The notes: generated by a model from the letters alone, not told the origin. DNA of 64,000 nt from Gemmatimonadota bacterium (GCA_036679605.1 JAZDCZ010000085.1:64001-128000); one strand, 5' to 3'. Positions 1 to 64,000 are shown, numbered from the stretch's first letter. Numbers and translations are program-made.

Positions 1-115
1 GCGCAATGTCCGCCAAGGATCTGTATGAACAAATTCGCGGCGCTCATCTGCACGTGGAGCCTGCAATAGTTGCTGATCCGCGGTTAGATGGGGCTGTTTC
101 GTATCAGGCGTCTTG

Positions 116-1270
116 TTATCCGCGCCGGAGGGCGTCGATTGCTGCTGCATTGTCGTCCTTGAGGTTGTAGAAATAGGGGGAGAGACGAACATGACCGGGG
201 CGCGCATCGGCTATGATGTCGGCCGCCGCAAGATCCCTAACCTGCTCATTGGGTTTCTCCGATGGGATCATCACAATGGCACTACGTTTGGCAGATTGAG
301 CAACTGTCTTGGGGTTTAAGCCCGACGCATGTGCCCGGTCAATAAGATCATCCGTCAGTTCGCGGACCACTCCTCGAATCTTGGGCACACCGATCTCCCG
401 GATGATTTCCAAACCTCCGAGCTGTGCGTAAGCAGACGTTAGAGACGGAGTGCCCTGCTCGAACCTTCGTGCATCGTCATGCCAAGACATCGAGTGGAGG
501 TCAAAGTCAAACTGATTCCTGTGCGCGAACCAACCGGTCACCTTGGGTGTGAGCCGTCCGACTAGATCTTCGCGGACATAAAGGAAGACCATGCCTGGCC
601 CTCCCAACAGCCACTTCAGACCACCGGCCGCAAGGAAGTCCACACCCGTGGCATGCACATCCACAGGAAGTTGTCCAACGCTTTGGTAGGCATCTATGAA
701 ACAGAACGCGCCCTTAGCATGCGCTACTTCAGCGACAGCAGCGATATCCTGGACAGCGCCGGAGGTAAAGAAAACGTGGGACGTAGCTACGAGAGCCGTG
801 CGATCGTCAACTTCTGCGGCTATGGCCTCCGGAGGTACAGTGAGTCCATCAGGACTCTGAACCACAACGAGTTCAACACCATCCGCCTGTCTGGCCAACC
901 ACTGATATGCTACGGTCGGAAAATCCAACGAAGTAGTAACGACCTTGGGACGAGACTTGGAGTCCAGACAACTGGCCAAGACTGCGGTCGCGGTCGAGAC
1001 GGACGAATGCAACGCCACTTCGCTGGCCTTTGCAGCGATCACCTCCGCGTAGGCGGACCGTAGCTCGGCCAGCGCTTCCCACCACACGTCGTACCACGCC
1101 GAAGCACCACGGGCCTGCCAAATGTCCAGAACTTCTTCCACCCGTTTACGAACGCGGGTTGAAATCGCACCCAGCGAACACGAATTCAGGTAGATTTTCT
1201 CTTTGAAGATCGGAAACTCGGCTCGATAGTGAGCCAACGCATGCCCTTGCGGGGTGGTCGCGACAGCCAT
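116..1270 (-). CDS. PLP-dependent aminotransferase class V (kynureninase/cysteine desulfurase-like)
   Basis: YLNSCSLG N-terminal motif, DAYQS, GGLKWLLGGPG PLP-lysine motif, RFEQGTP, RLSPYFYN; ATG start chosen at 1270. Confidence 0.85.
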   Translation of the reverse strand: MAVATTPQGHALAHYRAEFPIFKEKIYLNSCSLGAISTRVRKRVEEVLDIWQARGASAWYDVWWEALAELRSAYAEVIAAKASEVALHSSVSTATAVLASCLDSKSRPKVVTTSLDFPTVAYQWLARQADGVELVVVQSPDGLTVPPEAIAAEVDDRTALVATSHVFFTSGAVQDIAAVAEVAHAKGAFCFIDAYQSVGQLPVDVHATGVDFLAAGGLKWLLGGPGMVFLYVREDLVGRLTPKVTGWFAHRNQFDFDLHSMSWHDDARRFEQGTPSLTSAYAQLGGLEIIREIGVPKIRGVVRELTDDLIDRAHASGLNPKTVAQSAKRSAIVMIPSEKPNEQVRDLAAADIIADARPGHVRLSPYFYNLKDDNAAAIDALRRG

Positions 1271-1335
1271 GAACGCCAATATACGTGTATAGGGCCAGTG
1301 GGGTCAGAGAGGATCTGCAAGTTGGAAGGGAACCG

Positions 1336-1629
1336 GTGAATCGACAAATCACGAGCAGCGAGAACCCGAATCGTGGTAGTTGGATCGGACTTACCTCGAG
1401 ACTCGCCGTGCGTGCGCTCATCAACCCCCGGCTTGCATTGGATCTTCTGGCCATGGTCTGGGCATTTCGGGCCCGCGATTGGTATCGAAAGCCACCGTTC
1501 CTTCCGCTGCCACCGAGAGATTACACCAGGTGGCGGCTGCACACAGCCTACGGCGATCCGGAGTGGGTGCCCTCCGTGGAAGATGTCCGACGCTTCGCAC
1601 GCTGGCGACGGGAGCTGCTGCATTTGTGA
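1336..1629 (+). CDS. hypothetical protein
   Basis: Trp/Arg-rich ORF (WYRKPPFLPLP...WRLHTAYGD); GTG after GAAGGGA; stop overlaps the queG start (GTGA). Confidence 0.65.
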   Translation: MNRQITSSENPNRGSWIGLTSRLAVRALINPRLALDLLAMVWAFRARDWYRKPPFLPLPPRDYTRWRLHTAYGDPEWVPSVEDVRRFARWRRELLHL

Positions 1630-2591
1630 CGCCTGAGCGTCGTACGGCCCTGGTCAAGAAAAAGGCGACCGACTTGGGGTTTGAAGCGGTGGGCGTGGCA
1701 AACCTAGAACCAGTCCCGCACCGTGAGGAATTCGAACGGTGGCTTGCCCGCGGAATGGCCGGAACGATGGGTTACATGCATCGTCAAGCCGGTCGGCGCC
1801 TAGAGCCCAGCAAGATCGTCCCAGGTACACTCTACGGCGTAGTCGTGACCAAGAACTACTTCACGCCCGACCCACCCCCGCCACGAGATGAACGTTCGGG
1901 TCGCGTGGCCAAGTATGCTCGAGGTCGTGACTACCATGCCGCCCTTGCAGAACCCCTGGCAGCGTTAGCGACCGCGATCAAAGACCTGGGGGACGGGGAT
2001 ACGATTGCGCGACACTACGTCGACGCCGGACCAGTGCCCGAACGTGAATTGGCTCAGCGCGCCGGGCTAGGTTGGATCGGTAAGAACACGATGCTAATCG
2101 ATCCCGCGAGCGGCTCCTTTTGTTTCCTCGCTACTGTCCTAACGGATCTTGAGCTGATACCGGACCAGCCGTTCGAGGCAGACAGGTGCGGAAGCTGCCG
2201 CCGTTGCATCGACGCATGCCCGACCGACGCCCTCCCGGAAGAGCGGACACTGGATAGCCGTTTGTGCATTTCGTATCTGACGATCGAGCACCGGGGTGAC
2301 ATCCCTGAAGAAATCCACGATCGCATGGGATCGTGGATTTTCGGATGTGATATCTGCCAAGACGTTTGCCCCTGGAATCAAAAATTTGCCGTTCCGACTG
2401 ACGATCCGGCCCTCAGGATCGACGTTTCTAGAGCGTACGAGGATTTGAATACGCTGCGGCACACCAGCGACGACGAATTTGAGCGTCGCTTTGGGTGGAC
2501 CGCGTTAGAACGGCCGGGCTCCGCGGGGATTCGACGCAACGCTGAGATCGCATTTGAGAATGCAGCTAAAGCCCGGTCGGATGATCGATAA
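1626..2591 (+). CDS. queG: epoxyqueuosine reductase
   Basis: YARGRDYH, VDAGPVPER, GWIGKN, CGSCRRCIDACPT and GCDICQDVCPWN 4Fe-4S motifs; GTG at 1626 is in frame with track ORF 1380..2591. Confidence 0.93.
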   Translation: MTPERRTALVKKKATDLGFEAVGVANLEPVPHREEFERWLARGMAGTMGYMHRQAGRRLEPSKIVPGTLYGVVVTKNYFTPDPPPPRDERSGRVAKYARGRDYHAALAEPLAALATAIKDLGDGDTIARHYVDAGPVPERELAQRAGLGWIGKNTMLIDPASGSFCFLATVLTDLELIPDQPFEADRCGSCRRCIDACPTDALPEERTLDSRLCISYLTIEHRGDIPEEIHDRMGSWIFGCDICQDVCPWNQKFAVPTDDPALRIDVSRAYEDLNTLRHTSDDEFERRFGWTALERPGSAGIRRNAEIAFENAAKARSDDR

Positions 2592-3324
2592 ATTCCCACG
2601 GAAGGTTAAACCTTTCGCTTAGATGCTCCGAAAGTGCCTTTATGCCGACGGTCTCAGTCGCGTAGTGTCCTGCATAAATCACGTTCACATTCCACTCCTC
2701 GGCATCGAAGTAGGTGTGGTGAGCACCTTCACCGGTCACCAACGTATCGACTCCGGCGGCTATGGCATCCCGGATCATGCTGCCTCCTGCTCCCGTGATG
2801 ATCCCTATGCGGGTGACCTGCTGGGGTCCGCACGGAATCAACGTCGGTTTGGCATCTAGCAGGCCTTGAAGCCGGTCCGCTAGTTCACCGCGATCAACAT
2901 TCAGGTATCCGGCCACGCCGAGAGAAACCCCGCGATAGTCACCAAATAGGCAGCAATTCGTTAGGCCCAGCATTCGGCCCAGCACAGCGTTATTGCCGAC
3001 TTCTGGATGGACGTCCAGGGGAATGTGAGCAGCGTAGAGTGAAGTTCCGCTTTCGATGAGGGCGCGTACGCGTCGTCCATGCCTTCCGGTTAAGGGCTCC
3101 ACATCACGCCAGAAGATCCCGTGATGGACTAAGAGAAGGTCCGCTCCCCTCTGGGCCGACGCGTCTATAGTGGCTTGGCAGCCGTCGACGGCAGCCGTGA
3201 TCCGGGCAACCGATCTAGAACTTTCGACCTGAAGACCGTTCAGGGCGTGGGGTTCGTCTGGTACTTCCGAAATCCGGAGATACTCATCCAGGTAGGCGAC
3301 CAAATTGTGCAAGTCCATGCTCAT
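2566..3324 (-). CDS. NIF3/YbgI dinuclear metal-centre protein
   Basis: NGLQVE, LVHHGIFW, AHIPLDVHPEVGNN, TGEGAHH, GHYATE motifs. Confidence 0.9.
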   Translation of the reverse strand: MSMDLHNLVAYLDEYLRISEVPDEPHALNGLQVESSRSVARITAAVDGCQATIDASAQRGADLLLVHHGIFWRDVEPLTGRHGRRVRALIESGTSLYAAHIPLDVHPEVGNNAVLGRMLGLTNCCLFGDYRGVSLGVAGYLNVDRGELADRLQGLLDAKPTLIPCGPQQVTRIGIITGAGGSMIRDAIAAGVDTLVTGEGAHHTYFDAEEWNVNVIYAGHYATETVGIKALSEHLSERFNLPWEFIDHPTGL

Positions 3325-3388
3325 GAGGCATCAAACTGAGAGCGAAATATTATCACTGTCAAGACACTATCCGTACAGTGATGCGACT

Positions 3389-3829
3389 CTATCTCGATAC
3401 TGGCGCGTTGAGCTGCCGCTCAGTTGCTTCGCGTTTCCGGGCTTGCTGCGGGTCTCCCATATGAATATTGCCGTTCACCTCACCACCCTCGTGAACCAAT
3501 ATTCGCCTGGTGGTTATGTCTCCATTCACTTCAGCGGTAGACTGGACTTCGACTCTTTCTTGCGCGTGGATACTACCGGTCACCTTACCACCGACGATCG
3601 CCTCTCTCGTCTGGATGTCTCCCTTTACCGCACCTTCCTTGGAAACCAGCACCTGGTGGGCGGCCTTGATGTCGCCCTCCACAACCCCGTCAATCTTGAC
3701 GACACCCTCGGTTCTCAGCTCGCCGATCACGGTCAGATCACTGCCGATAATCGAAAGAGCCTTGTCTCGCCCGGATCTCGTCTGCGTATCACTCACTCCC
3801 TGAGTCTCCCCCGAGGAGAAAATCGCCAT
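3389..3829 (-). CDS. bactofilin (polymer-forming cytoskeletal protein)
   Basis: SIIGSDLTVIGEL...IDGVVEGDI...GAVKGDI...VNGDITT...GGEVNGNIHM beta-helix repeats. Confidence 0.9.
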   Translation of the reverse strand: MAIFSSGETQGVSDTQTRSGRDKALSIIGSDLTVIGELRTEGVVKIDGVVEGDIKAAHQVLVSKEGAVKGDIQTREAIVGGKVTGSIHAQERVEVQSTAEVNGDITTRRILVHEGGEVNGNIHMGDPQQARKREATERQLNAPVSR

Positions 3830-4625
3830 CGTCGCACTCCTGGCTTACGTTTGAACTCGGATCGATTGAGAGCCCGTTACGACGTACCTCGAAATGAAGG
3901 TGCGGAGCGGTCGAGTGTCCGGTGGAGCCCGACAGTCCGATCACCTGACCAGTCGCAACTGTGTCGCCAACAGTTACTAACAACCGCGAAGCGTGCCCAT
4001 ACATGCTACTGTATCCGTCTGGATGACTCAATTCAACGAACAGCCCATACTCGCGATCACTTCCCGCTCTGACCACTGAACCTCCGCCCGCAGCACGAAT
4101 CGGTGTCCCGTTGGCCACTGCGATATCCACACCGGGGTGTACTTCGTCAGAACTTCCTGCTCCAACCTGACCACGGGTGATCACTCCAGTATGATCGAGA
4201 GGCCAATGGACTGGAAGTGACGGTCCTTTCTCGTGGCACATCGCATCGGACGGAGCTTGGGCAACGAGTGGCAGGGCCGTGGGAAGCGAACCATCTCCGC
4301 TTGAAAGCTCGGGAACGATGTCGCCTCCCAACATTGTGCGGATTTGCCGGTAGCGGGCCTCGACATGATCGAGGCTCGCTGCCAGTTGTCTAACCTGGCG
4401 ATTCTCGGTGGATAGTCTTGCCACCTCTCTATTGAGGCCCGGCACTCGCGAAGCTGTCTTGGCAACTGGCGCATAGAGAACGGCTGCCAAGACAATGAGC
4501 ACTGCCAGAATCGAAGCCGTCGTACCCGCAGTGCGTGCTAGCCACAGAGGCAATGTGATGGAGCGAGAGTTTAGGTCTCCCTCTTTGTGGACGATCAGCG
4601 TGATACGTCGCCGTGGTTTGGTCAT
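3789..4625 (-). CDS. M23 family peptidoglycan endopeptidase with N-terminal TM helix and coiled coil
   Basis: HPGVD (HxxxD), YGH, STAPHLHFE (HxH). Confidence 0.9.
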   Translation of the reverse strand: MTKPRRRITLIVHKEGDLNSRSITLPLWLARTAGTTASILAVLIVLAAVLYAPVAKTASRVPGLNREVARLSTENRQVRQLAASLDHVEARYRQIRTMLGGDIVPELSSGDGSLPTALPLVAQAPSDAMCHEKGPSLPVHWPLDHTGVITRGQVGAGSSDEVHPGVDIAVANGTPIRAAGGGSVVRAGSDREYGLFVELSHPDGYSSMYGHASRLLVTVGDTVATGQVIGLSGSTGHSTAPHLHFEVRRNGLSIDPSSNVSQECDDGDFLLGGDSGSE

Positions 4626-5512
4626 CCGTCAAATCGCTTGCCCAAGATCAACTCGAGGAGGCGATCCAAGTCGTCATGCGAATAAAAACTCATTGCTATG
4701 CGACCGCCTTTTTGCCCTCTAGCGCTTACCACTACATCGGTCTTTAGATGTTCGCGCAAGGCGTCCTCAATTCTTTTTATTTCGGGCAACACCTGCCGTA
4801 AATTCCTGGGTGTCCTAGGACGTCGCTTTGGTGCACGGTCCCCGCGGGCCCGTGCCTCCGTATCACGAACCGACAATCCCTCCTCAACGACCACCCGCGC
4901 CAGTTGCTCCATTGCAGCAGCACTGTCAAGTTGCAACAAAGCCCGGGCATGTCCCGGGTTCAGCTTACCGAGGTGCACAAAGTCTTGGATCACTCTGGGG
5001 AGCTTCAGAAGGCGGAGTGCGTTTGCGACCGTCGATCGGTCACGCCCCACCAACTCGGCAACGTTCTTTTGTGAGGCATCAAACTCCTTGACCAATCGCT
5101 GATAGCCGTGCGCCTCGTCGATCGGCGAAAGAGCATCACGTTGCAAGTTTTCGACGAGAGCGAGCGTCAACAGTGTACGATCGTCTACATCGCGAACTAC
5201 AGCACCAATCTCACTCCAGCCTAGCTGGCGCGCAGCCCGCCAGCGACGTTCCCCGGCGATCAACTCGTAGGTTCCATTCTCCCCACGGCGCAGCACAACC
5301 GGTTGCAGCAACCCGGAAACCTTCAGAGAGTTGGCCAGCTCAGCAATCGCCTCCTTGTTGAAGGATTGGCGCGGTTGATAGGGATTGGGTCGGATGGCAC
5401 CCAGAGCCACGTGCTGCAACATGCCGGCGCGGCGCGCCTCCCTCGTCGTGGCAGGACCAAGGAGTGCTTCCAGTCCTCGACCGAGTCGTTTTCCTTTGCG
5501 GTCCGTTGTCAT
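4622..5512 (-). CDS. parB: chromosome partitioning protein ParB
   Basis: LGRGLEAL ParA-binding peptide, PNPYQPR, GERRWRA, ENLQR, HTH. Confidence 0.95.
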
Positions 5513-6321
5513 GCCGGGCGTTTCACTGTGCGCCTTGGTCGGGCGATGTTTCCGGCCTCGACTCGCCGAATCACCTCTTGAGCGAGCGCCAAGTAGGCCT
5601 TGGCCCCGCTAGATCGAACGTCATACGTCAGGATCGGCTTACCAAAGCTCGGTGCCTCCGCTAACCTCACATTGCGGGAAATCACAGTCTGATACACCTT
5701 GGCGCCAAAGTACTCTCTTGCTTCGATACCAACCTGCTTAGAGAGGTTGAGTCGTGCATCGAACATCGTCAGCAATACACCTTCTATAGCTAGCGACGGG
5801 TTGAAGTTTTGTTGGACGAGGTTGATCGTGTTCAGCAGTTGCGACAGGCCTTCAAGTGCATAGTACTCGCATTGAATCGGAATCAACACCGAGTCGGCGG
5901 CAGTGAGCATATTCAGCGTCAACATTCCCAACGATGGCGGACAGTCGATTATTACAAAATCGTATTGCTCGCGCACAGACTTCAGCGCGTTGCCCAATAC
6001 TGATTCTCGCTTCTTCCGATTCACCAGTTCAACTTCTGCGCCTACGAGATCCGGAGTGGCAGGTGCTACATCGAGCAGGGGGAAACCGACCGACCGTTGG
6101 ACGACGTTCGCGAACGGCATCTCGTTCACCATAACGTCGTACAGAGAGGTCCCTAAATCACTTCTATCGAGACCAATTCCACTGGTCGCATTGGCTTGCG
6201 GGTCACCATCCACCAGGAGAGTACGGCGTTCTGCGACGGCAAGAGATGCAGATAGGTTGACTGCGGTGGTGGTCTTGCCTACACCGCCTTTCTGATTGGC
6301 GATCGCAAGGACGCTACCCAT
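5509..6321 (-). CDS. parA: chromosome partitioning ATPase ParA/Soj
   Basis: [10 protein letters not shown] deviant Walker [25 protein letters not shown]. Confidence 0.95.
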
Positions 6322-6456
6322 ATACCCGTAAACCTTTATATATCAACAACTTACAGCCATTACCTTTCGACAACCATTCCAGTAGCGGTCCGGATGCGGA
6401 ATATATCAGCGACGGGCGTAGTGGTAAAGGAAAGGCCTGATCCCCGTGCAGAAGGA

Positions 6457-6472
6457 TGTTTCACGTGAAACA
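6457..6472. other. parS centromere-like site
   Basis: perfect palindrome TGTTTCACGTGAAACA matching the canonical parS consensus, 135 bp upstream of parA. Confidence 0.92.
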
Positions 6473-6487
6473 GCAAACGGTTGACTT

Positions 6488-8359
6488 CTACGCCACGGCC
6501 TTTTGCCGTTTAACAACCTCCAGCACCAGATTATGAAGATCGCTTGGCGACACGCCAGGAATCCTACCGGCCTGGGCCAGCGACCTCGGCCGGACACGTT
6601 GTAGCTTCTGCCGAGCTTCTGTACTAATGCTTAGGATATCTAAATACTGTAAGTCCTTTGGCAACTTGAAGTTTGCCAATTCTACCAATTTGCGAGCGGC
6701 TGCCTGCTCCCGCTCCAGATAACCGGCGTATTTGAGTTCGACTTCCACGGAGGTCCATACATTGTCTGGAAAGTCATGGGCCTGCATCTCTTCTGAGTCC
6801 ATGAGTTCACGTAGTCCAACACCCGGTCGCCGCACGAGATCAGATGCATGCTGGGAGTCGAGCACTGGATTCTCACCTACCCTGCGCAATAGCTCGTTAG
6901 CCTCGTCAGCCCTTATTTTTGTCACCTGCACCAAGGCCAGCAGTTCTTGCTGATCCCTGATCATCCGGGCCAACACATCCTCCTCCGGCTGGCTCAGCAT
7001 GCCAAGTTCCTTCGCAAGGGGCCCCAGTCGCTTGAGGGCATTGTCGTGTCGCAGCAGTAGGCGAAACTCGGCGCGGGACGTGAAGAGTCGATACGGCTCA
7101 TCTACCCCACAGGTAACCAAATCGTCGATCAGCACCCCGATATACCCGTCTTCCCTTCCCAATACCACTGGCTCTGCACCACGGACCTGCCGGGCAGCAT
7201 TGATCCCGGCGACCACCCCCTGACCAGCAGCTTCCTCGTATCCTGTTGTCCCATTGATCTGACCTGCGAAGAAGAGCCCCTCCAGGGTTTTTACTTCCAG
7301 CCAGGGGGTTAGTTGGTCCGGAGGGTAGTAGTCGTATTCAATCGCGTAGCCTGGCCGCGTCATTCGCACGTCCTCCAGACCGGGTACCGCTCGAAGAACC
7401 TGCATCTGCGTACTCGGTGGAAGCGACGTCGATAGTCCATTCACGTACAGTTCGGTAGTCTCTAGCCCTTCTGGCTCTAGGAATATCTGATGCCTCTCAG
7501 CGTCAGGAAACTTGACGATCTTGTCCTCGATCGATGGGCAGTATCGGGGCCCGCGCCCGGAGATTGAACCGCCATAGAGGGCGGACTCATGGAGGTTTTT
7601 TTCAATAATCTGCTTCACCGGGCCCGCTGCCCAAGTAATCCAGCAGGATCTTTGATCCGGACGCCGTTCGGTCGTATACTGCGAAAAATTCCCGTTGTCC
7701 TCGCCGTCCTGCCGTTCGACCCGATCAAAGTTCACAGATCGACCGTCGATCCGAGGAGGAGTCCCGGTCTTGAACCGATCAACCGTAAGTCCTATCGCCT
7801 CAAGCTGTTCCGCAATCGCAACCGACGCCGGATCGCCTGCCCTGCCCGCCGAGATCCGAGTCTCGGTGCCACGATGAATGACCCCTCGCATAAACGTACC
7901 TGCAGTCAGTACCACTGCCCGTCCTTTAATAGTGCGACCATCGTGGGTCTCGACTCCCGTAACTCGCCCCGACTTTAGCGCCAGTGACACGACAGTGTCC
8001 TGTAAAAGGTCCAAGTTTTGGGGTTGCTCCAGAAGCGACCGAACGGCTCTTCGATAGAGCCCTCGGTCACACTGGGCCCGCGGCGCCCAAACCGCCGGTC
8101 CCTTTGAGCGGTTCAGCATCCGAAACTGGATCGTGGACCGGTCTGCCGCACGACCCATGATGCCTCCCAGAGCGTCTACCTCTCGCACCACTGTCCCTTT
8201 CGCAATTCCGCCGATTGCGGGATTACACGACATTTGCCCAATCGTTTCGATGTTGGACGTGATCATCAGCGTTCGTAGACCTAGTCGAGCCGCTGCGCAA
8301 GCGGCTTCGGATCCGGCGTGACCGCCGCCGATCACCAATACTTCATAGGTCATGGACAT
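6488..8359 (-). CDS. mnmG: tRNA uridine 5-carboxymethylaminomethyl modification enzyme MnmG (GidA)
   Basis: GGGHAG, MSCNPAIGG, GPRYCPSIEDK, GQINGTTGYEEAA, YRLFTSRAEFRL. Confidence 0.96.
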   Translation of the reverse strand: MSMTYEVLVIGGGHAGSEAACAAARLGLRTLMITSNIETIGQMSCNPAIGGIAKGTVVREVDALGGIMGRAADRSTIQFRMLNRSKGPAVWAPRAQCDRGLYRRAVRSLLEQPQNLDLLQDTVVSLALKSGRVTGVETHDGRTIKGRAVVLTAGTFMRGVIHRGTETRISAGRAGDPASVAIAEQLEAIGLTVDRFKTGTPPRIDGRSVNFDRVERQDGEDNGNFSQYTTERRPDQRSCWITWAAGPVKQIIEKNLHESALYGGSISGRGPRYCPSIEDKIVKFPDAERHQIFLEPEGLETTELYVNGLSTSLPPSTQMQVLRAVPGLEDVRMTRPGYAIEYDYYPPDQLTPWLEVKTLEGLFFAGQINGTTGYEEAAGQGVVAGINAARQVRGAEPVVLGREDGYIGVLIDDLVTCGVDEPYRLFTSRAEFRLLLRHDNALKRLGPLAKELGMLSQPEEDVLARMIRDQQELLALVQVTKIRADEANELLRRVGENPVLDSQHASDLVRRPGVGLRELMDSEEMQAHDFPDNVWTSVEVELKYAGYLEREQAAARKLVELANFKLPKDLQYLDILSISTEARQKLQRVRPRSLAQAGRIPGVSPSDLHNLVLEVVKRQKAVA

Positions 8360-8443
8360 GGTGTGGTAAAAGATACAGCTCTGTGCAGCCTGCACTATGT
8401 GTGTGATTGGAGCGGGAGACTTCCTACCTACTACAACAGCGGT

Positions 8444-9715
8444 TCAACCAGATCGTATCCACCGCCAGAGTTCTACTAGCTTGGGACGCTTGCCGTGCAT
8501 CAAGATCCCAACCCGATAGATTCGTCCCGCCACCCAAGTTATTCCTACAAGGGCGATCATCAGAAATAGGATCGATGCGCCCAGTTCAACGAGAGGGACG
8601 CCAGTGGCCGCCCATCTGACAGGCGTGGCTATTGGTGAACTAAACGGAACTAGCGTCAGCGTTTTGGCGAGCGTGCCGTCTGGTGAGTTGAGCGCGACCA
8701 TCGAAAGCATAGCTGGAATAACCAAGACCATTACAACCGGAGTTTGGGCCTGTCTGGCTTCTGCTTCGCTGTTCGACATCGCACCGACCGCAGCAAACAT
8801 CGCGGCGTACAGAAAATACCCCAGCAAAAAATACGTCAGCAGAATGATCACGAGGCTGAGTGGAATATCGGGAAGAGAGAAACCACTAGCCGAAGCTCCA
8901 CTGACGCCGAACAAACCCATAATGAAGTCACGCTGCGACAGTAGCAGCCAGCCTACACCTGTCCAGATGCCGAGCTGCAACAACCCGACGGCTCCTACTC
9001 CCACCACCTTACCCGCGAGCAACTGAAATGGTTTTAGGCTCGAAACAAGCACCTCGACAATGCGAGATGTTTTTTCTTCCACAACGGCACCCATCACCTG
9101 AACCCCATAGATCACGATAGCCATATAAAGGAGAAACCAAACAAAGTAAGCTACGAAGAAAGCAGCCTCACCTGATTGCTCAGTAACTTGACCACGACGA
9201 ATAGTCACGGTCTGCATCCGCAATGGTATTGTTGCTTGCGCCACTAAATCCGGATCGACCCCAACCTGCCCAAGTCGCTCGGTCAGCACCGCCTCGCGGA
9301 GAATCCGCCGCAGAATAGACATATCGATCTGTGATGAAACATTAGAACCTCTGTACTCGACGCTTCCATCCTGCACGGTCTCGTCAGATACTATGAGCAA
9401 CCCATCCAGCCTCTTGTCGCCCACCGCAGCTGCAAGAGAGTCCGCGACATCCTCTAGGTCAGCTAAGTCGACAGCCACATGGCTCGCCTTGATCGGTGCC
9501 GGACCGTTCAGCAGTTGTGTCACTCTTGCTCCGAACTCGCCAGCAGAAACATCGAGCACTACCACTGTGCGGTCCTGTCCGCTGGTGGCCATCAAGATCG
9601 GCAGCAAGATAAACACCGCCATCAACACTGGTCCCAGCAGAGTCGAAATCACAAACCATTTGTTCCGTACTCGCTCGACGAACTCTCGACGGATCACCAC
9701 CCAAATCTTACGCAT
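8444..9715 (-). CDS. ABC-2 type transporter permease (NatB/YhaP-like)
   Basis: multiple TM helices, EEKTSRIVEVLVSS and LLAGKVVG motifs. Confidence 0.85.
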   Translation of the reverse strand: MRKIWVVIRREFVERVRNKWFVISTLLGPVLMAVFILLPILMATSGQDRTVVVLDVSAGEFGARVTQLLNGPAPIKASHVAVDLADLEDVADSLAAAVGDKRLDGLLIVSDETVQDGSVEYRGSNVSSQIDMSILRRILREAVLTERLGQVGVDPDLVAQATIPLRMQTVTIRRGQVTEQSGEAAFFVAYFVWFLLYMAIVIYGVQVMGAVVEEKTSRIVEVLVSSLKPFQLLAGKVVGVGAVGLLQLGIWTGVGWLLLSQRDFIMGLFGVSGASASGFSLPDIPLSLVIILLTYFLLGYFLYAAMFAAVGAMSNSEAEARQAQTPVVMVLVIPAMLSMVALNSPDGTLAKTLTLVPFSSPIATPVRWAATGVPLVELGASILFLMIALVGITWVAGRIYRVGILMHGKRPKLVELWRWIRSG

Positions 9716-10673
9716 GCGCCTCGGTCTCCTGAGCCGGGGCCGTCAACGCGTCTTGTCCCACTAGATCAATGAAAATCTTGTTCAAGGTTGGCTCGGCGAT
9801 CTCGAACCGAGTTACACCCACCCCCGCTTGAACCAACTCCTCCAACAATCGTTGCGGCTCGGCGCCTTCAGCAATTTCTACCTCGGCATACTGCCCGTAG
9901 TCATCAAGGCCCGACACCAGCCTTCGGTCTGCCAAAAGACGACTCACGGACTCTAGCCCACCATCCAATGCAATTATCACATGTTTCCCGCCATGTTCCT
10001 GTTTTATCTCTGTCAGCTTCCCATCCACTACTTTTTCGCCTCTCGCAATGATGCAAACGGAATCGCACAGCTTCTCCGCTTGCTCCATGATATGGGTGGA
10101 GAATAGGATTGTCGTGCCTCTGCGGGAAAGATCGACCACCACATCCTTCATCGCCAAAGCATTCACCGGGTCGAGCCCCGAGAACGGCTCATCCAGAATT
10201 ACCAACTCCGGATCGTGAAGCACCGTCGATATGAACTGCACCTTCTGTTGCATTCCCTTGGAAAGATCATCTGCGCGCTTCGCGATCCAGTCCGACAGCC
10301 CTAGCCGCTCGAGCCACCGTCTCGACTCGACCCTGGCCTTCTCTCTGCCAACACCCTTGATCTGGGCTAGGAATACCAGCAGGTCCAACACCTTCATTTT
10401 CTTGTATAGGCCGCGCTCCTCAGGCAGGTACCCTATCTTATGGCTCAGGTCGCGCCCCGATCCGAGACCTCCAAATAATTGCACCGAACCCGAATCGGGC
10501 TCAATGATGTCCATCATCAGTCGGATCGTTGTGGTTTTTCCGGCTCCATTCGGACCTAACAGGCCGTAAATTGATCCGACAGGAACCTTGAGATCGAGTT
10601 CATGCACGGCAGTATGCCCTGCATACCGCTTCGTAACCTTAGTAAGTTCAACTGCTAGTTCTCCACCCATCAC
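9708..10673 (-). CDS. ABC transporter ATP-binding protein (NatA/YhaQ-like)
   Basis: GPNGAGKTT, LSKGMQQK, ILDEPFSGLD. Confidence 0.9.
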   Translation of the reverse strand: MMGGELAVELTKVTKRYAGHTAVHELDLKVPVGSIYGLLGPNGAGKTTTIRLMMDIIEPDSGSVQLFGGLGSGRDLSHKIGYLPEERGLYKKMKVLDLLVFLAQIKGVGREKARVESRRWLERLGLSDWIAKRADDLSKGMQQKVQFISTVLHDPELVILDEPFSGLDPVNALAMKDVVVDLSRRGTTILFSTHIMEQAEKLCDSVCIIARGEKVVDGKLTEIKQEHGGKHVIIALDGGLESVSRLLADRRLVSGLDDYGQYAEVEIAEGAEPQRLLEELVQAGVGVTRFEIAEPTLNKIFIDLVGQDALTAPAQETEAHA

Positions 10674-10899
10674 ATCGTATCCTCCTGCGCCGCATCAATC
10701 TCGAAGCAACACATTTCCGGTACAGTGAGTCTCCGCCCAACCCAAGATTTTGGCGTGGCCAAGTTCACTCGCATCATTCCAGGAACAGTTCGAGCCCAAT
10801 TGTCGTTAAGTATAGCAAGTGGAACTACATGGCGTTCGGGAGAACGCTTCCGTCGTCCATTTTCTTGCATGTTGTTAGCTAGGGAGGGTGATCAGGCTG

Positions 10900-11676
10900 A
10901 TGCAGTGCCAGGAAGCACGCACAATTTTTGGTCCGGAACTCGGCCCGAGGCCCATCTCGGACGAGACTTCGAACGCATTCGAGCACATCCAAGGCTGCGA
11001 GAACTGCCACCGCTTCTACTCGAATCAGCGAGCCCTAGCAGACCGTGTGCACAGAGCCGGAATCGCGCATGCTGCACCGAACACTCTAAGACAACAGCTC
11101 CTTGCGCGCTTGGCCGAGGATGATCGCAAGACCGTGCAAGTTTGGTCGATCAATCGAAAGCCTCGGAATTTGCTAGCTGTCGGCGCACTCGTGGCTGCGG
11201 CGGCGGCAGTTGTCCTCACGATCACATGGCCGCAAGACACGCCGGTGTTCGCACAGCCATTGGTAGAGCAGGCCATGGTGGCATTGTCGAACGAAAACTC
11301 GATCACTTCTACGGACCCCAAACACCTAGGCGAATGGTTGGAATCGCAAGTGGGCTACCACGTTCACATCCCGGCGATTCCCCGGGCAAGCCTGCTGGGT
11401 GGTAGGATCGCCACAGTCGGGAGTACACGGACTGCAGCGGTGATCTACACTATCGATGGCAACCGATTGACCTATTTTGCGATGGGCCCAGGCCAATCCA
11501 TGGATGCTGAGATTGAGGGCCAGGAAATTGAAACCGTTGCCTCGGGCGAGCACCAGATCGCCTTCTGGACAGAGTCTGGAGCAGGCAGAGCCGTTGTAGC
11601 CGTTATACCACCGGCTGACATAGCTGCTGTGGCGGAAGAGTGCAGAAGGCAGGCATCAGCCGAGTCCGCACTGTAG
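10900..11676 (+). CDS. zinc-finger (zf-HC2) transmembrane anti-sigma factor
   Basis: N-terminal Cys plus HIQGCENC (HxxxCxxC), one TM helix, periplasmic domain (LLGGR...AAVIY). Confidence 0.8.
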   Translation: MQCQEARTIFGPELGPRPISDETSNAFEHIQGCENCHRFYSNQRALADRVHRAGIAHAAPNTLRQQLLARLAEDDRKTVQVWSINRKPRNLLAVGALVAAAAAVVLTITWPQDTPVFAQPLVEQAMVALSNENSITSTDPKHLGEWLESQVGYHVHIPAIPRASLLGGRIATVGSTRTAAVIYTIDGNRLTYFAMGPGQSMDAEIEGQEIETVASGEHQIAFWTESGAGRAVVAVIPPADIAAVAEECRRQASAESAL

Positions 11677-11680
11677 CGTT

Positions 11681-12010
11681 CTATACACGGCGCGGCCGAA
11701 CCCAGATCCCACCATCTTCTTGTTTCACCTCGTAACATCCCAGCGGCTCTGTGGCCGGAAGCTCTAACACTCCGCCGTCGCGGATATCGAACTGGGCGCC
11801 GTGGAGACCACACTCGATGACATAGTCGTCGACCATCTCACCGTCAGACATCGGAAACTCCGCATGTGAACACTGATCCGAGATGGCGTAGGTCTCCCCG
11901 TTGACACGAATCAGACAGATCTGGATATCGTTGCCAAGCTCCGCGCTCATCGGAGTACCCTCGTCTAAATCGCCCACCGAAGCAACCAACTTGAATCCAT
12001 CGTCACTCAT
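11681..12010 (-). CDS. Rieske [2Fe-2S] ferredoxin (SUF-associated)
   Basis: CSH...CGLH Rieske ligands; last gene of the suf operon. Confidence 0.9.
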   Translation of the reverse strand: MSDDGFKLVASVGDLDEGTPMSAELGNDIQICLIRVNGETYAISDQCSHAEFPMSDGEMVDDYVIECGLHGAQFDIRDGGVLELPATEPLGCYEVKQEDGGIWVRPRRV

Positions 12011-12042
12011 ACGCGATTCCTCTGACTCGATCTGGAGTCTAC

Positions 12043-12492
12043 CTACTCAGTAGTAACCAGCCCTGGTTCCGCTTCAAGTGCGGCTTTAAGAGCGTGCCAG
12101 CCAAGGTTTGCGCACTTGACTCGCGCAGGGAATTCCCGAACCCCTGCAAACGCTGCGAGCTTGCGGAAAACCTTGGTGTCCGGTACACCGTCAATTCCTC
12201 CCGTAACCATTGAGTGGAAGTTGCCGAACAGATCTTCCGCCTCAGCGATGGACTTACCCATCACAGACGTCGTCATCAACGAAGCCGAAGCCTGAGAGAT
12301 AGCGCAGCCTGAACCTCGAAAGCTCACATCCGCAATTATGTCACCGTTCATTTTGAGATAAACGGTTATGCGGTCGCCACACAGCGGATTATCACCAGTA
12401 GCCTGACGATCCGCATTCTCAATGACCTTGAAATTGCGGGGACTGCGGTTGTGATCGAGAATGATCTGCTGGTAGAGTTCCCTGACGTCCAT
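12043..12492 (-). CDS. sufU: SUF sulfur-transfer protein SufU
   Basis: LYQQIILDH, NPLCGD, GCAISQAS, RVKCA. Confidence 0.93.
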   Translation of the reverse strand: MDVRELYQQIILDHNRSPRNFKVIENADRQATGDNPLCGDRITVYLKMNGDIIADVSFRGSGCAISQASASLMTTSVMGKSIAEAEDLFGNFHSMVTGGIDGVPDTKVFRKLAAFAGVREFPARVKCANLGWHALKAALEAEPGLVTTE

Positions 12493-12495
12493 CTT

Positions 12496-13728
12496 CTATC
12501 CGAAGATGCTGCGTGCTTTGTGCACTGCGGCCACCAATACGTCTACTTCCTGGCGGGTATTGTACAGCGCAAACGATGCACGTGCCGTCGCCGGCACACC
12601 GTAGAATTCCATGACGGGTTGGGTACAGTGATGCCCCGTACGAATGGCGACGCCCTCTTGATCCACGATAGTGCCTATATCATGAGCGTGAACACCCTCC
12701 ACAACAAACGACACCACGCTGGCCTTGGGATCAGCGTGGCCCAAAATCCTTAGGCCTCGTACGGCTGATAACTGCTCTGTGGCATAGTCCAAGAGATCCA
12801 GCTCGTGCTCGTGAACCGACTCCCAGTCGACACCCTCTAAAAAATCGATGGCATAGCCTAGTCCAACCACACCTGCGATGTGCGGAGTACCGGCCTCAAA
12901 CCTGCTCGGAGGAGGCGCATATGTCGTCTTCTCAAAGGTCACATTGCGAATCATGTCGCCGCCACCCTGGTACGGAGGCATCTCCTGCAGCAATTCCTCA
13001 CGCCCATAAAGAATGCCTATACCCGTCGGTCCGAACATCTTATGGCCCGAGACACAATAGAAATCACAGCCCAAATCCTCTACGTCGATGGGCATATGAG
13101 GTGCGGCTTGTGCTCCGTCGACCACCACCGCTATTCCTCGCTCATGGGCCAGGTCTGTCAGCTCTCTTATGGGGTTTATGGTGCCGAGTGAATTCGACAC
13201 ATGAACTACCGCAACGAGTTTCGTTCTCTTGCCTAGAAGCCGCTCATATTCACCCATTTGTAGAGATCCGGTCTCGTCGATCGGAGCCACCACCAGTCGA
13301 GCCCCCACGGCCTCAGACAACAACTGCCACGGCACAATGTTGGAGTGGTGCTCCATGGCAGTCACGACAATCTCGTCTCCCGAGCCGACGTTGCTCCTAC
13401 CAAAGCTGTTCGCGACCAGATTGATCGCCTCCGTACACCCCTTTACAAAAATGATCTCGTTCGAAGACCGGGCGTTCAGGAAACGCTGGGCTTTGACTCG
13501 CGCGCCTTCATAAGCTGCGGTGGCTTGCTCACTGAGCTGATAAACACCGCGGTGAATATTTGCATTGCTCGTTTCGTAGTAGTTCTTGAGTCCGTCTATT
13601 ACGCACCTAGGTTTTTGACTCGTAGCGGCGTTGTCGAGGTATACCAGCGGTTTCCCCCAGGCTGACTGCGTAAGAATCGGGAACTCCCGCCTGATTGCGT
13701 CCACGTCCAGCGCTTTACGCATAGACAT
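12496..13728 (-). CDS. sufS: cysteine desulfurase SufS
   Basis: YLDNAATSQK, MEHHSN, SGHKMFGP, RTGHHC; ATG 13728 with GAGG RBS. Confidence 0.95.
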   Translation of the reverse strand: MSMRKALDVDAIRREFPILTQSAWGKPLVYLDNAATSQKPRCVIDGLKNYYETSNANIHRGVYQLSEQATAAYEGARVKAQRFLNARSSNEIIFVKGCTEAINLVANSFGRSNVGSGDEIVVTAMEHHSNIVPWQLLSEAVGARLVVAPIDETGSLQMGEYERLLGKRTKLVAVVHVSNSLGTINPIRELTDLAHERGIAVVVDGAQAAPHMPIDVEDLGCDFYCVSGHKMFGPTGIGILYGREELLQEMPPYQGGGDMIRNVTFEKTTYAPPPSRFEAGTPHIAGVVGLGYAIDFLEGVDWESVHEHELDLLDYATEQLSAVRGLRILGHADPKASVVSFVVEGVHAHDIGTIVDQEGVAIRTGHHCTQPVMEFYGVPATARASFALYNTRQEVDVLVAAVHKARSIFG

Positions 13729-13741
13729 CTTTGGAACCTCT

Positions 13742-15094
13742 TCACTCACCAGGATCATCACGTGCTGCGGCGGCGGTCCCCGCTGCCAGCCTTTCCTGCA
13801 GAAGTTCGTCGAGTTGGCGTCGTAGATCCCCGATTGCAATCTGGTTCAGGATTTCTACCCCGAAGCCATAGGTAAGCAGATTCCGCGCTTCAGTTTCCTT
13901 GAGCCCGCGAGTTCGCAGATAAAAAAGCGCTTTTTCGTCGATCGGGCCGAGTGTGGCACCGTGAGTGCATCTTACGTCATCCGCATAGATCTCCAACTGC
14001 GGCTGACTGTCTGCCCGCGCCCGCTCCGAGAGCAACAAATTGTTGTTAGTCTGCTTTGAGTTCGTTCCCTGAGCATCCGGACGCACTATAATCCTGCCGG
14101 TAAAAACACCTCTTGAGCGTTCGTCGTAAATCCCATTGAAATACTCCCAACTCGTGCAGTGTGGCTGCGCGTGATCGATCGTCGTATGATTATCGACGTG
14201 CTGGCGGCCAGACAGCTGCGAAAGCCCGTACAGACGACATTCTGCTTCCGTACCATCCAATACTGCCTCTATGTCATGCCGGGACAGCGCGCTTCCGATG
14301 GCAACAGTCGTGAGCGAATACCGACTATTGTGACGCTGGTAGGCATGAGAAGTTGCCGTGTGGTAAGCCTTCTCGCTCTCCTGCTGGATTCGATACAGGT
14401 CGAGTCGCGCATTCTCCTCCACGACTACTTCGCACACCGAATTGGTCCAGTACACGTCGTCGATTAGACCCACGTAGCGCTCCACCACAGTGGCGGAGGC
14501 TCCATTTTCGACAACCATGATGCTGCGCGGGTGCATTACTTGGTGTGGCACAGTGGCCAAGTACACTACTTGAATAGGCGTCTTCAGTACGACTTCGTTG
14601 GGAACATAGATAAATGCACCGTCGGCCATGAAAGCGGTGTTGAGTGCTGTGAACGGGTTGCTGTCAGTCTCTGCGTGTTGAGCCAAGTGCTGAACGAGAG
14701 GTTCCGCTCCAAGCTTCGCTGCACTCGCGAGATCACTCACCATCACGTTACTAGGGATTCCGTCAAGGCGAGACAGGGCCTCAACATACTTGCCGTTTAC
14801 AAAGACGATGCGGTTGGTGTCGGCTATATCAACGTGATGCAGCTCAAGATCAGTCTCCGACGGGATGTCATCACCACGATCGCTTGCCAGATCAAAAGTT
14901 GCCCTGGCTAGTTCAGACAGATTGGTAAAGCGCCAGCGCTCATCCCGCGTTGTTGGAAACCCCGTTCGGTCGAACTGCCCCATGGCGTCCTCACGCAGCT
15001 GTCTGAGCCACGCCGGTGCCAGCGATGCACCATTTGTCGAGAATATCTTGAAATCGGAGAGATACTTGTCTCTCGTTGCTGTTAATTGCTTCAT
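13742..15094 (-). CDS. sufD: Fe-S assembly protein SufD
   Basis: ERWRFTNL, ALNTAF, PQLEIYADDVRCTHGAT, FYLRTRG. Confidence 0.93.
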   Translation of the reverse strand: MKQLTATRDKYLSDFKIFSTNGASLAPAWLRQLREDAMGQFDRTGFPTTRDERWRFTNLSELARATFDLASDRGDDIPSETDLELHHVDIADTNRIVFVNGKYVEALSRLDGIPSNVMVSDLASAAKLGAEPLVQHLAQHAETDSNPFTALNTAFMADGAFIYVPNEVVLKTPIQVVYLATVPHQVMHPRSIMVVENGASATVVERYVGLIDDVYWTNSVCEVVVEENARLDLYRIQQESEKAYHTATSHAYQRHNSRYSLTTVAIGSALSRHDIEAVLDGTEAECRLYGLSQLSGRQHVDNHTTIDHAQPHCTSWEYFNGIYDERSRGVFTGRIIVRPDAQGTNSKQTNNNLLLSERARADSQPQLEIYADDVRCTHGATLGPIDEKALFYLRTRGLKETEARNLLTYGFGVEILNQIAIGDLRRQLDELLQERLAAGTAAAARDDPGE

Positions 15095-15109
15095 TTTAGA
15101 ACTGCCCCT

Positions 15110-15865
15110 TCAGGCAACCGCTGCTGCTTCCCTAACCCAGTCGTATCCTTTGGACTCCAGCTCCAATGCCAGCTCGCTGCCGCCCGATTTTACGATGCGA
15201 CCGTTCAGCAACACATGGACAAAGTCGGGTGTGATGAAGTTCAAGAGACGCTGGTAATGAGTGACGACAATAGTGGCGTTGTCGGGCGTCTTGAGTTTGT
15301 TCACGGCCTCGGCAACCGATTGGAGCGCATCGATATCGAGACCTGAGTCGGTTTCATCCAGGATCGCGAGCTTGGGCTCTAGAACTGCCATCTGCAGAAT
15401 TTCGTTCCGCTTTTTCTCACCGCCCGAAAAACCATCGTTGACCGGCCTATTCATGAGGCTGTCGTCCCAGTCAATGACTTCAAGTTTTTCCTCGAGGATC
15501 TCCATGAAATCGATGGGATCGAGTTCTTCTTTTCCCTGGCTTTTTCTTATCGCGTTGACAGCCGAGCGCATGAAGTACGCGTTGGTAATACCGCGTATTT
15601 CCACAGGGTACTGAAACGCCAAGAAGAGGCCCGCACGGGCTCGCTCTTCTGGATCCGCATCGAGCAAATCCAAGCCTAGGAAATTGACACTCCCAGATGT
15701 GATCTCGTATGCCGGGTGACCAGCCAAAACCATGGCCAGTGTACTCTTACCTGAGCCGTTGGGACCCATAATGGCATGGATTTCTCCGGCGTTCACCGTT
15801 AGGTCGACTCCTTGCAAGATCTCGGCGCCACCTACGCTCGCGTGCAAATTTCTTATTTCAAGCAT
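15110..15865 (-). CDS. sufC: Fe-S assembly ATPase SufC
   Basis: GPNGSGKST, FQYPVEI, FSGGEKKRNE, DETDSGLD. Confidence 0.96.
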   Translation of the reverse strand: MLEIRNLHASVGGAEILQGVDLTVNAGEIHAIMGPNGSGKSTLAMVLAGHPAYEITSGSVNFLGLDLLDADPEERARAGLFLAFQYPVEIRGITNAYFMRSAVNAIRKSQGKEELDPIDFMEILEEKLEVIDWDDSLMNRPVNDGFSGGEKKRNEILQMAVLEPKLAILDETDSGLDIDALQSVAEAVNKLKTPDNATIVVTHYQRLLNFITPDFVHVLLNGRIVKSGGSELALELESKGYDWVREAAAVA

Positions 15866-15868
15866 GAT

Positions 15869-17305
15869 CTATCCCACACTGCCTTCCAGACTGATGCCGA
15901 GGAGGTTTTGAGCCTCGACGGCAAACTCCATGGGCAGTTCTCTGAAGACTTCTTTACAGAAACCGTTGACTACCAACGACACGGCATCCTCTGCAGAAAG
16001 GCCGCGCTGCTGACAGTAGAATATTTGGTCCTCGCCGATCTTCGACGTGGTAGCTTCGTGTTCCATGATCGCAGAACTGTTGCGCACATCGATGTACGGG
16101 AAGGTGTGCGCACCACACTTATCGCCGATCAGCATTGAATCACATTGAGAATAGTTTCTGGAACCCTCTGCACTCTTCATGATCTTGACCTGTCCCCGAT
16201 AGGTGTTCTGACTCTTGCCGGCCGAGATACCCTTAGAGACGATAGTGCTACGAGTGTTCTTCCCGATATGGATCATCTTGGTGCCGGTGTCTGCCTGCTG
16301 ATAGTTGTTCGTGACAGCCACCGAGTAGAATTCGCCAATCGTGTTGTCGCCGGTCAGTAGACAGCTCGGGTACTTCCAGGTAATAGCCGATCCCGTTTCC
16401 ACCTGAGTCCAGGAAATCTTCGCATTGTCCTGACGGCAGTCACCGCGCTTTGTGACGAAATTGTAGATGCCACCCCGTCCTTCTTCGTCTCCTGGATACC
16501 AGTTCTGCACGGTCGAGTACTTGATCTCGGAGTCCTTCAGCGCAACGAGTTCGACCACCGCAGCATGAAGCTGGTTCTCGTCTCGCATCGGCGCCGAACA
16601 ACCCTCGAGATAGCTGACATAGGCTCCCTGGTCCGCAATGATTAGCGTGCGCTCGAACTGACCGGTCGAAGCGGCATTCATTCGGAAATACGTTGAGAGT
16701 TCCATCGGACAACGAGTACCCTTAGGCACATACACGAATGAGCCGTCACTGAACACCGCCGCGTTTAGGGCCGCGAAGAAGTTGTCGCTGTGCGGAACTA
16801 CCGACCCCAGATACTTCTGAACCAACTCGGGGTGCTCGCGAACCGCCTCAGAAAACGGCATGAAAATGACCCCTTGCTCAGCCAGTTTCTCCTTGAAGGT
16901 CGTGGCTACCGAAACACTGTCGAAGATGGCATCGACCGCCACACCAGTAAGCCGCTTTTGTTCAGAGAGTGGGATTCCCAACTTCTCGAAGGTGGCGAGT
17001 ATCTTGGGATCTACTTCATCCAGACTTTCGAGTTTCTTTTGGGACTTGGGTGCCGAGTAATAACGGATCGCCTGATAGTCGATCGGTTTATACTCAACAT
17101 TTGCCCACTGGGGCTCCTTCATTTCGATCCAGCGACGATACGCCTTGAGCCGCCATTCCAAGAGCCACTCCGGCTCCTCCTTCTTAGCCGATATCATCCG
17201 AACGGTGTCCTCGTTCAGACCCAGTGGAATGAGATCGGCCTCTATGTCGGTGCTCCAGCCGTACTTGTACGGCTGATTTACTTGCTGTTCAATCGTTGTC
17301 GCCAT
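15869..17305 (-). CDS. sufB: Fe-S assembly protein SufB
   Basis: [42 protein letters not shown]; no intein. Confidence 0.96.
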
Positions 17306-17307
17306 GA

Positions 17308-17988
17308 TTACGCCTCAGGCTGCGCGTCTACCCGCGAGCCTCGATAAGATCCCCGACTGATAGAGTAAGAACACGCATTACATCCTTCGGGGATATAGTC
17401 CTCACGCTGCACCTCACTCTGCAATACCTCTTCCAAGAAATCGACCTCCGCTTGGCAGATTTCGGGAAACTGCTCAGCAACCGAACGCACAGCGCAGTTG
17501 TGCTCGGCCAGTGTCAGGGAGTCGTTCTCAGTAGACCAGACCGCCATGAACCCTTGGCTAGACAGCAGATCTACAAGCGCTTCAACCCTCTGCTCCAAAC
17601 TTGCCCCGGCCAGTTCTATCCGCATTCTGTCCGCCTGGGTCCGAAACCGTTCGGCGAACATGCGACGAATCGCCTCACGACCGTCGTTCTGGGCAACAAT
17701 CGACAGCACGTCGGTGAGGGCCTGGTCGTATTGGGTGGGAAATAGCGCCTCCCCGTCATTGCTCAACCGGTAGGCATACGTTGGTGCACCCGTGCCACGT
17801 TGCTCCCTGCTGTAACCCACCAGACCGGCAGCCTCGAGTTCCTTAAGGTGTCGCCGTACGGCGTTGGCCGACACATCGAAAAAATCTCCAAGTTCTTTTG
17901 CAGTAACAGGTTGTCTCTTCTTCAACTGGAGAAGAATGTCGCCGCGGAGGCCCTTCTGGCCCGCCAGTGCCGGTGTGATTGAGTTCAT
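17308..17988 (-). CDS. sufR: SufR-like Fe-S-sensing transcriptional regulator
   Basis: N-terminal HTH (SANAVRRHL), C-terminal cysteines (EHNC, EICQAE, GCNAC); first gene of the suf operon. Confidence 0.8.
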
Positions 17989-18031
17989 AGGGACGCGAAT
18001 CCTAATAGGTGGACGTCAGTTATGCAATTAA

Positions 18032-18049
18032 TTTAACATTTTTGTTGAA
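18032..18049. promoter_or_regulatory. putative SufR operator
   Basis: imperfect inverted repeat TTTAACATTTTTGTTGAA containing TAAC-N6-GTTG in the AT-rich region upstream of sufR. Confidence 0.5.
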
Positions 18050-18129
18050 AAAAAGACAAGCCCCCGATATCTGTGCCCAGCAATTGGCCTCTCGACAACC
18101 TGCCATTGCCGCAGGTATCACCATTCGTC

Positions 18130-18390
18130 AGTTTTCTGGAAAGGGACCACAATTTCAAAGGAGAGGAAATCCGAATTGGTGCAAACGAAGGCGATTCGAA
18201 CTATCAATTTGGGCAAATCGGTTCGATCGCCACCGATTCTGAAGGCCGCCTTCTTGTTCTGGACACGCAGTCGCGAAACATAAGAGTGTTCACGTCGGAT
18301 GGTCGTTACGAGCAGACCTTTGGCGGGCCCGGGAGTGGGCCAGGAGAGCTTGGCAGTATGACATTAGTTAGGTCATGCTTTGATCGATAA
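18130..18390 (+). pseudogene. fragment of a 6-bladed beta-propeller/NHL-repeat protein
   Basis: EEIRIG...YQFGQIGSIATDSEGRLLVLD...IRVF...FGGPGSGPGELG then an early stop; no credible start or signal peptide; 5' limit approximate. Confidence 0.6.
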
Positions 18391-18492
18391 GCGTTTGGGC
18401 CCACCCGTTGGCATCCGCTCGCTGGCTGTGAGTATTGTGGCGACGACCATAATCCTTAGATTGGTGCCCCCTGAATTAACTAGGTAGAGTCT

Positions 18493-19041
18493 ATGGCAGT
18501 TCGACCAATTCGCCTGCTGGGCGATCCCATCCTCCGAGCGGATTGCGAAACCATCATACGCCCTAAGTCCGCGGCTGTGAGGGTGGTTGCAGACGACCTG
18601 CAAGAAACCCTGCACGATGTGAAGTTGCGCAATAACAGAGGAAGGGCCCTAGCGGCACCACAAATCGGGGCACCGGTCCGGGTAGTGTACGTTGAGGTTG
18701 AAGATCCGTTGCTCCTGATCAATCCAGAGATCACGGATGTTGGTGCGACTGATTTTATGGTGTGGGATGATTGTTTCTCCATCCCACACCTCCTAGTGCG
18801 CGTGCAACGCGCCCACAGGATCAAAGTGAAGTACCAAGACATAGCGGGAGAATCACAGGAGATAGAGGCAGTCGAAGGTATGGCCGAGTTGTTACAGCAC
18901 GAGATCGATCATCTTGACGGTGTCTTGATGGTCGACCGGCCGAGTGGATTGGATCCGTTCTGCCTCCGAGAAGAATGGAACAAGCAGTACGGAGAAAGTG
19001 AACAATACAGCGAGCCTGTGTTGCGAGAGTGCTGGGATTGA
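18493..19041 (+). CDS. def: peptide deformylase family protein with atypical motifs
   Basis: LGDPILR, ALAAPQIG, INPEI, DDCFS, QHEIDHLDG. Confidence 0.85.
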   Translation: MAVRPIRLLGDPILRADCETIIRPKSAAVRVVADDLQETLHDVKLRNNRGRALAAPQIGAPVRVVYVEVEDPLLLINPEITDVGATDFMVWDDCFSIPHLLVRVQRAHRIKVKYQDIAGESQEIEAVEGMAELLQHEIDHLDGVLMVDRPSGLDPFCLREEWNKQYGESEQYSEPVLRECWD

Positions 19042-19065
19042 CGTTTGACCCTCACGAAGCAGTAG

Positions 19066-20541
<1,476 letters not shown>

Positions 20542-20772
20542 CGGCCAAAGTCGGGCGTGCGGAAGGAAGAAGTATTAGCCAGGCATATAGAATCACTGTC
20601 GTTACAGTGTTGATAGTCTTAGTTCGATTTGTGCTCGTAACACAATAACTGTCAAATCTTTAAGAGTTTCCCACACCGACCGAGGACTGTGTAGACAACT
20701 CGCATGCTCGGCACCAAGCCGGGAAAATGCCCGCTTTTGAATACCGCTCTCCCGTGCGATGTTTCTCAAGTC

Positions 20773-21936
20773 ATGGTAGAACGCCAATCGAATCGGGCAT
20801 CGCCCCAGCTCACAGTCGATCCGGAGTCTTTGGCGGCTCTGATCGACCGTCTCAGGCTCAAGCCGAGGATAGCTATTGACACCGAGGCGGCCTCCTTCCA
20901 CCGCTATGTGGACCGTGTCTATCTCATCCAGATTAGTTCGGATGAAGAGACCGCCATCATCGACCCACTGGCTATTGATGATCTCGCCCCGCTCGGCTCT
21001 CTCCTTGCCGATCCCATGATCGAAGTGATCCTGCATGATGCGGACTACGATCTGCGCACGCTCAACCGGGACTATGGCTTCCACGCAAACAATTTGTTTG
21101 ACACTCGCGTGGCCGCACAGCTTTCGGGGGAACCGTCGGTTGGCTTGGGATCACTGCTCGACAAGTATTTCGGAATAAAGGTAGACAAGAAGTATCAGCG
21201 CGCCGATTGGTCACGGCGCCCGCTCAGCCCGGAAATGATTCGGTATGCCACAGATGACACTCGCTACCTGCCTGAGCTTCGCGATCAACTGGAGGAACGG
21301 TTACGAGAATGCGGTCGGTTGGAATGGGCAAGAGAAGAGTTTCGCCAACTGGAGGGGCTTCGTTGGACTCAACCTGACCGCGATGGCCAAGCGCACCTAA
21401 GGGTCAAAGGAGCCAAGAATCTACCGCCGCGAACCTTGGCGATCTTCCGTCAGCTCTACAACTGGCGCGATTCCACCGCTGCGGCGCTCGACCGGGCACC
21501 ATTCCGCGTGTTGGGCAACTCCCATCTCCTGTCGATCGCGCGGGCAGCTCCCGTGGGCATGAAGCGGCTAAGCGAGTCATGCGGACTACCCACTTCGGTG
21601 GTACGGCGATTCGGAAAAGACTTGCTCAATGCGGTCAGCGAAGGGCTCGCGATTCCCAAGGAAAGATTCCCGACTATCGAACGGCGCTCCAGGCCAGCAC
21701 ACAATCCTGTCTATGATCGAAGTTTGGAGCGACTCAAAGCCCTCCGAAACCGTCGCGCCCGAGATCTAGACATGCAGCCCGGTCTTCTATGTCCTAATGG
21801 AACTCTTCAAGCAGTGGCCCGCACAGCCCCATCGAGCACCAAAGCGCTTCGTGCCATATCCGAGATCCGTGCGTGGCAGGTTGATGCTCTGGGAGAAGGA
21901 GATATACTCGCTGCCGTGCAGGGAAAAGACAGCTAA
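20773..21936 (+). CDS. rnd: ribonuclease D (DEDDy exonuclease plus HRDC domains)
   Basis: IDTE, HDADYD, FDTRVAA, DWSRRPL, YATDD; C-terminal HRDC. Confidence 0.88.
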   Translation: MVERQSNRASPQLTVDPESLAALIDRLRLKPRIAIDTEAASFHRYVDRVYLIQISSDEETAIIDPLAIDDLAPLGSLLADPMIEVILHDADYDLRTLNRDYGFHANNLFDTRVAAQLSGEPSVGLGSLLDKYFGIKVDKKYQRADWSRRPLSPEMIRYATDDTRYLPELRDQLEERLRECGRLEWAREEFRQLEGLRWTQPDRDGQAHLRVKGAKNLPPRTLAIFRQLYNWRDSTAAALDRAPFRVLGNSHLLSIARAAPVGMKRLSESCGLPTSVVRRFGKDLLNAVSEGLAIPKERFPTIERRSRPAHNPVYDRSLERLKALRNRRARDLDMQPGLLCPNGTLQAVARTAPSSTKALRAISEIRAWQVDALGEGDILAAVQGKDS

Positions 21937-22232
21937 TAGCCCATAAAAGATCGCACCTTCGGATCGATGCGTTCCGGCGTCCAGAATGGCTCCCACACCA
22001 ACTCCACCTCCACGTTTTCGACTCCTTCGAGCGCGCGGACGACCGCGTCTGATTCACCCATGATTTGCCCTCCCGCCGGACACCCTGGCGAAGTAAGGGT
22101 CATCTCTACGTGCACATCTGTCCCGTTCACCTCGATGTCATAGACTAACCCCAGATCGACGATACTGAGTCCTATCTCCGGATCCTTCACTTTTCGGAGT
22201 GCCGCCCGCACTGCCTCTGCGTCAATAGTCAT
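21933..22232 (-). CDS. DUF59/SufT-like Fe-S maturation protein
   Basis: VKDPEIGLSIVDLGLVY, MTLTSPGCP, VWEPFW; GGAG RBS before ATG 22232. Confidence 0.88.
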   Translation of the reverse strand: MTIDAEAVRAALRKVKDPEIGLSIVDLGLVYDIEVNGTDVHVEMTLTSPGCPAGGQIMGESDAVVRALEGVENVEVELVWEPFWTPERIDPKVRSFMGY

Positions 22233-22297
22233 GATGTTCTCCCAAAGTCTCCATTCGCCACTCAAAATAAGTCACCGAACTATGCGGCGCCATCGTT

Positions 22298-22678
22298 TTA
22301 CGTTACTGGTCCCCACCGGCGAGCGATCCAACGATACGTCAGATCGGCCAACGGCATGATGCCCGGCAGCGACATTATCGCACGCAGAACCCAACCATTA
22401 GGAAGATAAGCAAACAGTTCGCGTGCAGCAGAAGCCCCTGAAAACACCCTGCCGTCGGACCTGACCAGATGGGCTGCCTGTCTCAGCTCTGTCAGGCTTC
22501 GGCCCGACGCGTCCGCTGCCTTGGGGTCTTGAAGCGGCATGCACTCGATCACTCCGGATTTGTCCCATCGCTGGATGCGGCGTATCCAACGCGCACAGAA
22601 CCCACAGGTAGAATCGTAAATGAGAAGCGGTCTCTTGCTTCCACCGTTGCCGAGATGGCTAGTCACACTTCCGACCAC
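22298..22678 (-). CDS. DCC1-like (DUF393) thiol-disulfide oxidoreductase
   Basis: IYDSTCGFC (DxxCxxC), YRWIARR; start uncertain. Confidence 0.8.
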   Translation of the reverse strand: MVGSVTSHLGNGGSKRPLLIYDSTCGFCARWIRRIQRWDKSGVIECMPLQDPKAADASGRSLTELRQAAHLVRSDGRVFSGASAARELFAYLPNGWVLRAIMSLPGIMPLADLTYRWIARRWGPVT

Positions 22679-23780
22679 AAATCTCAGTCTTGAGCTTCAC
22701 AGCGGCATCCGCGACGCGACCGCGAGTCTGCTTCAGTATGGTAATCGAGCGACGTGTGCGTGGAGCGAACACGCGATTGGTTAGTAAAATGACAAATAGA
22801 TTTCGCACCGGATCTATCCAGATCGACGTACCGGTATAACCACTATGGCCAAACGCGCTCGATGACAGAAGACTTCCGCTGTTCGCCTCGCTCGTGGTAT
22901 CTCGCATTTCCCAACCAAGAGCGCGGCCATCCTTTCCACGGGCAGTGAACAGTGCAACTGTTTCGCGTCGCAACACCACTTCGCCCTGTTCGTCACGTCC
23001 TCCTCTGAGAAGCATTTGTGCATAACGCGCCAAATCACCTCCCGTAGCATAGAGTCCGGCGTGCCCCGACACGCCTCCTAGCCGTACAGCATTCTGGTCG
23101 TGCAACTCACCCGCTATCACATGGCCTCGCCACAGTCCGACGGGAGCGGTGCGATTCGTAAATGCTCGAGGTGGACTAAACATCGTCTGCATCATATCAA
23201 GTGGCAGAAATACTTCATCCGCCACAAATCTGTTGAGCGACACACCCGAGACTTCTTCAACGATCCAGCCCAGCAGCATTGCGTTCAGATCACTGTACTC
23301 GTAACGCGACCCCGGCTTCCATTTCAGTGGTTCGATTTCCACGAGGTGGCGGGCCTCCTCTGCCGTGCTTGCTTTCTCGTGGAGCGGCAAGAACGCTCTC
23401 AATCCCGAGCGATGCTGCAGAAGATGGCGTACCGTCACCACGTCTTTGCCCGACCCCGTAAATTCTGGCAAGTAGGACTGAACGGAAGCATCTAGATCGA
23501 TCTGGCCCAACTCCACGAGTCGCATGATCGACGGTGTCGTCGCGACTACTTTCGTCAACGAGGCAAGATCATAGAGCGTGCTATCCCAGTTTGGAGTGCT
23601 GCTCTTTTCCGACCATGTGAAGTATCCATAACCTTTGGCCATAAGCATGCGCTCGCTCGTCCCCACCACCACTACGGCTCCTGGAAACGAGCCCGCCTTC
23701 ATGCCCCAAGCGACGGCACTGTCCACACCGCTTATTGACGCAGCCTGTATCAGCAGAGCAATTGAAGTAACGGAAACCAT
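22659..23780 (-). CDS. serine hydrolase, beta-lactamase family
   Basis: ASLTK (SxxK), YSDLN, GHAGLY, FGHSGYTG, LLTNRV. Confidence 0.88.
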   Translation of the reverse strand: MVSVTSIALLIQAASISGVDSAVAWGMKAGSFPGAVVVVGTSERMLMAKGYGYFTWSEKSSTPNWDSTLYDLASLTKVVATTPSIMRLVELGQIDLDASVQSYLPEFTGSGKDVVTVRHLLQHRSGLRAFLPLHEKASTAEEARHLVEIEPLKWKPGSRYEYSDLNAMLLGWIVEEVSGVSLNRFVADEVFLPLDMMQTMFSPPRAFTNRTAPVGLWRGHVIAGELHDQNAVRLGGVSGHAGLYATGGDLARYAQMLLRGGRDEQGEVVLRRETVALFTARGKDGRALGWEMRDTTSEANSGSLLSSSAFGHSGYTGTSIWIDPVRNLFVILLTNRVFAPRTRRSITILKQTRGRVADAAVKLKTEICGRKCD

Positions 23781-23850
23781 GGCTATCTCGATGGTGCTAC
23801 TCTAGATAGTGTTCGCAAAGGCCGTTTACAACAATAAGCGAAGGAACCCC

Positions 23851-25323
23851 ATGGAGCGACGGTTGACAGTTGGATTAGTACTGGTGTGGCTCACTGTGCA
23901 GGCTGGAGAGATCGCCGCCCAAGTCCCGATCGACACTCTGGCACTCCGAGCTCACACTTACTTTCTGGCTCACGATCTCCTCGAGGGACGCGGCACCGGC
24001 ACACGCGGAGCCCGGCTAGCTGCCAGTTACATCGCAAGTCAGTGCAGGGCCCTAGGGCTACAGCCTGTCGCCGGCAAGTATCTGCATGCCTTTTCATTGG
24101 AGGAGGCGTCTGTTGAGACGTCTACGCACCTCACCGTAAGGAACGGCGCAACCGAAGAAGTATTTCGCTATCCCAGGGATTTCACCCCCGACGTGGGTAC
24201 GGTCAGGACGTTAGTTGGTTTTCGAGGACCTGCCGTGTATGTGGGTCCGTCCCAAGATATCACCGCCGGGTCACTCAGGGGCCTGGATTTGGCCGGCTCT
24301 GTTGCGGTGACGGACGGTGCCACTAACGATCTTCCCGCCATCGACACGCTCAAAGCCCGTGGAGTCGTCGGCGTTGTGCATTTGGTGTCCGACTTCAGAA
24401 CGTATCGGCTCTATAGAAACAGCCGTGGCGGCGGACGCATGTACCACTCTGATTCAACCATCGAGTCTTCGTTTCTTCCCGGTCTGCCATCGGTCATCGC
24501 CAGTCCCCAACTGTCCTACTCCCTAGTGATCGGGCAAGGGGAAGTAATGTCACGGTCACGGGGTCCTCTCGGACCTTCCGTTAGTTACGAGTTAAGCACG
24601 CAAAGAAGGCGGTTTGAGTCGAGCAATGTTGCTTGTCTCTTGCCGGGCACTGAGAGGCTCACCGCTGACACTGCGATCGCGTTTAGCGCCCACTACGATC
24701 ACCTGGGTATAGGGACTCCAGACGAGACGGGAGATTCCATCTACAACGGTTTCTCCGATAACGCGGCAGGGGTTGCAATGTTGCTTGCGATCGCCGAAGC
24801 CATGGCGACTGATACCGCATTTCCGATGCGGCACTCCGCACTATTCCTCTTCTTCGTCGGGGAAGAGCGCGGCCTTCTGGGATCAGATTATTACGTCTCC
24901 CATCCGGCTTGGCCGCTAGATAGGACACTCGCCGTCATCAATCTCGATGCTGGTGCACCGCCAGGCGTTCTGACATCATGGCGCCTAGCGGGGGTCGATT
25001 CGTCCAGTCTCGAAACGACAGCGGTCCGCATCGGATTGGAGCGCGGCTGGCAAATTACAACCTCACCAGCACGAGCTAACTCCGACTATTACCCGTTCAT
25101 CCGCCATGGCGTGGAATCTATTTTCCTAATTCCCGGATCAGGAAACTATGAGGGGCTCTCGGCGGATAGCTCAAAGGCTCTTCGAGAACGATGGGATTCA
25201 TACCACCATCCGGCAGACGCGTGGGACAACGATTTTCCGTTCAGTGGCTTGAAGCGGTATGCAGAATACGCTTACCTGATCGGACGGGCACTTGACTCCC
25301 GGAGTGAGTCACCACAACGATAG
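23851..25323 (+). CDS. secreted M28 family metallopeptidase
   Basis: signal peptide, LEGRGTG, SAHYDHLG, SDNAAG, GEERGLLGS, YHHPAD. Confidence 0.88.
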   Translation: MERRLTVGLVLVWLTVQAGEIAAQVPIDTLALRAHTYFLAHDLLEGRGTGTRGARLAASYIASQCRALGLQPVAGKYLHAFSLEEASVETSTHLTVRNGATEEVFRYPRDFTPDVGTVRTLVGFRGPAVYVGPSQDITAGSLRGLDLAGSVAVTDGATNDLPAIDTLKARGVVGVVHLVSDFRTYRLYRNSRGGGRMYHSDSTIESSFLPGLPSVIASPQLSYSLVIGQGEVMSRSRGPLGPSVSYELSTQRRRFESSNVACLLPGTERLTADTAIAFSAHYDHLGIGTPDETGDSIYNGFSDNAAGVAMLLAIAEAMATDTAFPMRHSALFLFFVGEERGLLGSDYYVSHPAWPLDRTLAVINLDAGAPPGVLTSWRLAGVDSSSLETTAVRIGLERGWQITTSPARANSDYYPFIRHGVESIFLIPGSGNYEGLSADSSKALRERWDSYHHPADAWDNDFPFSGLKRYAEYAYLIGRALDSRSESPQR

Positions 25324-25338
25324 CCCTTATGCTTGTCG

Positions 25339-26082
25339 TTATGGATCTCTTACAACACCAGGCGGGAGTGCGTACAGCAATCGAGCGGTTCGCCTATCAC
25401 GCGGCGTAAGATCGTGTACTGACGTCGAGGGATACATCAGGTCGTCAGGACCGTCAGAGTGGCCGAGACCGAGAAGATGACCGATCTCATGTAGCGCGAC
25501 CGTGTAGGCTATGTCCATGCTGACAGCTCGCCCGCGACTGGAGTACGTCGCAAGTGTAATCGTTCCGCTGACCAACCAACCGTCCTGGTTCCACACCACA
25601 TCGGTCTGGCCACTGCGTCGCATGGGGAACGAGTGGATCCACCTCACTTTGACTTCGGCAGACCCCGAGTCTCCAACGAAGGAAAAATGGACGGGAATGG
25701 CCCCGACCCGCTCCCACCGAGTGAAAGCGTCGCGTGCGGAGTTCAGAAGCTCCAGAGATGGCGGAGGAGCTATATAAACGGATAAGGGCCGCACTCGGCG
25801 ATCCCGCCACCGTTTGAGAGTCGAATCACCTTCGGCCAGGGCGTAACCGAGATAAGTATCGGACTCGCTTATCCGGCGCCGGACAATAGACCGAGCAGTC
25901 CGGCGCCGGACAATAGACCGAGCAGTCCGCACACTACCTAGGTCGGGAGCCTCGACGGCTACCCCTTGGCCCGTCGGGAGCACCGGGTGAGCCGGATCGT
26001 CCTTTTCAGGCAGATGCTGCCCAAGACGGAAGACACCCACGGTGGCGACCACAAAGAGCATAACCAATAGCGTTCGTCTCAC
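25339..26082 (-). CDS. matrixin (M10) family metalloprotease
   Basis: HEIGHLLGLGH zinc motif and LMYP Met-turn; N-terminal hydrophobic segment. Confidence 0.85.
   Translation of the reverse strand: MRRTLLVMLFVVATVGVFRLGQHLPEKDDPAHPVLPTGQGVAVEAPDLGSVRTARSIVRRRTARSIVRRRISESDTYLGYALAEGDSTLKRWRDRRVRPLSVYIAPPPSLELLNSARDAFTRWERVGAIPVHFSFVGDSGSAEVKVRWIHSFPMRRSGQTDVVWNQDGWLVSGTITLATYSSRGRAVSMDIAYTVALHEIGHLLGLGHSDGPDDLMYPSTSVHDLTPRDRRTARLLYALPPGVVRDP
25872..25929. repeat. perfect 27-bp tandem duplication
   Basis: TCCGGCGCCGGACAATAGACCGAGCAG x2 plus TCCG; encodes RTARSIVRR twice. Confidence 0.95.
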
Positions 26083-26238
26083 GAGTTCAATATGGCCCGT
26101 GAGTCCGTGGTGTCGCTACTGTTGTCATCGTCTGGCACCAGCGGCCCGCCCTATCTATCATTGAACCCCTTGTCACAGCTAACACTCATGATCAACAGAC
26201 CACATTGAACGCTCTACAGAACGGTAGCAAGCACGAGA

Positions 26239-26260
26239 GGGCGGGGGCGGGGGCGGGGGC
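26239..26260 (+). repeat. GGGC(GGGGGC)3 simple repeat / G-quadruplex motif
   Basis: four G tracts separated by single C, ending 3 nt before ATG 26264. Confidence 0.8.
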
Positions 26261-26263
26261 GGC

Positions 26264-28567
26264 ATGATCCCGTTGCCGGCCCGTGGCATCCTGCGGTTCC
26301 GGGTGCCGATCCTCGTTTTTTGGGCAATAGTCGCATCTATCGCTGGACCAACAGCTTCCCGGGTTCACAGCGTTCTCCAAGTGCAAGGCGAGCCCGTAAT
26401 CAATTCGGAGTCTGCCAAAGCGGGTAGGCTGATACGCAACGCGTTCCCCGAGCCGATATCAAAATTTCTAGTTGTCACACTTTCTGGCGATATACCGATC
26501 GACTCAGCACCTATGCGCGCCGCGCTGGGTTCTCTGGTCCGTACCGCCGAATCTCAGTCGTTCATCAGCCGGGTGGTCTCACACCTGAACTCGTCCGATT
26601 CCAGCCTGGTAAGTAAAGACCGGAAAACAACTTTTTTTCTCTGCGTGATCGATGTAGCGGGGGACGATTCAGCGACCGAACACGTCCGCGATTTTCGAAA
26701 CGCCATCCATGCAACTGCTTCGCGTTTCCCACAAAGCGGCCAGTACGCGGTGGCAGTAACGGGGGAGCCGGCTCTCGATTTCGATGTACGAACGGCCAGC
26801 CGAGAGGATGCGGAGTCTAACGAAAAGAAATCTCTACCCTTCGCGGCGGCCATTCTCGTACTTGCATTTGGTGCTCTCGTAGCCGCGATTCTGCCGCTGG
26901 TGATAGGAATTTTTGCCATCATCTGTGCACTGGCATTGGTATACGTAGCCGCAAGCTTCCATCCGATGTCCTTTTTCGTGCTCACAATCATCTCGATGGT
27001 GGGCCTGGCTGTGGGCATTGATTATTCGTTGCTCGTAGTAACGCGATTTCGTGAAGAAATGAACCGAGGTCGCAGTCCACGGGACGCTGCCGAACGAACG
27101 ATCGAGACTGCTGGCCGCGCGGTGGTTACGAGCGGGCTGACCGTTGCACTCGGGTTCGCGTCGTTGCTTGTGACCCCAATATCGGAGACGCGATCCGTTG
27201 GGATCGGCGGACTATTGGTCGTCACTGTTGCGGTTCTGCTTGCGGTCACGTTGCTGCCGGCTTCTCTGTCGTTCCTCGGTCGGACAATCGACAAACCAAA
27301 GTGGTTGGCGCGCCGATTGGCTTGGTATCACGCCCCTGCTGGCTGGGAGCGCTGGGCTCGCTGGCTGGGGCAGCATCCTTGGAGAGCAATCGTGCTGGCC
27401 GGTACAGTAATCGCCCTTATCACCTGGCCCCTCACCAACATCAAGTTTGGCCTCCCAGAATCTCGTTGGTTTCCGGCCAACACCGAATCGGCTGAAGGAA
27501 TCGATGTACTTCGGCGAATGGGGGCAAGCGGCACGATACAACCCATCCGCATGGTAATCCAAGCCCCTGATCAACAACGGATCGTAGGGTCTCGCTATAT
27601 CAGAGGCCTCAAGCGTCTTTCAGATACTCTTCGGATCGACCCTCGGATCGCACAAGTCCGGAGCGTTGTGGACGTGGTGCCAAATATGTCCGCTTTTCGA
27701 TATACGATGTTATACGGCAACATCCAAAAAGCCCGCGACCGGGCTCCCGATTTCTACTCCGCGTACCTGTCCGACGACGACCGCACAACTCTGATGGACG
27801 TGTTGCTGGCCGACACTACCTCGCTTACGACTTCGATGGAGGTTGTCCGCGATATACGATCCGTGGTCCGATCGAACATACGAGGTCTCGATTCCATAGA
27901 AATTGCCGTTGGCGGATTTGCGGCCTCTAGTGTCGATCTACAAGACGATCTACTCAAACAGTTTCCGCTAGTGATTGCATTGGTGCTGACTACCACGGCA
28001 GTAATGCTATTCGTTGCGTTCCGGTCAATTCTGGTACCGCTCAAGGCGGTGGTAATGAATGTCCTGTCGGTGGGCGGTGCATTCGGACTAACCGTTCTGG
28101 TCTTTCAAGAGGGCGTAGGCGCTAAGCTGTTCGGACTTGATGGGCCTATGGAGGCCATTTACGCGGTAATACCAGTATTGGTTTTCGCTGTCGTATTCGG
28201 ACTAAGTATGGACTACGAAGTTTTCTTGCTCGCCCGAATAAAAGAGGCATTCGACCGGACCGGCCGCAACGATCAGGCAACGATGGAAGGTCTTGCCGCT
28301 ACGGCCTCTGTTATTACGAGCGCAGCTGCTATCATGATCATCGTCTTCGGAGTTTTTAGCTTCTCTCGAGTTCTTGGGGCCCAACTCCTAGGTTTCGGAT
28401 TGGCTGTCGCGGTATTCCTCGACGCTACTCTCGTTCGGATGGTACTCGTGCCGGCAATCATGCACCTGGCGGGGCGTTGGAACTGGTGGCCTGGAGTTCG
28501 GACGAGCCGCGACCAGGCAGGAGAAAATCTGCAGTCGGATCCCCCACACCTCTCAGGGACTCGCTAG
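26264..28567 (+). CDS. MMPL family (RND) transporter
   Basis: two MMPL repeats with GIDYSLL and GLSMDYEVFLL, DATLVR, WNWW. Confidence 0.92.
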   Translation: MIPLPARGILRFRVPILVFWAIVASIAGPTASRVHSVLQVQGEPVINSESAKAGRLIRNAFPEPISKFLVVTLSGDIPIDSAPMRAALGSLVRTAESQSFISRVVSHLNSSDSSLVSKDRKTTFFLCVIDVAGDDSATEHVRDFRNAIHATASRFPQSGQYAVAVTGEPALDFDVRTASREDAESNEKKSLPFAAAILVLAFGALVAAILPLVIGIFAIICALALVYVAASFHPMSFFVLTIISMVGLAVGIDYSLLVVTRFREEMNRGRSPRDAAERTIETAGRAVVTSGLTVALGFASLLVTPISETRSVGIGGLLVVTVAVLLAVTLLPASLSFLGRTIDKPKWLARRLAWYHAPAGWERWARWLGQHPWRAIVLAGTVIALITWPLTNIKFGLPESRWFPANTESAEGIDVLRRMGASGTIQPIRMVIQAPDQQRIVGSRYIRGLKRLSDTLRIDPRIAQVRSVVDVVPNMSAFRYTMLYGNIQKARDRAPDFYSAYLSDDDRTTLMDVLLADTTSLTTSMEVVRDIRSVVRSNIRGLDSIEIAVGGFAASSVDLQDDLLKQFPLVIALVLTTTAVMLFVAFRSILVPLKAVVMNVLSVGGAFGLTVLVFQEGVGAKLFGLDGPMEAIYAVIPVLVFAVVFGLSMDYEVFLLARIKEAFDRTGRNDQATMEGLAATASVITSAAAIMIIVFGVFSFSRVLGAQLLGFGLAVAVFLDATLVRMVLVPAIMHLAGRWNWWPGVRTSRDQAGENLQSDPPHLSGTR

Positions 28568-28840
28568 TTCGAGACCCAGCTCGAGGTACTGGCGTCGTAG
28601 ATCCCAGTGCCACGCCTCTACTCTCGCTTCGGTTCTGGGATGCTTGAGTGGTTTGCGCTGTAGCCACTCGGGAGACATGCCAATTTGGGATCCGGCCTCA
28701 AGCAACAGTTCCCGATTTGAGGATACAAGATGTGCCATGGGTTCGCCGCGATACACGAATCGGTGGAGCCAGAGCCCACCGTCTAGCGCATGTATCATCC
28801 CGTCCCGCCTGCGATCGAATGTGCGCCAGGAGCCGCTCAA
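28553..28840 (-). CDS. small protein, DUF4031-like
   Basis: AHLVS...IGMSPEWLQ...WHWDL pattern; overlaps the pilin stop by 4 bp. Confidence 0.6.
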   Translation of the reverse strand: MSGSWRTFDRRRDGMIHALDGGLWLHRFVYRGEPMAHLVSSNRELLLEAGSQIGMSPEWLQRKPLKHPRTEARVEAWHWDLRRQYLELGLELASP

Positions 28841-29229
28841 CTACACTCCACTGTTCCCTCCGACACAGCGGTACCCAGAGGCGCTGCGTCGCCTATGAAC
28901 ACGTAACATTCCACCAGGAAGGCGTTGTGTTTCGCTGTAGCAGACCAGCCTAGGATGGTGGCCTCGGTCACCTCCACCGTGATATCGGTACTCGTTGCGA
29001 ACCCGGCTGTCTTGAGCGTCGCGACGTCGTCCGTATAAGTAGCACGATCGAAGTAATAGGACTCTTCATGCATGCCAAAGGTGCGCAGATCGCTTCTCAT
29101 GGCAGCCACCCACGCTCTCTCCTTGAACCCCCGGAGTTTGGGCACGACGATCGTCGCAAGCAGTCCGATGACCGTGACGACCACCACTAATTCTACGAGC
29201 GTAAACCCCTTGCGACTAGACAAGCGCAT
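28837..29229 (-). CDS. type IV pilin-like protein
   Basis: prepilin cleavage/methylation site KG/FTLVEL followed by a hydrophobic helix. Confidence 0.88.
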   Translation of the reverse strand: MRLSSRKGFTLVELVVVVTVIGLLATIVVPKLRGFKERAWVAAMRSDLRTFGMHEESYYFDRATYTDDVATLKTAGFATSTDITVEVTEATILGWSATAKHNAFLVECYVFIGDAAPLGTAVSEGTVECS

Positions 29230-29274
29230 TTGCTAGAAAAGCCTCCAACGATCCATTAGCCATATAAACCCGAT

Positions 29275-32034
29275 TTAGTTCTTCGCGTCAAGCCAGTTGC
29301 TCCCAATACCGATCTCCGCAACTAGTGGAACGCTGAGTTGGCCCGCTCTTTCCATTTGAGACCGCACCATCTCCGGAACTTCGTCGATTTCGCTAACGGG
29401 CACCTCCAATACGAGTTCATCGTGAACCTGTAGCAGCATCGTGGCTCGTAGCTCCTCCTCCTTCAATTGGCGTGCCAGGTTGATCATGGCGATCTTGATC
29501 AAATCTGCCGCCGAGCCTTGCATGGGGGAATTCATCGCAGTGCGTTCCCCGAAAGCTCTGACGTTATGGTTGGGGTCTCGGAGTTCCGGTATGTAACGTC
29601 TTCGTCCAAATATGGTTTCCACGTACCCCTGAGTTCGAGCCTGATCGACGGTATCATCCAAGAATTTTCTTACTCCCGCAAAGCGTTCGAAGTAAAGTCG
29701 AATAAAGTCCTTCGCTTCTTCCTGAGTTATGTCGAGCTGGCGCGCGAGTGCAAAGGCTCCCTGTCCATAGATCGTCGCGAAGTTTATTGTCTTGGCCCGG
29801 GCCCTCATATCCTGCGTAACGTCCTCCACCGGCACGTCAAAAACAACTGCTGCCGTCTCGCGATGGATATCCTCCCCACTTGCAAACGCCGCGATAAACC
29901 TTGAATCCTGCGACAAGTGGGCCAGCACTCTCAGTTCAATCTGCGAATAATCGGCCACCACAAAACGATACCCCTCCGAAGGAACAAAACATTCGCGTAT
30001 TAATTCTCCGCGTGAGGTTCGCACCGGAATATTCTGGAGATTCGGATTAGATGACGAAAGACGTCCCGTAGTGGCGCCGGTCTGATTGAAGCTGGTGTGC
30101 ACGCGCTTGGTAAGCGGGTCGACACTCTCAGGTAAGACATCTACATATGTGGACTTCAGTTTGCTCAATTCCCTGTAACTGAGCAGTAATTGCGGAACCT
30201 CAAACCCCATTCCGGTAAGCTGCGCCAACACTGCTGCGTCAGTCGAAGCTCCGGTCTTGGTCTTCTTGATCACCGGCAGTTGTAGCTTCTCAAAAAGCAC
30301 GTGCCGAAGTTGCTGTGTACTGTTAATGTTGAATTCGGTACCGGCTTGTTCGTAAATAGCTCTTTCGATTCGAGATAATTCGGCACCAAATTCACCCGAG
30401 AGCTGTGCTAAACGAGCCACATCAATTGCGATACCGCACCACTCCATATTTGCCAGCACTTCGATCAACGGAATCTCGATCGAGTCTAGCAATGACTTGG
30501 CGCCGACCCTATTAAGCCGTTGTTCAAAGTGCTTATGGAGACGCAAGGAAGCGCTGGCAGCTGCACAACAGACGGCAGCGGCATCTTCCAAGGCGGTTTC
30601 CGAAAATGGTGGCGGCCGCCCCTTTGCCTTACCTCCAGATCGGCGCTCTGGCAACTCCGTGTCGAGGAACTCCCGCGCCAATACATCCAATGCGTGGGAT
30701 CGTCGTCCCGGATCGAGCACGAAGCTCTCGAGCATTGAATCGTGGGCCACTCCATTGAGCGTGACTCCGGCACTGCGCAGATTGTGCCAACTCCGTTTCA
30801 GGTCGTGTCCTGTTTTCGCCACCGTAGCATCTTCCAGCAACTCAGCTAGGGGTCGCATTGCTAAAGCATTCAATTGCGGAAGATTGCCCGAATAATCGCC
30901 AACTCCGAGTTCTCCTTGCGCTTGGCCGTGCGAGAACGGGAAATATCTGGCAGGTCCTGCCGGTACCGCGATTGCCAACCCCACCAACGGCCCTCGCAGA
31001 GTCCCGCCACTATCAGAGCGTGCTTCGACACACAGCAGTTCAGCCCTGCGCAAGGCAGCAATTATCTCCGGGAGTTCGGTAGGTGAACGAACCAACTCAT
31101 AGGTCACGACGTCGGTCACAGTGGGCGTCGCCGAAGCAGATTCGATTTTCTTGATTAGTGAACTAAACTCGAGTTCAGAGTAGAGCCGGAGCAGGGACTC
31201 GTCGTTCGGCTGGTGTACTCTCAACTCCTCCGTACTCAGGTCCAGGGGTACGTCACGGCAGATTGTAACGAGTTCCCGACTCAACCTCGCCTCTTCTTCA
31301 TGGGCCAACAGAGCCTCTCGTGCGCGCTTTCCCTTTACTTCTTCTGCATGTGCTAGGATCGAGTCCAGGTCTCCATAGGTATCTATCAATGCTCTGGCCG
31401 TCTTATCGCCGATGCCTTTGACTCCTGGAATGTTATCGGACGAGTCTCCTACCATGGCCAGATAGTCCACCACACGCTCGGGTGATACACCCAACCGCAA
31501 CGGGGCGTTCTCGAGGTCGATCAACTGTTCACTAACCGGAGATGGACCTCCGCGTCCGGGGTTCAAGATTAGTACGTCCTCGGATATCAGTTGATAGAAG
31601 TCCTTATCACCCGACACGATTACCGCCTGGAGGTTCTGATCTACCGCCCGAGCGGCGAGAGTGCCTATAACATCGTCTGCTTCATAACCCTTTACTTCGA
31701 CCAAAACGATGTTGAACGCCTTGAGCAATTCTTCAATTCGTTCGATGGACCGATCGAAATCTTCCTGTAACTCATCATCGAGTTTTTGCCTGGTTGCTTT
31801 GTATTCGGGATACTTCTCGGTTCGAAAGGAGGAGCCCGCATCATGTACCCATGCCACGTATGTGGGATCATGCTGCTGGAAAAGACGGTGAAGAAAACTT
31901 GCTACACCCCAGACTGCCGAAGTGTTTTCACCGCGGCTGGTACGCAGTGGCCGACTGATCATGGCGAAGAACGCTCTATAGATCAGCGCATAACCGTCTA
32001 TGAGAAAAATCTTGGGTCGATCTTCGGTTTTCAT
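29275..32034 (-). CDS. polA: DNA polymerase I
   Basis: LIDGYALIYRAF, YEADD, GRLSSSNPNLQNIP, ADYSQIELR, KTINFATIYG, LQVHDEL. Confidence 0.97.
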   Translation of the reverse strand: MKTEDRPKIFLIDGYALIYRAFFAMISRPLRTSRGENTSAVWGVASFLHRLFQQHDPTYVAWVHDAGSSFRTEKYPEYKATRQKLDDELQEDFDRSIERIEELLKAFNIVLVEVKGYEADDVIGTLAARAVDQNLQAVIVSGDKDFYQLISEDVLILNPGRGGPSPVSEQLIDLENAPLRLGVSPERVVDYLAMVGDSSDNIPGVKGIGDKTARALIDTYGDLDSILAHAEEVKGKRAREALLAHEEEARLSRELVTICRDVPLDLSTEELRVHQPNDESLLRLYSELEFSSLIKKIESASATPTVTDVVTYELVRSPTELPEIIAALRRAELLCVEARSDSGGTLRGPLVGLAIAVPAGPARYFPFSHGQAQGELGVGDYSGNLPQLNALAMRPLAELLEDATVAKTGHDLKRSWHNLRSAGVTLNGVAHDSMLESFVLDPGRRSHALDVLAREFLDTELPERRSGGKAKGRPPPFSETALEDAAAVCCAAASASLRLHKHFEQRLNRVGAKSLLDSIEIPLIEVLANMEWCGIAIDVARLAQLSGEFGAELSRIERAIYEQAGTEFNINSTQQLRHVLFEKLQLPVIKKTKTGASTDAAVLAQLTGMGFEVPQLLLSYRELSKLKSTYVDVLPESVDPLTKRVHTSFNQTGATTGRLSSSNPNLQNIPVRTSRGELIRECFVPSEGYRFVVADYSQIELRVLAHLSQDSRFIAAFASGEDIHRETAAVVFDVPVEDVTQDMRARAKTINFATIYGQGAFALARQLDITQEEAKDFIRLYFERFAGVRKFLDDTVDQARTQGYVETIFGRRRYIPELRDPNHNVRAFGERTAMNSPMQGSAADLIKIAMINLARQLKEEELRATMLLQVHDELVLEVPVSEIDEVPEMVRSQMERAGQLSVPLVAEIGIGSNWLDAKN

Positions 32035-32051
32035 GGCCGACAAGAATAGTT

Positions 32052-32093
32052 GAAAAACAAGAGCCCCGCCCAGTGTAAGCTAGCGGGCGGGGC
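32052..32093 (-). terminator. intrinsic terminator of the cold-shock gene
   Basis: 9-bp stem GCCCCGCCC/GGGCGGGGC followed on the minus strand by TCTTGTTTTT. Confidence 0.7.
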
Positions 32094-32112
32094 AGACGAT
32101 CAACTCGACCAG

Positions 32113-32316
32113 TTAAACCTGGACAACTTGGCTCGCGTTGAGTCCCCTGTCTCCCTCCTGAAGTTCAAATTCCACCTCTTGGCCCTCCTGGAGGGTCCGG
32201 AATCCATCCACTTGAATTGCTGAAAAATGTACAAATACGTCGTCGCCGCCTGACATCTGCTCAATGAATCCGTATCCCTTCGAGTCATTGAACCATTTCA
32301 CCTTCCCACGTGGCAT
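32113..32316 (-). CDS. cold-shock protein (Csp family)
   Basis: GKVKWFN, KGYGFI (RNP1), VFVHFSAI (RNP2). Confidence 0.95.
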
Positions 32317-32424
32317 TTACCTGCCTCCTGTGATCGGTTGGATTGCTAGACCCATACCAGTCCACGACTACCACTCATGATTCTGCTGCACCGGGAACAC
32401 ACCTGTCAACCCACAACCGTGCAT

Positions 32425-34656
32425 TCAAGGCAAGCCCCGGCTGCCGGCCTCCGCCGGACCGGACGGATAGAGCGCTCGGTAGAGTTCTCTATTGCGAATA
32501 ACCGTCTTTAGATAACCCCGTGTCTCGGCATAGGTTACGGCCTCCACGAAACGTACGGGATCATCGGACCCTGGAACACGAAGCCAACGCCTTACTGGAG
32601 TTCCACCAGCGTTGTAAGCCGCCAGAGCAGGGGCTATCTCGCCTTTGTAAGTGCGCAGCAGTGCCGCGAAATGCGCCACGCCCAAATGCAGATTGGCGTC
32701 CGCGACCAACAGTAGCCTCCGGTCCCATTCGATGGAAAGTCCTCGAGCCACCCCTCTACCTGTCGGCGGCATGAGCTGCATCAAACCGTGCGCGCCGGCC
32801 CTGGAGATAGCGCCGGACTTGAACGAAGATTCCTGACGGATGAGCCCGGCAACGAGGTAGGGATCTACGTCAAATTCCCGGGCCTCTGCCTCAATCAAAT
32901 CACGCAAGGGCCATGGGAAAATCACCCGAAGGACTCTGGGATGATTGAGCGTGTACGCTTGCGCAGCACGCCAACCAAGCCGAATTCCCTCCGTAGTATG
33001 CCCACGCTTTATGAGCCCTTCAGCTAGATCCAAGAGTACGTTCGGCGGCCGGGGCCGACGCTCCATTATGGATCCGATTAGAACTTCCGCGTCCTTCTCG
33101 AACAGCGCTTCCGTTAGCACGTCCAAGGCTGCCAAGATTTCGAGCGCCGCACGGCTCATTGGCGCTTGTCGGATCGGGTCGACCTTCAAAGGAGGCAATC
33201 CCGCTGCTGTTCTAGCGATAGTTCCGTAATAGCCAATGGAGTCGGTCCGTGCCAAGCTCGCCCAAAGCCCCGACGCCTCCAGCGTGTCACCGCCGGCTGC
33301 AAATAGCTCGGCCATGCGATAGCTAGCTTGGTGCCTCTCTACCCCGGATCTACTGATTTCGACCTGGTACCACTGCTGGACAACTGCGGTATCTCCGGCC
33401 GCAAGTGCCCGTCTGGCCAGCCTGAAGCGTGACCTGGATGCGAAGATCGAGCGTGGCCAGCGCTCTGAAATGGCTTCGTACAATTCCTGACCGCCGCGCT
33501 GTGGCCGCGCTCGCATTTTTCGTTCAGCTACCGTATACAGTGCCTCCGCGGCACGCGCGTGCGCCGGGTGATTGTCAGCAAAATCTTCCAATGCGGCGAG
33601 ACCGGCCGATACTCTACCTAACCTCAGCTGAAGTCTACCCCGGCGAAATTCGGCGGCTAACCCAGATACCCCGCCCAGTTCGATTGCGCGGCGGTACGAA
33701 TTCAAAGCTTTGACACGCGAGCCGGTTTGGGCGAGGAGATCGCCCCACAACAACAGCGCCTCTGCGCTGGGAGGACCCACCTCGACAGATCGTGCAGCGA
33801 GCCCGACCGCTGCGCGCGCTCCCCTGAGCCTAAGAGTCGCCCGAGCAAGCGAGACGAATTCATCTTGGCTGCTAGGGGTCATCCGCCCCGTAAGTGCAAG
33901 CGCCTCCCGTAGGTGGACAGTATCCGGATCGCTCAACGCACCGTAAGTCAGGTTTCTAGCCCGGGCACTGTCTCCTCGTGCCAACGCCAGAACCGCGGCT
34001 CGAAGAGGTAATCCCGCTCTTACGAACATAATCGTCGCACCAGCGGTGTCTGAGGCTGCCAGCCGTAGCTCCGCGCGCGCACCCGCGGCAAGGGTGCGAG
34101 CAGCGCGCGGCACCGCAGCCAACAGCGAGAATGCGCGCGCAGTATCTGTCATGGTTCGTGCACGCCGAATCGCCAGCCAACTGCCAATCTCGGGCAAAAG
34201 GCTTGTGGCCAATCGGTATTGAGTATTGGCCGTTTCCTTTGCATTTGCATGTTCGAACGATTCGCCGGCGCGCGCGAAATAGACGCCGCGATTATGCCCC
34301 AGCGAAACTTCGGCCGCTGACACGAATAGCGTGGCCGCGCTGTCGAACCTACCCAACCTGTACTCGATCTCTCCCAGGATCGAATACAGCTCGCCCCCTA
34401 GCGCCATCCTGTCGCGATACTTCCTGAGGAGCGCACCGGCCAGTTTGGGTCTTCCCAGAACGAGTTCGAGCCGCGCAGCTCTAAGCACGTCAGCCGGGCG
34501 CGCTGAAGATTCTCCTAGCTTTGCCTCCAGGCCCACGGCCTCGTGCCACACCGCTATGTCGTTCCAGTGGGATGCATCCTGACCGATGCCACGCTGTGGG
34601 GTCAGCACCACCAATGCGTATGCCAGTGACACTGCGAGCCACTTCCGGTTGTCCAC
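32425..34656 (-). CDS. Slt-type lytic transglycosylase with TPR-like N-terminus
   Basis: IRQESSF, GLMQLMP, AAYNAG, ETRGY; GTG 34656 precedes a signal peptide (start uncertain). Confidence 0.85.
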   Translation of the reverse strand: MDNRKWLAVSLAYALVVLTPQRGIGQDASHWNDIAVWHEAVGLEAKLGESSARPADVLRAARLELVLGRPKLAGALLRKYRDRMALGGELYSILGEIEYRLGRFDSAATLFVSAAEVSLGHNRGVYFARAGESFEHANAKETANTQYRLATSLLPEIGSWLAIRRARTMTDTARAFSLLAAVPRAARTLAAGARAELRLAASDTAGATIMFVRAGLPLRAAVLALARGDSARARNLTYGALSDPDTVHLREALALTGRMTPSSQDEFVSLARATLRLRGARAAVGLAARSVEVGPPSAEALLLWGDLLAQTGSRVKALNSYRRAIELGGVSGLAAEFRRGRLQLRLGRVSAGLAALEDFADNHPAHARAAEALYTVAERKMRARPQRGGQELYEAISERWPRSIFASRSRFRLARRALAAGDTAVVQQWYQVEISRSGVERHQASYRMAELFAAGGDTLEASGLWASLARTDSIGYYGTIARTAAGLPPLKVDPIRQAPMSRAALEILAALDVLTEALFEKDAEVLIGSIMERRPRPPNVLLDLAEGLIKRGHTTEGIRLGWRAAQAYTLNHPRVLRVIFPWPLRDLIEAEAREFDVDPYLVAGLIRQESSFKSGAISRAGAHGLMQLMPPTGRGVARGLSIEWDRRLLLVADANLHLGVAHFAALLRTYKGEIAPALAAYNAGGTPVRRWLRVPGSDDPVRFVEAVTYAETRGYLKTVIRNRELYRALYPSGPAEAGSRGLP

Positions 34657-34900
34657 TATTCTCTGGGCTCCTTTGGAAACACTTTCAACAACAGCGACCA
34701 AAACGGTCACATACTGGGGGTTTTTGCGATCCCCTATTGCTTGATACACCAAAAAGCCCTCAATCGCAAAACCACCTAGGTCATGCAGCAATTAACGTGC
34801 GCCGCAGCGGAGCTGGGGGGGGGCAAATCCAGCACAAATGTCACAATGACTACCACTGCGACTTGCAGTCGCTCCACCGGGGCTGTTACTTTCGCGCTCA

Positions 34901-35818
34901 ATGCCAGCCGAAGACCTCACCGGACAAACGATTGCGGGGTACCGCCTGCTAGAGCAGGTGGGCGAAGGTGGAACCGCGCTAGTTTACAAAGCAGAGCATC
35001 CAGACCGTGGGATTTGTGCGCTCAAGATTCTTAAAGAACGGACGCGGAACGACCCAACCGCTGTGAAGCGCTTCCTCAGGGAAGCCGGCTACGGTGCCCG
35101 AGTTGACCATGTGTCAGTGGTGCGCACATACGAGTACGATCAAGAAGACGGCATCTATTACCTGGCCCTGGAGTGGGTCAACGGAGAGTCCCTTTCCAAG
35201 TTCGTTAAGCGCTCTGGTCGTGTGGCCCCTGAGCTGGTTGCGTATATCCTTGGACATCTGGCAGATGGTCTCCTCGCCTCGCACGCAGTCGGCATCATCC
35301 ACCGGGATCTCAAACCAGAAAACATCGTCTATGATCCGGAGACGAAGATCGTCAAACTGCTCGACTTCGGGATTGCACGGGATGCTCAGGAACCTTCGTC
35401 GGAGCGTCTTACCCGAACGGGATTCTTCGTCGGTACGTTGCAGTATGTGGCCCCGGAAGCTTTGTCCGGAGAACTCGTCGGCGAAGCCGCAGACATCTAT
35501 AGCGTGGCCAAGATCGCTTATTACATGCTCACCGGAGTGCATCCGCACACAGGTCGTTCACCAAGAGAGGTCTTCCAGCAACTTCTTACTCAACCACCAA
35601 CTCCGCTCAACGAGGCCGTGAAGGGTCTCAAGTTCCCGCCTCAACTCGAAGCAGCGGTAATGAAGGGGCTCGAACGCCAGCCGTCTGATCGGCAATCCAC
35701 TGTCGGCGAACTCGCCGACGATCTTGAGAAAGGCGCGAGAGCCGAGGCTCCGGTGGCCAAAGCAGGTGGTTTTCTAGGGGCTCTAAAATCGTTCGGCAAG
35801 AAGCGAGACAAAAACTAG
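34901..35818 (+). CDS. Hanks-type Ser/Thr protein kinase, cytoplasmic
   Basis: GEGGTALVY, ALK, HRDLKPEN, DFG, YVAPE, DIYS; no TM segment. Confidence 0.92.
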   Translation: MPAEDLTGQTIAGYRLLEQVGEGGTALVYKAEHPDRGICALKILKERTRNDPTAVKRFLREAGYGARVDHVSVVRTYEYDQEDGIYYLALEWVNGESLSKFVKRSGRVAPELVAYILGHLADGLLASHAVGIIHRDLKPENIVYDPETKIVKLLDFGIARDAQEPSSERLTRTGFFVGTLQYVAPEALSGELVGEAADIYSVAKIAYYMLTGVHPHTGRSPREVFQQLLTQPPTPLNEAVKGLKFPPQLEAAVMKGLERQPSDRQSTVGELADDLEKGARAEAPVAKAGGFLGALKSFGKKRDKN

Positions 35819-35851
35819 TAGTAGTAGTTACTACTACGTAATATTTGAGCA

Positions 35852-36442
35852 GTGGGGGACCACAAAATAGATCACCATTCCGCGCTCGTGACACTACTCA
35901 GAGAGCGCTCTTACCAGGTCGGACGCTTCACCCTCGCCTCGGGTCGCAAGACCTCCCACTATGTAGATGCACGCCACACGACCATGTCCGCAGCCGGCCT
36001 GCACCTAATAGGGCTCCTGGGGCTCGCCGAAATTCGGCGAGCCAATTGGCACCCGGCCTCGGTCGGAGGGCTCACTTTGGGCGCAGACCCATTCTCCTAC
36101 GCTATCGCCCTGGCCAGCCGACGAGACCCGCCTGAGATTGACGCCTTCACCGTGCGAAAAGAGCCGAAGGGACACGGTTTGCAACGTCAGATAGAGGGGT
36201 GCTTCGTACAACGGGAACGTGTCGTAGTACTGGAAGACGTGGTCACCACCGGCGGTTCTGCCCTCAAGGCTATTGAGATCTTGGTTGAATCAGGAGCCGA
36301 CATCGCTGGGGTACTGGCCGTTGTTGATCGGGAAGAGGGTGGAGAAAACGCCATCGAGAACGCTGGGTACGCGCTTCGCTCGCTGGTCACACTGACAGAC
36401 TTGATCGGAGGTTCCCCGGGCGATCAGCGTGAGCAGACATGA
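35852..36442 (+). CDS. pyrE: orotate phosphoribosyltransferase
   Basis: [41 protein letters not shown]. Confidence 0.93.
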
Positions 36443-38028
36443 CCGGAGATGAGCAACGCCGGGAAGATCTGGCGATCCTAGCCCAGAGTCAGAAGCGGCG
36501 ATGGGTCATGCTGACGTTCGGTTTCTTGGCGGTTGCACTCGGCTTGATGGTCGGTTGGGTTCGAGCATCTCCTACGACCCTTGCCATGATCTTTCTTGCG
36601 GCTGCCGCTAGCAACATTCTCTTTGTCCCCATGATACGAGGGGCTGGAGATTCCAGATGGCTGGTCTTTTTGTCGGCTGTTTTCGACATCGCCATAGCCG
36701 CTCTGGTGGTCCTATTCTACAGATCGGGCGCCATGGCCACCGTGTTTCTGTTGGCTATTCTACCGTATTCAGCCAGCAGCAGGTTCAAGACTGGAGACAC
36801 ACTCGCTGTGGCCGCTGCACTGACCTTCTTGGTAGTGGTGAACCTCCCCCTGACTTCACAGCAACCGCGATCATTATCGGAGATTCCCTCCATACGGTAT
36901 CTTGAAACCGCCACCCTGTTCTTGGTGGGAGCGGCGCTTATGCGTCTGTCCCGCCGCTTCATGCGTCGGATTGCAGATTTGCGCTCGGTCCTGGCCAACG
37001 TTGGGGCCAGGGCGTCCTTGCCTGCTGCAGTTGACTCGCCCCACGACGAACTTGGGTTGCTCGGATCTTCGTTAGATCGCCTGCTCGGCGAATTGGAGCT
37101 GGTTCGCACAACTGCGAGTCAGGCAGGCGAGGAAGTTCGTAGCTTCTCTCGAACCTTGGTCGACTCGACGCAATCCCTAACGACGGCGGCGCAAACGATC
37201 GAATCGACCACTCGTGCACTTGCCACCGACATCGGCGAACATGGTCAGAGCACGATGACAGTTGGTACACAGGGTGATACCGCTCTGATTGGTTCAGAGT
37301 TGGGCGCCCAGGCACACATGCTAGGGGCAGACTCCGTTCGGTTGGCAGAGCTAGCCGCCAACGGGCACGATCTCTTGGAACAAGCGTCCAAGACGTTAGC
37401 CGCACTTGGTAGCGACATTGAATCTTCGGAAACCGCAGTGAGCCTGCTCGCACAGTTGTCGAAACGAATCGAGGTATTGGCTCAAGGTTCAGGTCGAATC
37501 GCCCGCCAGACCCATGTGCTTGCTCTCAATGCCGCAATAGAATCGGCCAGGGCGGGGGACCAAGGAGAGGGGTTCGGGGTCGTGGCCGAGCAGGTGCGTA
37601 ACCTAGCTGGTGAGGCTGGTATATCAGCTCGGGACATGACGGGTCTGTTGAGTGAGTTGAGAACACATGTGGAATCGGTGGCCGGGACCCTAGCTACAGA
37701 CGGTGAAAAGGTGAAAACGGTGGCTCACGCCGCCACTCAAGCCAGTGGCACCATGGATGATTTACATCGACGACTCCAGCAAGCTTCCGACTTGGCCTCG
37801 CAAACTAGAGCCGTGATCCGCACGTTGATTGACCAGAACTCAGATCTGGTCGAAACCCTGTCAGATTCTGCCGCGAACAGTCGCGCTTGGCTCGGCAAGG
37901 CGGAGACGGGATTGCAAGCGTTGTCATCTCAAGTCCAGACTTTGGAAGAACTGAACCAGCGGGCGAGCAAGCTCTCAGAAGTGGGCAGTAGGCTCCGGGC
38001 TACCGGCCATCTCCATACCAACGACTGA
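36439..38028 (+). CDS. methyl-accepting chemotaxis protein with polytopic membrane N-terminus
   Basis: [34 protein letters not shown] signalling hairpin; HAMP-like DELGLLG; several TM helices. Confidence 0.85.
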
Positions 38029-38048
38029 CCGCCCCTCCCGCCATTTCG

Positions 38049-38906
38049 TCATCCTAAGTGCCCGAGGTAGCCCACCCCATTTTCGAGCGGATGAAAAGTT
38101 CGAAATGTGTTGCGGAAGGGAACGATCAGCCGCTCAACAAGTTCCTTGAGCGCGGATTCGAACGAAGACCTGCGACGAAACTCGCTCGCTGTTGCACCGG
38201 TCAACGTGCGCAGATGGCGGCAGAAGCTCTGGGGTGATGAAAATTCCAGTCGGTATGCCACATCGGCGATTGAGATCCCCGGCATTTCTAGTAGAGCTGC
38301 CGCGTATGTAAGCCGGGTCGCCGCAAGATATTGTCTGGGAGAGGGAAGATCCGCCCTCAGAAACCTAGACATGAACGTGGAGGGCGCGACGTGCAGACAC
38401 TCTGTGAGAGCATTGACAGTCCTGAGACCCGGTGCAAGGCGAACTATCACTTCGAAAACTTTGCGACAATCGTGGGTCGGCTGGCCTAGGGCGGGCAGTA
38501 CAGCACCAAAAATTCTCGCTGCGGTCGCGGAGGTTGGTTGCGACAACAGCTCGCGGAGAAACTGCCAGCCCGCTCGACCGCTCAAATCGATCATTCTTCG
38601 CACGCCGTAGGCTCCGAGTTCCAGCAGTCGCTCACTGCTAGCCGAATCGTGGCGTGAGACCAAAGCCACTGTCGATACTGCGGGGAATCCGTCGACGAGC
38701 GTGGCCACAGCCGGAAGATCCTCTCTGCTTACGCAACTGGGAGAGACGAACACCGCCTGGACCGGCCGCTCCCTAACCGCCCGCAGGACCTCACGTATTG
38801 TTCTCGCATGGAACGGGGAAAACCGACCCTGTGCAACTGCGTCGATACTGGCTCGGACTCCTGGTTCAATCACCGTCGCAACAGTGGTGGCATCGCAACC
38901 TGACAC
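38049..38906 (-). CDS. AraC family transcriptional regulator
   Basis: C-terminal SIADVAYRLEFSSPQSFCRHLR...ASEFR HTH; AAGGAG RBS before GTG. Confidence 0.82.
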   Translation of the reverse strand: MSGCDATTVATVIEPGVRASIDAVAQGRFSPFHARTIREVLRAVRERPVQAVFVSPSCVSREDLPAVATLVDGFPAVSTVALVSRHDSASSERLLELGAYGVRRMIDLSGRAGWQFLRELLSQPTSATAARIFGAVLPALGQPTHDCRKVFEVIVRLAPGLRTVNALTECLHVAPSTFMSRFLRADLPSPRQYLAATRLTYAAALLEMPGISIADVAYRLEFSSPQSFCRHLRTLTGATASEFRRRSSFESALKELVERLIVPFRNTFRTFHPLENGVGYLGHLG

Positions 38907-39027
38907 TCGCGAGTCGCTCCTTAGAAAGTGGTCGGCGACGACTATACGATCGCGGTATCAACCAACCATCAACCTCCAGCTCCCGGTCTCAACACAGCCT
39001 CCGTCCCTTCATCCTCAGATAGTCAAG

Positions 39028-39036
39028 TGGTATCTT
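39028..39036 (+). promoter_or_regulatory. putative extended -10 promoter of rnpB
   Basis: TGgTATCTT 7 nt upstream of the P1 helix. Confidence 0.4.
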
Positions 39037-39043
39037 GTGGGCG

Positions 39044-39408
39044 GTGGTGGAGCGTGACGGTCGCGGCTCGTTCCTAGAGCGGGTCGAGGAAAGTCCGAGC
39101 TCCGCAGGGCAGACTGCCAGGTAACGCCTGGGCGCCGGAAGGCGATGGACAGGGCCACAGAAAAGAAACCGCCCACCTCTCTTGGTGGGTAAGGGTGAAA
39201 AGGTGGGGTAAGAGCCCACCGCGCGGTTGGTAACAGCCGCGGCACGGTAACCCCCAGTCGGAGCAAGGCCAAATAGGCAGCGAGGCCCGGCCCGGGCCAG
39301 TGAGCTGCGGGTAGGCCGCTCGAGGTAGCGGGTGACCGCTATCCCAGATAGATGACCGTCTGTATGCCCTAGGGTATGCGAACTGGACTCGGCTTACGGC
39401 TCCACCAC
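39044..39408 (+). ncRNA. rnpB: RNase P RNA (bacterial type A)
   Basis: GAGGAAAGTCCGAGCTC, CCACAGAAA, GGTGAAAAGGTGGGGTAAGAGCCCACC, GAGCAAGGCCAAATAG, CTCGGCTTA; P1 GTGGTGGAGC/GCTCCACCAC. Confidence 0.96.
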
Positions 39409-39485
39409 TCCTCGCTCTGCCGATCGGCGAGGACAGCTGAAAGAGCCGTCCTGCTAGGAAATTACAAATATGACCCTGAAAGGAC

Positions 39486-39599
39486 ATGCGACATAGGGGC
39501 TGGCACCTGCTCAAGGTATCCCAGCAGCAGGGTGACATGGTCGCGGTGTTCGGCCGCACGAAGGAGGAATTGCTCTTGAAAAAAGAACTATCCCATTGA
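39486..39599 (+). CDS. putative 37-aa small protein or gene remnant
   Basis: MRHRGWHLLKVSQQQGDMVAVFGRTKEELLLKKELSH; TGA overlaps the TTG start of the next gene; below the ORF-track cutoff. Confidence 0.4.
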   Translation: MRHRGWHLLKVSQQQGDMVAVFGRTKEELLLKKELSH

Positions 39600-40423
39600 G
39601 GCGGCTCGGAATCACTGCGGCGGTATGCGCGATCGTGATCGCCGGATGCAGCAGCTCGGCAAGCAACGGCCCGGCCCCTGTTGAGCGAGCGACCTATCAA
39701 CCTTACAACGCCGGCTACAGAGGCATCACGGTGGGCCAAATCGAGCAAGAGTTCAACGGCCAGGTGATAGCCAACCAATTCGGGAAGGAGTACTTCGTCA
39801 CGGCTGAGGTGGTCGCTGCAACCCCAACCTTGAGTGCGACGCTGGTCCTAGATTCCATTATCAACGTCCGAGGGTCCGGGTCGGCAGCTTCTGCCGAGCA
39901 AGCCCCTGCTGCCTGGGGGACAATCTTCACGGGAACGCTAGCGACCACCGGAGAGATCGTAGACTTTCACGGCAGCTCCATTGTCGCGGGGGTCGCAAAG
40001 GAGCTGGTCGACCGACTATTCAAGCAGTTCTTCCCCCGGATTCCCCGTGATGGTGCCGAGGCCGGTGCGCTCTGGACCGACACACTGGAAACCACGGCAG
40101 ATGTCGGGGGAGTGAGGAGCAATGTCCATGCGGTGAACAATCACTCCGCTACCGGTTGGGTCACACACGCCGGCCGGCGTGCATTTCACATCGTCTCCGA
40201 GGCGCAGTATGTGTTTTCCGGGTCAGGCACCCAGGCAGGTCAAGAGTTCACATTGGAAGGAAAAGGGCACCGGGTCACGCACCAGTACATAGGAGCGGAC
40301 GGCAGCTATCTGGGGTTCACCGCAACAGACTCTGCCCAGGCGCAGGCCAAGTTGACTCAATTGGGATTGGTCATCCCGGTGCGGCAACAACGATTTGACA
40401 CTCTCACAGTGATAGCGCATTGA
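39596..40423 (+). CDS. hypothetical lipoprotein
   Basis: signal peptide with IAG/C lipobox followed by SSS; beta-rich body. Confidence 0.75.
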   Translation: MRRLGITAAVCAIVIAGCSSSASNGPAPVERATYQPYNAGYRGITVGQIEQEFNGQVIANQFGKEYFVTAEVVAATPTLSATLVLDSIINVRGSGSAASAEQAPAAWGTIFTGTLATTGEIVDFHGSSIVAGVAKELVDRLFKQFFPRIPRDGAEAGALWTDTLETTADVGGVRSNVHAVNNHSATGWVTHAGRRAFHIVSEAQYVFSGSGTQAGQEFTLEGKGHRVTHQYIGADGSYLGFTATDSAQAQAKLTQLGLVIPVRQQRFDTLTVIAH

Positions 40424-41253
40424 GGCCGTTAGTCCTTCTCTGCACAATCTGTCTATCACTGACCTCAGTGAAGGCGGGCGCCCAGGTCATTCACCCGCGA
40501 TCCGCTGACTACCTCTTCACCAGCGCTGCTACCGATGCGCGGGCGCTTTGGGTCAATCCTGCAGGGCCAGCCTCGTCATCCGATGCTTCTGTATACGGTG
40601 AGTTGCTGTTCGAGCGACCGCAGTCAGATATTCGCCTGTCACAGTGGGGTTTTGGCTTTAGTTCTCGCGGATTCTCGTTTGGATACTTGAGGGATCGTGT
40701 AGGCGGAGGAATAACGAATCAAGCATACCGCATTGGCCTAGCTCGCGGATTCAGGGGTGGATCAGCCGGACTTTCAATGGGCTTCTACAAGGGAGCGTCG
40801 ACCAACCGCGGTGTCGATCTCGGTGTCCGCTACACGTTCCTGCCAGCGGTCGATTTTGCTGTCGTACTTCGGAATATCGGCCAGCCGCTCATTCGCACCG
40901 AGCAGATCCCGTTCACAGGTGTAGCCGGTGTCAGCTGGACTGGTTTGACCAGCCATGTTGATCTGATGGGCGAGCTGGTAGGCGCTAATAGGATTGGGCG
41001 GTCCGGCTACGATATTTCATACCGCACCGGTGCTCGCATACAACTTGGGCGGCCGATCCCGATCATGGCTCTGGCGGCCATCGATTTCGCGAGCGATCTG
41101 GGCATTGATCGCTTGACGATCGGAATCTCCATCGGTGGCAACAGGAAAGTACTGCTGGCTGGGACTGTTGTTCCAACTGCCGGTGCCGCGGATTTCAATC
41201 AACTCAGCGTGACTGGCGTGGCCGTTGATCCACTTGGAAGTCAGCAGCGCTAA
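40420..41253 (+). CDS. putative outer-membrane beta-barrel protein
   Basis: signal peptide, ALWVNPAG motif, alternating amphipathic Gly/aromatic strands. Confidence 0.6.
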   Translation: MRPLVLLCTICLSLTSVKAGAQVIHPRSADYLFTSAATDARALWVNPAGPASSSDASVYGELLFERPQSDIRLSQWGFGFSSRGFSFGYLRDRVGGGITNQAYRIGLARGFRGGSAGLSMGFYKGASTNRGVDLGVRYTFLPAVDFAVVLRNIGQPLIRTEQIPFTGVAGVSWTGLTSHVDLMGELVGANRIGRSGYDISYRTGARIQLGRPIPIMALAAIDFASDLGIDRLTIGISIGGNRKVLLAGTVVPTAGAADFNQLSVTGVAVDPLGSQQR

Positions 41254-41277
41254 CTCGCCCTTAGCAAGTCTCCCAGC

Positions 41278-42387
41278 TCAATCTAGAAGACGTAGCGGCA
41301 TCACCAGACAGGTATAGGTTGCCGGATCATCCCAACCCACAGGCTCGACCGTTGCGGCGCGTTCCGGCGCCTTGAACGTAAGCCTAATTTCGTCTGTCGG
41401 CATAAACTTCAGTATGTCGAGCAGATAGTTCGCGTTGAAACCGATCTCCAACTCTTCTCCCCCATAGGATATCGCGATCTCGTCAGACGCCTCTCCTAGG
41501 TCCGGAGTGCTCACTGAAAACCTCAATGAATCGCTGCCAAACGCCAGCCTCACACGATGCGTTTGGTCACTCGCTACGACACCTACCCTTCTCAATGCTG
41601 ATATGAGGGTACTCTTTTCGACCGTGGCCTCTTTATCGTTATCCTTCGGGATGACCTGCTCGTAGTTGGGGTACGGTCCCTCTATGAGACGGGTGAAGAT
41701 GAGAGTCGAACTGCTCCTAAAGCCCAAGTGGTTATCGCTCCTAGCGATGTCGACTTCATCCGAGGTCCCAAACAGACGCCGGACCTGATCGAGAGCTTTT
41801 GGTGGGATTATCAGGTCGGTCGATGTGCCCCCACCGGATATCGGCACATCCATTCTTGCTAGCCTATGGCCGTTCGTTGCTACCATCCGCATATAGTCGC
41901 TACGAAGTTCCCATAGAACGCCGTTCAGAATGGGTCGGCTCTCTTCTGTGGACGCGGCGAATGCGACGTGGTTTATGAGTTTCTGAAGATCGCTTGATGT
42001 AGCTGTCCAGCTATCCTTGAAATCGACCGGTGGGAAGGTCGGGAACTCTTCCTTGGGAATTCCGAGCAGCTTGAACTTTGAGCGGCCACATTCGAGATTG
42101 ATCCGCTGTTCACCCACGCTGGTAATTCGAATCGCCGCACTGGGAAGTTCACGAACGATTTCAACCAATTTTTTAGCGGGGAGTGTAGTCGAGCCTTCCT
42201 CATCGATCTCAGCAGGTACGACCGTGCTGACTGCAATGTCGAGGTCGGTACCAGATAACCGGACTCCTTCTTCTGAAGCTTCGACGAGAATATTCGAAAG
42301 CACAGGGAGAGTTGTCTTTGCCGGTACACTAGCCGCTACAGCCAAAAGACCTTCCTGTAATCGTTCTCTGGTGATGGTGAACTTCAT
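41278..42387 (-). CDS. dnaN: DNA polymerase III beta sliding clamp
   Basis: PVLSNIL, GTDLD, SRPILNGV, VATNGHRLA, RLIEGPYPNYEQVIP, IGFNANYL, VMPLR. Confidence 0.97.
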   Translation of the reverse strand: MKFTITRERLQEGLLAVAASVPAKTTLPVLSNILVEASEEGVRLSGTDLDIAVSTVVPAEIDEEGSTTLPAKKLVEIVRELPSAAIRITSVGEQRINLECGRSKFKLLGIPKEEFPTFPPVDFKDSWTATSSDLQKLINHVAFAASTEESRPILNGVLWELRSDYMRMVATNGHRLARMDVPISGGGTSTDLIIPPKALDQVRRLFGTSDEVDIARSDNHLGFRSSSTLIFTRLIEGPYPNYEQVIPKDNDKEATVEKSTLISALRRVGVVASDQTHRVRLAFGSDSLRFSVSTPDLGEASDEIAISYGGEELEIGFNANYLLDILKFMPTDEIRLTFKAPERAATVEPVGWDDPATYTCLVMPLRLLD

Positions 42388-42626
42388 AACTCTTCCTGTA
42401 ACATGAAAAAGGGGGAGTAATAAACCTCTACCTCAATGATATTAATATAGTAGTACTAGTAGAGAGTCTTGAAACATGGATAGACTCCATAAAACGCTGT
42501 TGCCAATTGGGTTCTGCGCCCAAGCATCATGTGGATTATCTGTTCACGCTGTGGGCAGACAGTGGGTTACCACGCGAATCTCCATACCCTCCCACAATCA
42601 TCCACATTGTACCTCCACAAAGGTGT
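42388..42626. other. replication origin oriC (dnaA-dnaN intergenic)
   Basis: DnaA-box-like TGTGGATTA (42530-42538), TCATCCACA (42598-42606) and further CCACA/TGTGG cores; TAG-TAG-TAC-TAG-TAG trio-like run (42448-42462) beside an AT-rich patch. Confidence 0.75.
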
Positions 42627-44006
42627 TTACGGTGCCGCCAGTTCTTGTCGAGCGAATTCGACGCGGTCCCTGAATTGCCGATCTGATTTCATCTCTCGCT
42701 GAACCTTGTCAAGACTGTGTATCACGGTTGAGTGATCTCGACCTCCGAAGGCCTGCCCGATCTCCACCAACTGCATGCTCAATAGATTGCGGGCCAGGTA
42801 CATGGCAACCTGACGCGGAACGGTGAGCGTCTTTGTACGAGCTTTGGAACGAAGGCCCTCGGGTGTAACTCCCCACCGTCTTGCGACCACTTCCTGCACC
42901 CGATCTACGCTCGGAACGGCGCTCTGATCGCCAGGCCGATCGTCTCCCGCCTTTATCTTGTCGGCCAGCGCTTCGCGGGCCAGCTCGATCGATACTTCCC
43001 TGTGCTTGAGGGAGGCAAACAACAACAGCTTGATGATGCACCCCTCAAGTTCACGCACGGAACTCCTCACGTGCTCGGCAATGAACCGGATGACGTCGTC
43101 CGGCATCGTCATTTCGAGGTGATCCTGCTCAGATTTCTTGCGGAGTATCGCGATCCGATGCTCTAAGTCAGGTTGGCCGATGTCAGCCACCATTCCCCAT
43201 TCAAATCGGCTGATCAGCCGGGCCTCCAGTCCTGGAATGTCCTTGGGCGGCCGGTCGGAGGTCAGGACTATTTGCTTGCCAGCCTCATGTAGTGCGTTGA
43301 AGGTGTGGAAGAACTCCTCCTGCGTCATTTCCTTGCCTTCGAGAAAATGAACGTCGTCCACGAGAAAAATATCAATGTCCTCGCGATATCTCTTGCGAAA
43401 ATCGGGCATCTTACGGCCGTGGATGCTCTCGATCACGTCGTTGATGAACTGCTCGGCTCCCAGATATCGGACGGAGCTAGTCGGGTTCTGTTCCAGCACA
43501 GCGTGAGCCACCGCCTGCATGAGATGCGTCTTTCCGAGTCCAGTCGCCCCGTAAATAAAGAGAGGATTGTACGTTCGCCCGGGTGCAGCCGCGACGGCAT
43601 GCGCCGCTGCTGCTGCCAACTCGTTCGATTTGCCGATCACAAACGTTCGGAACGCATAACGTTCGTTCAGCGGCCGCGTAGACTGAGGTGAGGTGGCTGG
43701 GTCAGCTATAGCCGGAGGTGCCACGAAAAAGTCCATCTGTGGGCGTTGGGCCCGTTCTGCCTGTACTTGGAAGACGACTTCCAGCGGTGCTCCCAGGACC
43801 TCTCCTGCTAGGCGCGTGAGAATGTCTGCGTGCTTTGATTCATTCCACTCGACCGCGAACTGATCCGGCGTGGCGACAATGAGCCGACCATCACTCAGAG
43901 CTACCGGTTCCACCGGGTCTAGCCAGGTCCGAACTGTTGCATCAGGGAGAACTCGTCGCGCTTCCTTGAGTACGCGTGACCAAGTCTCTTTAACCGATAA
44001 CTCCAT
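42627..44006 (-). CDS. dnaA: chromosomal replication initiator DnaA
   Basis: YNPLFIYGATGLGKTHL, QEEFFHTFN, SDRPP, RELEG, FGGRDHSTV; ATG 44006. Confidence 0.97.
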   Translation of the reverse strand: MELSVKETWSRVLKEARRVLPDATVRTWLDPVEPVALSDGRLIVATPDQFAVEWNESKHADILTRLAGEVLGAPLEVVFQVQAERAQRPQMDFFVAPPAIADPATSPQSTRPLNERYAFRTFVIGKSNELAAAAAHAVAAAPGRTYNPLFIYGATGLGKTHLMQAVAHAVLEQNPTSSVRYLGAEQFINDVIESIHGRKMPDFRKRYREDIDIFLVDDVHFLEGKEMTQEEFFHTFNALHEAGKQIVLTSDRPPKDIPGLEARLISRFEWGMVADIGQPDLEHRIAILRKKSEQDHLEMTMPDDVIRFIAEHVRSSVRELEGCIIKLLLFASLKHREVSIELAREALADKIKAGDDRPGDQSAVPSVDRVQEVVARRWGVTPEGLRSKARTKTLTVPRQVAMYLARNLLSMQLVEIGQAFGGRDHSTVIHSLDKVQREMKSDRQFRDRVEFARQELAAP

Positions 44007-44061
44007 CGAGTCGATTTTCTTGGGTAGGTGTCCTAAAGGGCGAACGATTGTACCGCTCCGA

Positions 44062-44070
44062 TGTGGAAAA
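44062..44070 (-). promoter_or_regulatory. DnaA box in the dnaA/rpmH divergent promoter
   Basis: TTTTCCACA on the minus strand fits TTWTNCACA. Confidence 0.6.
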
Positions 44071-44131
44071 GTCAACCTTGACCCAGAATACCCGGCCCGG
44101 CTAGGTTACACGGCTCGAAATAAGGGAAAAC

Positions 44132-44293
44132 ATGAAACCGACATACAGACCACGGAACCGGCGTCGCAAGAACAAACACGGTTTCAGGGCACGCATGAAA
44201 ACGCGATGGGGCAGGGCGGTGTTGAGCCGCCGCCGCAAGAAGGGACGCAAGCAGTTGACGGTGCGTATCCCTACTAAGCACGCCCACGTTTGA
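44132..44293 (+). CDS. rpmH: 50S ribosomal protein L34
   Basis: hand translation [44 protein letters not shown]...; 53 aa, missing from the ORF track. Confidence 0.96.
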
Positions 44294-44628
44294 GCACTGA
44301 GGACTTCGGAAGGAAGCGCAGGTTGTCCAGTGGCCAGGAGATCCGGGCCATAGTTCGCAATGGACAGCGAGCCCGCACTCCGAATCTAGATATCTCTTGG
44401 CTTCCCAACGGGTTGAACCATCCACGGTGTGGTGTGGTGGTTCCCCTCTACGGTGCGACAGCAGTGGCCCGGAACAAGCTCCGGCGCCGGCTGAGAGAGA
44501 TAGCTCGCCGTCGTATCCTGCCCGAGCTGGAGCCTATTGATCTTGTGCTGAGGCCGCGTTCCCACGCATACAAAGCAAAATTCGCCGACATGGCTGTAGA
44601 ATTGGAGCAATGGCTGCAATCGCACTGA
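44290..44628 (+). CDS. rnpA: RNase P protein component
   Basis: [13 protein letters not shown] (RNR motif); follows rpmH. Confidence 0.9.
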
Positions 44629-44849
44629 GACTCTTCCGTTGGCCGCGCCAGCTGGCGAAGACCTTGATCCAACTCTACCGTCTTCTGTCTGCTCCGTTCG
44701 CCTCGCCGTGCAGGTTTTACCCAACCTGCTCGAGCTACGCGCTCGAGGCGGTCGACCGGTACGGTGCGCTGAGGGGAGCGTGGCTTGCGGCGAGGCGGAT
44801 TCTGAGGTGTCATCCGTTTCATGCTGGTGGGATTGACTTAGTTCCGTGA
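44610..44849 (+). CDS. yidD: membrane protein insertion efficiency factor
   Basis: CRFYPTCSSY, RILRCHPF, GGIDLVP. Confidence 0.93.
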   Translation: MAAIALRLFRWPRQLAKTLIQLYRLLSAPFASPCRFYPTCSSYALEAVDRYGALRGAWLAARRILRCHPFHAGGIDLVP

Positions 44850-44860
44850 ATAGCTGACTG

Positions 44861-46558
44861 ATGGACCGCAAAGTCACTTTCGCTATCGGCTTGATGTTGG
44901 TTGTGGCGATATTGCCGTCACTGCTCTTCCCACCCAAGAAGCCTCCTGTTGGCGCCGGTGGCCCCGCAGGTTTAGACAGTGCGACGCAGACGTTGCCACG
45001 AGATACGGGGCCCACGGTCATCGACTCCAGGCCTAGCAGACAGCAACCCGCAGCAGCCCCGCCCCCTCCGGTCTTTGAAGCCGTTGCCAGCCCAACTGCA
45101 GTCGCCGAGCGTAGGGTTGTCGTCGAGTCGCCACGGTATCGCTATGAGTTCTCGACGCTGGGTGCCCGGCTTACCTCGGCTGAACTCAAGGATTATCGCT
45201 CGTTCGCGCCCGGTGACATCGGGACTGCTCAGCTCATTCCCGAGGACTCACATTTTCTCACCTACAGTCTGCTGTTCGGGAACGACACTGTGGCGCTCGG
45301 CGACTGGACCTTCGAGCCGTCAGACACACTTGTGCAGGTGGGCGATGCTGGGGGTGAACTGAGATGGATAGCGCGAAACGGGTCGATGGAGGTGCAACTA
45401 ACCCAGAAATTCAGGCCGGCGGAATTTTTCTTCGAGGTGGAGGGCCGATTCTCGGGAGCCCCCTCGACCGCTGGTTTGGTGCTCGTGAGTCTTGGCCCCC
45501 GGCTGCGGGGAATTGAGGCGGACACCGTTTGGGATTACCGCAACTATGCGATTGTAACTAAGGCGAGTTCAACCGAGCTCACGAAGTTTGGAAAGTTGAC
45601 TGAAGGTGTGCGGACCTCTCTTTCGGGCCCCTTCGAGTGGGTTGCTCTCAAGTCTCGCTATTTTGTCACTTCGATCCTCACGATAGAAGATGGGGAGCCG
45701 CAGATTGGGGGGGCGGTAGCGACCGGCGGGCCTAAGATCGGCAAATTTGCGACTCGAGCAAGTTTGTTGATTTCGCTTCCCGCCCCCGGTGGACGGTTCA
45801 GTCACCAAGTGTTTCTCGGACCTCAGGAATTTCGCGATCTGGATGGCGTGGGCCATGATTTGGCGGACATCAACCCATACGGGTGGATATTCCGGCCGAT
45901 TATCAAGCCGGTTGCCAACTTTATAGTGCGCATTTTGATCTGGACTCACGAAACCTTGCATCTCCAATATGGCTGGGTCCTGATTCTTTTTGGAATTGCG
46001 GTGCGCGTAGTTCTCTGGCCCTTGAATCAGAAGGCCATGCGTTCGAGCATGGCAATGCAGGCGCTTCAGCCGGAGATCAAGGCGATGCAAGACCGCCACA
46101 AGAAAGAACCGCAGCGCCTGCAGCAAGAAACGATGAAGCTGTACAAACAGCACGGAGTGAATCCGCTGGGTGGGTGTTTGCCCATGTTGTTGCCGATGCC
46201 CGTGCTATTTGCGCTGTTCTTTGTGTTTAGGGAAACGATCGAGTTCCGCGGTGTCCCGTTTCTGTGGCTGCCCGATCTTTCCAGGGCGGATCCGTTGTTC
46301 GCAATCCCGCTGCTGATGGGCGGATCGATGTTCGTGCTCTCCAAGATCGGACAGATGGGTGCTCCGCCGAATCCGCAGGCCAAGATGATGCTCTATTTCA
46401 TGCCTGTCATGATGACGGTCCTTTTTCTTAAGTTCGCGGCCGGCCTCAATCTGTATTACGCCGTCAGCAACATTGCCAGCTTGCCGCAGCAGTGGATGCT
46501 TGCACAGGAAAGACTACGGAGGGCCGGGAAGCTGGTGCGAAAGAAGCCAGATTCCTAG
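44861..46558 (+). CDS. yidC: membrane protein insertase YidC
   Basis: large periplasmic domain, YGW, VNPLGGCLP, FLWLPDLS, GLNLYY. Confidence 0.95.
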   Translation: MDRKVTFAIGLMLVVAILPSLLFPPKKPPVGAGGPAGLDSATQTLPRDTGPTVIDSRPSRQQPAAAPPPPVFEAVASPTAVAERRVVVESPRYRYEFSTLGARLTSAELKDYRSFAPGDIGTAQLIPEDSHFLTYSLLFGNDTVALGDWTFEPSDTLVQVGDAGGELRWIARNGSMEVQLTQKFRPAEFFFEVEGRFSGAPSTAGLVLVSLGPRLRGIEADTVWDYRNYAIVTKASSTELTKFGKLTEGVRTSLSGPFEWVALKSRYFVTSILTIEDGEPQIGGAVATGGPKIGKFATRASLLISLPAPGGRFSHQVFLGPQEFRDLDGVGHDLADINPYGWIFRPIIKPVANFIVRILIWTHETLHLQYGWVLILFGIAVRVVLWPLNQKAMRSSMAMQALQPEIKAMQDRHKKEPQRLQQETMKLYKQHGVNPLGGCLPMLLPMPVLFALFFVFRETIEFRGVPFLWLPDLSRADPLFAIPLLMGGSMFVLSKIGQMGAPPNPQAKMMLYFMPVMMTVLFLKFAAGLNLYYAVSNIASLPQQWMLAQERLRRAGKLVRKKPDS

Positions 46559-46599
46559 CTTCCCACTCTTGACCCGTGAATAGAGGCAATGGTGTCGGC

Positions 46600-47952
46600 A
46601 TGCTGTCTGATGTAATAGCGTCTCTCGCGACACCCCCTGGCACCTCGGCCATCGCCCTGATCAGGCTCTCTGGTCACGGCTCCTACGACGTGGCCAGCTC
46701 GGTACTCCACCCGTTCACAGTTGATCCACCACGCACGGCGCGGCTTGCGGAAGCAGTAGACCCCAGCAGCGGTGAGCTACTAGACCGAGCATTGTACGTA
46801 ACCTACCGGGCTCCCGCGTCCTACACCGGGGAAGATGCTGTCGAGGTGTCGACACACGGAGGCCTACTGGTCCCAGCTGAGGTGCTCGGAGCCTTCTTGA
46901 CGGCCGGGGCGCGTCAGGCCGGTCGGGGCGAATTTACACGAAGAGCGCTGCTCAATGGGAAGATCGACCTGCTACAAGCCGAAGCCATAGGAGATTTGGT
47001 GGCGGCCACAGCTCCCGCGCAGCGACGCGCGGCGTTGAACCAGTTCGATCGCGGTCTTTCGAGTCGGATCAACGAACTCCGTAGTGGAGTGCTGGAACTC
47101 GAGTCGCTCGTGTGCTACGAGATCGACTTCCCCGAGGAGGACAGCGGACCCGTCTCGAACGAGAGAGTAGAGCGTGCCATCGCCGAGCTAGAAGATTCGT
47201 TAGCTCATTTACTGGACACTGCCAGCGAGGGACAGCGCCTCCAGGAGGGAGCCATCTGCGTAATCGCCGGGCGTCCCAATGTCGGGAAGTCTTCTCTGTT
47301 TAACGCGCTCCTGGGCTCGGAAAGAGCGATCGTAGCCGACAAGCCAGGCACGACGCGGGATGCCATCGAAGCCGCAGCCAACTGCGGAGGGTTTCCCTTC
47401 CGGCTGATAGACACTGCTGGTCTGTGCGACACCGATGACGAGATCGAGAGTTTGGGCGTGGAGGTGAGCCGTAGGTACCTAAGGGGAGCGGACGTAGTCC
47501 TCTTCTGCGCTGAGTATGGCCAGCAGTTGACGGAAGACGAGTTGCAGTTCATTCGAGACATGTCTGCTCCAGTACTCGTCGTACGTACGAAAGCGGACCT
47601 AGGACTGAGCGCCGATCATATCGACGATACCACGGGGGGAGTCGTCGTTTCCTCCAGAAAGGGCACGGGCCTGTCAGAGCTACGGCAGAAATTGGCGAGC
47701 CTGGGGTTCTCGCGCCTCAGTGCCGGAGGAGACGTGGTATCATGTGTAACCAGGGAACGTCACAGGGTAGCACTCGACGCGGCGCTCCGCGAGGTGGGAG
47801 CCTTTGGGTCGGCGCGTGCGTCGGGGCTCGACAGAGCTGTCGCCGCGACGCACCTGAGAGCTGCGGTCGGTGCTTTGGAGGATGTGATCGGGTTGGTGAC
47901 CACGGACGATGTCCTGGAGCGGGTGTTTACGACTTTTTGCGTGGGGAAATAA
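46600..47952 (+). CDS. mnmE: tRNA modification GTPase MnmE
   Basis: SYTGED, GEFTRRA, GRPNVGKSS, GTTRD, DTAG, C-terminal FCVGK. Confidence 0.95.
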   Translation: MLSDVIASLATPPGTSAIALIRLSGHGSYDVASSVLHPFTVDPPRTARLAEAVDPSSGELLDRALYVTYRAPASYTGEDAVEVSTHGGLLVPAEVLGAFLTAGARQAGRGEFTRRALLNGKIDLLQAEAIGDLVAATAPAQRRAALNQFDRGLSSRINELRSGVLELESLVCYEIDFPEEDSGPVSNERVERAIAELEDSLAHLLDTASEGQRLQEGAICVIAGRPNVGKSSLFNALLGSERAIVADKPGTTRDAIEAAANCGGFPFRLIDTAGLCDTDDEIESLGVEVSRRYLRGADVVLFCAEYGQQLTEDELQFIRDMSAPVLVVRTKADLGLSADHIDDTTGGVVVSSRKGTGLSELRQKLASLGFSRLSAGGDVVSCVTRERHRVALDAALREVGAFGSARASGLDRAVAATHLRAAVGALEDVIGLVTTDDVLERVFTTFCVGK

Positions 47953-47964
47953 GAGGGGTCGGGT

Positions 47965-48195
47965 CTAGCTGGGTTGGCGCGCTTCACCTCCCTCGGACGA
48001 CAGTCTCCACGCCTCATCGGCGAGCCATTCAAGCCGCTGCTGTTTGTACTCCGAGTCTTCCGGGCTGAGAACTCCACGATCACGTGATATAGTGCGCACA
48101 TGGTCGATCAACTCGTCCAACACCTCCCGCAGTGCCATGTTGGAGCGACGATCGTCGTCGCTAGGAACGGAGTCGTCGTTAGTTGGCTTGTCCAG
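47965..48195 (-). CDS. small helical hypothetical protein (57 aa from ATG 48138 or 76 aa from CTG 48195)
   Basis: ...DRRSNMALREVLDELIDHVRTISRD...QQRLEWLADEAWRL...; fills the mnmE-protease gap; GAGGAG upstream of CTG; absent from the ORF track. Confidence 0.6.
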   Translation of the reverse strand: MDKPTNDDSVPSDDDRRSNMALREVLDELIDHVRTISRDRGVLSPEDSEYKQQRLEWLADEAWRLSSEGGEARQPS

Positions 48196-48207
48196 TTCGG
48201 TTACTCC

Positions 48208-49149
48208 TCACGCAGTCTGGTCGGCGGCCTTAAGCTCTGCGGCGTGGCATTCGTTGCCGCTGGCCCTAAGTGCCCGGGCGATCCCCTGCTGAGCAATAAT
48301 CGCCTCTACCATTCGTAACCCCACGTAGTAGCCTGATCGTTCGGGAATGACCTTGCCGGCCACCAGACGTTGAGCAGCGCTCATGCCTCCGGATAGGTAG
48401 CGCAGCCGGTATCCCAGCCCAGTACTGCCCAATTCTGCTTTCAAGTGCTGAATCAAGAAGGAGTCGAGTTCACGCATGCGCCTATACTGGCGTCGTGCGT
48501 AACCCAAGTATTCCCATGCATCAAACCCAGGTACGGCCCTCTTCGATGCGGCGACCGCCAAACCTTCATTTACGAGTAGTTCTTGGAGGGTGGCCCTACT
48601 ACCAGTTTCCCAGTAGTCGTAGTAGCCATTCATGGATTCGACGATCGGCTTTATTTCGCTGTTGCTGTCTGGAGATCCGTAGCGCACGGTGTGCGCAATT
48701 TCGTGGGCTATCCAGAGTGGTACGAGATCTGGTTTGAGTCCCAATCCAAGCGTTTCGGGATTGGCCCGCCCGGTGAAATGCTCGAGGCACGCGAAGGCTA
48801 TGCCACGGTCTCCCACGACCAACTCGGCAGCGTTGGCCCCGCCGACACCGACCATGAGATAGACGTCGAAGTCGCAGTCGATCTCAAAGATGTCCTGACA
48901 GCGTTTCATGGTCTCCTCGACGGTGCCCATGAAATCAAACTCATCGAGGACCATTTTCAGATCGCGCCGGTCGGCGTCGACCGTTCGCCGCATTACCTCT
49001 TCGGCGTGAGGACTGTCGAGATCCAGAATGTAATTATGCCAGTATGCACTCAGTACCGGTTCGTGAGCCGCGATATAGCGACGATATCCTTCAAGAGGAT
49101 CCGCTGCTTCGAGGGCGGCGAAAAACTCAGGTACCAGGTTGATGAGCAT
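48208..49149 (-). CDS. putative Zn-dependent protease (DUF2268-like)
   Basis: AHEIAH (HExxH), NEGLA, GYYVG. Confidence 0.7.
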   Translation of the reverse strand: MLINLVPEFFAALEAADPLEGYRRYIAAHEPVLSAYWHNYILDLDSPHAEEVMRRTVDADRRDLKMVLDEFDFMGTVEETMKRCQDIFEIDCDFDVYLMVGVGGANAAELVVGDRGIAFACLEHFTGRANPETLGLGLKPDLVPLWIAHEIAHTVRYGSPDSNSEIKPIVESMNGYYDYWETGSRATLQELLVNEGLAVAASKRAVPGFDAWEYLGYARRQYRRMRELDSFLIQHLKAELGSTGLGYRLRYLSGGMSAAQRLVAGKVIPERSGYYVGLRMVEAIIAQQGIARALRASGNECHAAELKAADQTA

Positions 49150-49224
49150 GGAGGTGTCCCCAATGTGGGAAAGCCTGGCGAGTCTGACAACCCCTGATTC
49201 AGAATCGGGGCCATCGGGTAGGAC

Positions 49225-50070
49225 TTAGTGGCGGCGTAGTTGGCGGCTTGCGTCGTCGAGTAGCTGTAGTTCTTGGGAAGTCAGGCTGTCGATGCCCGAT
49301 TCGTTGATCTTGTCGAGTATGCGATCTACGTCGTCGGTGCTGTTGTGATGCACGTCCTTTTGCTGCGGTGACTCATGCACGTGTGTGGCCTGCCCGCGTC
49401 TTCGGAGTGGACGCACCGGCGCCGGGCGCCGGGCGATCCTAAGGTGGCCAGGTCCAACCTGGGTGCGTTGCTGCATGAGTTTTTCTCCCTTTAGGAACAA
49501 GAACCCAAAAAGGAATCCACCCAGGTGCGCCAAGTGTGCAACGCCATCGTTAGCGTTAGACTGTGCCATCAAGAGATCGACCACCGCGAGAAATGCAACA
49601 AGCCACTTAACCTTGATAGGGACTGGGAGCGGAAACACGTAGACCGGAGCGTCCGGCCAGTTGATCGCGTATGCCAGCGCCACACCCAGCACTGCGGCCG
49701 ATGCTCCGATAAAAGGCGCAACGGGCGTGAAGAGCGCGATCGCAAACGAGAATACCGCTCCGCCGATTCCGCAGGTGAAATAATACAGCGAGAATCCAGA
49801 GCTACCCATGCGTTCCTCAACAGCGGGGCCGAAGAAAAACAGCAGGAGCATGTTGAACAGCAGATGAAAGGGCCCACCGTGGACGAACATGTAGGTGACG
49901 AACGTCCAGAGCCTACCGCCGAGATTCGTCGGGCTAAATGCCGTCCCGTCTATGACCCACGAACCCGTGAATACCGTGATCGTCAGCAGATATACCACCG
50001 CATTTGCGATGATGATTCCGCGGACCCATGGGGTTAGCGTGAAGGGTGACTGTCTCTGCATATAGGTCAA
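49225..50070 (-). CDS. rhomboid intramembrane serine protease
   Basis: HLLFNM, GASA, AHLGG; C-terminal VDRILDKI...GIDSLT extension. Confidence 0.9.
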   Translation of the reverse strand: MTYMQRQSPFTLTPWVRGIIIANAVVYLLTITVFTGSWVIDGTAFSPTNLGGRLWTFVTYMFVHGGPFHLLFNMLLLFFFGPAVEERMGSSGFSLYYFTCGIGGAVFSFAIALFTPVAPFIGASAAVLGVALAYAINWPDAPVYVFPLPVPIKVKWLVAFLAVVDLLMAQSNANDGVAHLAHLGGFLFGFLFLKGEKLMQQRTQVGPGHLRIARRPAPVRPLRRRGQATHVHESPQQKDVHHNSTDDVDRILDKINESGIDSLTSQELQLLDDASRQLRRH

Positions 50071-50079
50071 TCTACCGCC

Positions 50080-51105
50080 TCAACCACAGACTTTGTTCCC
50101 TGCGCCGACTCTCGTCAGCGCTGCGCGGCAAATCCGTTCGCAAAGCTCGTCGAAGGGTATTGCGACAGCCGCAGCGGATTGGGGCAGAAGGCTGGTGGCC
50201 GTCAAGCCCGGCAAAGTATTCGCTTCCAAGCATTGCGGGGTGTCAGACGAGTCGATCCTAAAATCGATTCGTGAGAAGTCTCTCAGCTTGAGACATTGAT
50301 GAGCGCGAATCGCCAGAGCCGCGAGGTTCCGTTCGAGGTCGTCCGGGATTTCGGCAGGAAAGATCTCTTTGGTAAGGCCGGGCGTATACTTGCACTCGTA
50401 GTCAAAAATGGGGTGGTCAGGAATAATTTCTCCCACGGCCAGGGTACGCTCATCGAGGACTCCTACGGTAAACTCGCGGCCTTCGACGAATTGTTCCAGC
50501 ATGACCTCGTCGTCATGCTCGCGGGCCGCGTCCACCGCTGTCGGAAGCGCGGCCGGGGAAGCTACGAGGGAGAGCCCCAGAGTGGACCCGGTCTTAGAAG
50601 GTTTGACGATCAAAGGGTAGCCAAGTCGCTCGATTTCTTTCTCTGCGCAGGGCCACATTTTCCATCTTGGAGTAGGCACCTGTGCTTCCCGAAACAGGCG
50701 CTTGGCAATGTCCTTGTCCATTGCGATCGCGCTGGCGGCTGGGCCCGAACCCGTGTACGTGATGTCGGTCAGCTCCAGCAAAGCTTGTATTTCACCGCCC
50801 TCGCCCTGTCGGCCGTGGAGCAGAAGAAACACGAGGTCGGCGTCACGAAGTTCGGGCACGATAAATGACTCAACTTGCTCCCGTGTCCTCAGTGCCAATA
50901 GTTCATCCAGGCTTGGCGGTGTCGGCCCGACCTCTGCAGATAGCACTTGTGACTCGGCGTCGGGATCGAGCACTCCTATGACCGTATCGACCACGACTAC
51001 TGAGTGTCCCCGATCTCGCAGAGCAGCCGTAACTTGGTGTGCGCCAGCTAGCGCGACGTTACGCTCGGCGGTAGAACCGCCGGTAAGGAGTGCAATGCGC
51101 ATCAA
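50080..51105 (-). CDS. ddl: D-alanine--D-alanine ligase
   Basis: GGSTAER, LHGRQGE, MDKD, FDYECKY, RIDF, EANTLPG. Confidence 0.93.
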   Translation of the reverse strand: MMRIALLTGGSTAERNVALAGAHQVTAALRDRGHSVVVVDTVIGVLDPDAESQVLSAEVGPTPPSLDELLALRTREQVESFIVPELRDADLVFLLLHGRQGEGGEIQALLELTDITYTGSGPAASAIAMDKDIAKRLFREAQVPTPRWKMWPCAEKEIERLGYPLIVKPSKTGSTLGLSLVASPAALPTAVDAAREHDDEVMLEQFVEGREFTVGVLDERTLAVGEIIPDHPIFDYECKYTPGLTKEIFPAEIPDDLERNLAALAIRAHQCLKLRDFSRIDFRIDSSDTPQCLEANTLPGLTATSLLPQSAAAVAIPFDELCERICRAALTRVGAGNKVCG

Positions 51106-51488
51106 TCGGGCCGGTACGATACTCGGTATTCCGGCATCTCCCAGACCTCAATCTCGTGTATACGGATCGCGGGCCAGCGGTCCGCGAGATTCTCGAGGAC
51201 GCGCTCATAAATCACCCGTGTAATCCGTTCCGCGGTAGGTGCGTGCTCGCGAAACGGTTCCAAGTCGTTGAGATAGGAATGGTCGAAGTCAGCAACCGCG
51301 TGCTGGACGACCTGTTCCAGGTCTCTGAAGTCGATGCCCATGCCTTTGTCGCCGAGTTCAGAGTCTTCAATTCTTACCGTCAATCGCGCGCGCCAGTTGT
51401 GCCCGTGAAATCGTTCGCACATGTCGATGCCAGGCAACGAGTGGGCAGAGGAAAAGACCGCTTCTGCGGAGAGGAGATAGTGGGCCAC
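51102..51488 (-). CDS. queD: 6-carboxytetrahydropterin synthase
   Basis: FSSAH, CERFHGHNW, FDHSYLN, PTAE, VWE. Confidence 0.88.
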   Translation of the reverse strand: MAHYLLSAEAVFSSAHSLPGIDMCERFHGHNWRARLTVRIEDSELGDKGMGIDFRDLEQVVQHAVADFDHSYLNDLEPFREHAPTAERITRVIYERVLENLADRWPAIRIHEIEVWEMPEYRVSYRPD

Positions 51489-51533
51489 GGCGTCTCGGCT
51501 AATGCAAGTGGGTCAGGTGTTGGACAGTCCCGT

Positions 51534-52922
51534 TCATCGGATCCCCGCCACCTGGCGCAACACATCGTACCGAGTGATGATGCCTGAGATTTCACCGTTT
51601 TGTTTGACCAGTGCGGCTGGAGTTTCCCTGGACAGCAACCCCGAGAAGCTGTCCAGCGGGAATTGTGCGTCTACAACCGGGTACGGAGCTTCCATCATCT
51701 CCCGCACCGGGCTGTCGAGTGACGCCTTGGACTCCATGGCTTTCGACATGAGCGCACCCTCAGAGACCGAGCCCACACACTCGCTGCCATCCAACACCGG
51801 AAGCTGTGAGACGTTGTATGTACTCATGAGGTTCAGAGCTTGTCGTACCGTCTGCGATGGCTCAACGGTAATCACTTTGGATGACGCTTCTGATTTTTGA
51901 GCCAGGAGGTCCTGAGCGGTAAGAGCCTCGGCATCGATCATTTGATTCTCATGCATCCACTCGTCGTTGAAAAGCTTTGAAAGATAACGCTCGCCCGTGT
52001 CGCACAGCATCACCACGACGCACCCATTCGGGTCGTCGACTTCCCTTGCGACTCTAAGTGCTATTGTCACGTTTAGGCCGGTCGATCCACCCACGAACAA
52101 CCCCTCCTCACGGGCCAAACGGCGCGCCATCTGAAGCGCCGCGCGATCTCCTATAGTCTCAAACTCGTCGATTACGTCGAAATGCAGGGCGTCCGGTATC
52201 TTGTCACCTCCGATGCCCTCCACCTTGTAAGGAGTTCCGCCACGTTTCTCGCGGGTGCGACTGTATTCGGCGTAGATGGATCCCTCCGGGTCCCCGGCGA
52301 TGATCCTGATGTCGGGATTTTTTTCCTTGAGGTATCTGCCGACGCCGCTCACTGTGCCACCGGTACCAGCAGAAGCGACAAAATGTGTAACGCGTCCCTC
52401 GGTTTGTTCCCAGATTTCGGGCCCCGTCGTGCGGTAGTGAGACTCGGGATTTACCTGGTTGTAAAATTGATCGGCTAGTACAGAATTCGGCGTGTTGCTC
52501 ACGATCGCCTTTGCCTTCATGACGTAGTTGTCGGGATGGTCAGCAGGCACTGCCGTGGGGGTGATGATGACCTCGGCGCCGAAAGCCTTCAGAAGCCGAA
52601 CTTTTTCCTGAGACATTTTGTCCGGCATCGTGAAAATGCAGCGATAGCCCTTTAGTACCGCAGCCATCGCGAGAGCAACACCCGTGTTGCCCGAGGTGCC
52701 CTCTACAATGAGTCCGCCAGGTGAAATCTTGCCCTGCTTCTCGGCTTCCTCAATGATGGCTATTCCAATTCTATCCTTCACGGAGCCGCCCGGATTGAAA
52801 AATTCCGCCTTACCGTAGAGAGGAGTGCTAATCCCTTTGGCCACTCGGTGCAGCCGCAGTAGAGGTGTCCAACCGATAGTGTCTAGTATCGTGTCGTATG
52901 TATGGGGAGGCGTGGGAATCAC
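51534..52922 (-). CDS. cbs: cystathionine beta-synthase with C-terminal CBS pair
   Basis: NPGGSVKDR, EGTSGNTG, GTGGT, VEGIG, DTGERYLSK; two CBS domains. Confidence 0.88.
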   Translation of the reverse strand: MIPTPPHTYDTILDTIGWTPLLRLHRVAKGISTPLYGKAEFFNPGGSVKDRIGIAIIEEAEKQGKISPGGLIVEGTSGNTGVALAMAAVLKGYRCIFTMPDKMSQEKVRLLKAFGAEVIITPTAVPADHPDNYVMKAKAIVSNTPNSVLADQFYNQVNPESHYRTTGPEIWEQTEGRVTHFVASAGTGGTVSGVGRYLKEKNPDIRIIAGDPEGSIYAEYSRTREKRGGTPYKVEGIGGDKIPDALHFDVIDEFETIGDRAALQMARRLAREEGLFVGGSTGLNVTIALRVAREVDDPNGCVVVMLCDTGERYLSKLFNDEWMHENQMIDAEALTAQDLLAQKSEASSKVITVEPSQTVRQALNLMSTYNVSQLPVLDGSECVGSVSEGALMSKAMESKASLDSPVREMMEAPYPVVDAQFPLDSFSGLLSRETPAALVKQNGEISGIITRYDVLRQVAGIR

Positions 52923-53323
52923 GATTGCTCTCCGGGTGCCGATCGTGTCGGGAGTTTAAAGTGAATTGGCTGAAGGAAGAGAGTCGCCACTGGTTTACCT
53001 TTTCGACGGGCCGGAGCAAAATCCATGGAGCCAGCACCGGCTACCGCTGCCGAATCGAATGCTGCATACCCGCTACTCTCAGCGACGCGCGTCGAGTCTG
53101 ATATTATGGTCCCATCCGCCGTAATGTAGAGTCGGAGTGTGACAGAAGCCTCGACACCCTGGCGAAAAAGGTCAGTCGGATATAGAACAGGCGCATCAGG
53201 GTTTGTCAGTACTGGAAGTTCAAAGGTCGGTGCCGATACCTGGGTGGAGTCAGTTTCTCCCGCAGGCGTACCGGAACCACAGGCCACCAAGAACGAAACC
53301 CAGAGCAGCGCGATCTTATTCAC
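52919..53323 (-). CDS. TonB C-terminal-domain lipoprotein
   Basis: LVA/C lipobox; YP...GVE...SSGY..FD.AA...FAPA TonB_C pattern. Confidence 0.75.
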   Translation of the reverse strand: MNKIALLWVSFLVACGSGTPAGETDSTQVSAPTFELPVLTNPDAPVLYPTDLFRQGVEASVTLRLYITADGTIISDSTRVAESSGYAAFDSAAVAGAGSMDFAPARRKGKPVATLFLQPIHFKLPTRSAPGEQS

Positions 53324-55908
53324 GGACTCTCCGTTCGCTGTTTCAATTCAGCTAGTTTGCCGAGCGCTTGTATTGGAGTCATGGAGTCAGGATCTAGTTC
53401 CTTCAGTTGCTGAATCACCGGGTGTTCTCCGGGTTTGAAGAGCGCGAGTTGACTGGCGTCGGGAGCCGGCGGCGGCAGCTTGTTTGCTACGTGGTGTCCG
53501 GATTCCAACAGCCGTAGAATGTTGGTTGCTCGTTCTATGACTTGCTTTGGGAGACCGGCTAGCCGAGCGACGTGCACTCCATATGATCGATCGGCCCCAC
53601 CCGGCTCGAGATGGTGCATGAATACGATGTTGTCCCCTACTTCCCGCACCGCCACATTGTAATTGCGGGCGTGCTGTAAAGTTTCGGTTAGCTGCGTTAG
53701 TTCGTGATAGTGTGTGGCGAAGATCGTCTTGCAGCCAACCCGATTGTGGAGGTGTTCGGTCACGGCCCAGGCAATTGCCACCCCATCGAACGTCGACGTT
53801 CCGCGCCCGATCTCGTCTAGCAGAACCAAGCTGCGATCGCTGGCTGCATGGAGTATGGCGCTGGTCTCACTCATCTCGACCATGAACGTAGATTGCCCGC
53901 GTCCGAGGTTGTCGCTGGCCCCCACGCGTGTGAATATGCGGTCGACAAGGCCAATGGTAGCCGAACTCGCTGGGACAAACGAACCCACATGCGCCAAAAT
54001 CACGACCAATCCCACCTGCCGCAGTATCGTCGACTTGCCGGCCATGTTCGGACCGGTTAAGAGCATCACGTGCCCCGAGTCGTCTAGCACGATGTCGTTG
54101 GGAATAAACTTTCCCTGCGGTAGCATCCGCTCCACGACCGGATGACGACAGTCCCTCAATCGTAGTGCGTAATCTTCCGTTACTTCAGGTCGCACATAGT
54201 TTTCCCGAACAGCGACGTCCGCAAAAGAAGAAAAAACATCGAGTTCTGCCAGCAGCTTGGCACTGTGTTGGAGCGCCGGCACTCTTTCGCTAACGGCGTG
54301 CGATAGTTTGTTTAGCACTGCAAGTTCACGCTCGTGAACCGTCTGCTCGGCTCCAAGCACGCGGGCCTCGTATTCTTTGAGTTCCGGCGTGACGTATCGC
54401 TCGGCGTGGGTGAGGGTTTGGCGCCGCTCATAGTCGTCGGGAACGGCATGTTGGCGCGCCTTTGTTACCTCGATGTAGTACCCGAAAACCCGGTTGTACC
54501 CAACCTTGAGAGATGAAACACCGGTGCGTTCTCGCTCTCTCGCTTGCATGGAGGCAATGAAGCGCTTGCCTCCGTCTCTCAGTTCACGTGCCTCGTCAAG
54601 CTCCGGATCTACGCCCGATCCTATGGAATCCCCATCACCGAGTGTCATCGGAGGATTGCCGACTAAACAGCGCGATAGCTCAGCTGACAGTGCGGAGTGG
54701 AGGTCGAACTCGTTAGCGTTGCGCGTCAGTTCAGCGCTCCTATCTCTCGAGCCCAGTCCATCGAGCGCAGCCTTCACATCGGGCAGAAGTCCCAATGAAT
54801 CTCGCAACGCTCCAAAGTCTCTGGGGGTTGCCCGGCCTGTGGTCGCCCGCCCGGCAAGCCGCTCGATATCGCGTACGTTCTTGAGTGCGTCATTCAGCCG
54901 CTCTCGGCCTCTGACGTCGGTCACTAGGATATCGACTGCGTCGAGGCGCCCATCGATTTTCGCAACCGTTCGTAGCGGTGCCAATAACCATTGGCGTAGC
55001 AGTCGCTTGCCCATTGGAGTAGTAGTCCGGTCCAATGCCTCCAGCAACGTACCTCCCGGGGAGTCACTTCTAAGCGGCCGTTCTAGTTCTAGGTTGCGCT
55101 TGGTCATTTCGTCTAGCGGGATCGTGCTGCCAGCTCGACGTACGCTGGGCCGTGCTACATGTGGAAGTCCGCCCGGCTGAAGCTCCATCGCATACTTGAG
55201 CAGCGCACCTGCAGCGCGTAACGCCGCGTCGTCCTTCTCGGCTATTTCGAGGCCCTCTACGCTATGTAATCCGAAGAGCTTTTCGATTTCTTCGGCCGCC
55301 AACTTGGAATCGAACTCCCAAGCCTCGCGCTCCGTCACCATGACTCCCGACGGGAGTGAGTCGCAATCCGATTTTTCAGGAACAACGATCTCGCGCGGAT
55401 CGTAACGCGTAAGTGCCGCCTCGAGATCGTGGGCTTCCACTGTCTCCAGCACGAACTCTCCGGTCGATAGATCTAGAGCTGCCAGACCGGACTCGGTGTC
55501 GGGCACCACGGCAACCAAGAAATTGTTTCTGCCACTCTCCAACCAATCGTGAGCGATTACAGCGCCGGGCGTGAGCGTCTCGACAACCTCGCGGCGAACT
55601 AGTCCCTTTGCTTGCTTGGGATCTTCCACCTGCTCGCAGATGGCGACGCGGTGCCCTCCCTCTACTAGCCTTCGGAGGTACTCCGCGGCTGCTTTGACCG
55701 GAACTCCCGCCAACGGCACTCCAGCGGCGCCGCCGTTGTTTCGGGTGGTCAGCGTGAGTCCGAGTTCACTCGCAGCCTGCTTGGCGTCGTCGAAGAACAT
55801 CTCATAGAAGTCGCCCATGCGGAAAAACAAGATCGCATCGGAGTGCCGCGCTTTGATCTCGCGGTACTGCTTCATCAAAGGAGTATCGAGCCCCTGCGGT
55901 TTACTCAT
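53320..55908 (-). CDS. mutS: DNA mismatch repair protein MutS
   Basis: TPLMKQY, GDFYEMF, TGPNMAGKST, STFMVEM, DEIGRGTS, THYHEL. Confidence 0.97.
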   Translation of the reverse strand: MSKPQGLDTPLMKQYREIKARHSDAILFFRMGDFYEMFFDDAKQAASELGLTLTTRNNGGAAGVPLAGVPVKAAAEYLRRLVEGGHRVAICEQVEDPKQAKGLVRREVVETLTPGAVIAHDWLESGRNNFLVAVVPDTESGLAALDLSTGEFVLETVEAHDLEAALTRYDPREIVVPEKSDCDSLPSGVMVTEREAWEFDSKLAAEEIEKLFGLHSVEGLEIAEKDDAALRAAGALLKYAMELQPGGLPHVARPSVRRAGSTIPLDEMTKRNLELERPLRSDSPGGTLLEALDRTTTPMGKRLLRQWLLAPLRTVAKIDGRLDAVDILVTDVRGRERLNDALKNVRDIERLAGRATTGRATPRDFGALRDSLGLLPDVKAALDGLGSRDRSAELTRNANEFDLHSALSAELSRCLVGNPPMTLGDGDSIGSGVDPELDEARELRDGGKRFIASMQARERERTGVSSLKVGYNRVFGYYIEVTKARQHAVPDDYERRQTLTHAERYVTPELKEYEARVLGAEQTVHERELAVLNKLSHAVSERVPALQHSAKLLAELDVFSSFADVAVRENYVRPEVTEDYALRLRDCRHPVVERMLPQGKFIPNDIVLDDSGHVMLLTGPNMAGKSTILRQVGLVVILAHVGSFVPASSATIGLVDRIFTRVGASDNLGRGQSTFMVEMSETSAILHAASDRSLVLLDEIGRGTSTFDGVAIAWAVTEHLHNRVGCKTIFATHYHELTQLTETLQHARNYNVAVREVGDNIVFMHHLEPGGADRSYGVHVARLAGLPKQVIERATNILRLLESGHHVANKLPPPAPDASQLALFKPGEHPVIQQLKELDPDSMTPIQALGKLAELKQRTESP

Positions 55909-56774
55909 GACTCTTCCACTACGAACGGCCTGCCGCCTCTCTTGCTGCGGATTTCTCCGGCGAGTTTCTGGGCTTCTGCCTTGCGTGTAAACCGACCGAC
56001 CCGGATCTTGAGCAGCCCGTCTGAGCTGTCACGTATCACGTGAGGTTCGAAGCCCAGGGACTTGAGGTCACGCATCACCTGGTCGGCCGCTGCTGCGCTG
56101 GCTACGGCCGAAACCTGGACTGAGAAAACTGTAGTGCCGGCCGGCCGCTGAGGGGCTGGTTCGTTTGCAGCCGCTGAATCACTTAAGGCCGGAGTTTCTT
56201 GGTTCAGACAACGTTGTAGGTAGTAGCGCGCACGGTTGGATAGCTCGAAGTTCTCGCCGGCGTCCTCTCCTGCCTGGCGCAAGAGGGAGCAACCTTGCTC
56301 TGTTTCGCCAAGCTCGAACTGTGCTCGTCCCGACCAATATGCGGCCTCCGCCCGCGCTTCACTGAATGGGTAGTCAAGCAGAATACGATCGGCAGAGCGA
56401 ATGGCGGACCGGAGTTCTCCACTGATGAACGACAGTTGCGCGATTCTCAGCAGGGACTTATCGGCCCACTCCGAGTTAGTGTGCTCTATGCTGACTCGTC
56501 GATAATAGGTGAGCGCGCTGTCGGTATCACCCGCCACCAGGCCAGCCGTGTAGAGTAGTTCCGCATAGCGCGAGTCATTGGGCGAGAGCATGGCCAGGTG
56601 TGATCGCACGAAGGCCCGCGCTGAGTCTCCCTGTCCTTCCGTGGCTAGGCGGACGGCTTCCAATTGCAGTGAATCCTGCAGCAGTGAATCTTGCTGCGCG
56701 GAGGCCGGTGGCGGTTGCATCACGCAAATTGCAGCGGTGACCAGTAATACGGGCTTGGCTAGGTTACGCATCAT
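55905..56774 (-). CDS. periplasmic TPR plus SPOR-domain protein
   Basis: signal peptide, TPR-like helices, C-terminal FSVQV...KIRVGRF SPOR domain. Confidence 0.8.
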   Translation of the reverse strand: MMRNLAKPVLLVTAAICVMQPPPASAQQDSLLQDSLQLEAVRLATEGQGDSARAFVRSHLAMLSPNDSRYAELLYTAGLVAGDTDSALTYYRRVSIEHTNSEWADKSLLRIAQLSFISGELRSAIRSADRILLDYPFSEARAEAAYWSGRAQFELGETEQGCSLLRQAGEDAGENFELSNRARYYLQRCLNQETPALSDSAAANEPAPQRPAGTTVFSVQVSAVASAAAADQVMRDLKSLGFEPHVIRDSSDGLLKIRVGRFTRKAEAQKLAGEIRSKRGGRPFVVEES

Positions 56775-57826
56775 GCTGCGTCCCGGGTAGTACTCATGCG
56801 AAGTAACATGGTCGACAGAATACCTCGTTCGTCGCTCAGGGTGGTTGATTTTAGCGCCAGGTCACACTCGTAGGCCGACCTGAGCGCCGCTGTGATCTCA
56901 TGTGAAGTCCACCGTTCCGCGGCCTTCGCCCAGAGTGTCGCTTCCTGCTTCCAGTTACCGAGGCCCTGCGGTCGCGCCGCCCGGATAGCGTCGAACACCG
57001 CTCCTTCTATGCGGCGTGACGGCATGCTCTTTTCGGCCAGAGCGACAGCGAGCGATACACCGATGAGTGCCGGCCCTAGAGCAATCACCATGCGAACGCC
57101 ATTAACGCCTGCGCCTGCCAGTACAGATTCCAACATGCCGACCGCACTGGGAATATCACGATTCAGAATTGCGCTCACCCAATCGCGTAGTGTCTCGCCA
57201 CGCCGCACACCGACCAGCGCGGCCACATCTTCAGCATTCACCTCATCACCATCTGAAGCTACGGCGGAGAGTTTGTCTATTTCCATCGCCAGGTGTGACA
57301 GATTGAACCCGACGGAACTTACGAGGTGCTCGGTGGCCTCCTCAGTCAAGGTGAAACCGGAGTTCTGGGCTCGAACGCCGATCCAGCGTCGCAGGCGAGG
57401 GTGGGTGAGTGGGCCCACCGCTACGTGGACGGCGCTCTTCGCGATTGTCTTGTGAGGTTCCTTGCCAGGTCCCTGAATCAACACCAGCACCGTTGAGGGA
57501 GAAGGATTTTCCAAGTACTGATGCACCACTTTCCAGACGCCTGCATTCTTGCGCCAGTGCTCGATACCCTTCACGACCACAACTCGCCGTTCGGCGAACA
57601 TCGGCGGAGTCTCGACCAAGGCGAAGAAGCTCTCGCCGTCCAAATCGCTGGCGGACCTCACATCGAAGTTGAACTCGCGTCCCGCAGAGTCGAGTGTTTG
57701 GCTTGAGATGAGCTGGACGATCTCATCCTTGAGCAGCTCTTGATCGCCGGTCAGGTAATAGACGGATTCAGTCTGCTCTCGCCTTATTGTGCGGTGAGCC
57801 GAATCGAAGGAGAGTGTAGCCGCCAT
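56771..57826 (-). CDS. holA: DNA polymerase III delta subunit
   Basis: VYYLTGD, EFNFD, TPPMFAERRVVVV, MEIDKL, DLALK. Confidence 0.88.
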   Translation of the reverse strand: MAATLSFDSAHRTIRREQTESVYYLTGDQELLKDEIVQLISSQTLDSAGREFNFDVRSASDLDGESFFALVETPPMFAERRVVVVKGIEHWRKNAGVWKVVHQYLENPSPSTVLVLIQGPGKEPHKTIAKSAVHVAVGPLTHPRLRRWIGVRAQNSGFTLTEEATEHLVSSVGFNLSHLAMEIDKLSAVASDGDEVNAEDVAALVGVRRGETLRDWVSAILNRDIPSAVGMLESVLAGAGVNGVRMVIALGPALIGVSLAVALAEKSMPSRRIEGAVFDAIRAARPQGLGNWKQEATLWAKAAERWTSHEITAALRSAYECDLALKSTTLSDERGILSTMLLRMSTTRDAA

Positions 57827-57856
57827 ATTAGGCGGAAAGTTACCGAAGGGGCTCGC

Positions 57857-58366
57857 CTATCGCGAGAGAGTGAGCCAGGCCTCGAACGAGGTCTCCGACG
57901 GGCCGGGCACGCGCGAGGTCGGCTCAAGTGTGGGCATCTCGGCAAATCGAGCTAGTGGAACCTGAGCGCTCCCGGTGGTGAAAGGAGGTAGCGGGCTCGC
58001 CGACACCTGTGTGGGCGTCCCGGCCGGTCGAGGCGAAGGCCCTAGTTCGGTGATGGCAAGAGCCAGAGCGGCCAACAGCATTATGGCTACCATGATGCCG
58101 GCGGAGGGCACAGGCACTGGTTCATCGACCAGGGCCAGCCCCGTAGTTCTGGCTAGACGGCGATCTAACTGTGAGAGAAAGTGGGCGGAAGGCTCGATAT
58201 CGTGCGTTGCCTTGAGCGCGATGACGCCCCGTGAGATTCGGGCGTCATACTCCATACATCGCGTGCAGCCCTCGAGATGTCGCCCAATACGGGCGCTCTG
58301 CGCCCGGTCTGCTATGAGACCGTCGCGGTGGTCGGAATAGAGTTCGAGAAATTCACTGCAGTGCAT
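57857..58366 (-). CDS. zf-HC2 anti-sigma factor
   Basis: MHCSEF...HLEGCTRC, one TM helix; downstream of the ECF sigma. Confidence 0.82.
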   Translation of the reverse strand: MHCSEFLELYSDHRDGLIADRAQSARIGRHLEGCTRCMEYDARISRGVIALKATHDIEPSAHFLSQLDRRLARTTGLALVDEPVPVPSAGIMVAIMLLAALALAITELGPSPRPAGTPTQVSASPLPPFTTGSAQVPLARFAEMPTLEPTSRVPGPSETSFEAWLTLSR

Positions 58367-58505
58367 GGCAGAAGCCTCAGGGTACTGGGCTTATTACCAT
58401 GCGAAATTCAGGAGGTTCCGCCCGACGGTGGTGGGGACAGAAAGCTCGGTAGTAGCTGGAACGGGCCTCTGGTACTTCCTGTCCCCCCCCGTTGTCCGTA
58501 TGTAC

Positions 58506-59150
58506 CTAGTCTAGCAGCGGCGCTATCAGGTGGGCAAACCGGTTGCGAGCCCGGTTGAGCCGGCTCTTTACCGTGCCGAGGTTACAGCCTGTTATCTCCG
58601 CGATCTCCTCGTATGTCTTGCCCTCCAGTTCCCGTAGCACGAACACCACCCTGTGATGCTCAGGGAGCTGCCGCACCGACCACTGGACCAGTTCCCTCAG
58701 GTGCCGCTTGCGGAAGACGTCGTCGGGCCGCTGGCGCTTGTCCTCAAACTCAACAGGGCGATGGTCTGCCTCCCAGTTCTTCTTGATTGTCTGAAAGAGC
58801 ACTAGGGGGCTGCGGCTCCGGTTACGGAGTTCGTTCTTGGCAAGGTTCGAGGCTATGGTGTAGATCCAGGTGGAGAACTTCTTGGTTTGATCAAACCGGA
58901 TCATGTGCCGGTGCACTCTGATAAAGACCTCTTGTACGAGGTCTTCCGCACGTTCGCGGTCTCCAATGGTGCGGTAGACGAAGTTAAGCAATCTCTTCTG
59001 ATACCGGACAACCAACTCGTCGAAAGCCGTAGTCCTACCGGCTAGGTAGGCAGCAACGACCTGTGAGTCGTTGTAGGCGTCTAGGGCGGGTTGTCTCCAT
59101 TGCTGCGCTGCAGCGGTCGCGGCGTGCCGTGGTTGTATAACTGCGGTCAT
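58506..59150 (-). CDS. ECF RNA polymerase sigma factor
   Basis: AEDLVQEVF, FSTWIYTIASN, YEEIAE...GTVKSRLNRAR. Confidence 0.93.
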   Translation of the reverse strand: MTAVIQPRHAATAAAQQWRQPALDAYNDSQVVAAYLAGRTTAFDELVVRYQKRLLNFVYRTIGDRERAEDLVQEVFIRVHRHMIRFDQTKKFSTWIYTIASNLAKNELRNRSRSPLVLFQTIKKNWEADHRPVEFEDKRQRPDDVFRKRHLRELVQWSVRQLPEHHRVVFVLRELEGKTYEEIAEITGCNLGTVKSRLNRARNRFAHLIAPLLD

Positions 59151-59399
59151 CTGTTAGCTCCCGGGTCTCTGCTCATGCTTGTGGGGCAGACACCCTTTTT
59201 CAAATCGGACGAAGAAAGTTCTTTAGCTCACCCTCCAAACGAGTAACCAGACAGCGTTGGCACCTTGCGGGTGCACGAAGCATACCCGGTAAATCGGCCC
59301 TCTCGGCACCGAGCTAACCAATTGATTGTGATGGTGTTACGGCGATTTCAGTGGCCCGTCCACAGGATCGGTCATTGTCCCCTCTTGGGGACGCAGAGC

Positions 59400-59954
59400 C
59401 TAGAGATTGAGTCTGAAGCCGGCTACAAAGAGCAGGGCTACGATCGACTTTCCATCGACGATTTCCCCATCTCGAATCATCTCCAGGGTGGTAGAGAACG
59501 GGCGGGTCGCTACCTCAATGAACTCGTCCGGTTCATGTCTGGCTCCGCCCACGGTGATGCCGGTGGCCAAGTAGAGGTGAATCTGCTCGTCGGTGAAACC
59601 AGGCGTGGTATAGACGGTGGTGAGGTGTTCCAAGGATTCTGCTTTGGCTCCGGTCTCTTCCAGTAGCTCACGACGCGCGCAGGCAGCAGGATCCTCGCCA
59701 GCTTCGAGCACACCCGCCGGAATCTCCCAGATCGTGTCCTCCGCGGCGTAGCGGTATTGCTTTATGAGTAGGACGCTGGGGTCTTCCGAATCGACTGACG
59801 ACAAGAGCGGTACGACGGCGGAGGCTCCAGAGTGGCGTACCATTTCCAACTCCAACCTGGAACCGTCAGGTGCCGTGATGGTGTCTAGGTCTACCTTCAC
59901 CACGCGCCCGTCGTAGACGCGACGCGTACTGATGCGGTTTTCGGGTCTCGTCAT
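59400..59954 (-). CDS. nudF: NUDIX hydrolase, ADP-ribose pyrophosphatase-like
   Basis: QYRY, EIPAG...ARRELLEETG Nudix box, TPGFTDE, DGKS. Confidence 0.85.
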   Translation of the reverse strand: MTRPENRISTRRVYDGRVVKVDLDTITAPDGSRLELEMVRHSGASAVVPLLSSVDSEDPSVLLIKQYRYAAEDTIWEIPAGVLEAGEDPAACARRELLEETGAKAESLEHLTTVYTTPGFTDEQIHLYLATGITVGGARHEPDEFIEVATRPFSTTLEMIRDGEIVDGKSIVALLFVAGFRLNL

Positions 59955-60118
59955 GCCTCGCGCTCGAATACAACGGCCACACGGCCACCCTCAAGTTGTG
60001 TAATGGACCCGAACTGCCACCCCATACGGGTGCGTTCGTTTAGTAGATCCGTGATCGTTTCTTCGTCTTCGCGTGTCCTTTGCTGCAGCGTGAGAATGGC
60101 GACTTGGTACTGTTTCAT
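59951..60118 (-). CDS. 55-aa small protein, DUF4177-like
   Basis: MKQYQVAILTLQQRTREDEETITDLLNERTRMGWQFGSITQLEGGRVAVVFEREA; GAGGA RBS; ATGA overlap with nudF; absent from the ORF track. Confidence 0.75.
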   Translation of the reverse strand: MKQYQVAILTLQQRTREDEETITDLLNERTRMGWQFGSITQLEGGRVAVVFEREA

Positions 60119-60129
60119 TCTGTCCTCAT

Positions 60130-60762
60130 TTACCGTGTCCCGAAGAGACGGTCTCCAGCGTCTCCCAGACCCGGTAGGATGTATCCGCGTGAATTGAGTT
60201 CTCTGTCCAGGGCGGCGGTGTAGATGCGAACCTCGGGATGTGCTTCTTCCATGCGCTTGACACCCTCGGGAGCGGCTACAAGACAGAGAAAAACGATCCG
60301 CTTACCCCCGGCTTTTTTCAGTGCCGAAACGGCATCGACAGCCGAGCCTCCTGTTGCGAGCATGGGATCCAGTACGAATAGGATTCGGTCAGCTTCGTCA
60401 CTCGGGATCTTGAAGTAGTAGTCGATCGGCTCCAAGGTGTCGTGGTCGCGATAGATCCCGATGTGGCCCACCCGCGCACTGGGTATCAGCTGGCTTATGC
60501 CCTCCACCATCCCAAGTCCTGCCCGTAGAATCGGGATCAGCACGAGCTTCTTACCGGCCACCCGCTTGCCCGACATCCGCTCGAGAGGAGTTTCCACCTC
60601 GACCTCTTCGAGGTCAAGCGACTTAGTCGCCTCGTATGCCATGAGTGTCGCGATCTCGCTCACCAACGCTCGAAAATCACGAGTGGACGTAGTCTTGTCG
60701 CGTAGCTTTGTGATCTTGTGCTGGACCAGTGGGTGATCGACCACGGTTAGGTTTGCGTGCAT
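60130..60762 (-). CDS. upp: uracil phosphoribosyltransferase
   Basis: [41 protein letters not shown]. Confidence 0.96.
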
Positions 60763-60842
60763 ATCCAGTCTCCCTGGCGCCAGTGTTCCGACGGCACAAT
60801 TTCGCGCGGCTGCGTGCGGAAGGGAAGGTGCGGTGAAGCGAG

Positions 60843-61922
60843 TTAGTTGATGAGCAGACGGCGGGCCGCACGGCGGCCGGAATCCAGTGCGCTGTGAACC
60901 CCAGCTCCATGAACTCCAGCTCCAGCCAGCTCAATGTTGCCCAGTTTCCTAACGCGATCGACGACGCAAGTGATGCGCTGAACTATGTCGTTGCTCATGC
61001 GATAAATGGTCTCTGGCCAGCGTGAGACCCAACCCGAGGTGGGCGGTTCGGCAAGATCCAGAACGGAGTCGAGTTCTGTTACTGCGCGGTCTATCCAAAC
61101 ACGGTCCGCTCCATCTATCGGGCACGCGCCTCCCGGTCGATAGAACGCCCTCAGCAGCACATAGCCGGTGGGGCAGCGGTTGGGGAACTTGGAAGAGGTA
61201 AACGTGCATGCCTTGAAGCCGGGTGCCTCGCGTGACTGCCCGGGAATCACGTAACCGGTGGCGTCGAGCGAATGACCCACTGCCTCACTGCGAAAGGCGA
61301 GCGAGATCGTGACACTCGAAAGTGCGGGAATCGTCGGAAAAGAGAGTCCCATGGAGTGGTCGGCCCCGTCGAGTAGTGCCGCAGTGACTTGTGGTGGCGT
61401 CGCCAGAACGACTGCACTCGGTGTCATGAGATCTTCGCCGTCCGCCCGGACCACCCAGCCCTGATTGTTTGGTGCGATGCCCGTCACCGTCTTTCCAAGA
61501 TTCAATTGCGTTGCTCCCAGCCCGTCGAGTAGCTTCTCGATTAGATCTCTCATTCCGGTTTCGAAGGCCACCACTCCCCTGCCCCTCAATGTTTCGTCTC
61601 CCCCCAGCCCCAACATTGCGGCAGCCGCACCCTTCGGCAGTGGCTTAAGTGACTGTCCTTCAAGGACTAAAGAGTCCAACTCTGATTGACTGACCAGTCG
61701 GTCAAGTGCTCCGATTCTGCCCAGGAACTCACGCGTTTCTGGGTCGGGGGTCACCAGGGAATCGGCTCCCAACTCCACCACATAGTTATCGCTGCGGGTT
61801 GTCTCTATCTGGCCGCCTACTCTGTCCGAGGCCTCAAAGAGTGATACTTCCAAGCCGCCACTTGAGAGTTCGTGGGCGGCGGCCAACCCTGCGAGCCCGC
61901 CACCGATGACGGCTACATCCAT
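60843..61922 (-). CDS. HemY/CgoX-like FAD-dependent porphyrinogen oxidase, internally shortened
   Basis: GGGLAG FAD motif, [33 protein letters not shown]; only 359 aa. Confidence 0.75.
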
Positions 61923-62956
61923 CCGACAAGTATCTCTTCTCCGCTCCTCTCGACCCTATAGGTCTTGATCGGCACCTTGGCAGGAGACCCTACGGGGGTT
62001 CCCGTCGCGAGTTCGAATTTCCCTCCATGCCAAGGGCACTGAAGGATGCAGGTCTCCGGATCCACTTGTCCCTCGGAGAGCGACGCACGACCGTGGGTAC
62101 AGCGGTCGCTGACTGCATAGATCTTCCCGTTCACGTTGAACAGTGCAATCGCTTCGCTGCTGAGGTAGGCTCGCTTGCTGGTACCAGGAGGCAGATCCGA
62201 CATTTTTGCCACCACCACCATGTCGCCGGAGACATCACCTGTTTCGCGGGGTCGTGTGGTCATGCTTGATCCGCCCAGAGCGTCCAGCATGTCCCACAAC
62301 GACATCTGAACGGCGGTGAAAACGGGAGTGTCGCGTTCGGTGTAACGTGACGAGATGCTGCCGCGCAGTTCCATAACGAGATCGAGGAACTCGGCCGGGT
62401 CGTCGCCCTCGAAGGCGACAATGAACTCTTGGTCGTCCAGTCCGAACGAATACGAAGTGTTGAGACGAATCTCGGGGTACTTGCGTCCTACCGTCACGTG
62501 TTCGTTCATCGCCTCCTGGCGCTTCTCGAACGGCAGACTCCACCAATCGCGCGTTTTCACGAACGGATAGACGAACAGGTACTTGTTGTCTGCCGGCCGG
62601 ACGATTGTGCGCATGTCGCCCTCGGGATCGTCGGGAAATTCATAGATCGACTTTCGCGTCATGCCGAGGTAGCTGTAAGCGATATCGAGATGACCGCCGA
62701 GCTCTGTCGAGAACACGGCAGTTTGCAGTGCCTGGAGAGTTTCCAGTGTCTCGGCTGCATGCCACAGCAACAGATCGCAGTCGCCTCGCGTACCCATCGT
62801 GCTGTATGTGCGCAGCAACAGTCTCTGATGAAAACCGTTGAGTGTCGAGCCGAATTCTTCTTTGTGGGCGATCTGCACTGCGGCCTCGAGCCTGCGCCAT
62901 GCCGGATCGACCTTTAGAAACAGGTATCTCACGAGTTGTCTTCGTTCGCTGGCCAT
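61913..62956 (-). CDS. ChdC/HemQ (chlorite dismutase family) protein fused to a C-terminal Rieske ferredoxin
   Basis: YPFVK, EH proximal His, SFGLDDQEF, then CTH...CPWH Rieske ligands in one ORF; GGAG RBS. Confidence 0.88.
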   Translation of the reverse strand: MASERRQLVRYLFLKVDPAWRRLEAAVQIAHKEEFGSTLNGFHQRLLLRTYSTMGTRGDCDLLLWHAAETLETLQALQTAVFSTELGGHLDIAYSYLGMTRKSIYEFPDDPEGDMRTIVRPADNKYLFVYPFVKTRDWWSLPFEKRQEAMNEHVTVGRKYPEIRLNTSYSFGLDDQEFIVAFEGDDPAEFLDLVMELRGSISSRYTERDTPVFTAVQMSLWDMLDALGGSSMTTRPRETGDVSGDMVVVAKMSDLPPGTSKRAYLSSEAIALFNVNGKIYAVSDRCTHGRASLSEGQVDPETCILQCPWHGGKFELATGTPVGSPAKVPIKTYRVERSGEEILVGWM

Positions 62957-63021
62957 TACCTACTCCGGTTTTTCCATTTCGGATAGCAGCGGCTGTCTTG
63001 CGGCGCTGTCGCGTGTAACGT

Positions 63022-63143
63022 AACAAGGCGGCAGAACAAGAGGCGGTAGGACAAGAGGCGGTAGAACTGGGTCATACCGCCCCTACCGCCGGTGTTGGGC
63101 GGGGAGGTGTGCGGTCCCGCCCTTCTTTACCGCCGGTGTTGGG
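63022..63143. repeat. cluster of short GGCGGTA/TACCGCC direct and inverted repeats
   Basis: ACAAGAGGCGGTAG at 63036 and 63051; TACCGCC at 63075; TACCGCCGGTGTTGGG at 63084 and 63128. Confidence 0.8.
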
Positions 63144-63144
63144 G

Positions 63145-63174
63145 TTGGGCTGTGGCGGGGCTGCGATGTATAAT
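63145..63174 (+). promoter_or_regulatory. sigma70-type promoter of tRNA-Phe
   Basis: TTGGGC-N18-TATAAT, 12 nt upstream of the tRNA. Confidence 0.5.
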
Positions 63175-63186
63175 TCTCCCCCTTCG

Positions 63187-63259
63187 GGCCAGGTAGCTCA
63201 GTTGGTAGAGCAGGGGACTGAAAATCCTCGTGTCGGTGGTTCAATTCCGCCCCTGGCCA
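63187..63259 (+). tRNA. tRNA-Phe (GAA)
   Basis: cloverleaf: GGCCAGG/CCTGGCC acceptor stem, GCTC/GAGC D arm, CT-GAA-AA anticodon loop, TTCAATT T loop; CCA not encoded. Confidence 0.97.
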
Positions 63260-63265
63260 CTCCAG

Positions 63266-63288
63266 AAGCCCCGTCAGACGGGGCTTTT
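63266..63288 (+). terminator. intrinsic terminator after tRNA-Phe
   Basis: AAGCCCCGT-CAG-ACGGGGCTT followed by TT. Confidence 0.75.
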
Positions 63289-63360
63289 CGCTCTAGTGGC
63301 CCTGGTCTGGGGCACCCGAAAACCCTCTCGTGTGCATGAATGTGCATTGAAGATTGACCT

Positions 63361-64000
63361 TCAACGTCGCCGGATTATTCGGATCCGGGACGGCGCGTTG
63401 CTCACCCGCTTGTGAGTCTCTAACCAGCGGACAGCGGCGCTGAACGAGCTCAGCCCAGTGTTCTCGTATCCAGGGGTGCTGCCAAAGACAATCTCCATGA
63501 TCCTCTGCTCGTGCAGGTCCCCCGCCACCGAGTAGGTCGAGTCGTCGTCCAGACCCCATTCGATGACACGATTCTTGGACGGGTCATCGTGAAGCTCGAA
63601 CGTTGCGCGGACTCCGGCGAGGCCTACATGCGCCGATGACCGATTCCGGCGAACGTTGAACTCGATCATCCGGCGCAGCTGCAGACCCGTCAGCTGGAAG
63701 GTGTAGATGCTGTCGCATGCGAAGGCGTCGAAGAGATTCTCAACTCGGATTTCACCAGGCGCGAACTCCGGCCCGGGTCGCCACTGGTGGGCGAACCCGA
63801 TATCAGCTGCCGTGGCCCAACGGTAGACCTCCGCCGCCCAGCGGGACGCGTTCGGTAACTCTCCCTCCAAGGTGAGCGCCGTCTCAGACACGCCGATGAC
63901 GTCGGCGGGAGAACGCGAAGTTTCAGACGTCAAATTGCGACATCGATCCCTCTCTGCGAGGCTGGCAGCAATGACGCTCTCGAGCGCCTTGGCCTTTGGC
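63361..64000 (-). CDS. partial: 5'-nucleotidase C-terminal-like domain protein
   Basis: frame open to the window edge; ADIGF...PGEIRVENLF...LTGLQLRRMIE...DDDSTYSVA pattern. Confidence 0.65.
   Translation of the reverse strand, partial: PKAKALESVIAASLAERDRCRNLTSETSRSPADVIGVSETALTLEGELPNASRWAAEVYRWATAADIGFAHQWRPGPEFAPGEIRVENLFDAFACDSIYTFQLTGLQLRRMIEFNVRRNRSSAHVGLAGVRATFELHDDPSKNRVIEWGLDDDSTYSVAGDLHEQRIMEIVFGSTPGYENTGLSSFSAAVRWLETHKRVSNAPSRIRIIRRR

Follow-up and report, generated by a model that had tools for sequence, protein, structure and literature searches.

A conserved fusion of a predicted coproheme decarboxylase with a Rieske ferredoxin domain in Gemmatimonadota and Chloroflexota

Introduction

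The chemistry of coproheme decarboxylases (ChdC, or HemQ) proceeds through Compound I and a tyrosine radical and consumes two oxidant equivalents per heme (PMC7611857; papers given here by PMC number are cited for the accessible parts of their text). The oxidant used in the cell is an open question: in vitro the reaction runs on H2O2, yet the enzyme is harmed by it (PMC13564367, PMC7611857, PMC5157759), and its excess inactivates ChdC with cross-linking and bleaching of the heme (PMC5157759). HemY has been proposed as the source of H2O2, and E0′ of the Fe(III)/Fe(II) couple of coproheme-ChdC is −205 mV (PMC5157759). FMN is reported to replace H2O2 or to start the reaction (PMC13564367, PMC7611857).

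The protein described here consists of a ChdC-type domain, a linker and a Rieske ferredoxin domain. In Cutibacterium acnes CpfC-ChdC and in haloarchaeal PitA (ChdC-ABM) a ChdC domain is likewise linked to a heme-related domain (PMC10427985, PMC13564367, PMC5746218), but the partner in the present case is an electron carrier and not a chelatase or a heme-binding domain, and some members add AhbAB. The best matches of the N-terminal domain, both by sequence (E 5e-29) and by fold, are actinobacterial ChdC/HemQ proteins (Streptomyces coelicolor, 9MIQ/9MHQ; Corynebacterium diphtheriae, 6XUB/6XUC). The Tyr motif, the proximal His and a non-Arg distal residue are shared with them at 24–29% identity, whereas the conserved distal His of the loop is missing from the fusion and a Rieske domain is present at its C-terminus. 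The latter resembles ferredoxins of dioxygenases (CarAc, 1VCK; TodB; BphA3/BphF) and the suf-operon ferredoxin in its small fold, its Cys2His2 boxes and Phe in place of Tyr. Unlike these ferredoxins, it is tethered, near-neutral rather than acidic, and has an arginine pair around the first box; unlike in dioxygenase systems, no reductase or oxygenase gene was recognised near the fusion. The closest unfused sisters on the ChdC tree are stand-alone ChdC-like proteins of Nitrospira and relatives, which have no Rieske domain and which we take to be "clade 4" of the literature.

The original prediction, made from sequence, knew of no characterised Rieske fusion of this kind, and we likewise found no description of one in the accessible text of the open literature. 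The word "Rieske" is absent from the accessible parts of PMC10427985, PMC13564367, PMC7611857 and PMC8529089, and in those of PMC10060970 and PMC7242693 it refers to other proteins. The ChdC-Rieske architecture is visible in automatic annotations. The contrast drawn earlier between a pathway described mostly in monoderms and a genome that looks diderm loses much of its force, as diderm ChdC is already treated in reviews (PMC10427985, PMC7611857). A natural fusion with a one-electron carrier offers a direct test: comparison of a single protein in its cluster-containing and cluster-free forms can reveal if ChdC is an acceptor of electrons, a donor, or neither. The answer could carry over to Gram-positive ChdC, which is discussed in reviews as an antibiotic target; if the cluster is a passenger, the finding amounts to a modest annotation fix.

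A single gene encodes both domains

The window is the whole stretch of DNA analysed, 64,000 nucleotides of a Gemmatimonadota bacterium (GCA_036679605.1, JAZDCZ010000085.1:64001-128000). As predicted originally, the two domains are encoded by one gene, a single uninterrupted ORF of 347 aa, and the residues that had been singled out (Y130-P-F-V-K134, H153, L165, C286, H288, C307 and H310) all occupy the positions assigned to them. The features of the locus are as follows.

61913..62956, minus strand: chdC::Rieske fusion gene, 347 aa
62270..62956, minus strand: ChdC/HemQ-type domain, aa 1-229
62555..62569, minus strand: Y130-P-F-V-K134, predicted catalytic tyrosine motif
62498..62500, minus strand: H153, predicted proximal heme ligand
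62462..62464, minus strand: L165, inferred position of the distal Arg of chlorite dismutases
62225..62269, minus strand: linker, aa 230-244, variable (6-11% identity among homologs) and predicted flexible (pLDDT <50 at 233-243)
61916..62224, minus strand: Rieske [2Fe-2S] ferredoxin domain, aa 245-347
62087..62104, minus strand: R285-C286-x-H288-x-R290, first ligand box with the fusion-specific arginine pair
62027..62038, minus strand: C307-P-W-H310, second ligand box, followed by Gly312 and Phe314 (low-potential type; PMC1847435)
60843..61922, minus strand: short HemY/CgoX-like flavoprotein, 359 aa, overlapping the fusion by 10 nt, about 100 internal residues missing
60130..60762, minus strand: upp (uracil phosphoribosyltransferase), downstream, kept in some relatives and probably outside the module

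Pfam recognised Chlor_dismutase (PF06778) at aa 32-216 (E 1e-55) and Rieske (PF00355) at aa 246-333 (E 2e-20). An AlphaFold2 model built with 117 sequences (the query and 116 of its 120 best homologs) had a mean pLDDT of 85. GC content by codon position is similar in the ChdC domain, the Rieske domain and the neighbouring genes. A stop or a frameshift between the domains was ruled out by the ORF itself, by two-domain homologs and by a contig from sequencing run X1, which spans 60700-63211 including the domain junction with zero differences, although X1 may be the source sample and is therefore not independent. Two runs with small shares, X2 and X3, hold diverged relatives. A promoter scan returned 0 sites. 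A divergent tRNA-Phe(GAA) gene lies 230 bases upstream of the fusion (63187-63260, plus strand), and in the spacer at 62960-63140, which varies between related contigs, short GC-rich words recur.

The N-terminal domain is a predicted coproheme decarboxylase

Residue conservation was counted in 148 aligned fusions, comprising the query, 104 of the best homologs and 43 distant sequences. None of the 148 departs from Y130, K134 or H153, and position 165 is occupied by Ile, Leu or Val. Pfam, AlphaFold2 and the fold search agree on the double ferredoxin-like fold of PF06778. Y130 aligns with the Tyr of the Y-P-x-x-K/R motif of ChdC and H153 with its proximal His; a Y135A variant of ChdC scores about 4 bits lower in the alignment to the fusion. 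The position of L165 was deduced from the score order of NdCld R173 variants, which fits Leu here, and from the alignment with ChdC, in whose actinobacterial members the counterpart is Ala. The firmicute-type Gln at position 165 is absent from the 148 sequences, as is a conserved distal His, a His anywhere in the loop being found in 46 of them. Scores fell below the cut-offs of both the actinobacterial HMM NF042928 (HemQ_actino; 122.7 vs 235 bits) and the firmicute ChdC HMM NF008913 (74.4 vs 253 bits).

Automatic annotations read the domain as a chlorite dismutase or a general peroxidase: "chlorite dismutase" appears in source names, and NdCld structures match the fold. This is extremely improbable, for the distal catalytic Arg of chlorite dismutases is found in 0/148 fusions, Tyr stands where chlorite dismutases have Ile (PMC7611857), and the gene keeps company with heme operons.

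Genomically, the gene is tied to the coproporphyrin or the siroheme route, and most carriers appear able to do without HemF and HemN. In the phylum, 80 genomes were grouped by fusion state: 35 fused, 25 unfused, and 20 that gave no match at E 1e-22, although PF06778 later turned up in one of these; the 80 are kin, and the counts given below are descriptive. Genes for hemF were found in 0/35, 0/25 and 5/20 of them and for hemN in 2/35, 1/25 and 2/20, respectively, the exceptions to the absence of hemN among fused genomes being the genome of the window, G001 and G151. With both hemF and hemN missing from 33 of the 35 fused relatives, the predicted ChdC function is well supported. The fusion gene is the only PF06778 gene of the window's genome. 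On the strength of the catalytic Tyr, the lack of the distal Arg, heme-operon synteny and the gene content of most carriers, the ChdC identity proposed originally is upheld, and we infer that the N-terminal domain very probably converts coproheme to heme b through Tyr130. About half of the 20 genomes without a ChdC match (e.g. G003, G005, G008, G009, G013 and G017) have no hemF, hemN or AhbD-like match to the queries used either. Catalase (PF00199) is rare in every group, with 4 occurrences in the 80 genomes.

The Rieske domain has low-potential sequence features and is specialised

All four ligands, C286, H288, C307 and H310 (C-x-H ... C-x-x-H), are invariant in 148/148 fusions. Position 312 is Gly or Ala in 147/148 and position 314 is Phe in 142/148. 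A disulfide is a feature of bc1-type Rieske proteins; none of the 148 fusions has Cys at 291 or 309, so no such disulfide can form. High-potential Rieske proteins are marked by hydrogen bonds from Ser and Tyr (PMC1847435, PMC11638306); Phe instead of Tyr marks the dioxygenase-type ferredoxins (PMC1847435), whose potential is near −150 mV (PMC1847435, PMC11638306). By these sequence features the cluster of the fusion would fall into the low-potential class near −150 mV.

That the Rieske domain is conserved, as predicted, is borne out by its invariant ligands and by purifying selection: over 13 pairs, in several of which dS was near saturation, dN/dS was 0.03–0.40 for the Rieske domain (≤0.2 in 12/13) and 0.03–0.20 for the ChdC domain. 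Arginines on both sides of the first ligand box were present in 211/222 fused domains (222 of 232 distinct ones fitted the motif pattern), compared to 1/44 free ferredoxins, a small set consisting mostly of one related group, whose single member with the pair may be a fusion fragment. Mean net charge was −0.2 for fused Rieske domains and −6.7 for free ferredoxins. The near-neutral charge and the arginine pair would fit an anionic partner such as coproheme. A split, unfused form of this Rieske domain was not found among 43 short matches: 8 of them resemble truncated fusions, and the remaining 35 served as free ferredoxins.

The original prediction assigned the domain to the same type as the suf-operon ferredoxin. 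The broad class is indeed the same, but the two are not closely related: identity is 34%, compared with 42% for a different free ferredoxin encoded in the genome, and in a 101-column tree with rough support the suf ferredoxin falls into a separate starred clade. The fusion protein scored below all NCBIfam ferredoxin cut-offs.

The fusion is conserved in two phyla

Both domains are present in all 120 best homologs listed (60–92% identity; 8000 candidates scored), of which those named by taxon belong to Gemmatimonadota. Among 301 genomes of this phylum, 70 have a match at E 1e-22 or better (including an unfused match in G173), and 33 carry the full-length fusion, 32 of these in the window's family. 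The best 80 of 596 stretches from species genomes comprised 24 fused loci (9 Gemmatimonadota, 14 Chloroflexota and 1 further) and 56 unfused ones, of which one stretch ends at a contig end. In the ESM Atlas, three clusters have the ChdC-Rieske architecture, which is commonest in Gemmatimonadota and Chloroflexota. Carried by both phyla, the fusion is no one-off. It is a real, conserved variant of ChdC that appears to be unstudied.

No Rieske gene was found in the fetched flanks of the 56 unfused ChdC loci among these 80, many of them from Nitrospira. A quick tree required up to 6 gains or losses of the Rieske domain, only 2 of them forced by starred branches; it counted L128 as unfused, though this locus is cut at its contig end. 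Around the fusion in L028, in L118 and in four loci of Dehalococcoidia type, no heme genes were recognised. Such gains and losses, the sister ChdCs that do without the domain and the fused loci outside heme operons would suit a cluster that acts as an iron or oxygen sensor gating ChdC, or that is a stable passenger unrelated to heme. We regard either role as very unlikely, because two phyla and two pathways have retained the Rieske domain on ChdC, and the domain has a conserved surface of its own.

Heme-operon context and the short HemY

Among 32 fused loci of relatives, the fusion is followed by hemE in 30, by a short hemY in one and by an unrecognised gene in another, and ctaB lies directly upstream of the fusion in 22. 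A coproporphyrin-type operon is present in many Gemmatimonadota. In 6 Chloroflexota loci hemH is located directly 3′ of the fusion. The proximity of ctaB may mean that ChdC uses H2O2 as usual while the Rieske domain, as a donor, quenches over-oxidised enzyme or reduces the heme b product for its release or hand-over to heme O synthase and apo-proteins. The damage done by excess H2O2 (PMC5157759), the protective role proposed for the extra domain of PitA (PMC5746218) and the predicted ability of unfused relatives to work without Rieske all agree with such a function. However, ctaB is a neighbour of unfused ChdC as well, in 3 loci, and none was seen next to the Chloroflexota fusions; we consider the function unlikely.

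The next gene in the window had been called hemY-like, and it does exceed the TIGR00562 cut-off (102.5 vs 97.85 bits). The product is short, profile positions from about 105 to 218 being missing. Short HemY was found in 34/34 fused genomes of the family, in 0/25 unfused genomes and in 1/20 others; the fused genome G076 is without it, and fused genomes outside the window's family carry long HemY. The fused family genomes are kin, and the link with short HemY may reflect a single inheritance. Genome G083 has a short HemY (L180:11388-12425) and no ChdC match. No ferredoxin reductase gene was recognised beside the fusion in annotated loci.

Parallel heme routes and an oxidase gene cluster

In the genome of the window (G000; 6.7 Mb, 6.3% contamination), as in G001, hemE and hemH are absent between the fusion and hemY. 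Contig C93 of the same genome carries a complete HemN-type operon, ccsA-hemACDB-hemE-hemN-hemH-hemY (G000:C93:38467-48145), in which ccsA and hemACDB were named by reading of the sequences; hemF was not found in this genome, which is 96.5% complete. Contamination as the source of the C93 operon was rejected, its composition being typical and the G001 operon being 66–82% identical to it over the eight genes compared. Judging by gene content, a HemN route exists in this organism alongside the ChdC route; as the HemN route is complete, the organism would not depend on the fusion. A second, orphan ferrochelatase gene is located at G000:C296:99332-101233, divergent from a radical SAM gene; G001 shares both the C93-type operon and the C296-type ferrochelatase.

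The fusion is often the last gene of a cluster of oxidase genes, following ctaB (gene names are our reading of the sequences). In the window's genome and its relatives this cluster (G000:C156:36000-51100, locus L097; L090-L094) contains genes for an Mrp-like ATPase, small proteins, a USP-domain protein, an AhbD-like radical SAM protein, a cytochrome bd-like subunit and c-type cytochromes, and then coxBACD and ctaB; a second, partial copy is on G000:C69. The radical SAM protein of the cluster fits no curated family. Its gene is often about 11.6 kb upstream of the fusion. AhbD-like proteins occur in 35/35 fused, 15/25 unfused and 3/20 other genomes, always below the cut-off of 500 bits (about 240–345 bits in fused relatives); a closer AhbD relative, at 458–466 of 500 bits, lies inside 4 Chloroflexota fused loci. 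The inventory of hemF, hemN and AhbD suggested originally has thus given fused relatives that mostly lack the first two and all have an AhbD-like gene.

These genes bear on the function that the original prediction gave to the Rieske domain, that of an acceptor which takes the electrons of oxidative decarboxylation and passes them on, allowing peroxide-free heme synthesis at low oxygen. As FMN can stand in for H2O2 (PMC13564367), a low-potential acceptor is possible, and anaerobic turnover of ChdC may be as well (PMC13564367, PMC7611857). The arginine pair might raise the potential of the cluster, and the cytochrome bd-like subunit gene recognised upstream also fits. On the other hand, the low-potential features make oxidation of tyrosine by the cluster implausible. 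In Haloferax, ChdC (PitA) is the aerobic enzyme and AhbD the anaerobic one (PMC5746218), and AhbD-like genes accompany the fusion in every fused relative and in the four Chloroflexota loci; an anaerobic role is therefore weakened. Given also the oxidase cluster, we consider the acceptor function rather unlikely.

ChdC is the constant partner of the Rieske domain

Among 66 long matches to a distant member, 34 are ChdC-Rieske-AhbAB triple fusions, and the named ones are from Chloroflexota (clusters P0124, P0313 and 32 more; L100:6001-8181 and L102:5941-8526). The one triple fusion scanned scores above the two cut-offs for siroheme decarboxylase. In these Chloroflexota, one polypeptide joins the enzymes that begin and end the siroheme route. 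Neither HemY nor HemH was matched in the genomes of L100 and L102. The best 80 of 596 stretches led to 27 genomes, for which completeness figures are not given, 17 of them fused and 10 unfused. AhbA is present in 8 of the former, all without HemY and HemH, while the other 9 carry HemY and HemH but lack AhbA; AhbA without HemY is likewise found in 3 of the 10 unfused ones. The 80 genomes of the window's phylum yielded no AhbA, which means that the siroheme route does not form the local context. Upstream of the fusion, immediately or within about 400 bases, all 8 siroheme-route loci carry a conserved gene for an aldo-keto reductase (L100:4917-5915, L102:4820-5809, L113:4961-5962 and five more). 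DUF1802 is found near the reductase of L100, and the same reductase near an unfused ChdC in L174.

Since 8 of the 17 further fused genomes have no HemY match, HemY is not an obligatory partner of the Rieske domain, and the originally proposed link between the HemY and ChdC steps cannot be general. Service to another heme enzyme, with ChdC as a mere scaffold, can be imagined for the flavin of HemY, the ferrous iron of the chelatase, or AhbC/AhbD. The distribution of short HemY in the family, the position of hemH after the fusion in 6 Chloroflexota loci and the co-occurrence of AhbD-like genes would agree with it. It is nevertheless quite unlikely: those 8 genomes are without both HemY and HemH, fused genomes outside the family have long HemY, kinship may explain the short-HemY link, and AhbD-like genes are also present in 15/25 unfused genomes.

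As the Rieske domain stays on ChdC in both the coproporphyrin and the siroheme route, ChdC is its only constant companion. Because of this constancy across two upstream routes, the Rieske domain probably exchanges electrons with the coproheme of ChdC. A complex prediction with two ChdC domains, the Rieske domain, heme and 2Fe-2S (median 0.29; mark, 0.32) carries no weight either way. The Rieske domain seems dispensable for ChdC chemistry as such, because unfused ChdCs have no flanking Rieske gene and three of their genomes have AhbA without HemY.

A tentative donor mechanism

The potential needed for tyrosine oxidation is far above −150 mV. A cluster at about this value cannot plausibly oxidise tyrosine and is yet near the coproheme couple; for this reason a donor role was chosen. 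We tentatively favour, over the acceptor function, a tethered Rieske domain that donates single electrons to the iron of bound coproheme, with O2 replacing free H2O2. The reduced cluster would give one electron to Fe(III)-coproheme, and O2 would then bind the reduced coproheme. A second electron would yield a peroxo/Compound I state, from which the known Tyr-radical chemistry would follow, twice per heme. The short HemY flavoprotein is a candidate electron source, in this lineage only.

The donor mechanism is consistent with the lack of Ser, Tyr and disulfide features in the Rieske domain, with the lack of a conserved distal His to activate H2O2, with the ready inactivation of ChdC by excess H2O2 (PMC5157759), with siroheme-route carriers that have no HemY, the proposed H2O2 source, and with the clusters of oxidase genes in which the fusion often comes last. 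Against it, the first electron transfer is slightly uphill on borrowed potentials (−150 vs −205 mV), no reductase gene accompanies the fusion in annotated loci, and firmicute ChdCs, which also lack the distal His, use H2O2 (PMC7611857).

More speculatively, the fusions may form a ferredoxin-fed, O2-activating lineage of ChdC that makes its own peroxide equivalent, as P450s do. It would plug into the coproporphyrin route, with the shortened HemY as a possible source of electrons, and, as a three-module protein, into the siroheme route; free ferredoxins might then be unrecognised partners of ordinary ChdCs.

Other ChdC fusions

Further combinations were seen in clusters P0130, P0339, P0340-P0347 and P0258: PCP_red-ChdC in Nitrospiria, ChdC-DUF1802, ChdC with a PF17805-type domain and no listed Rieske, and ChdC with PF00117, the last in six clusters.
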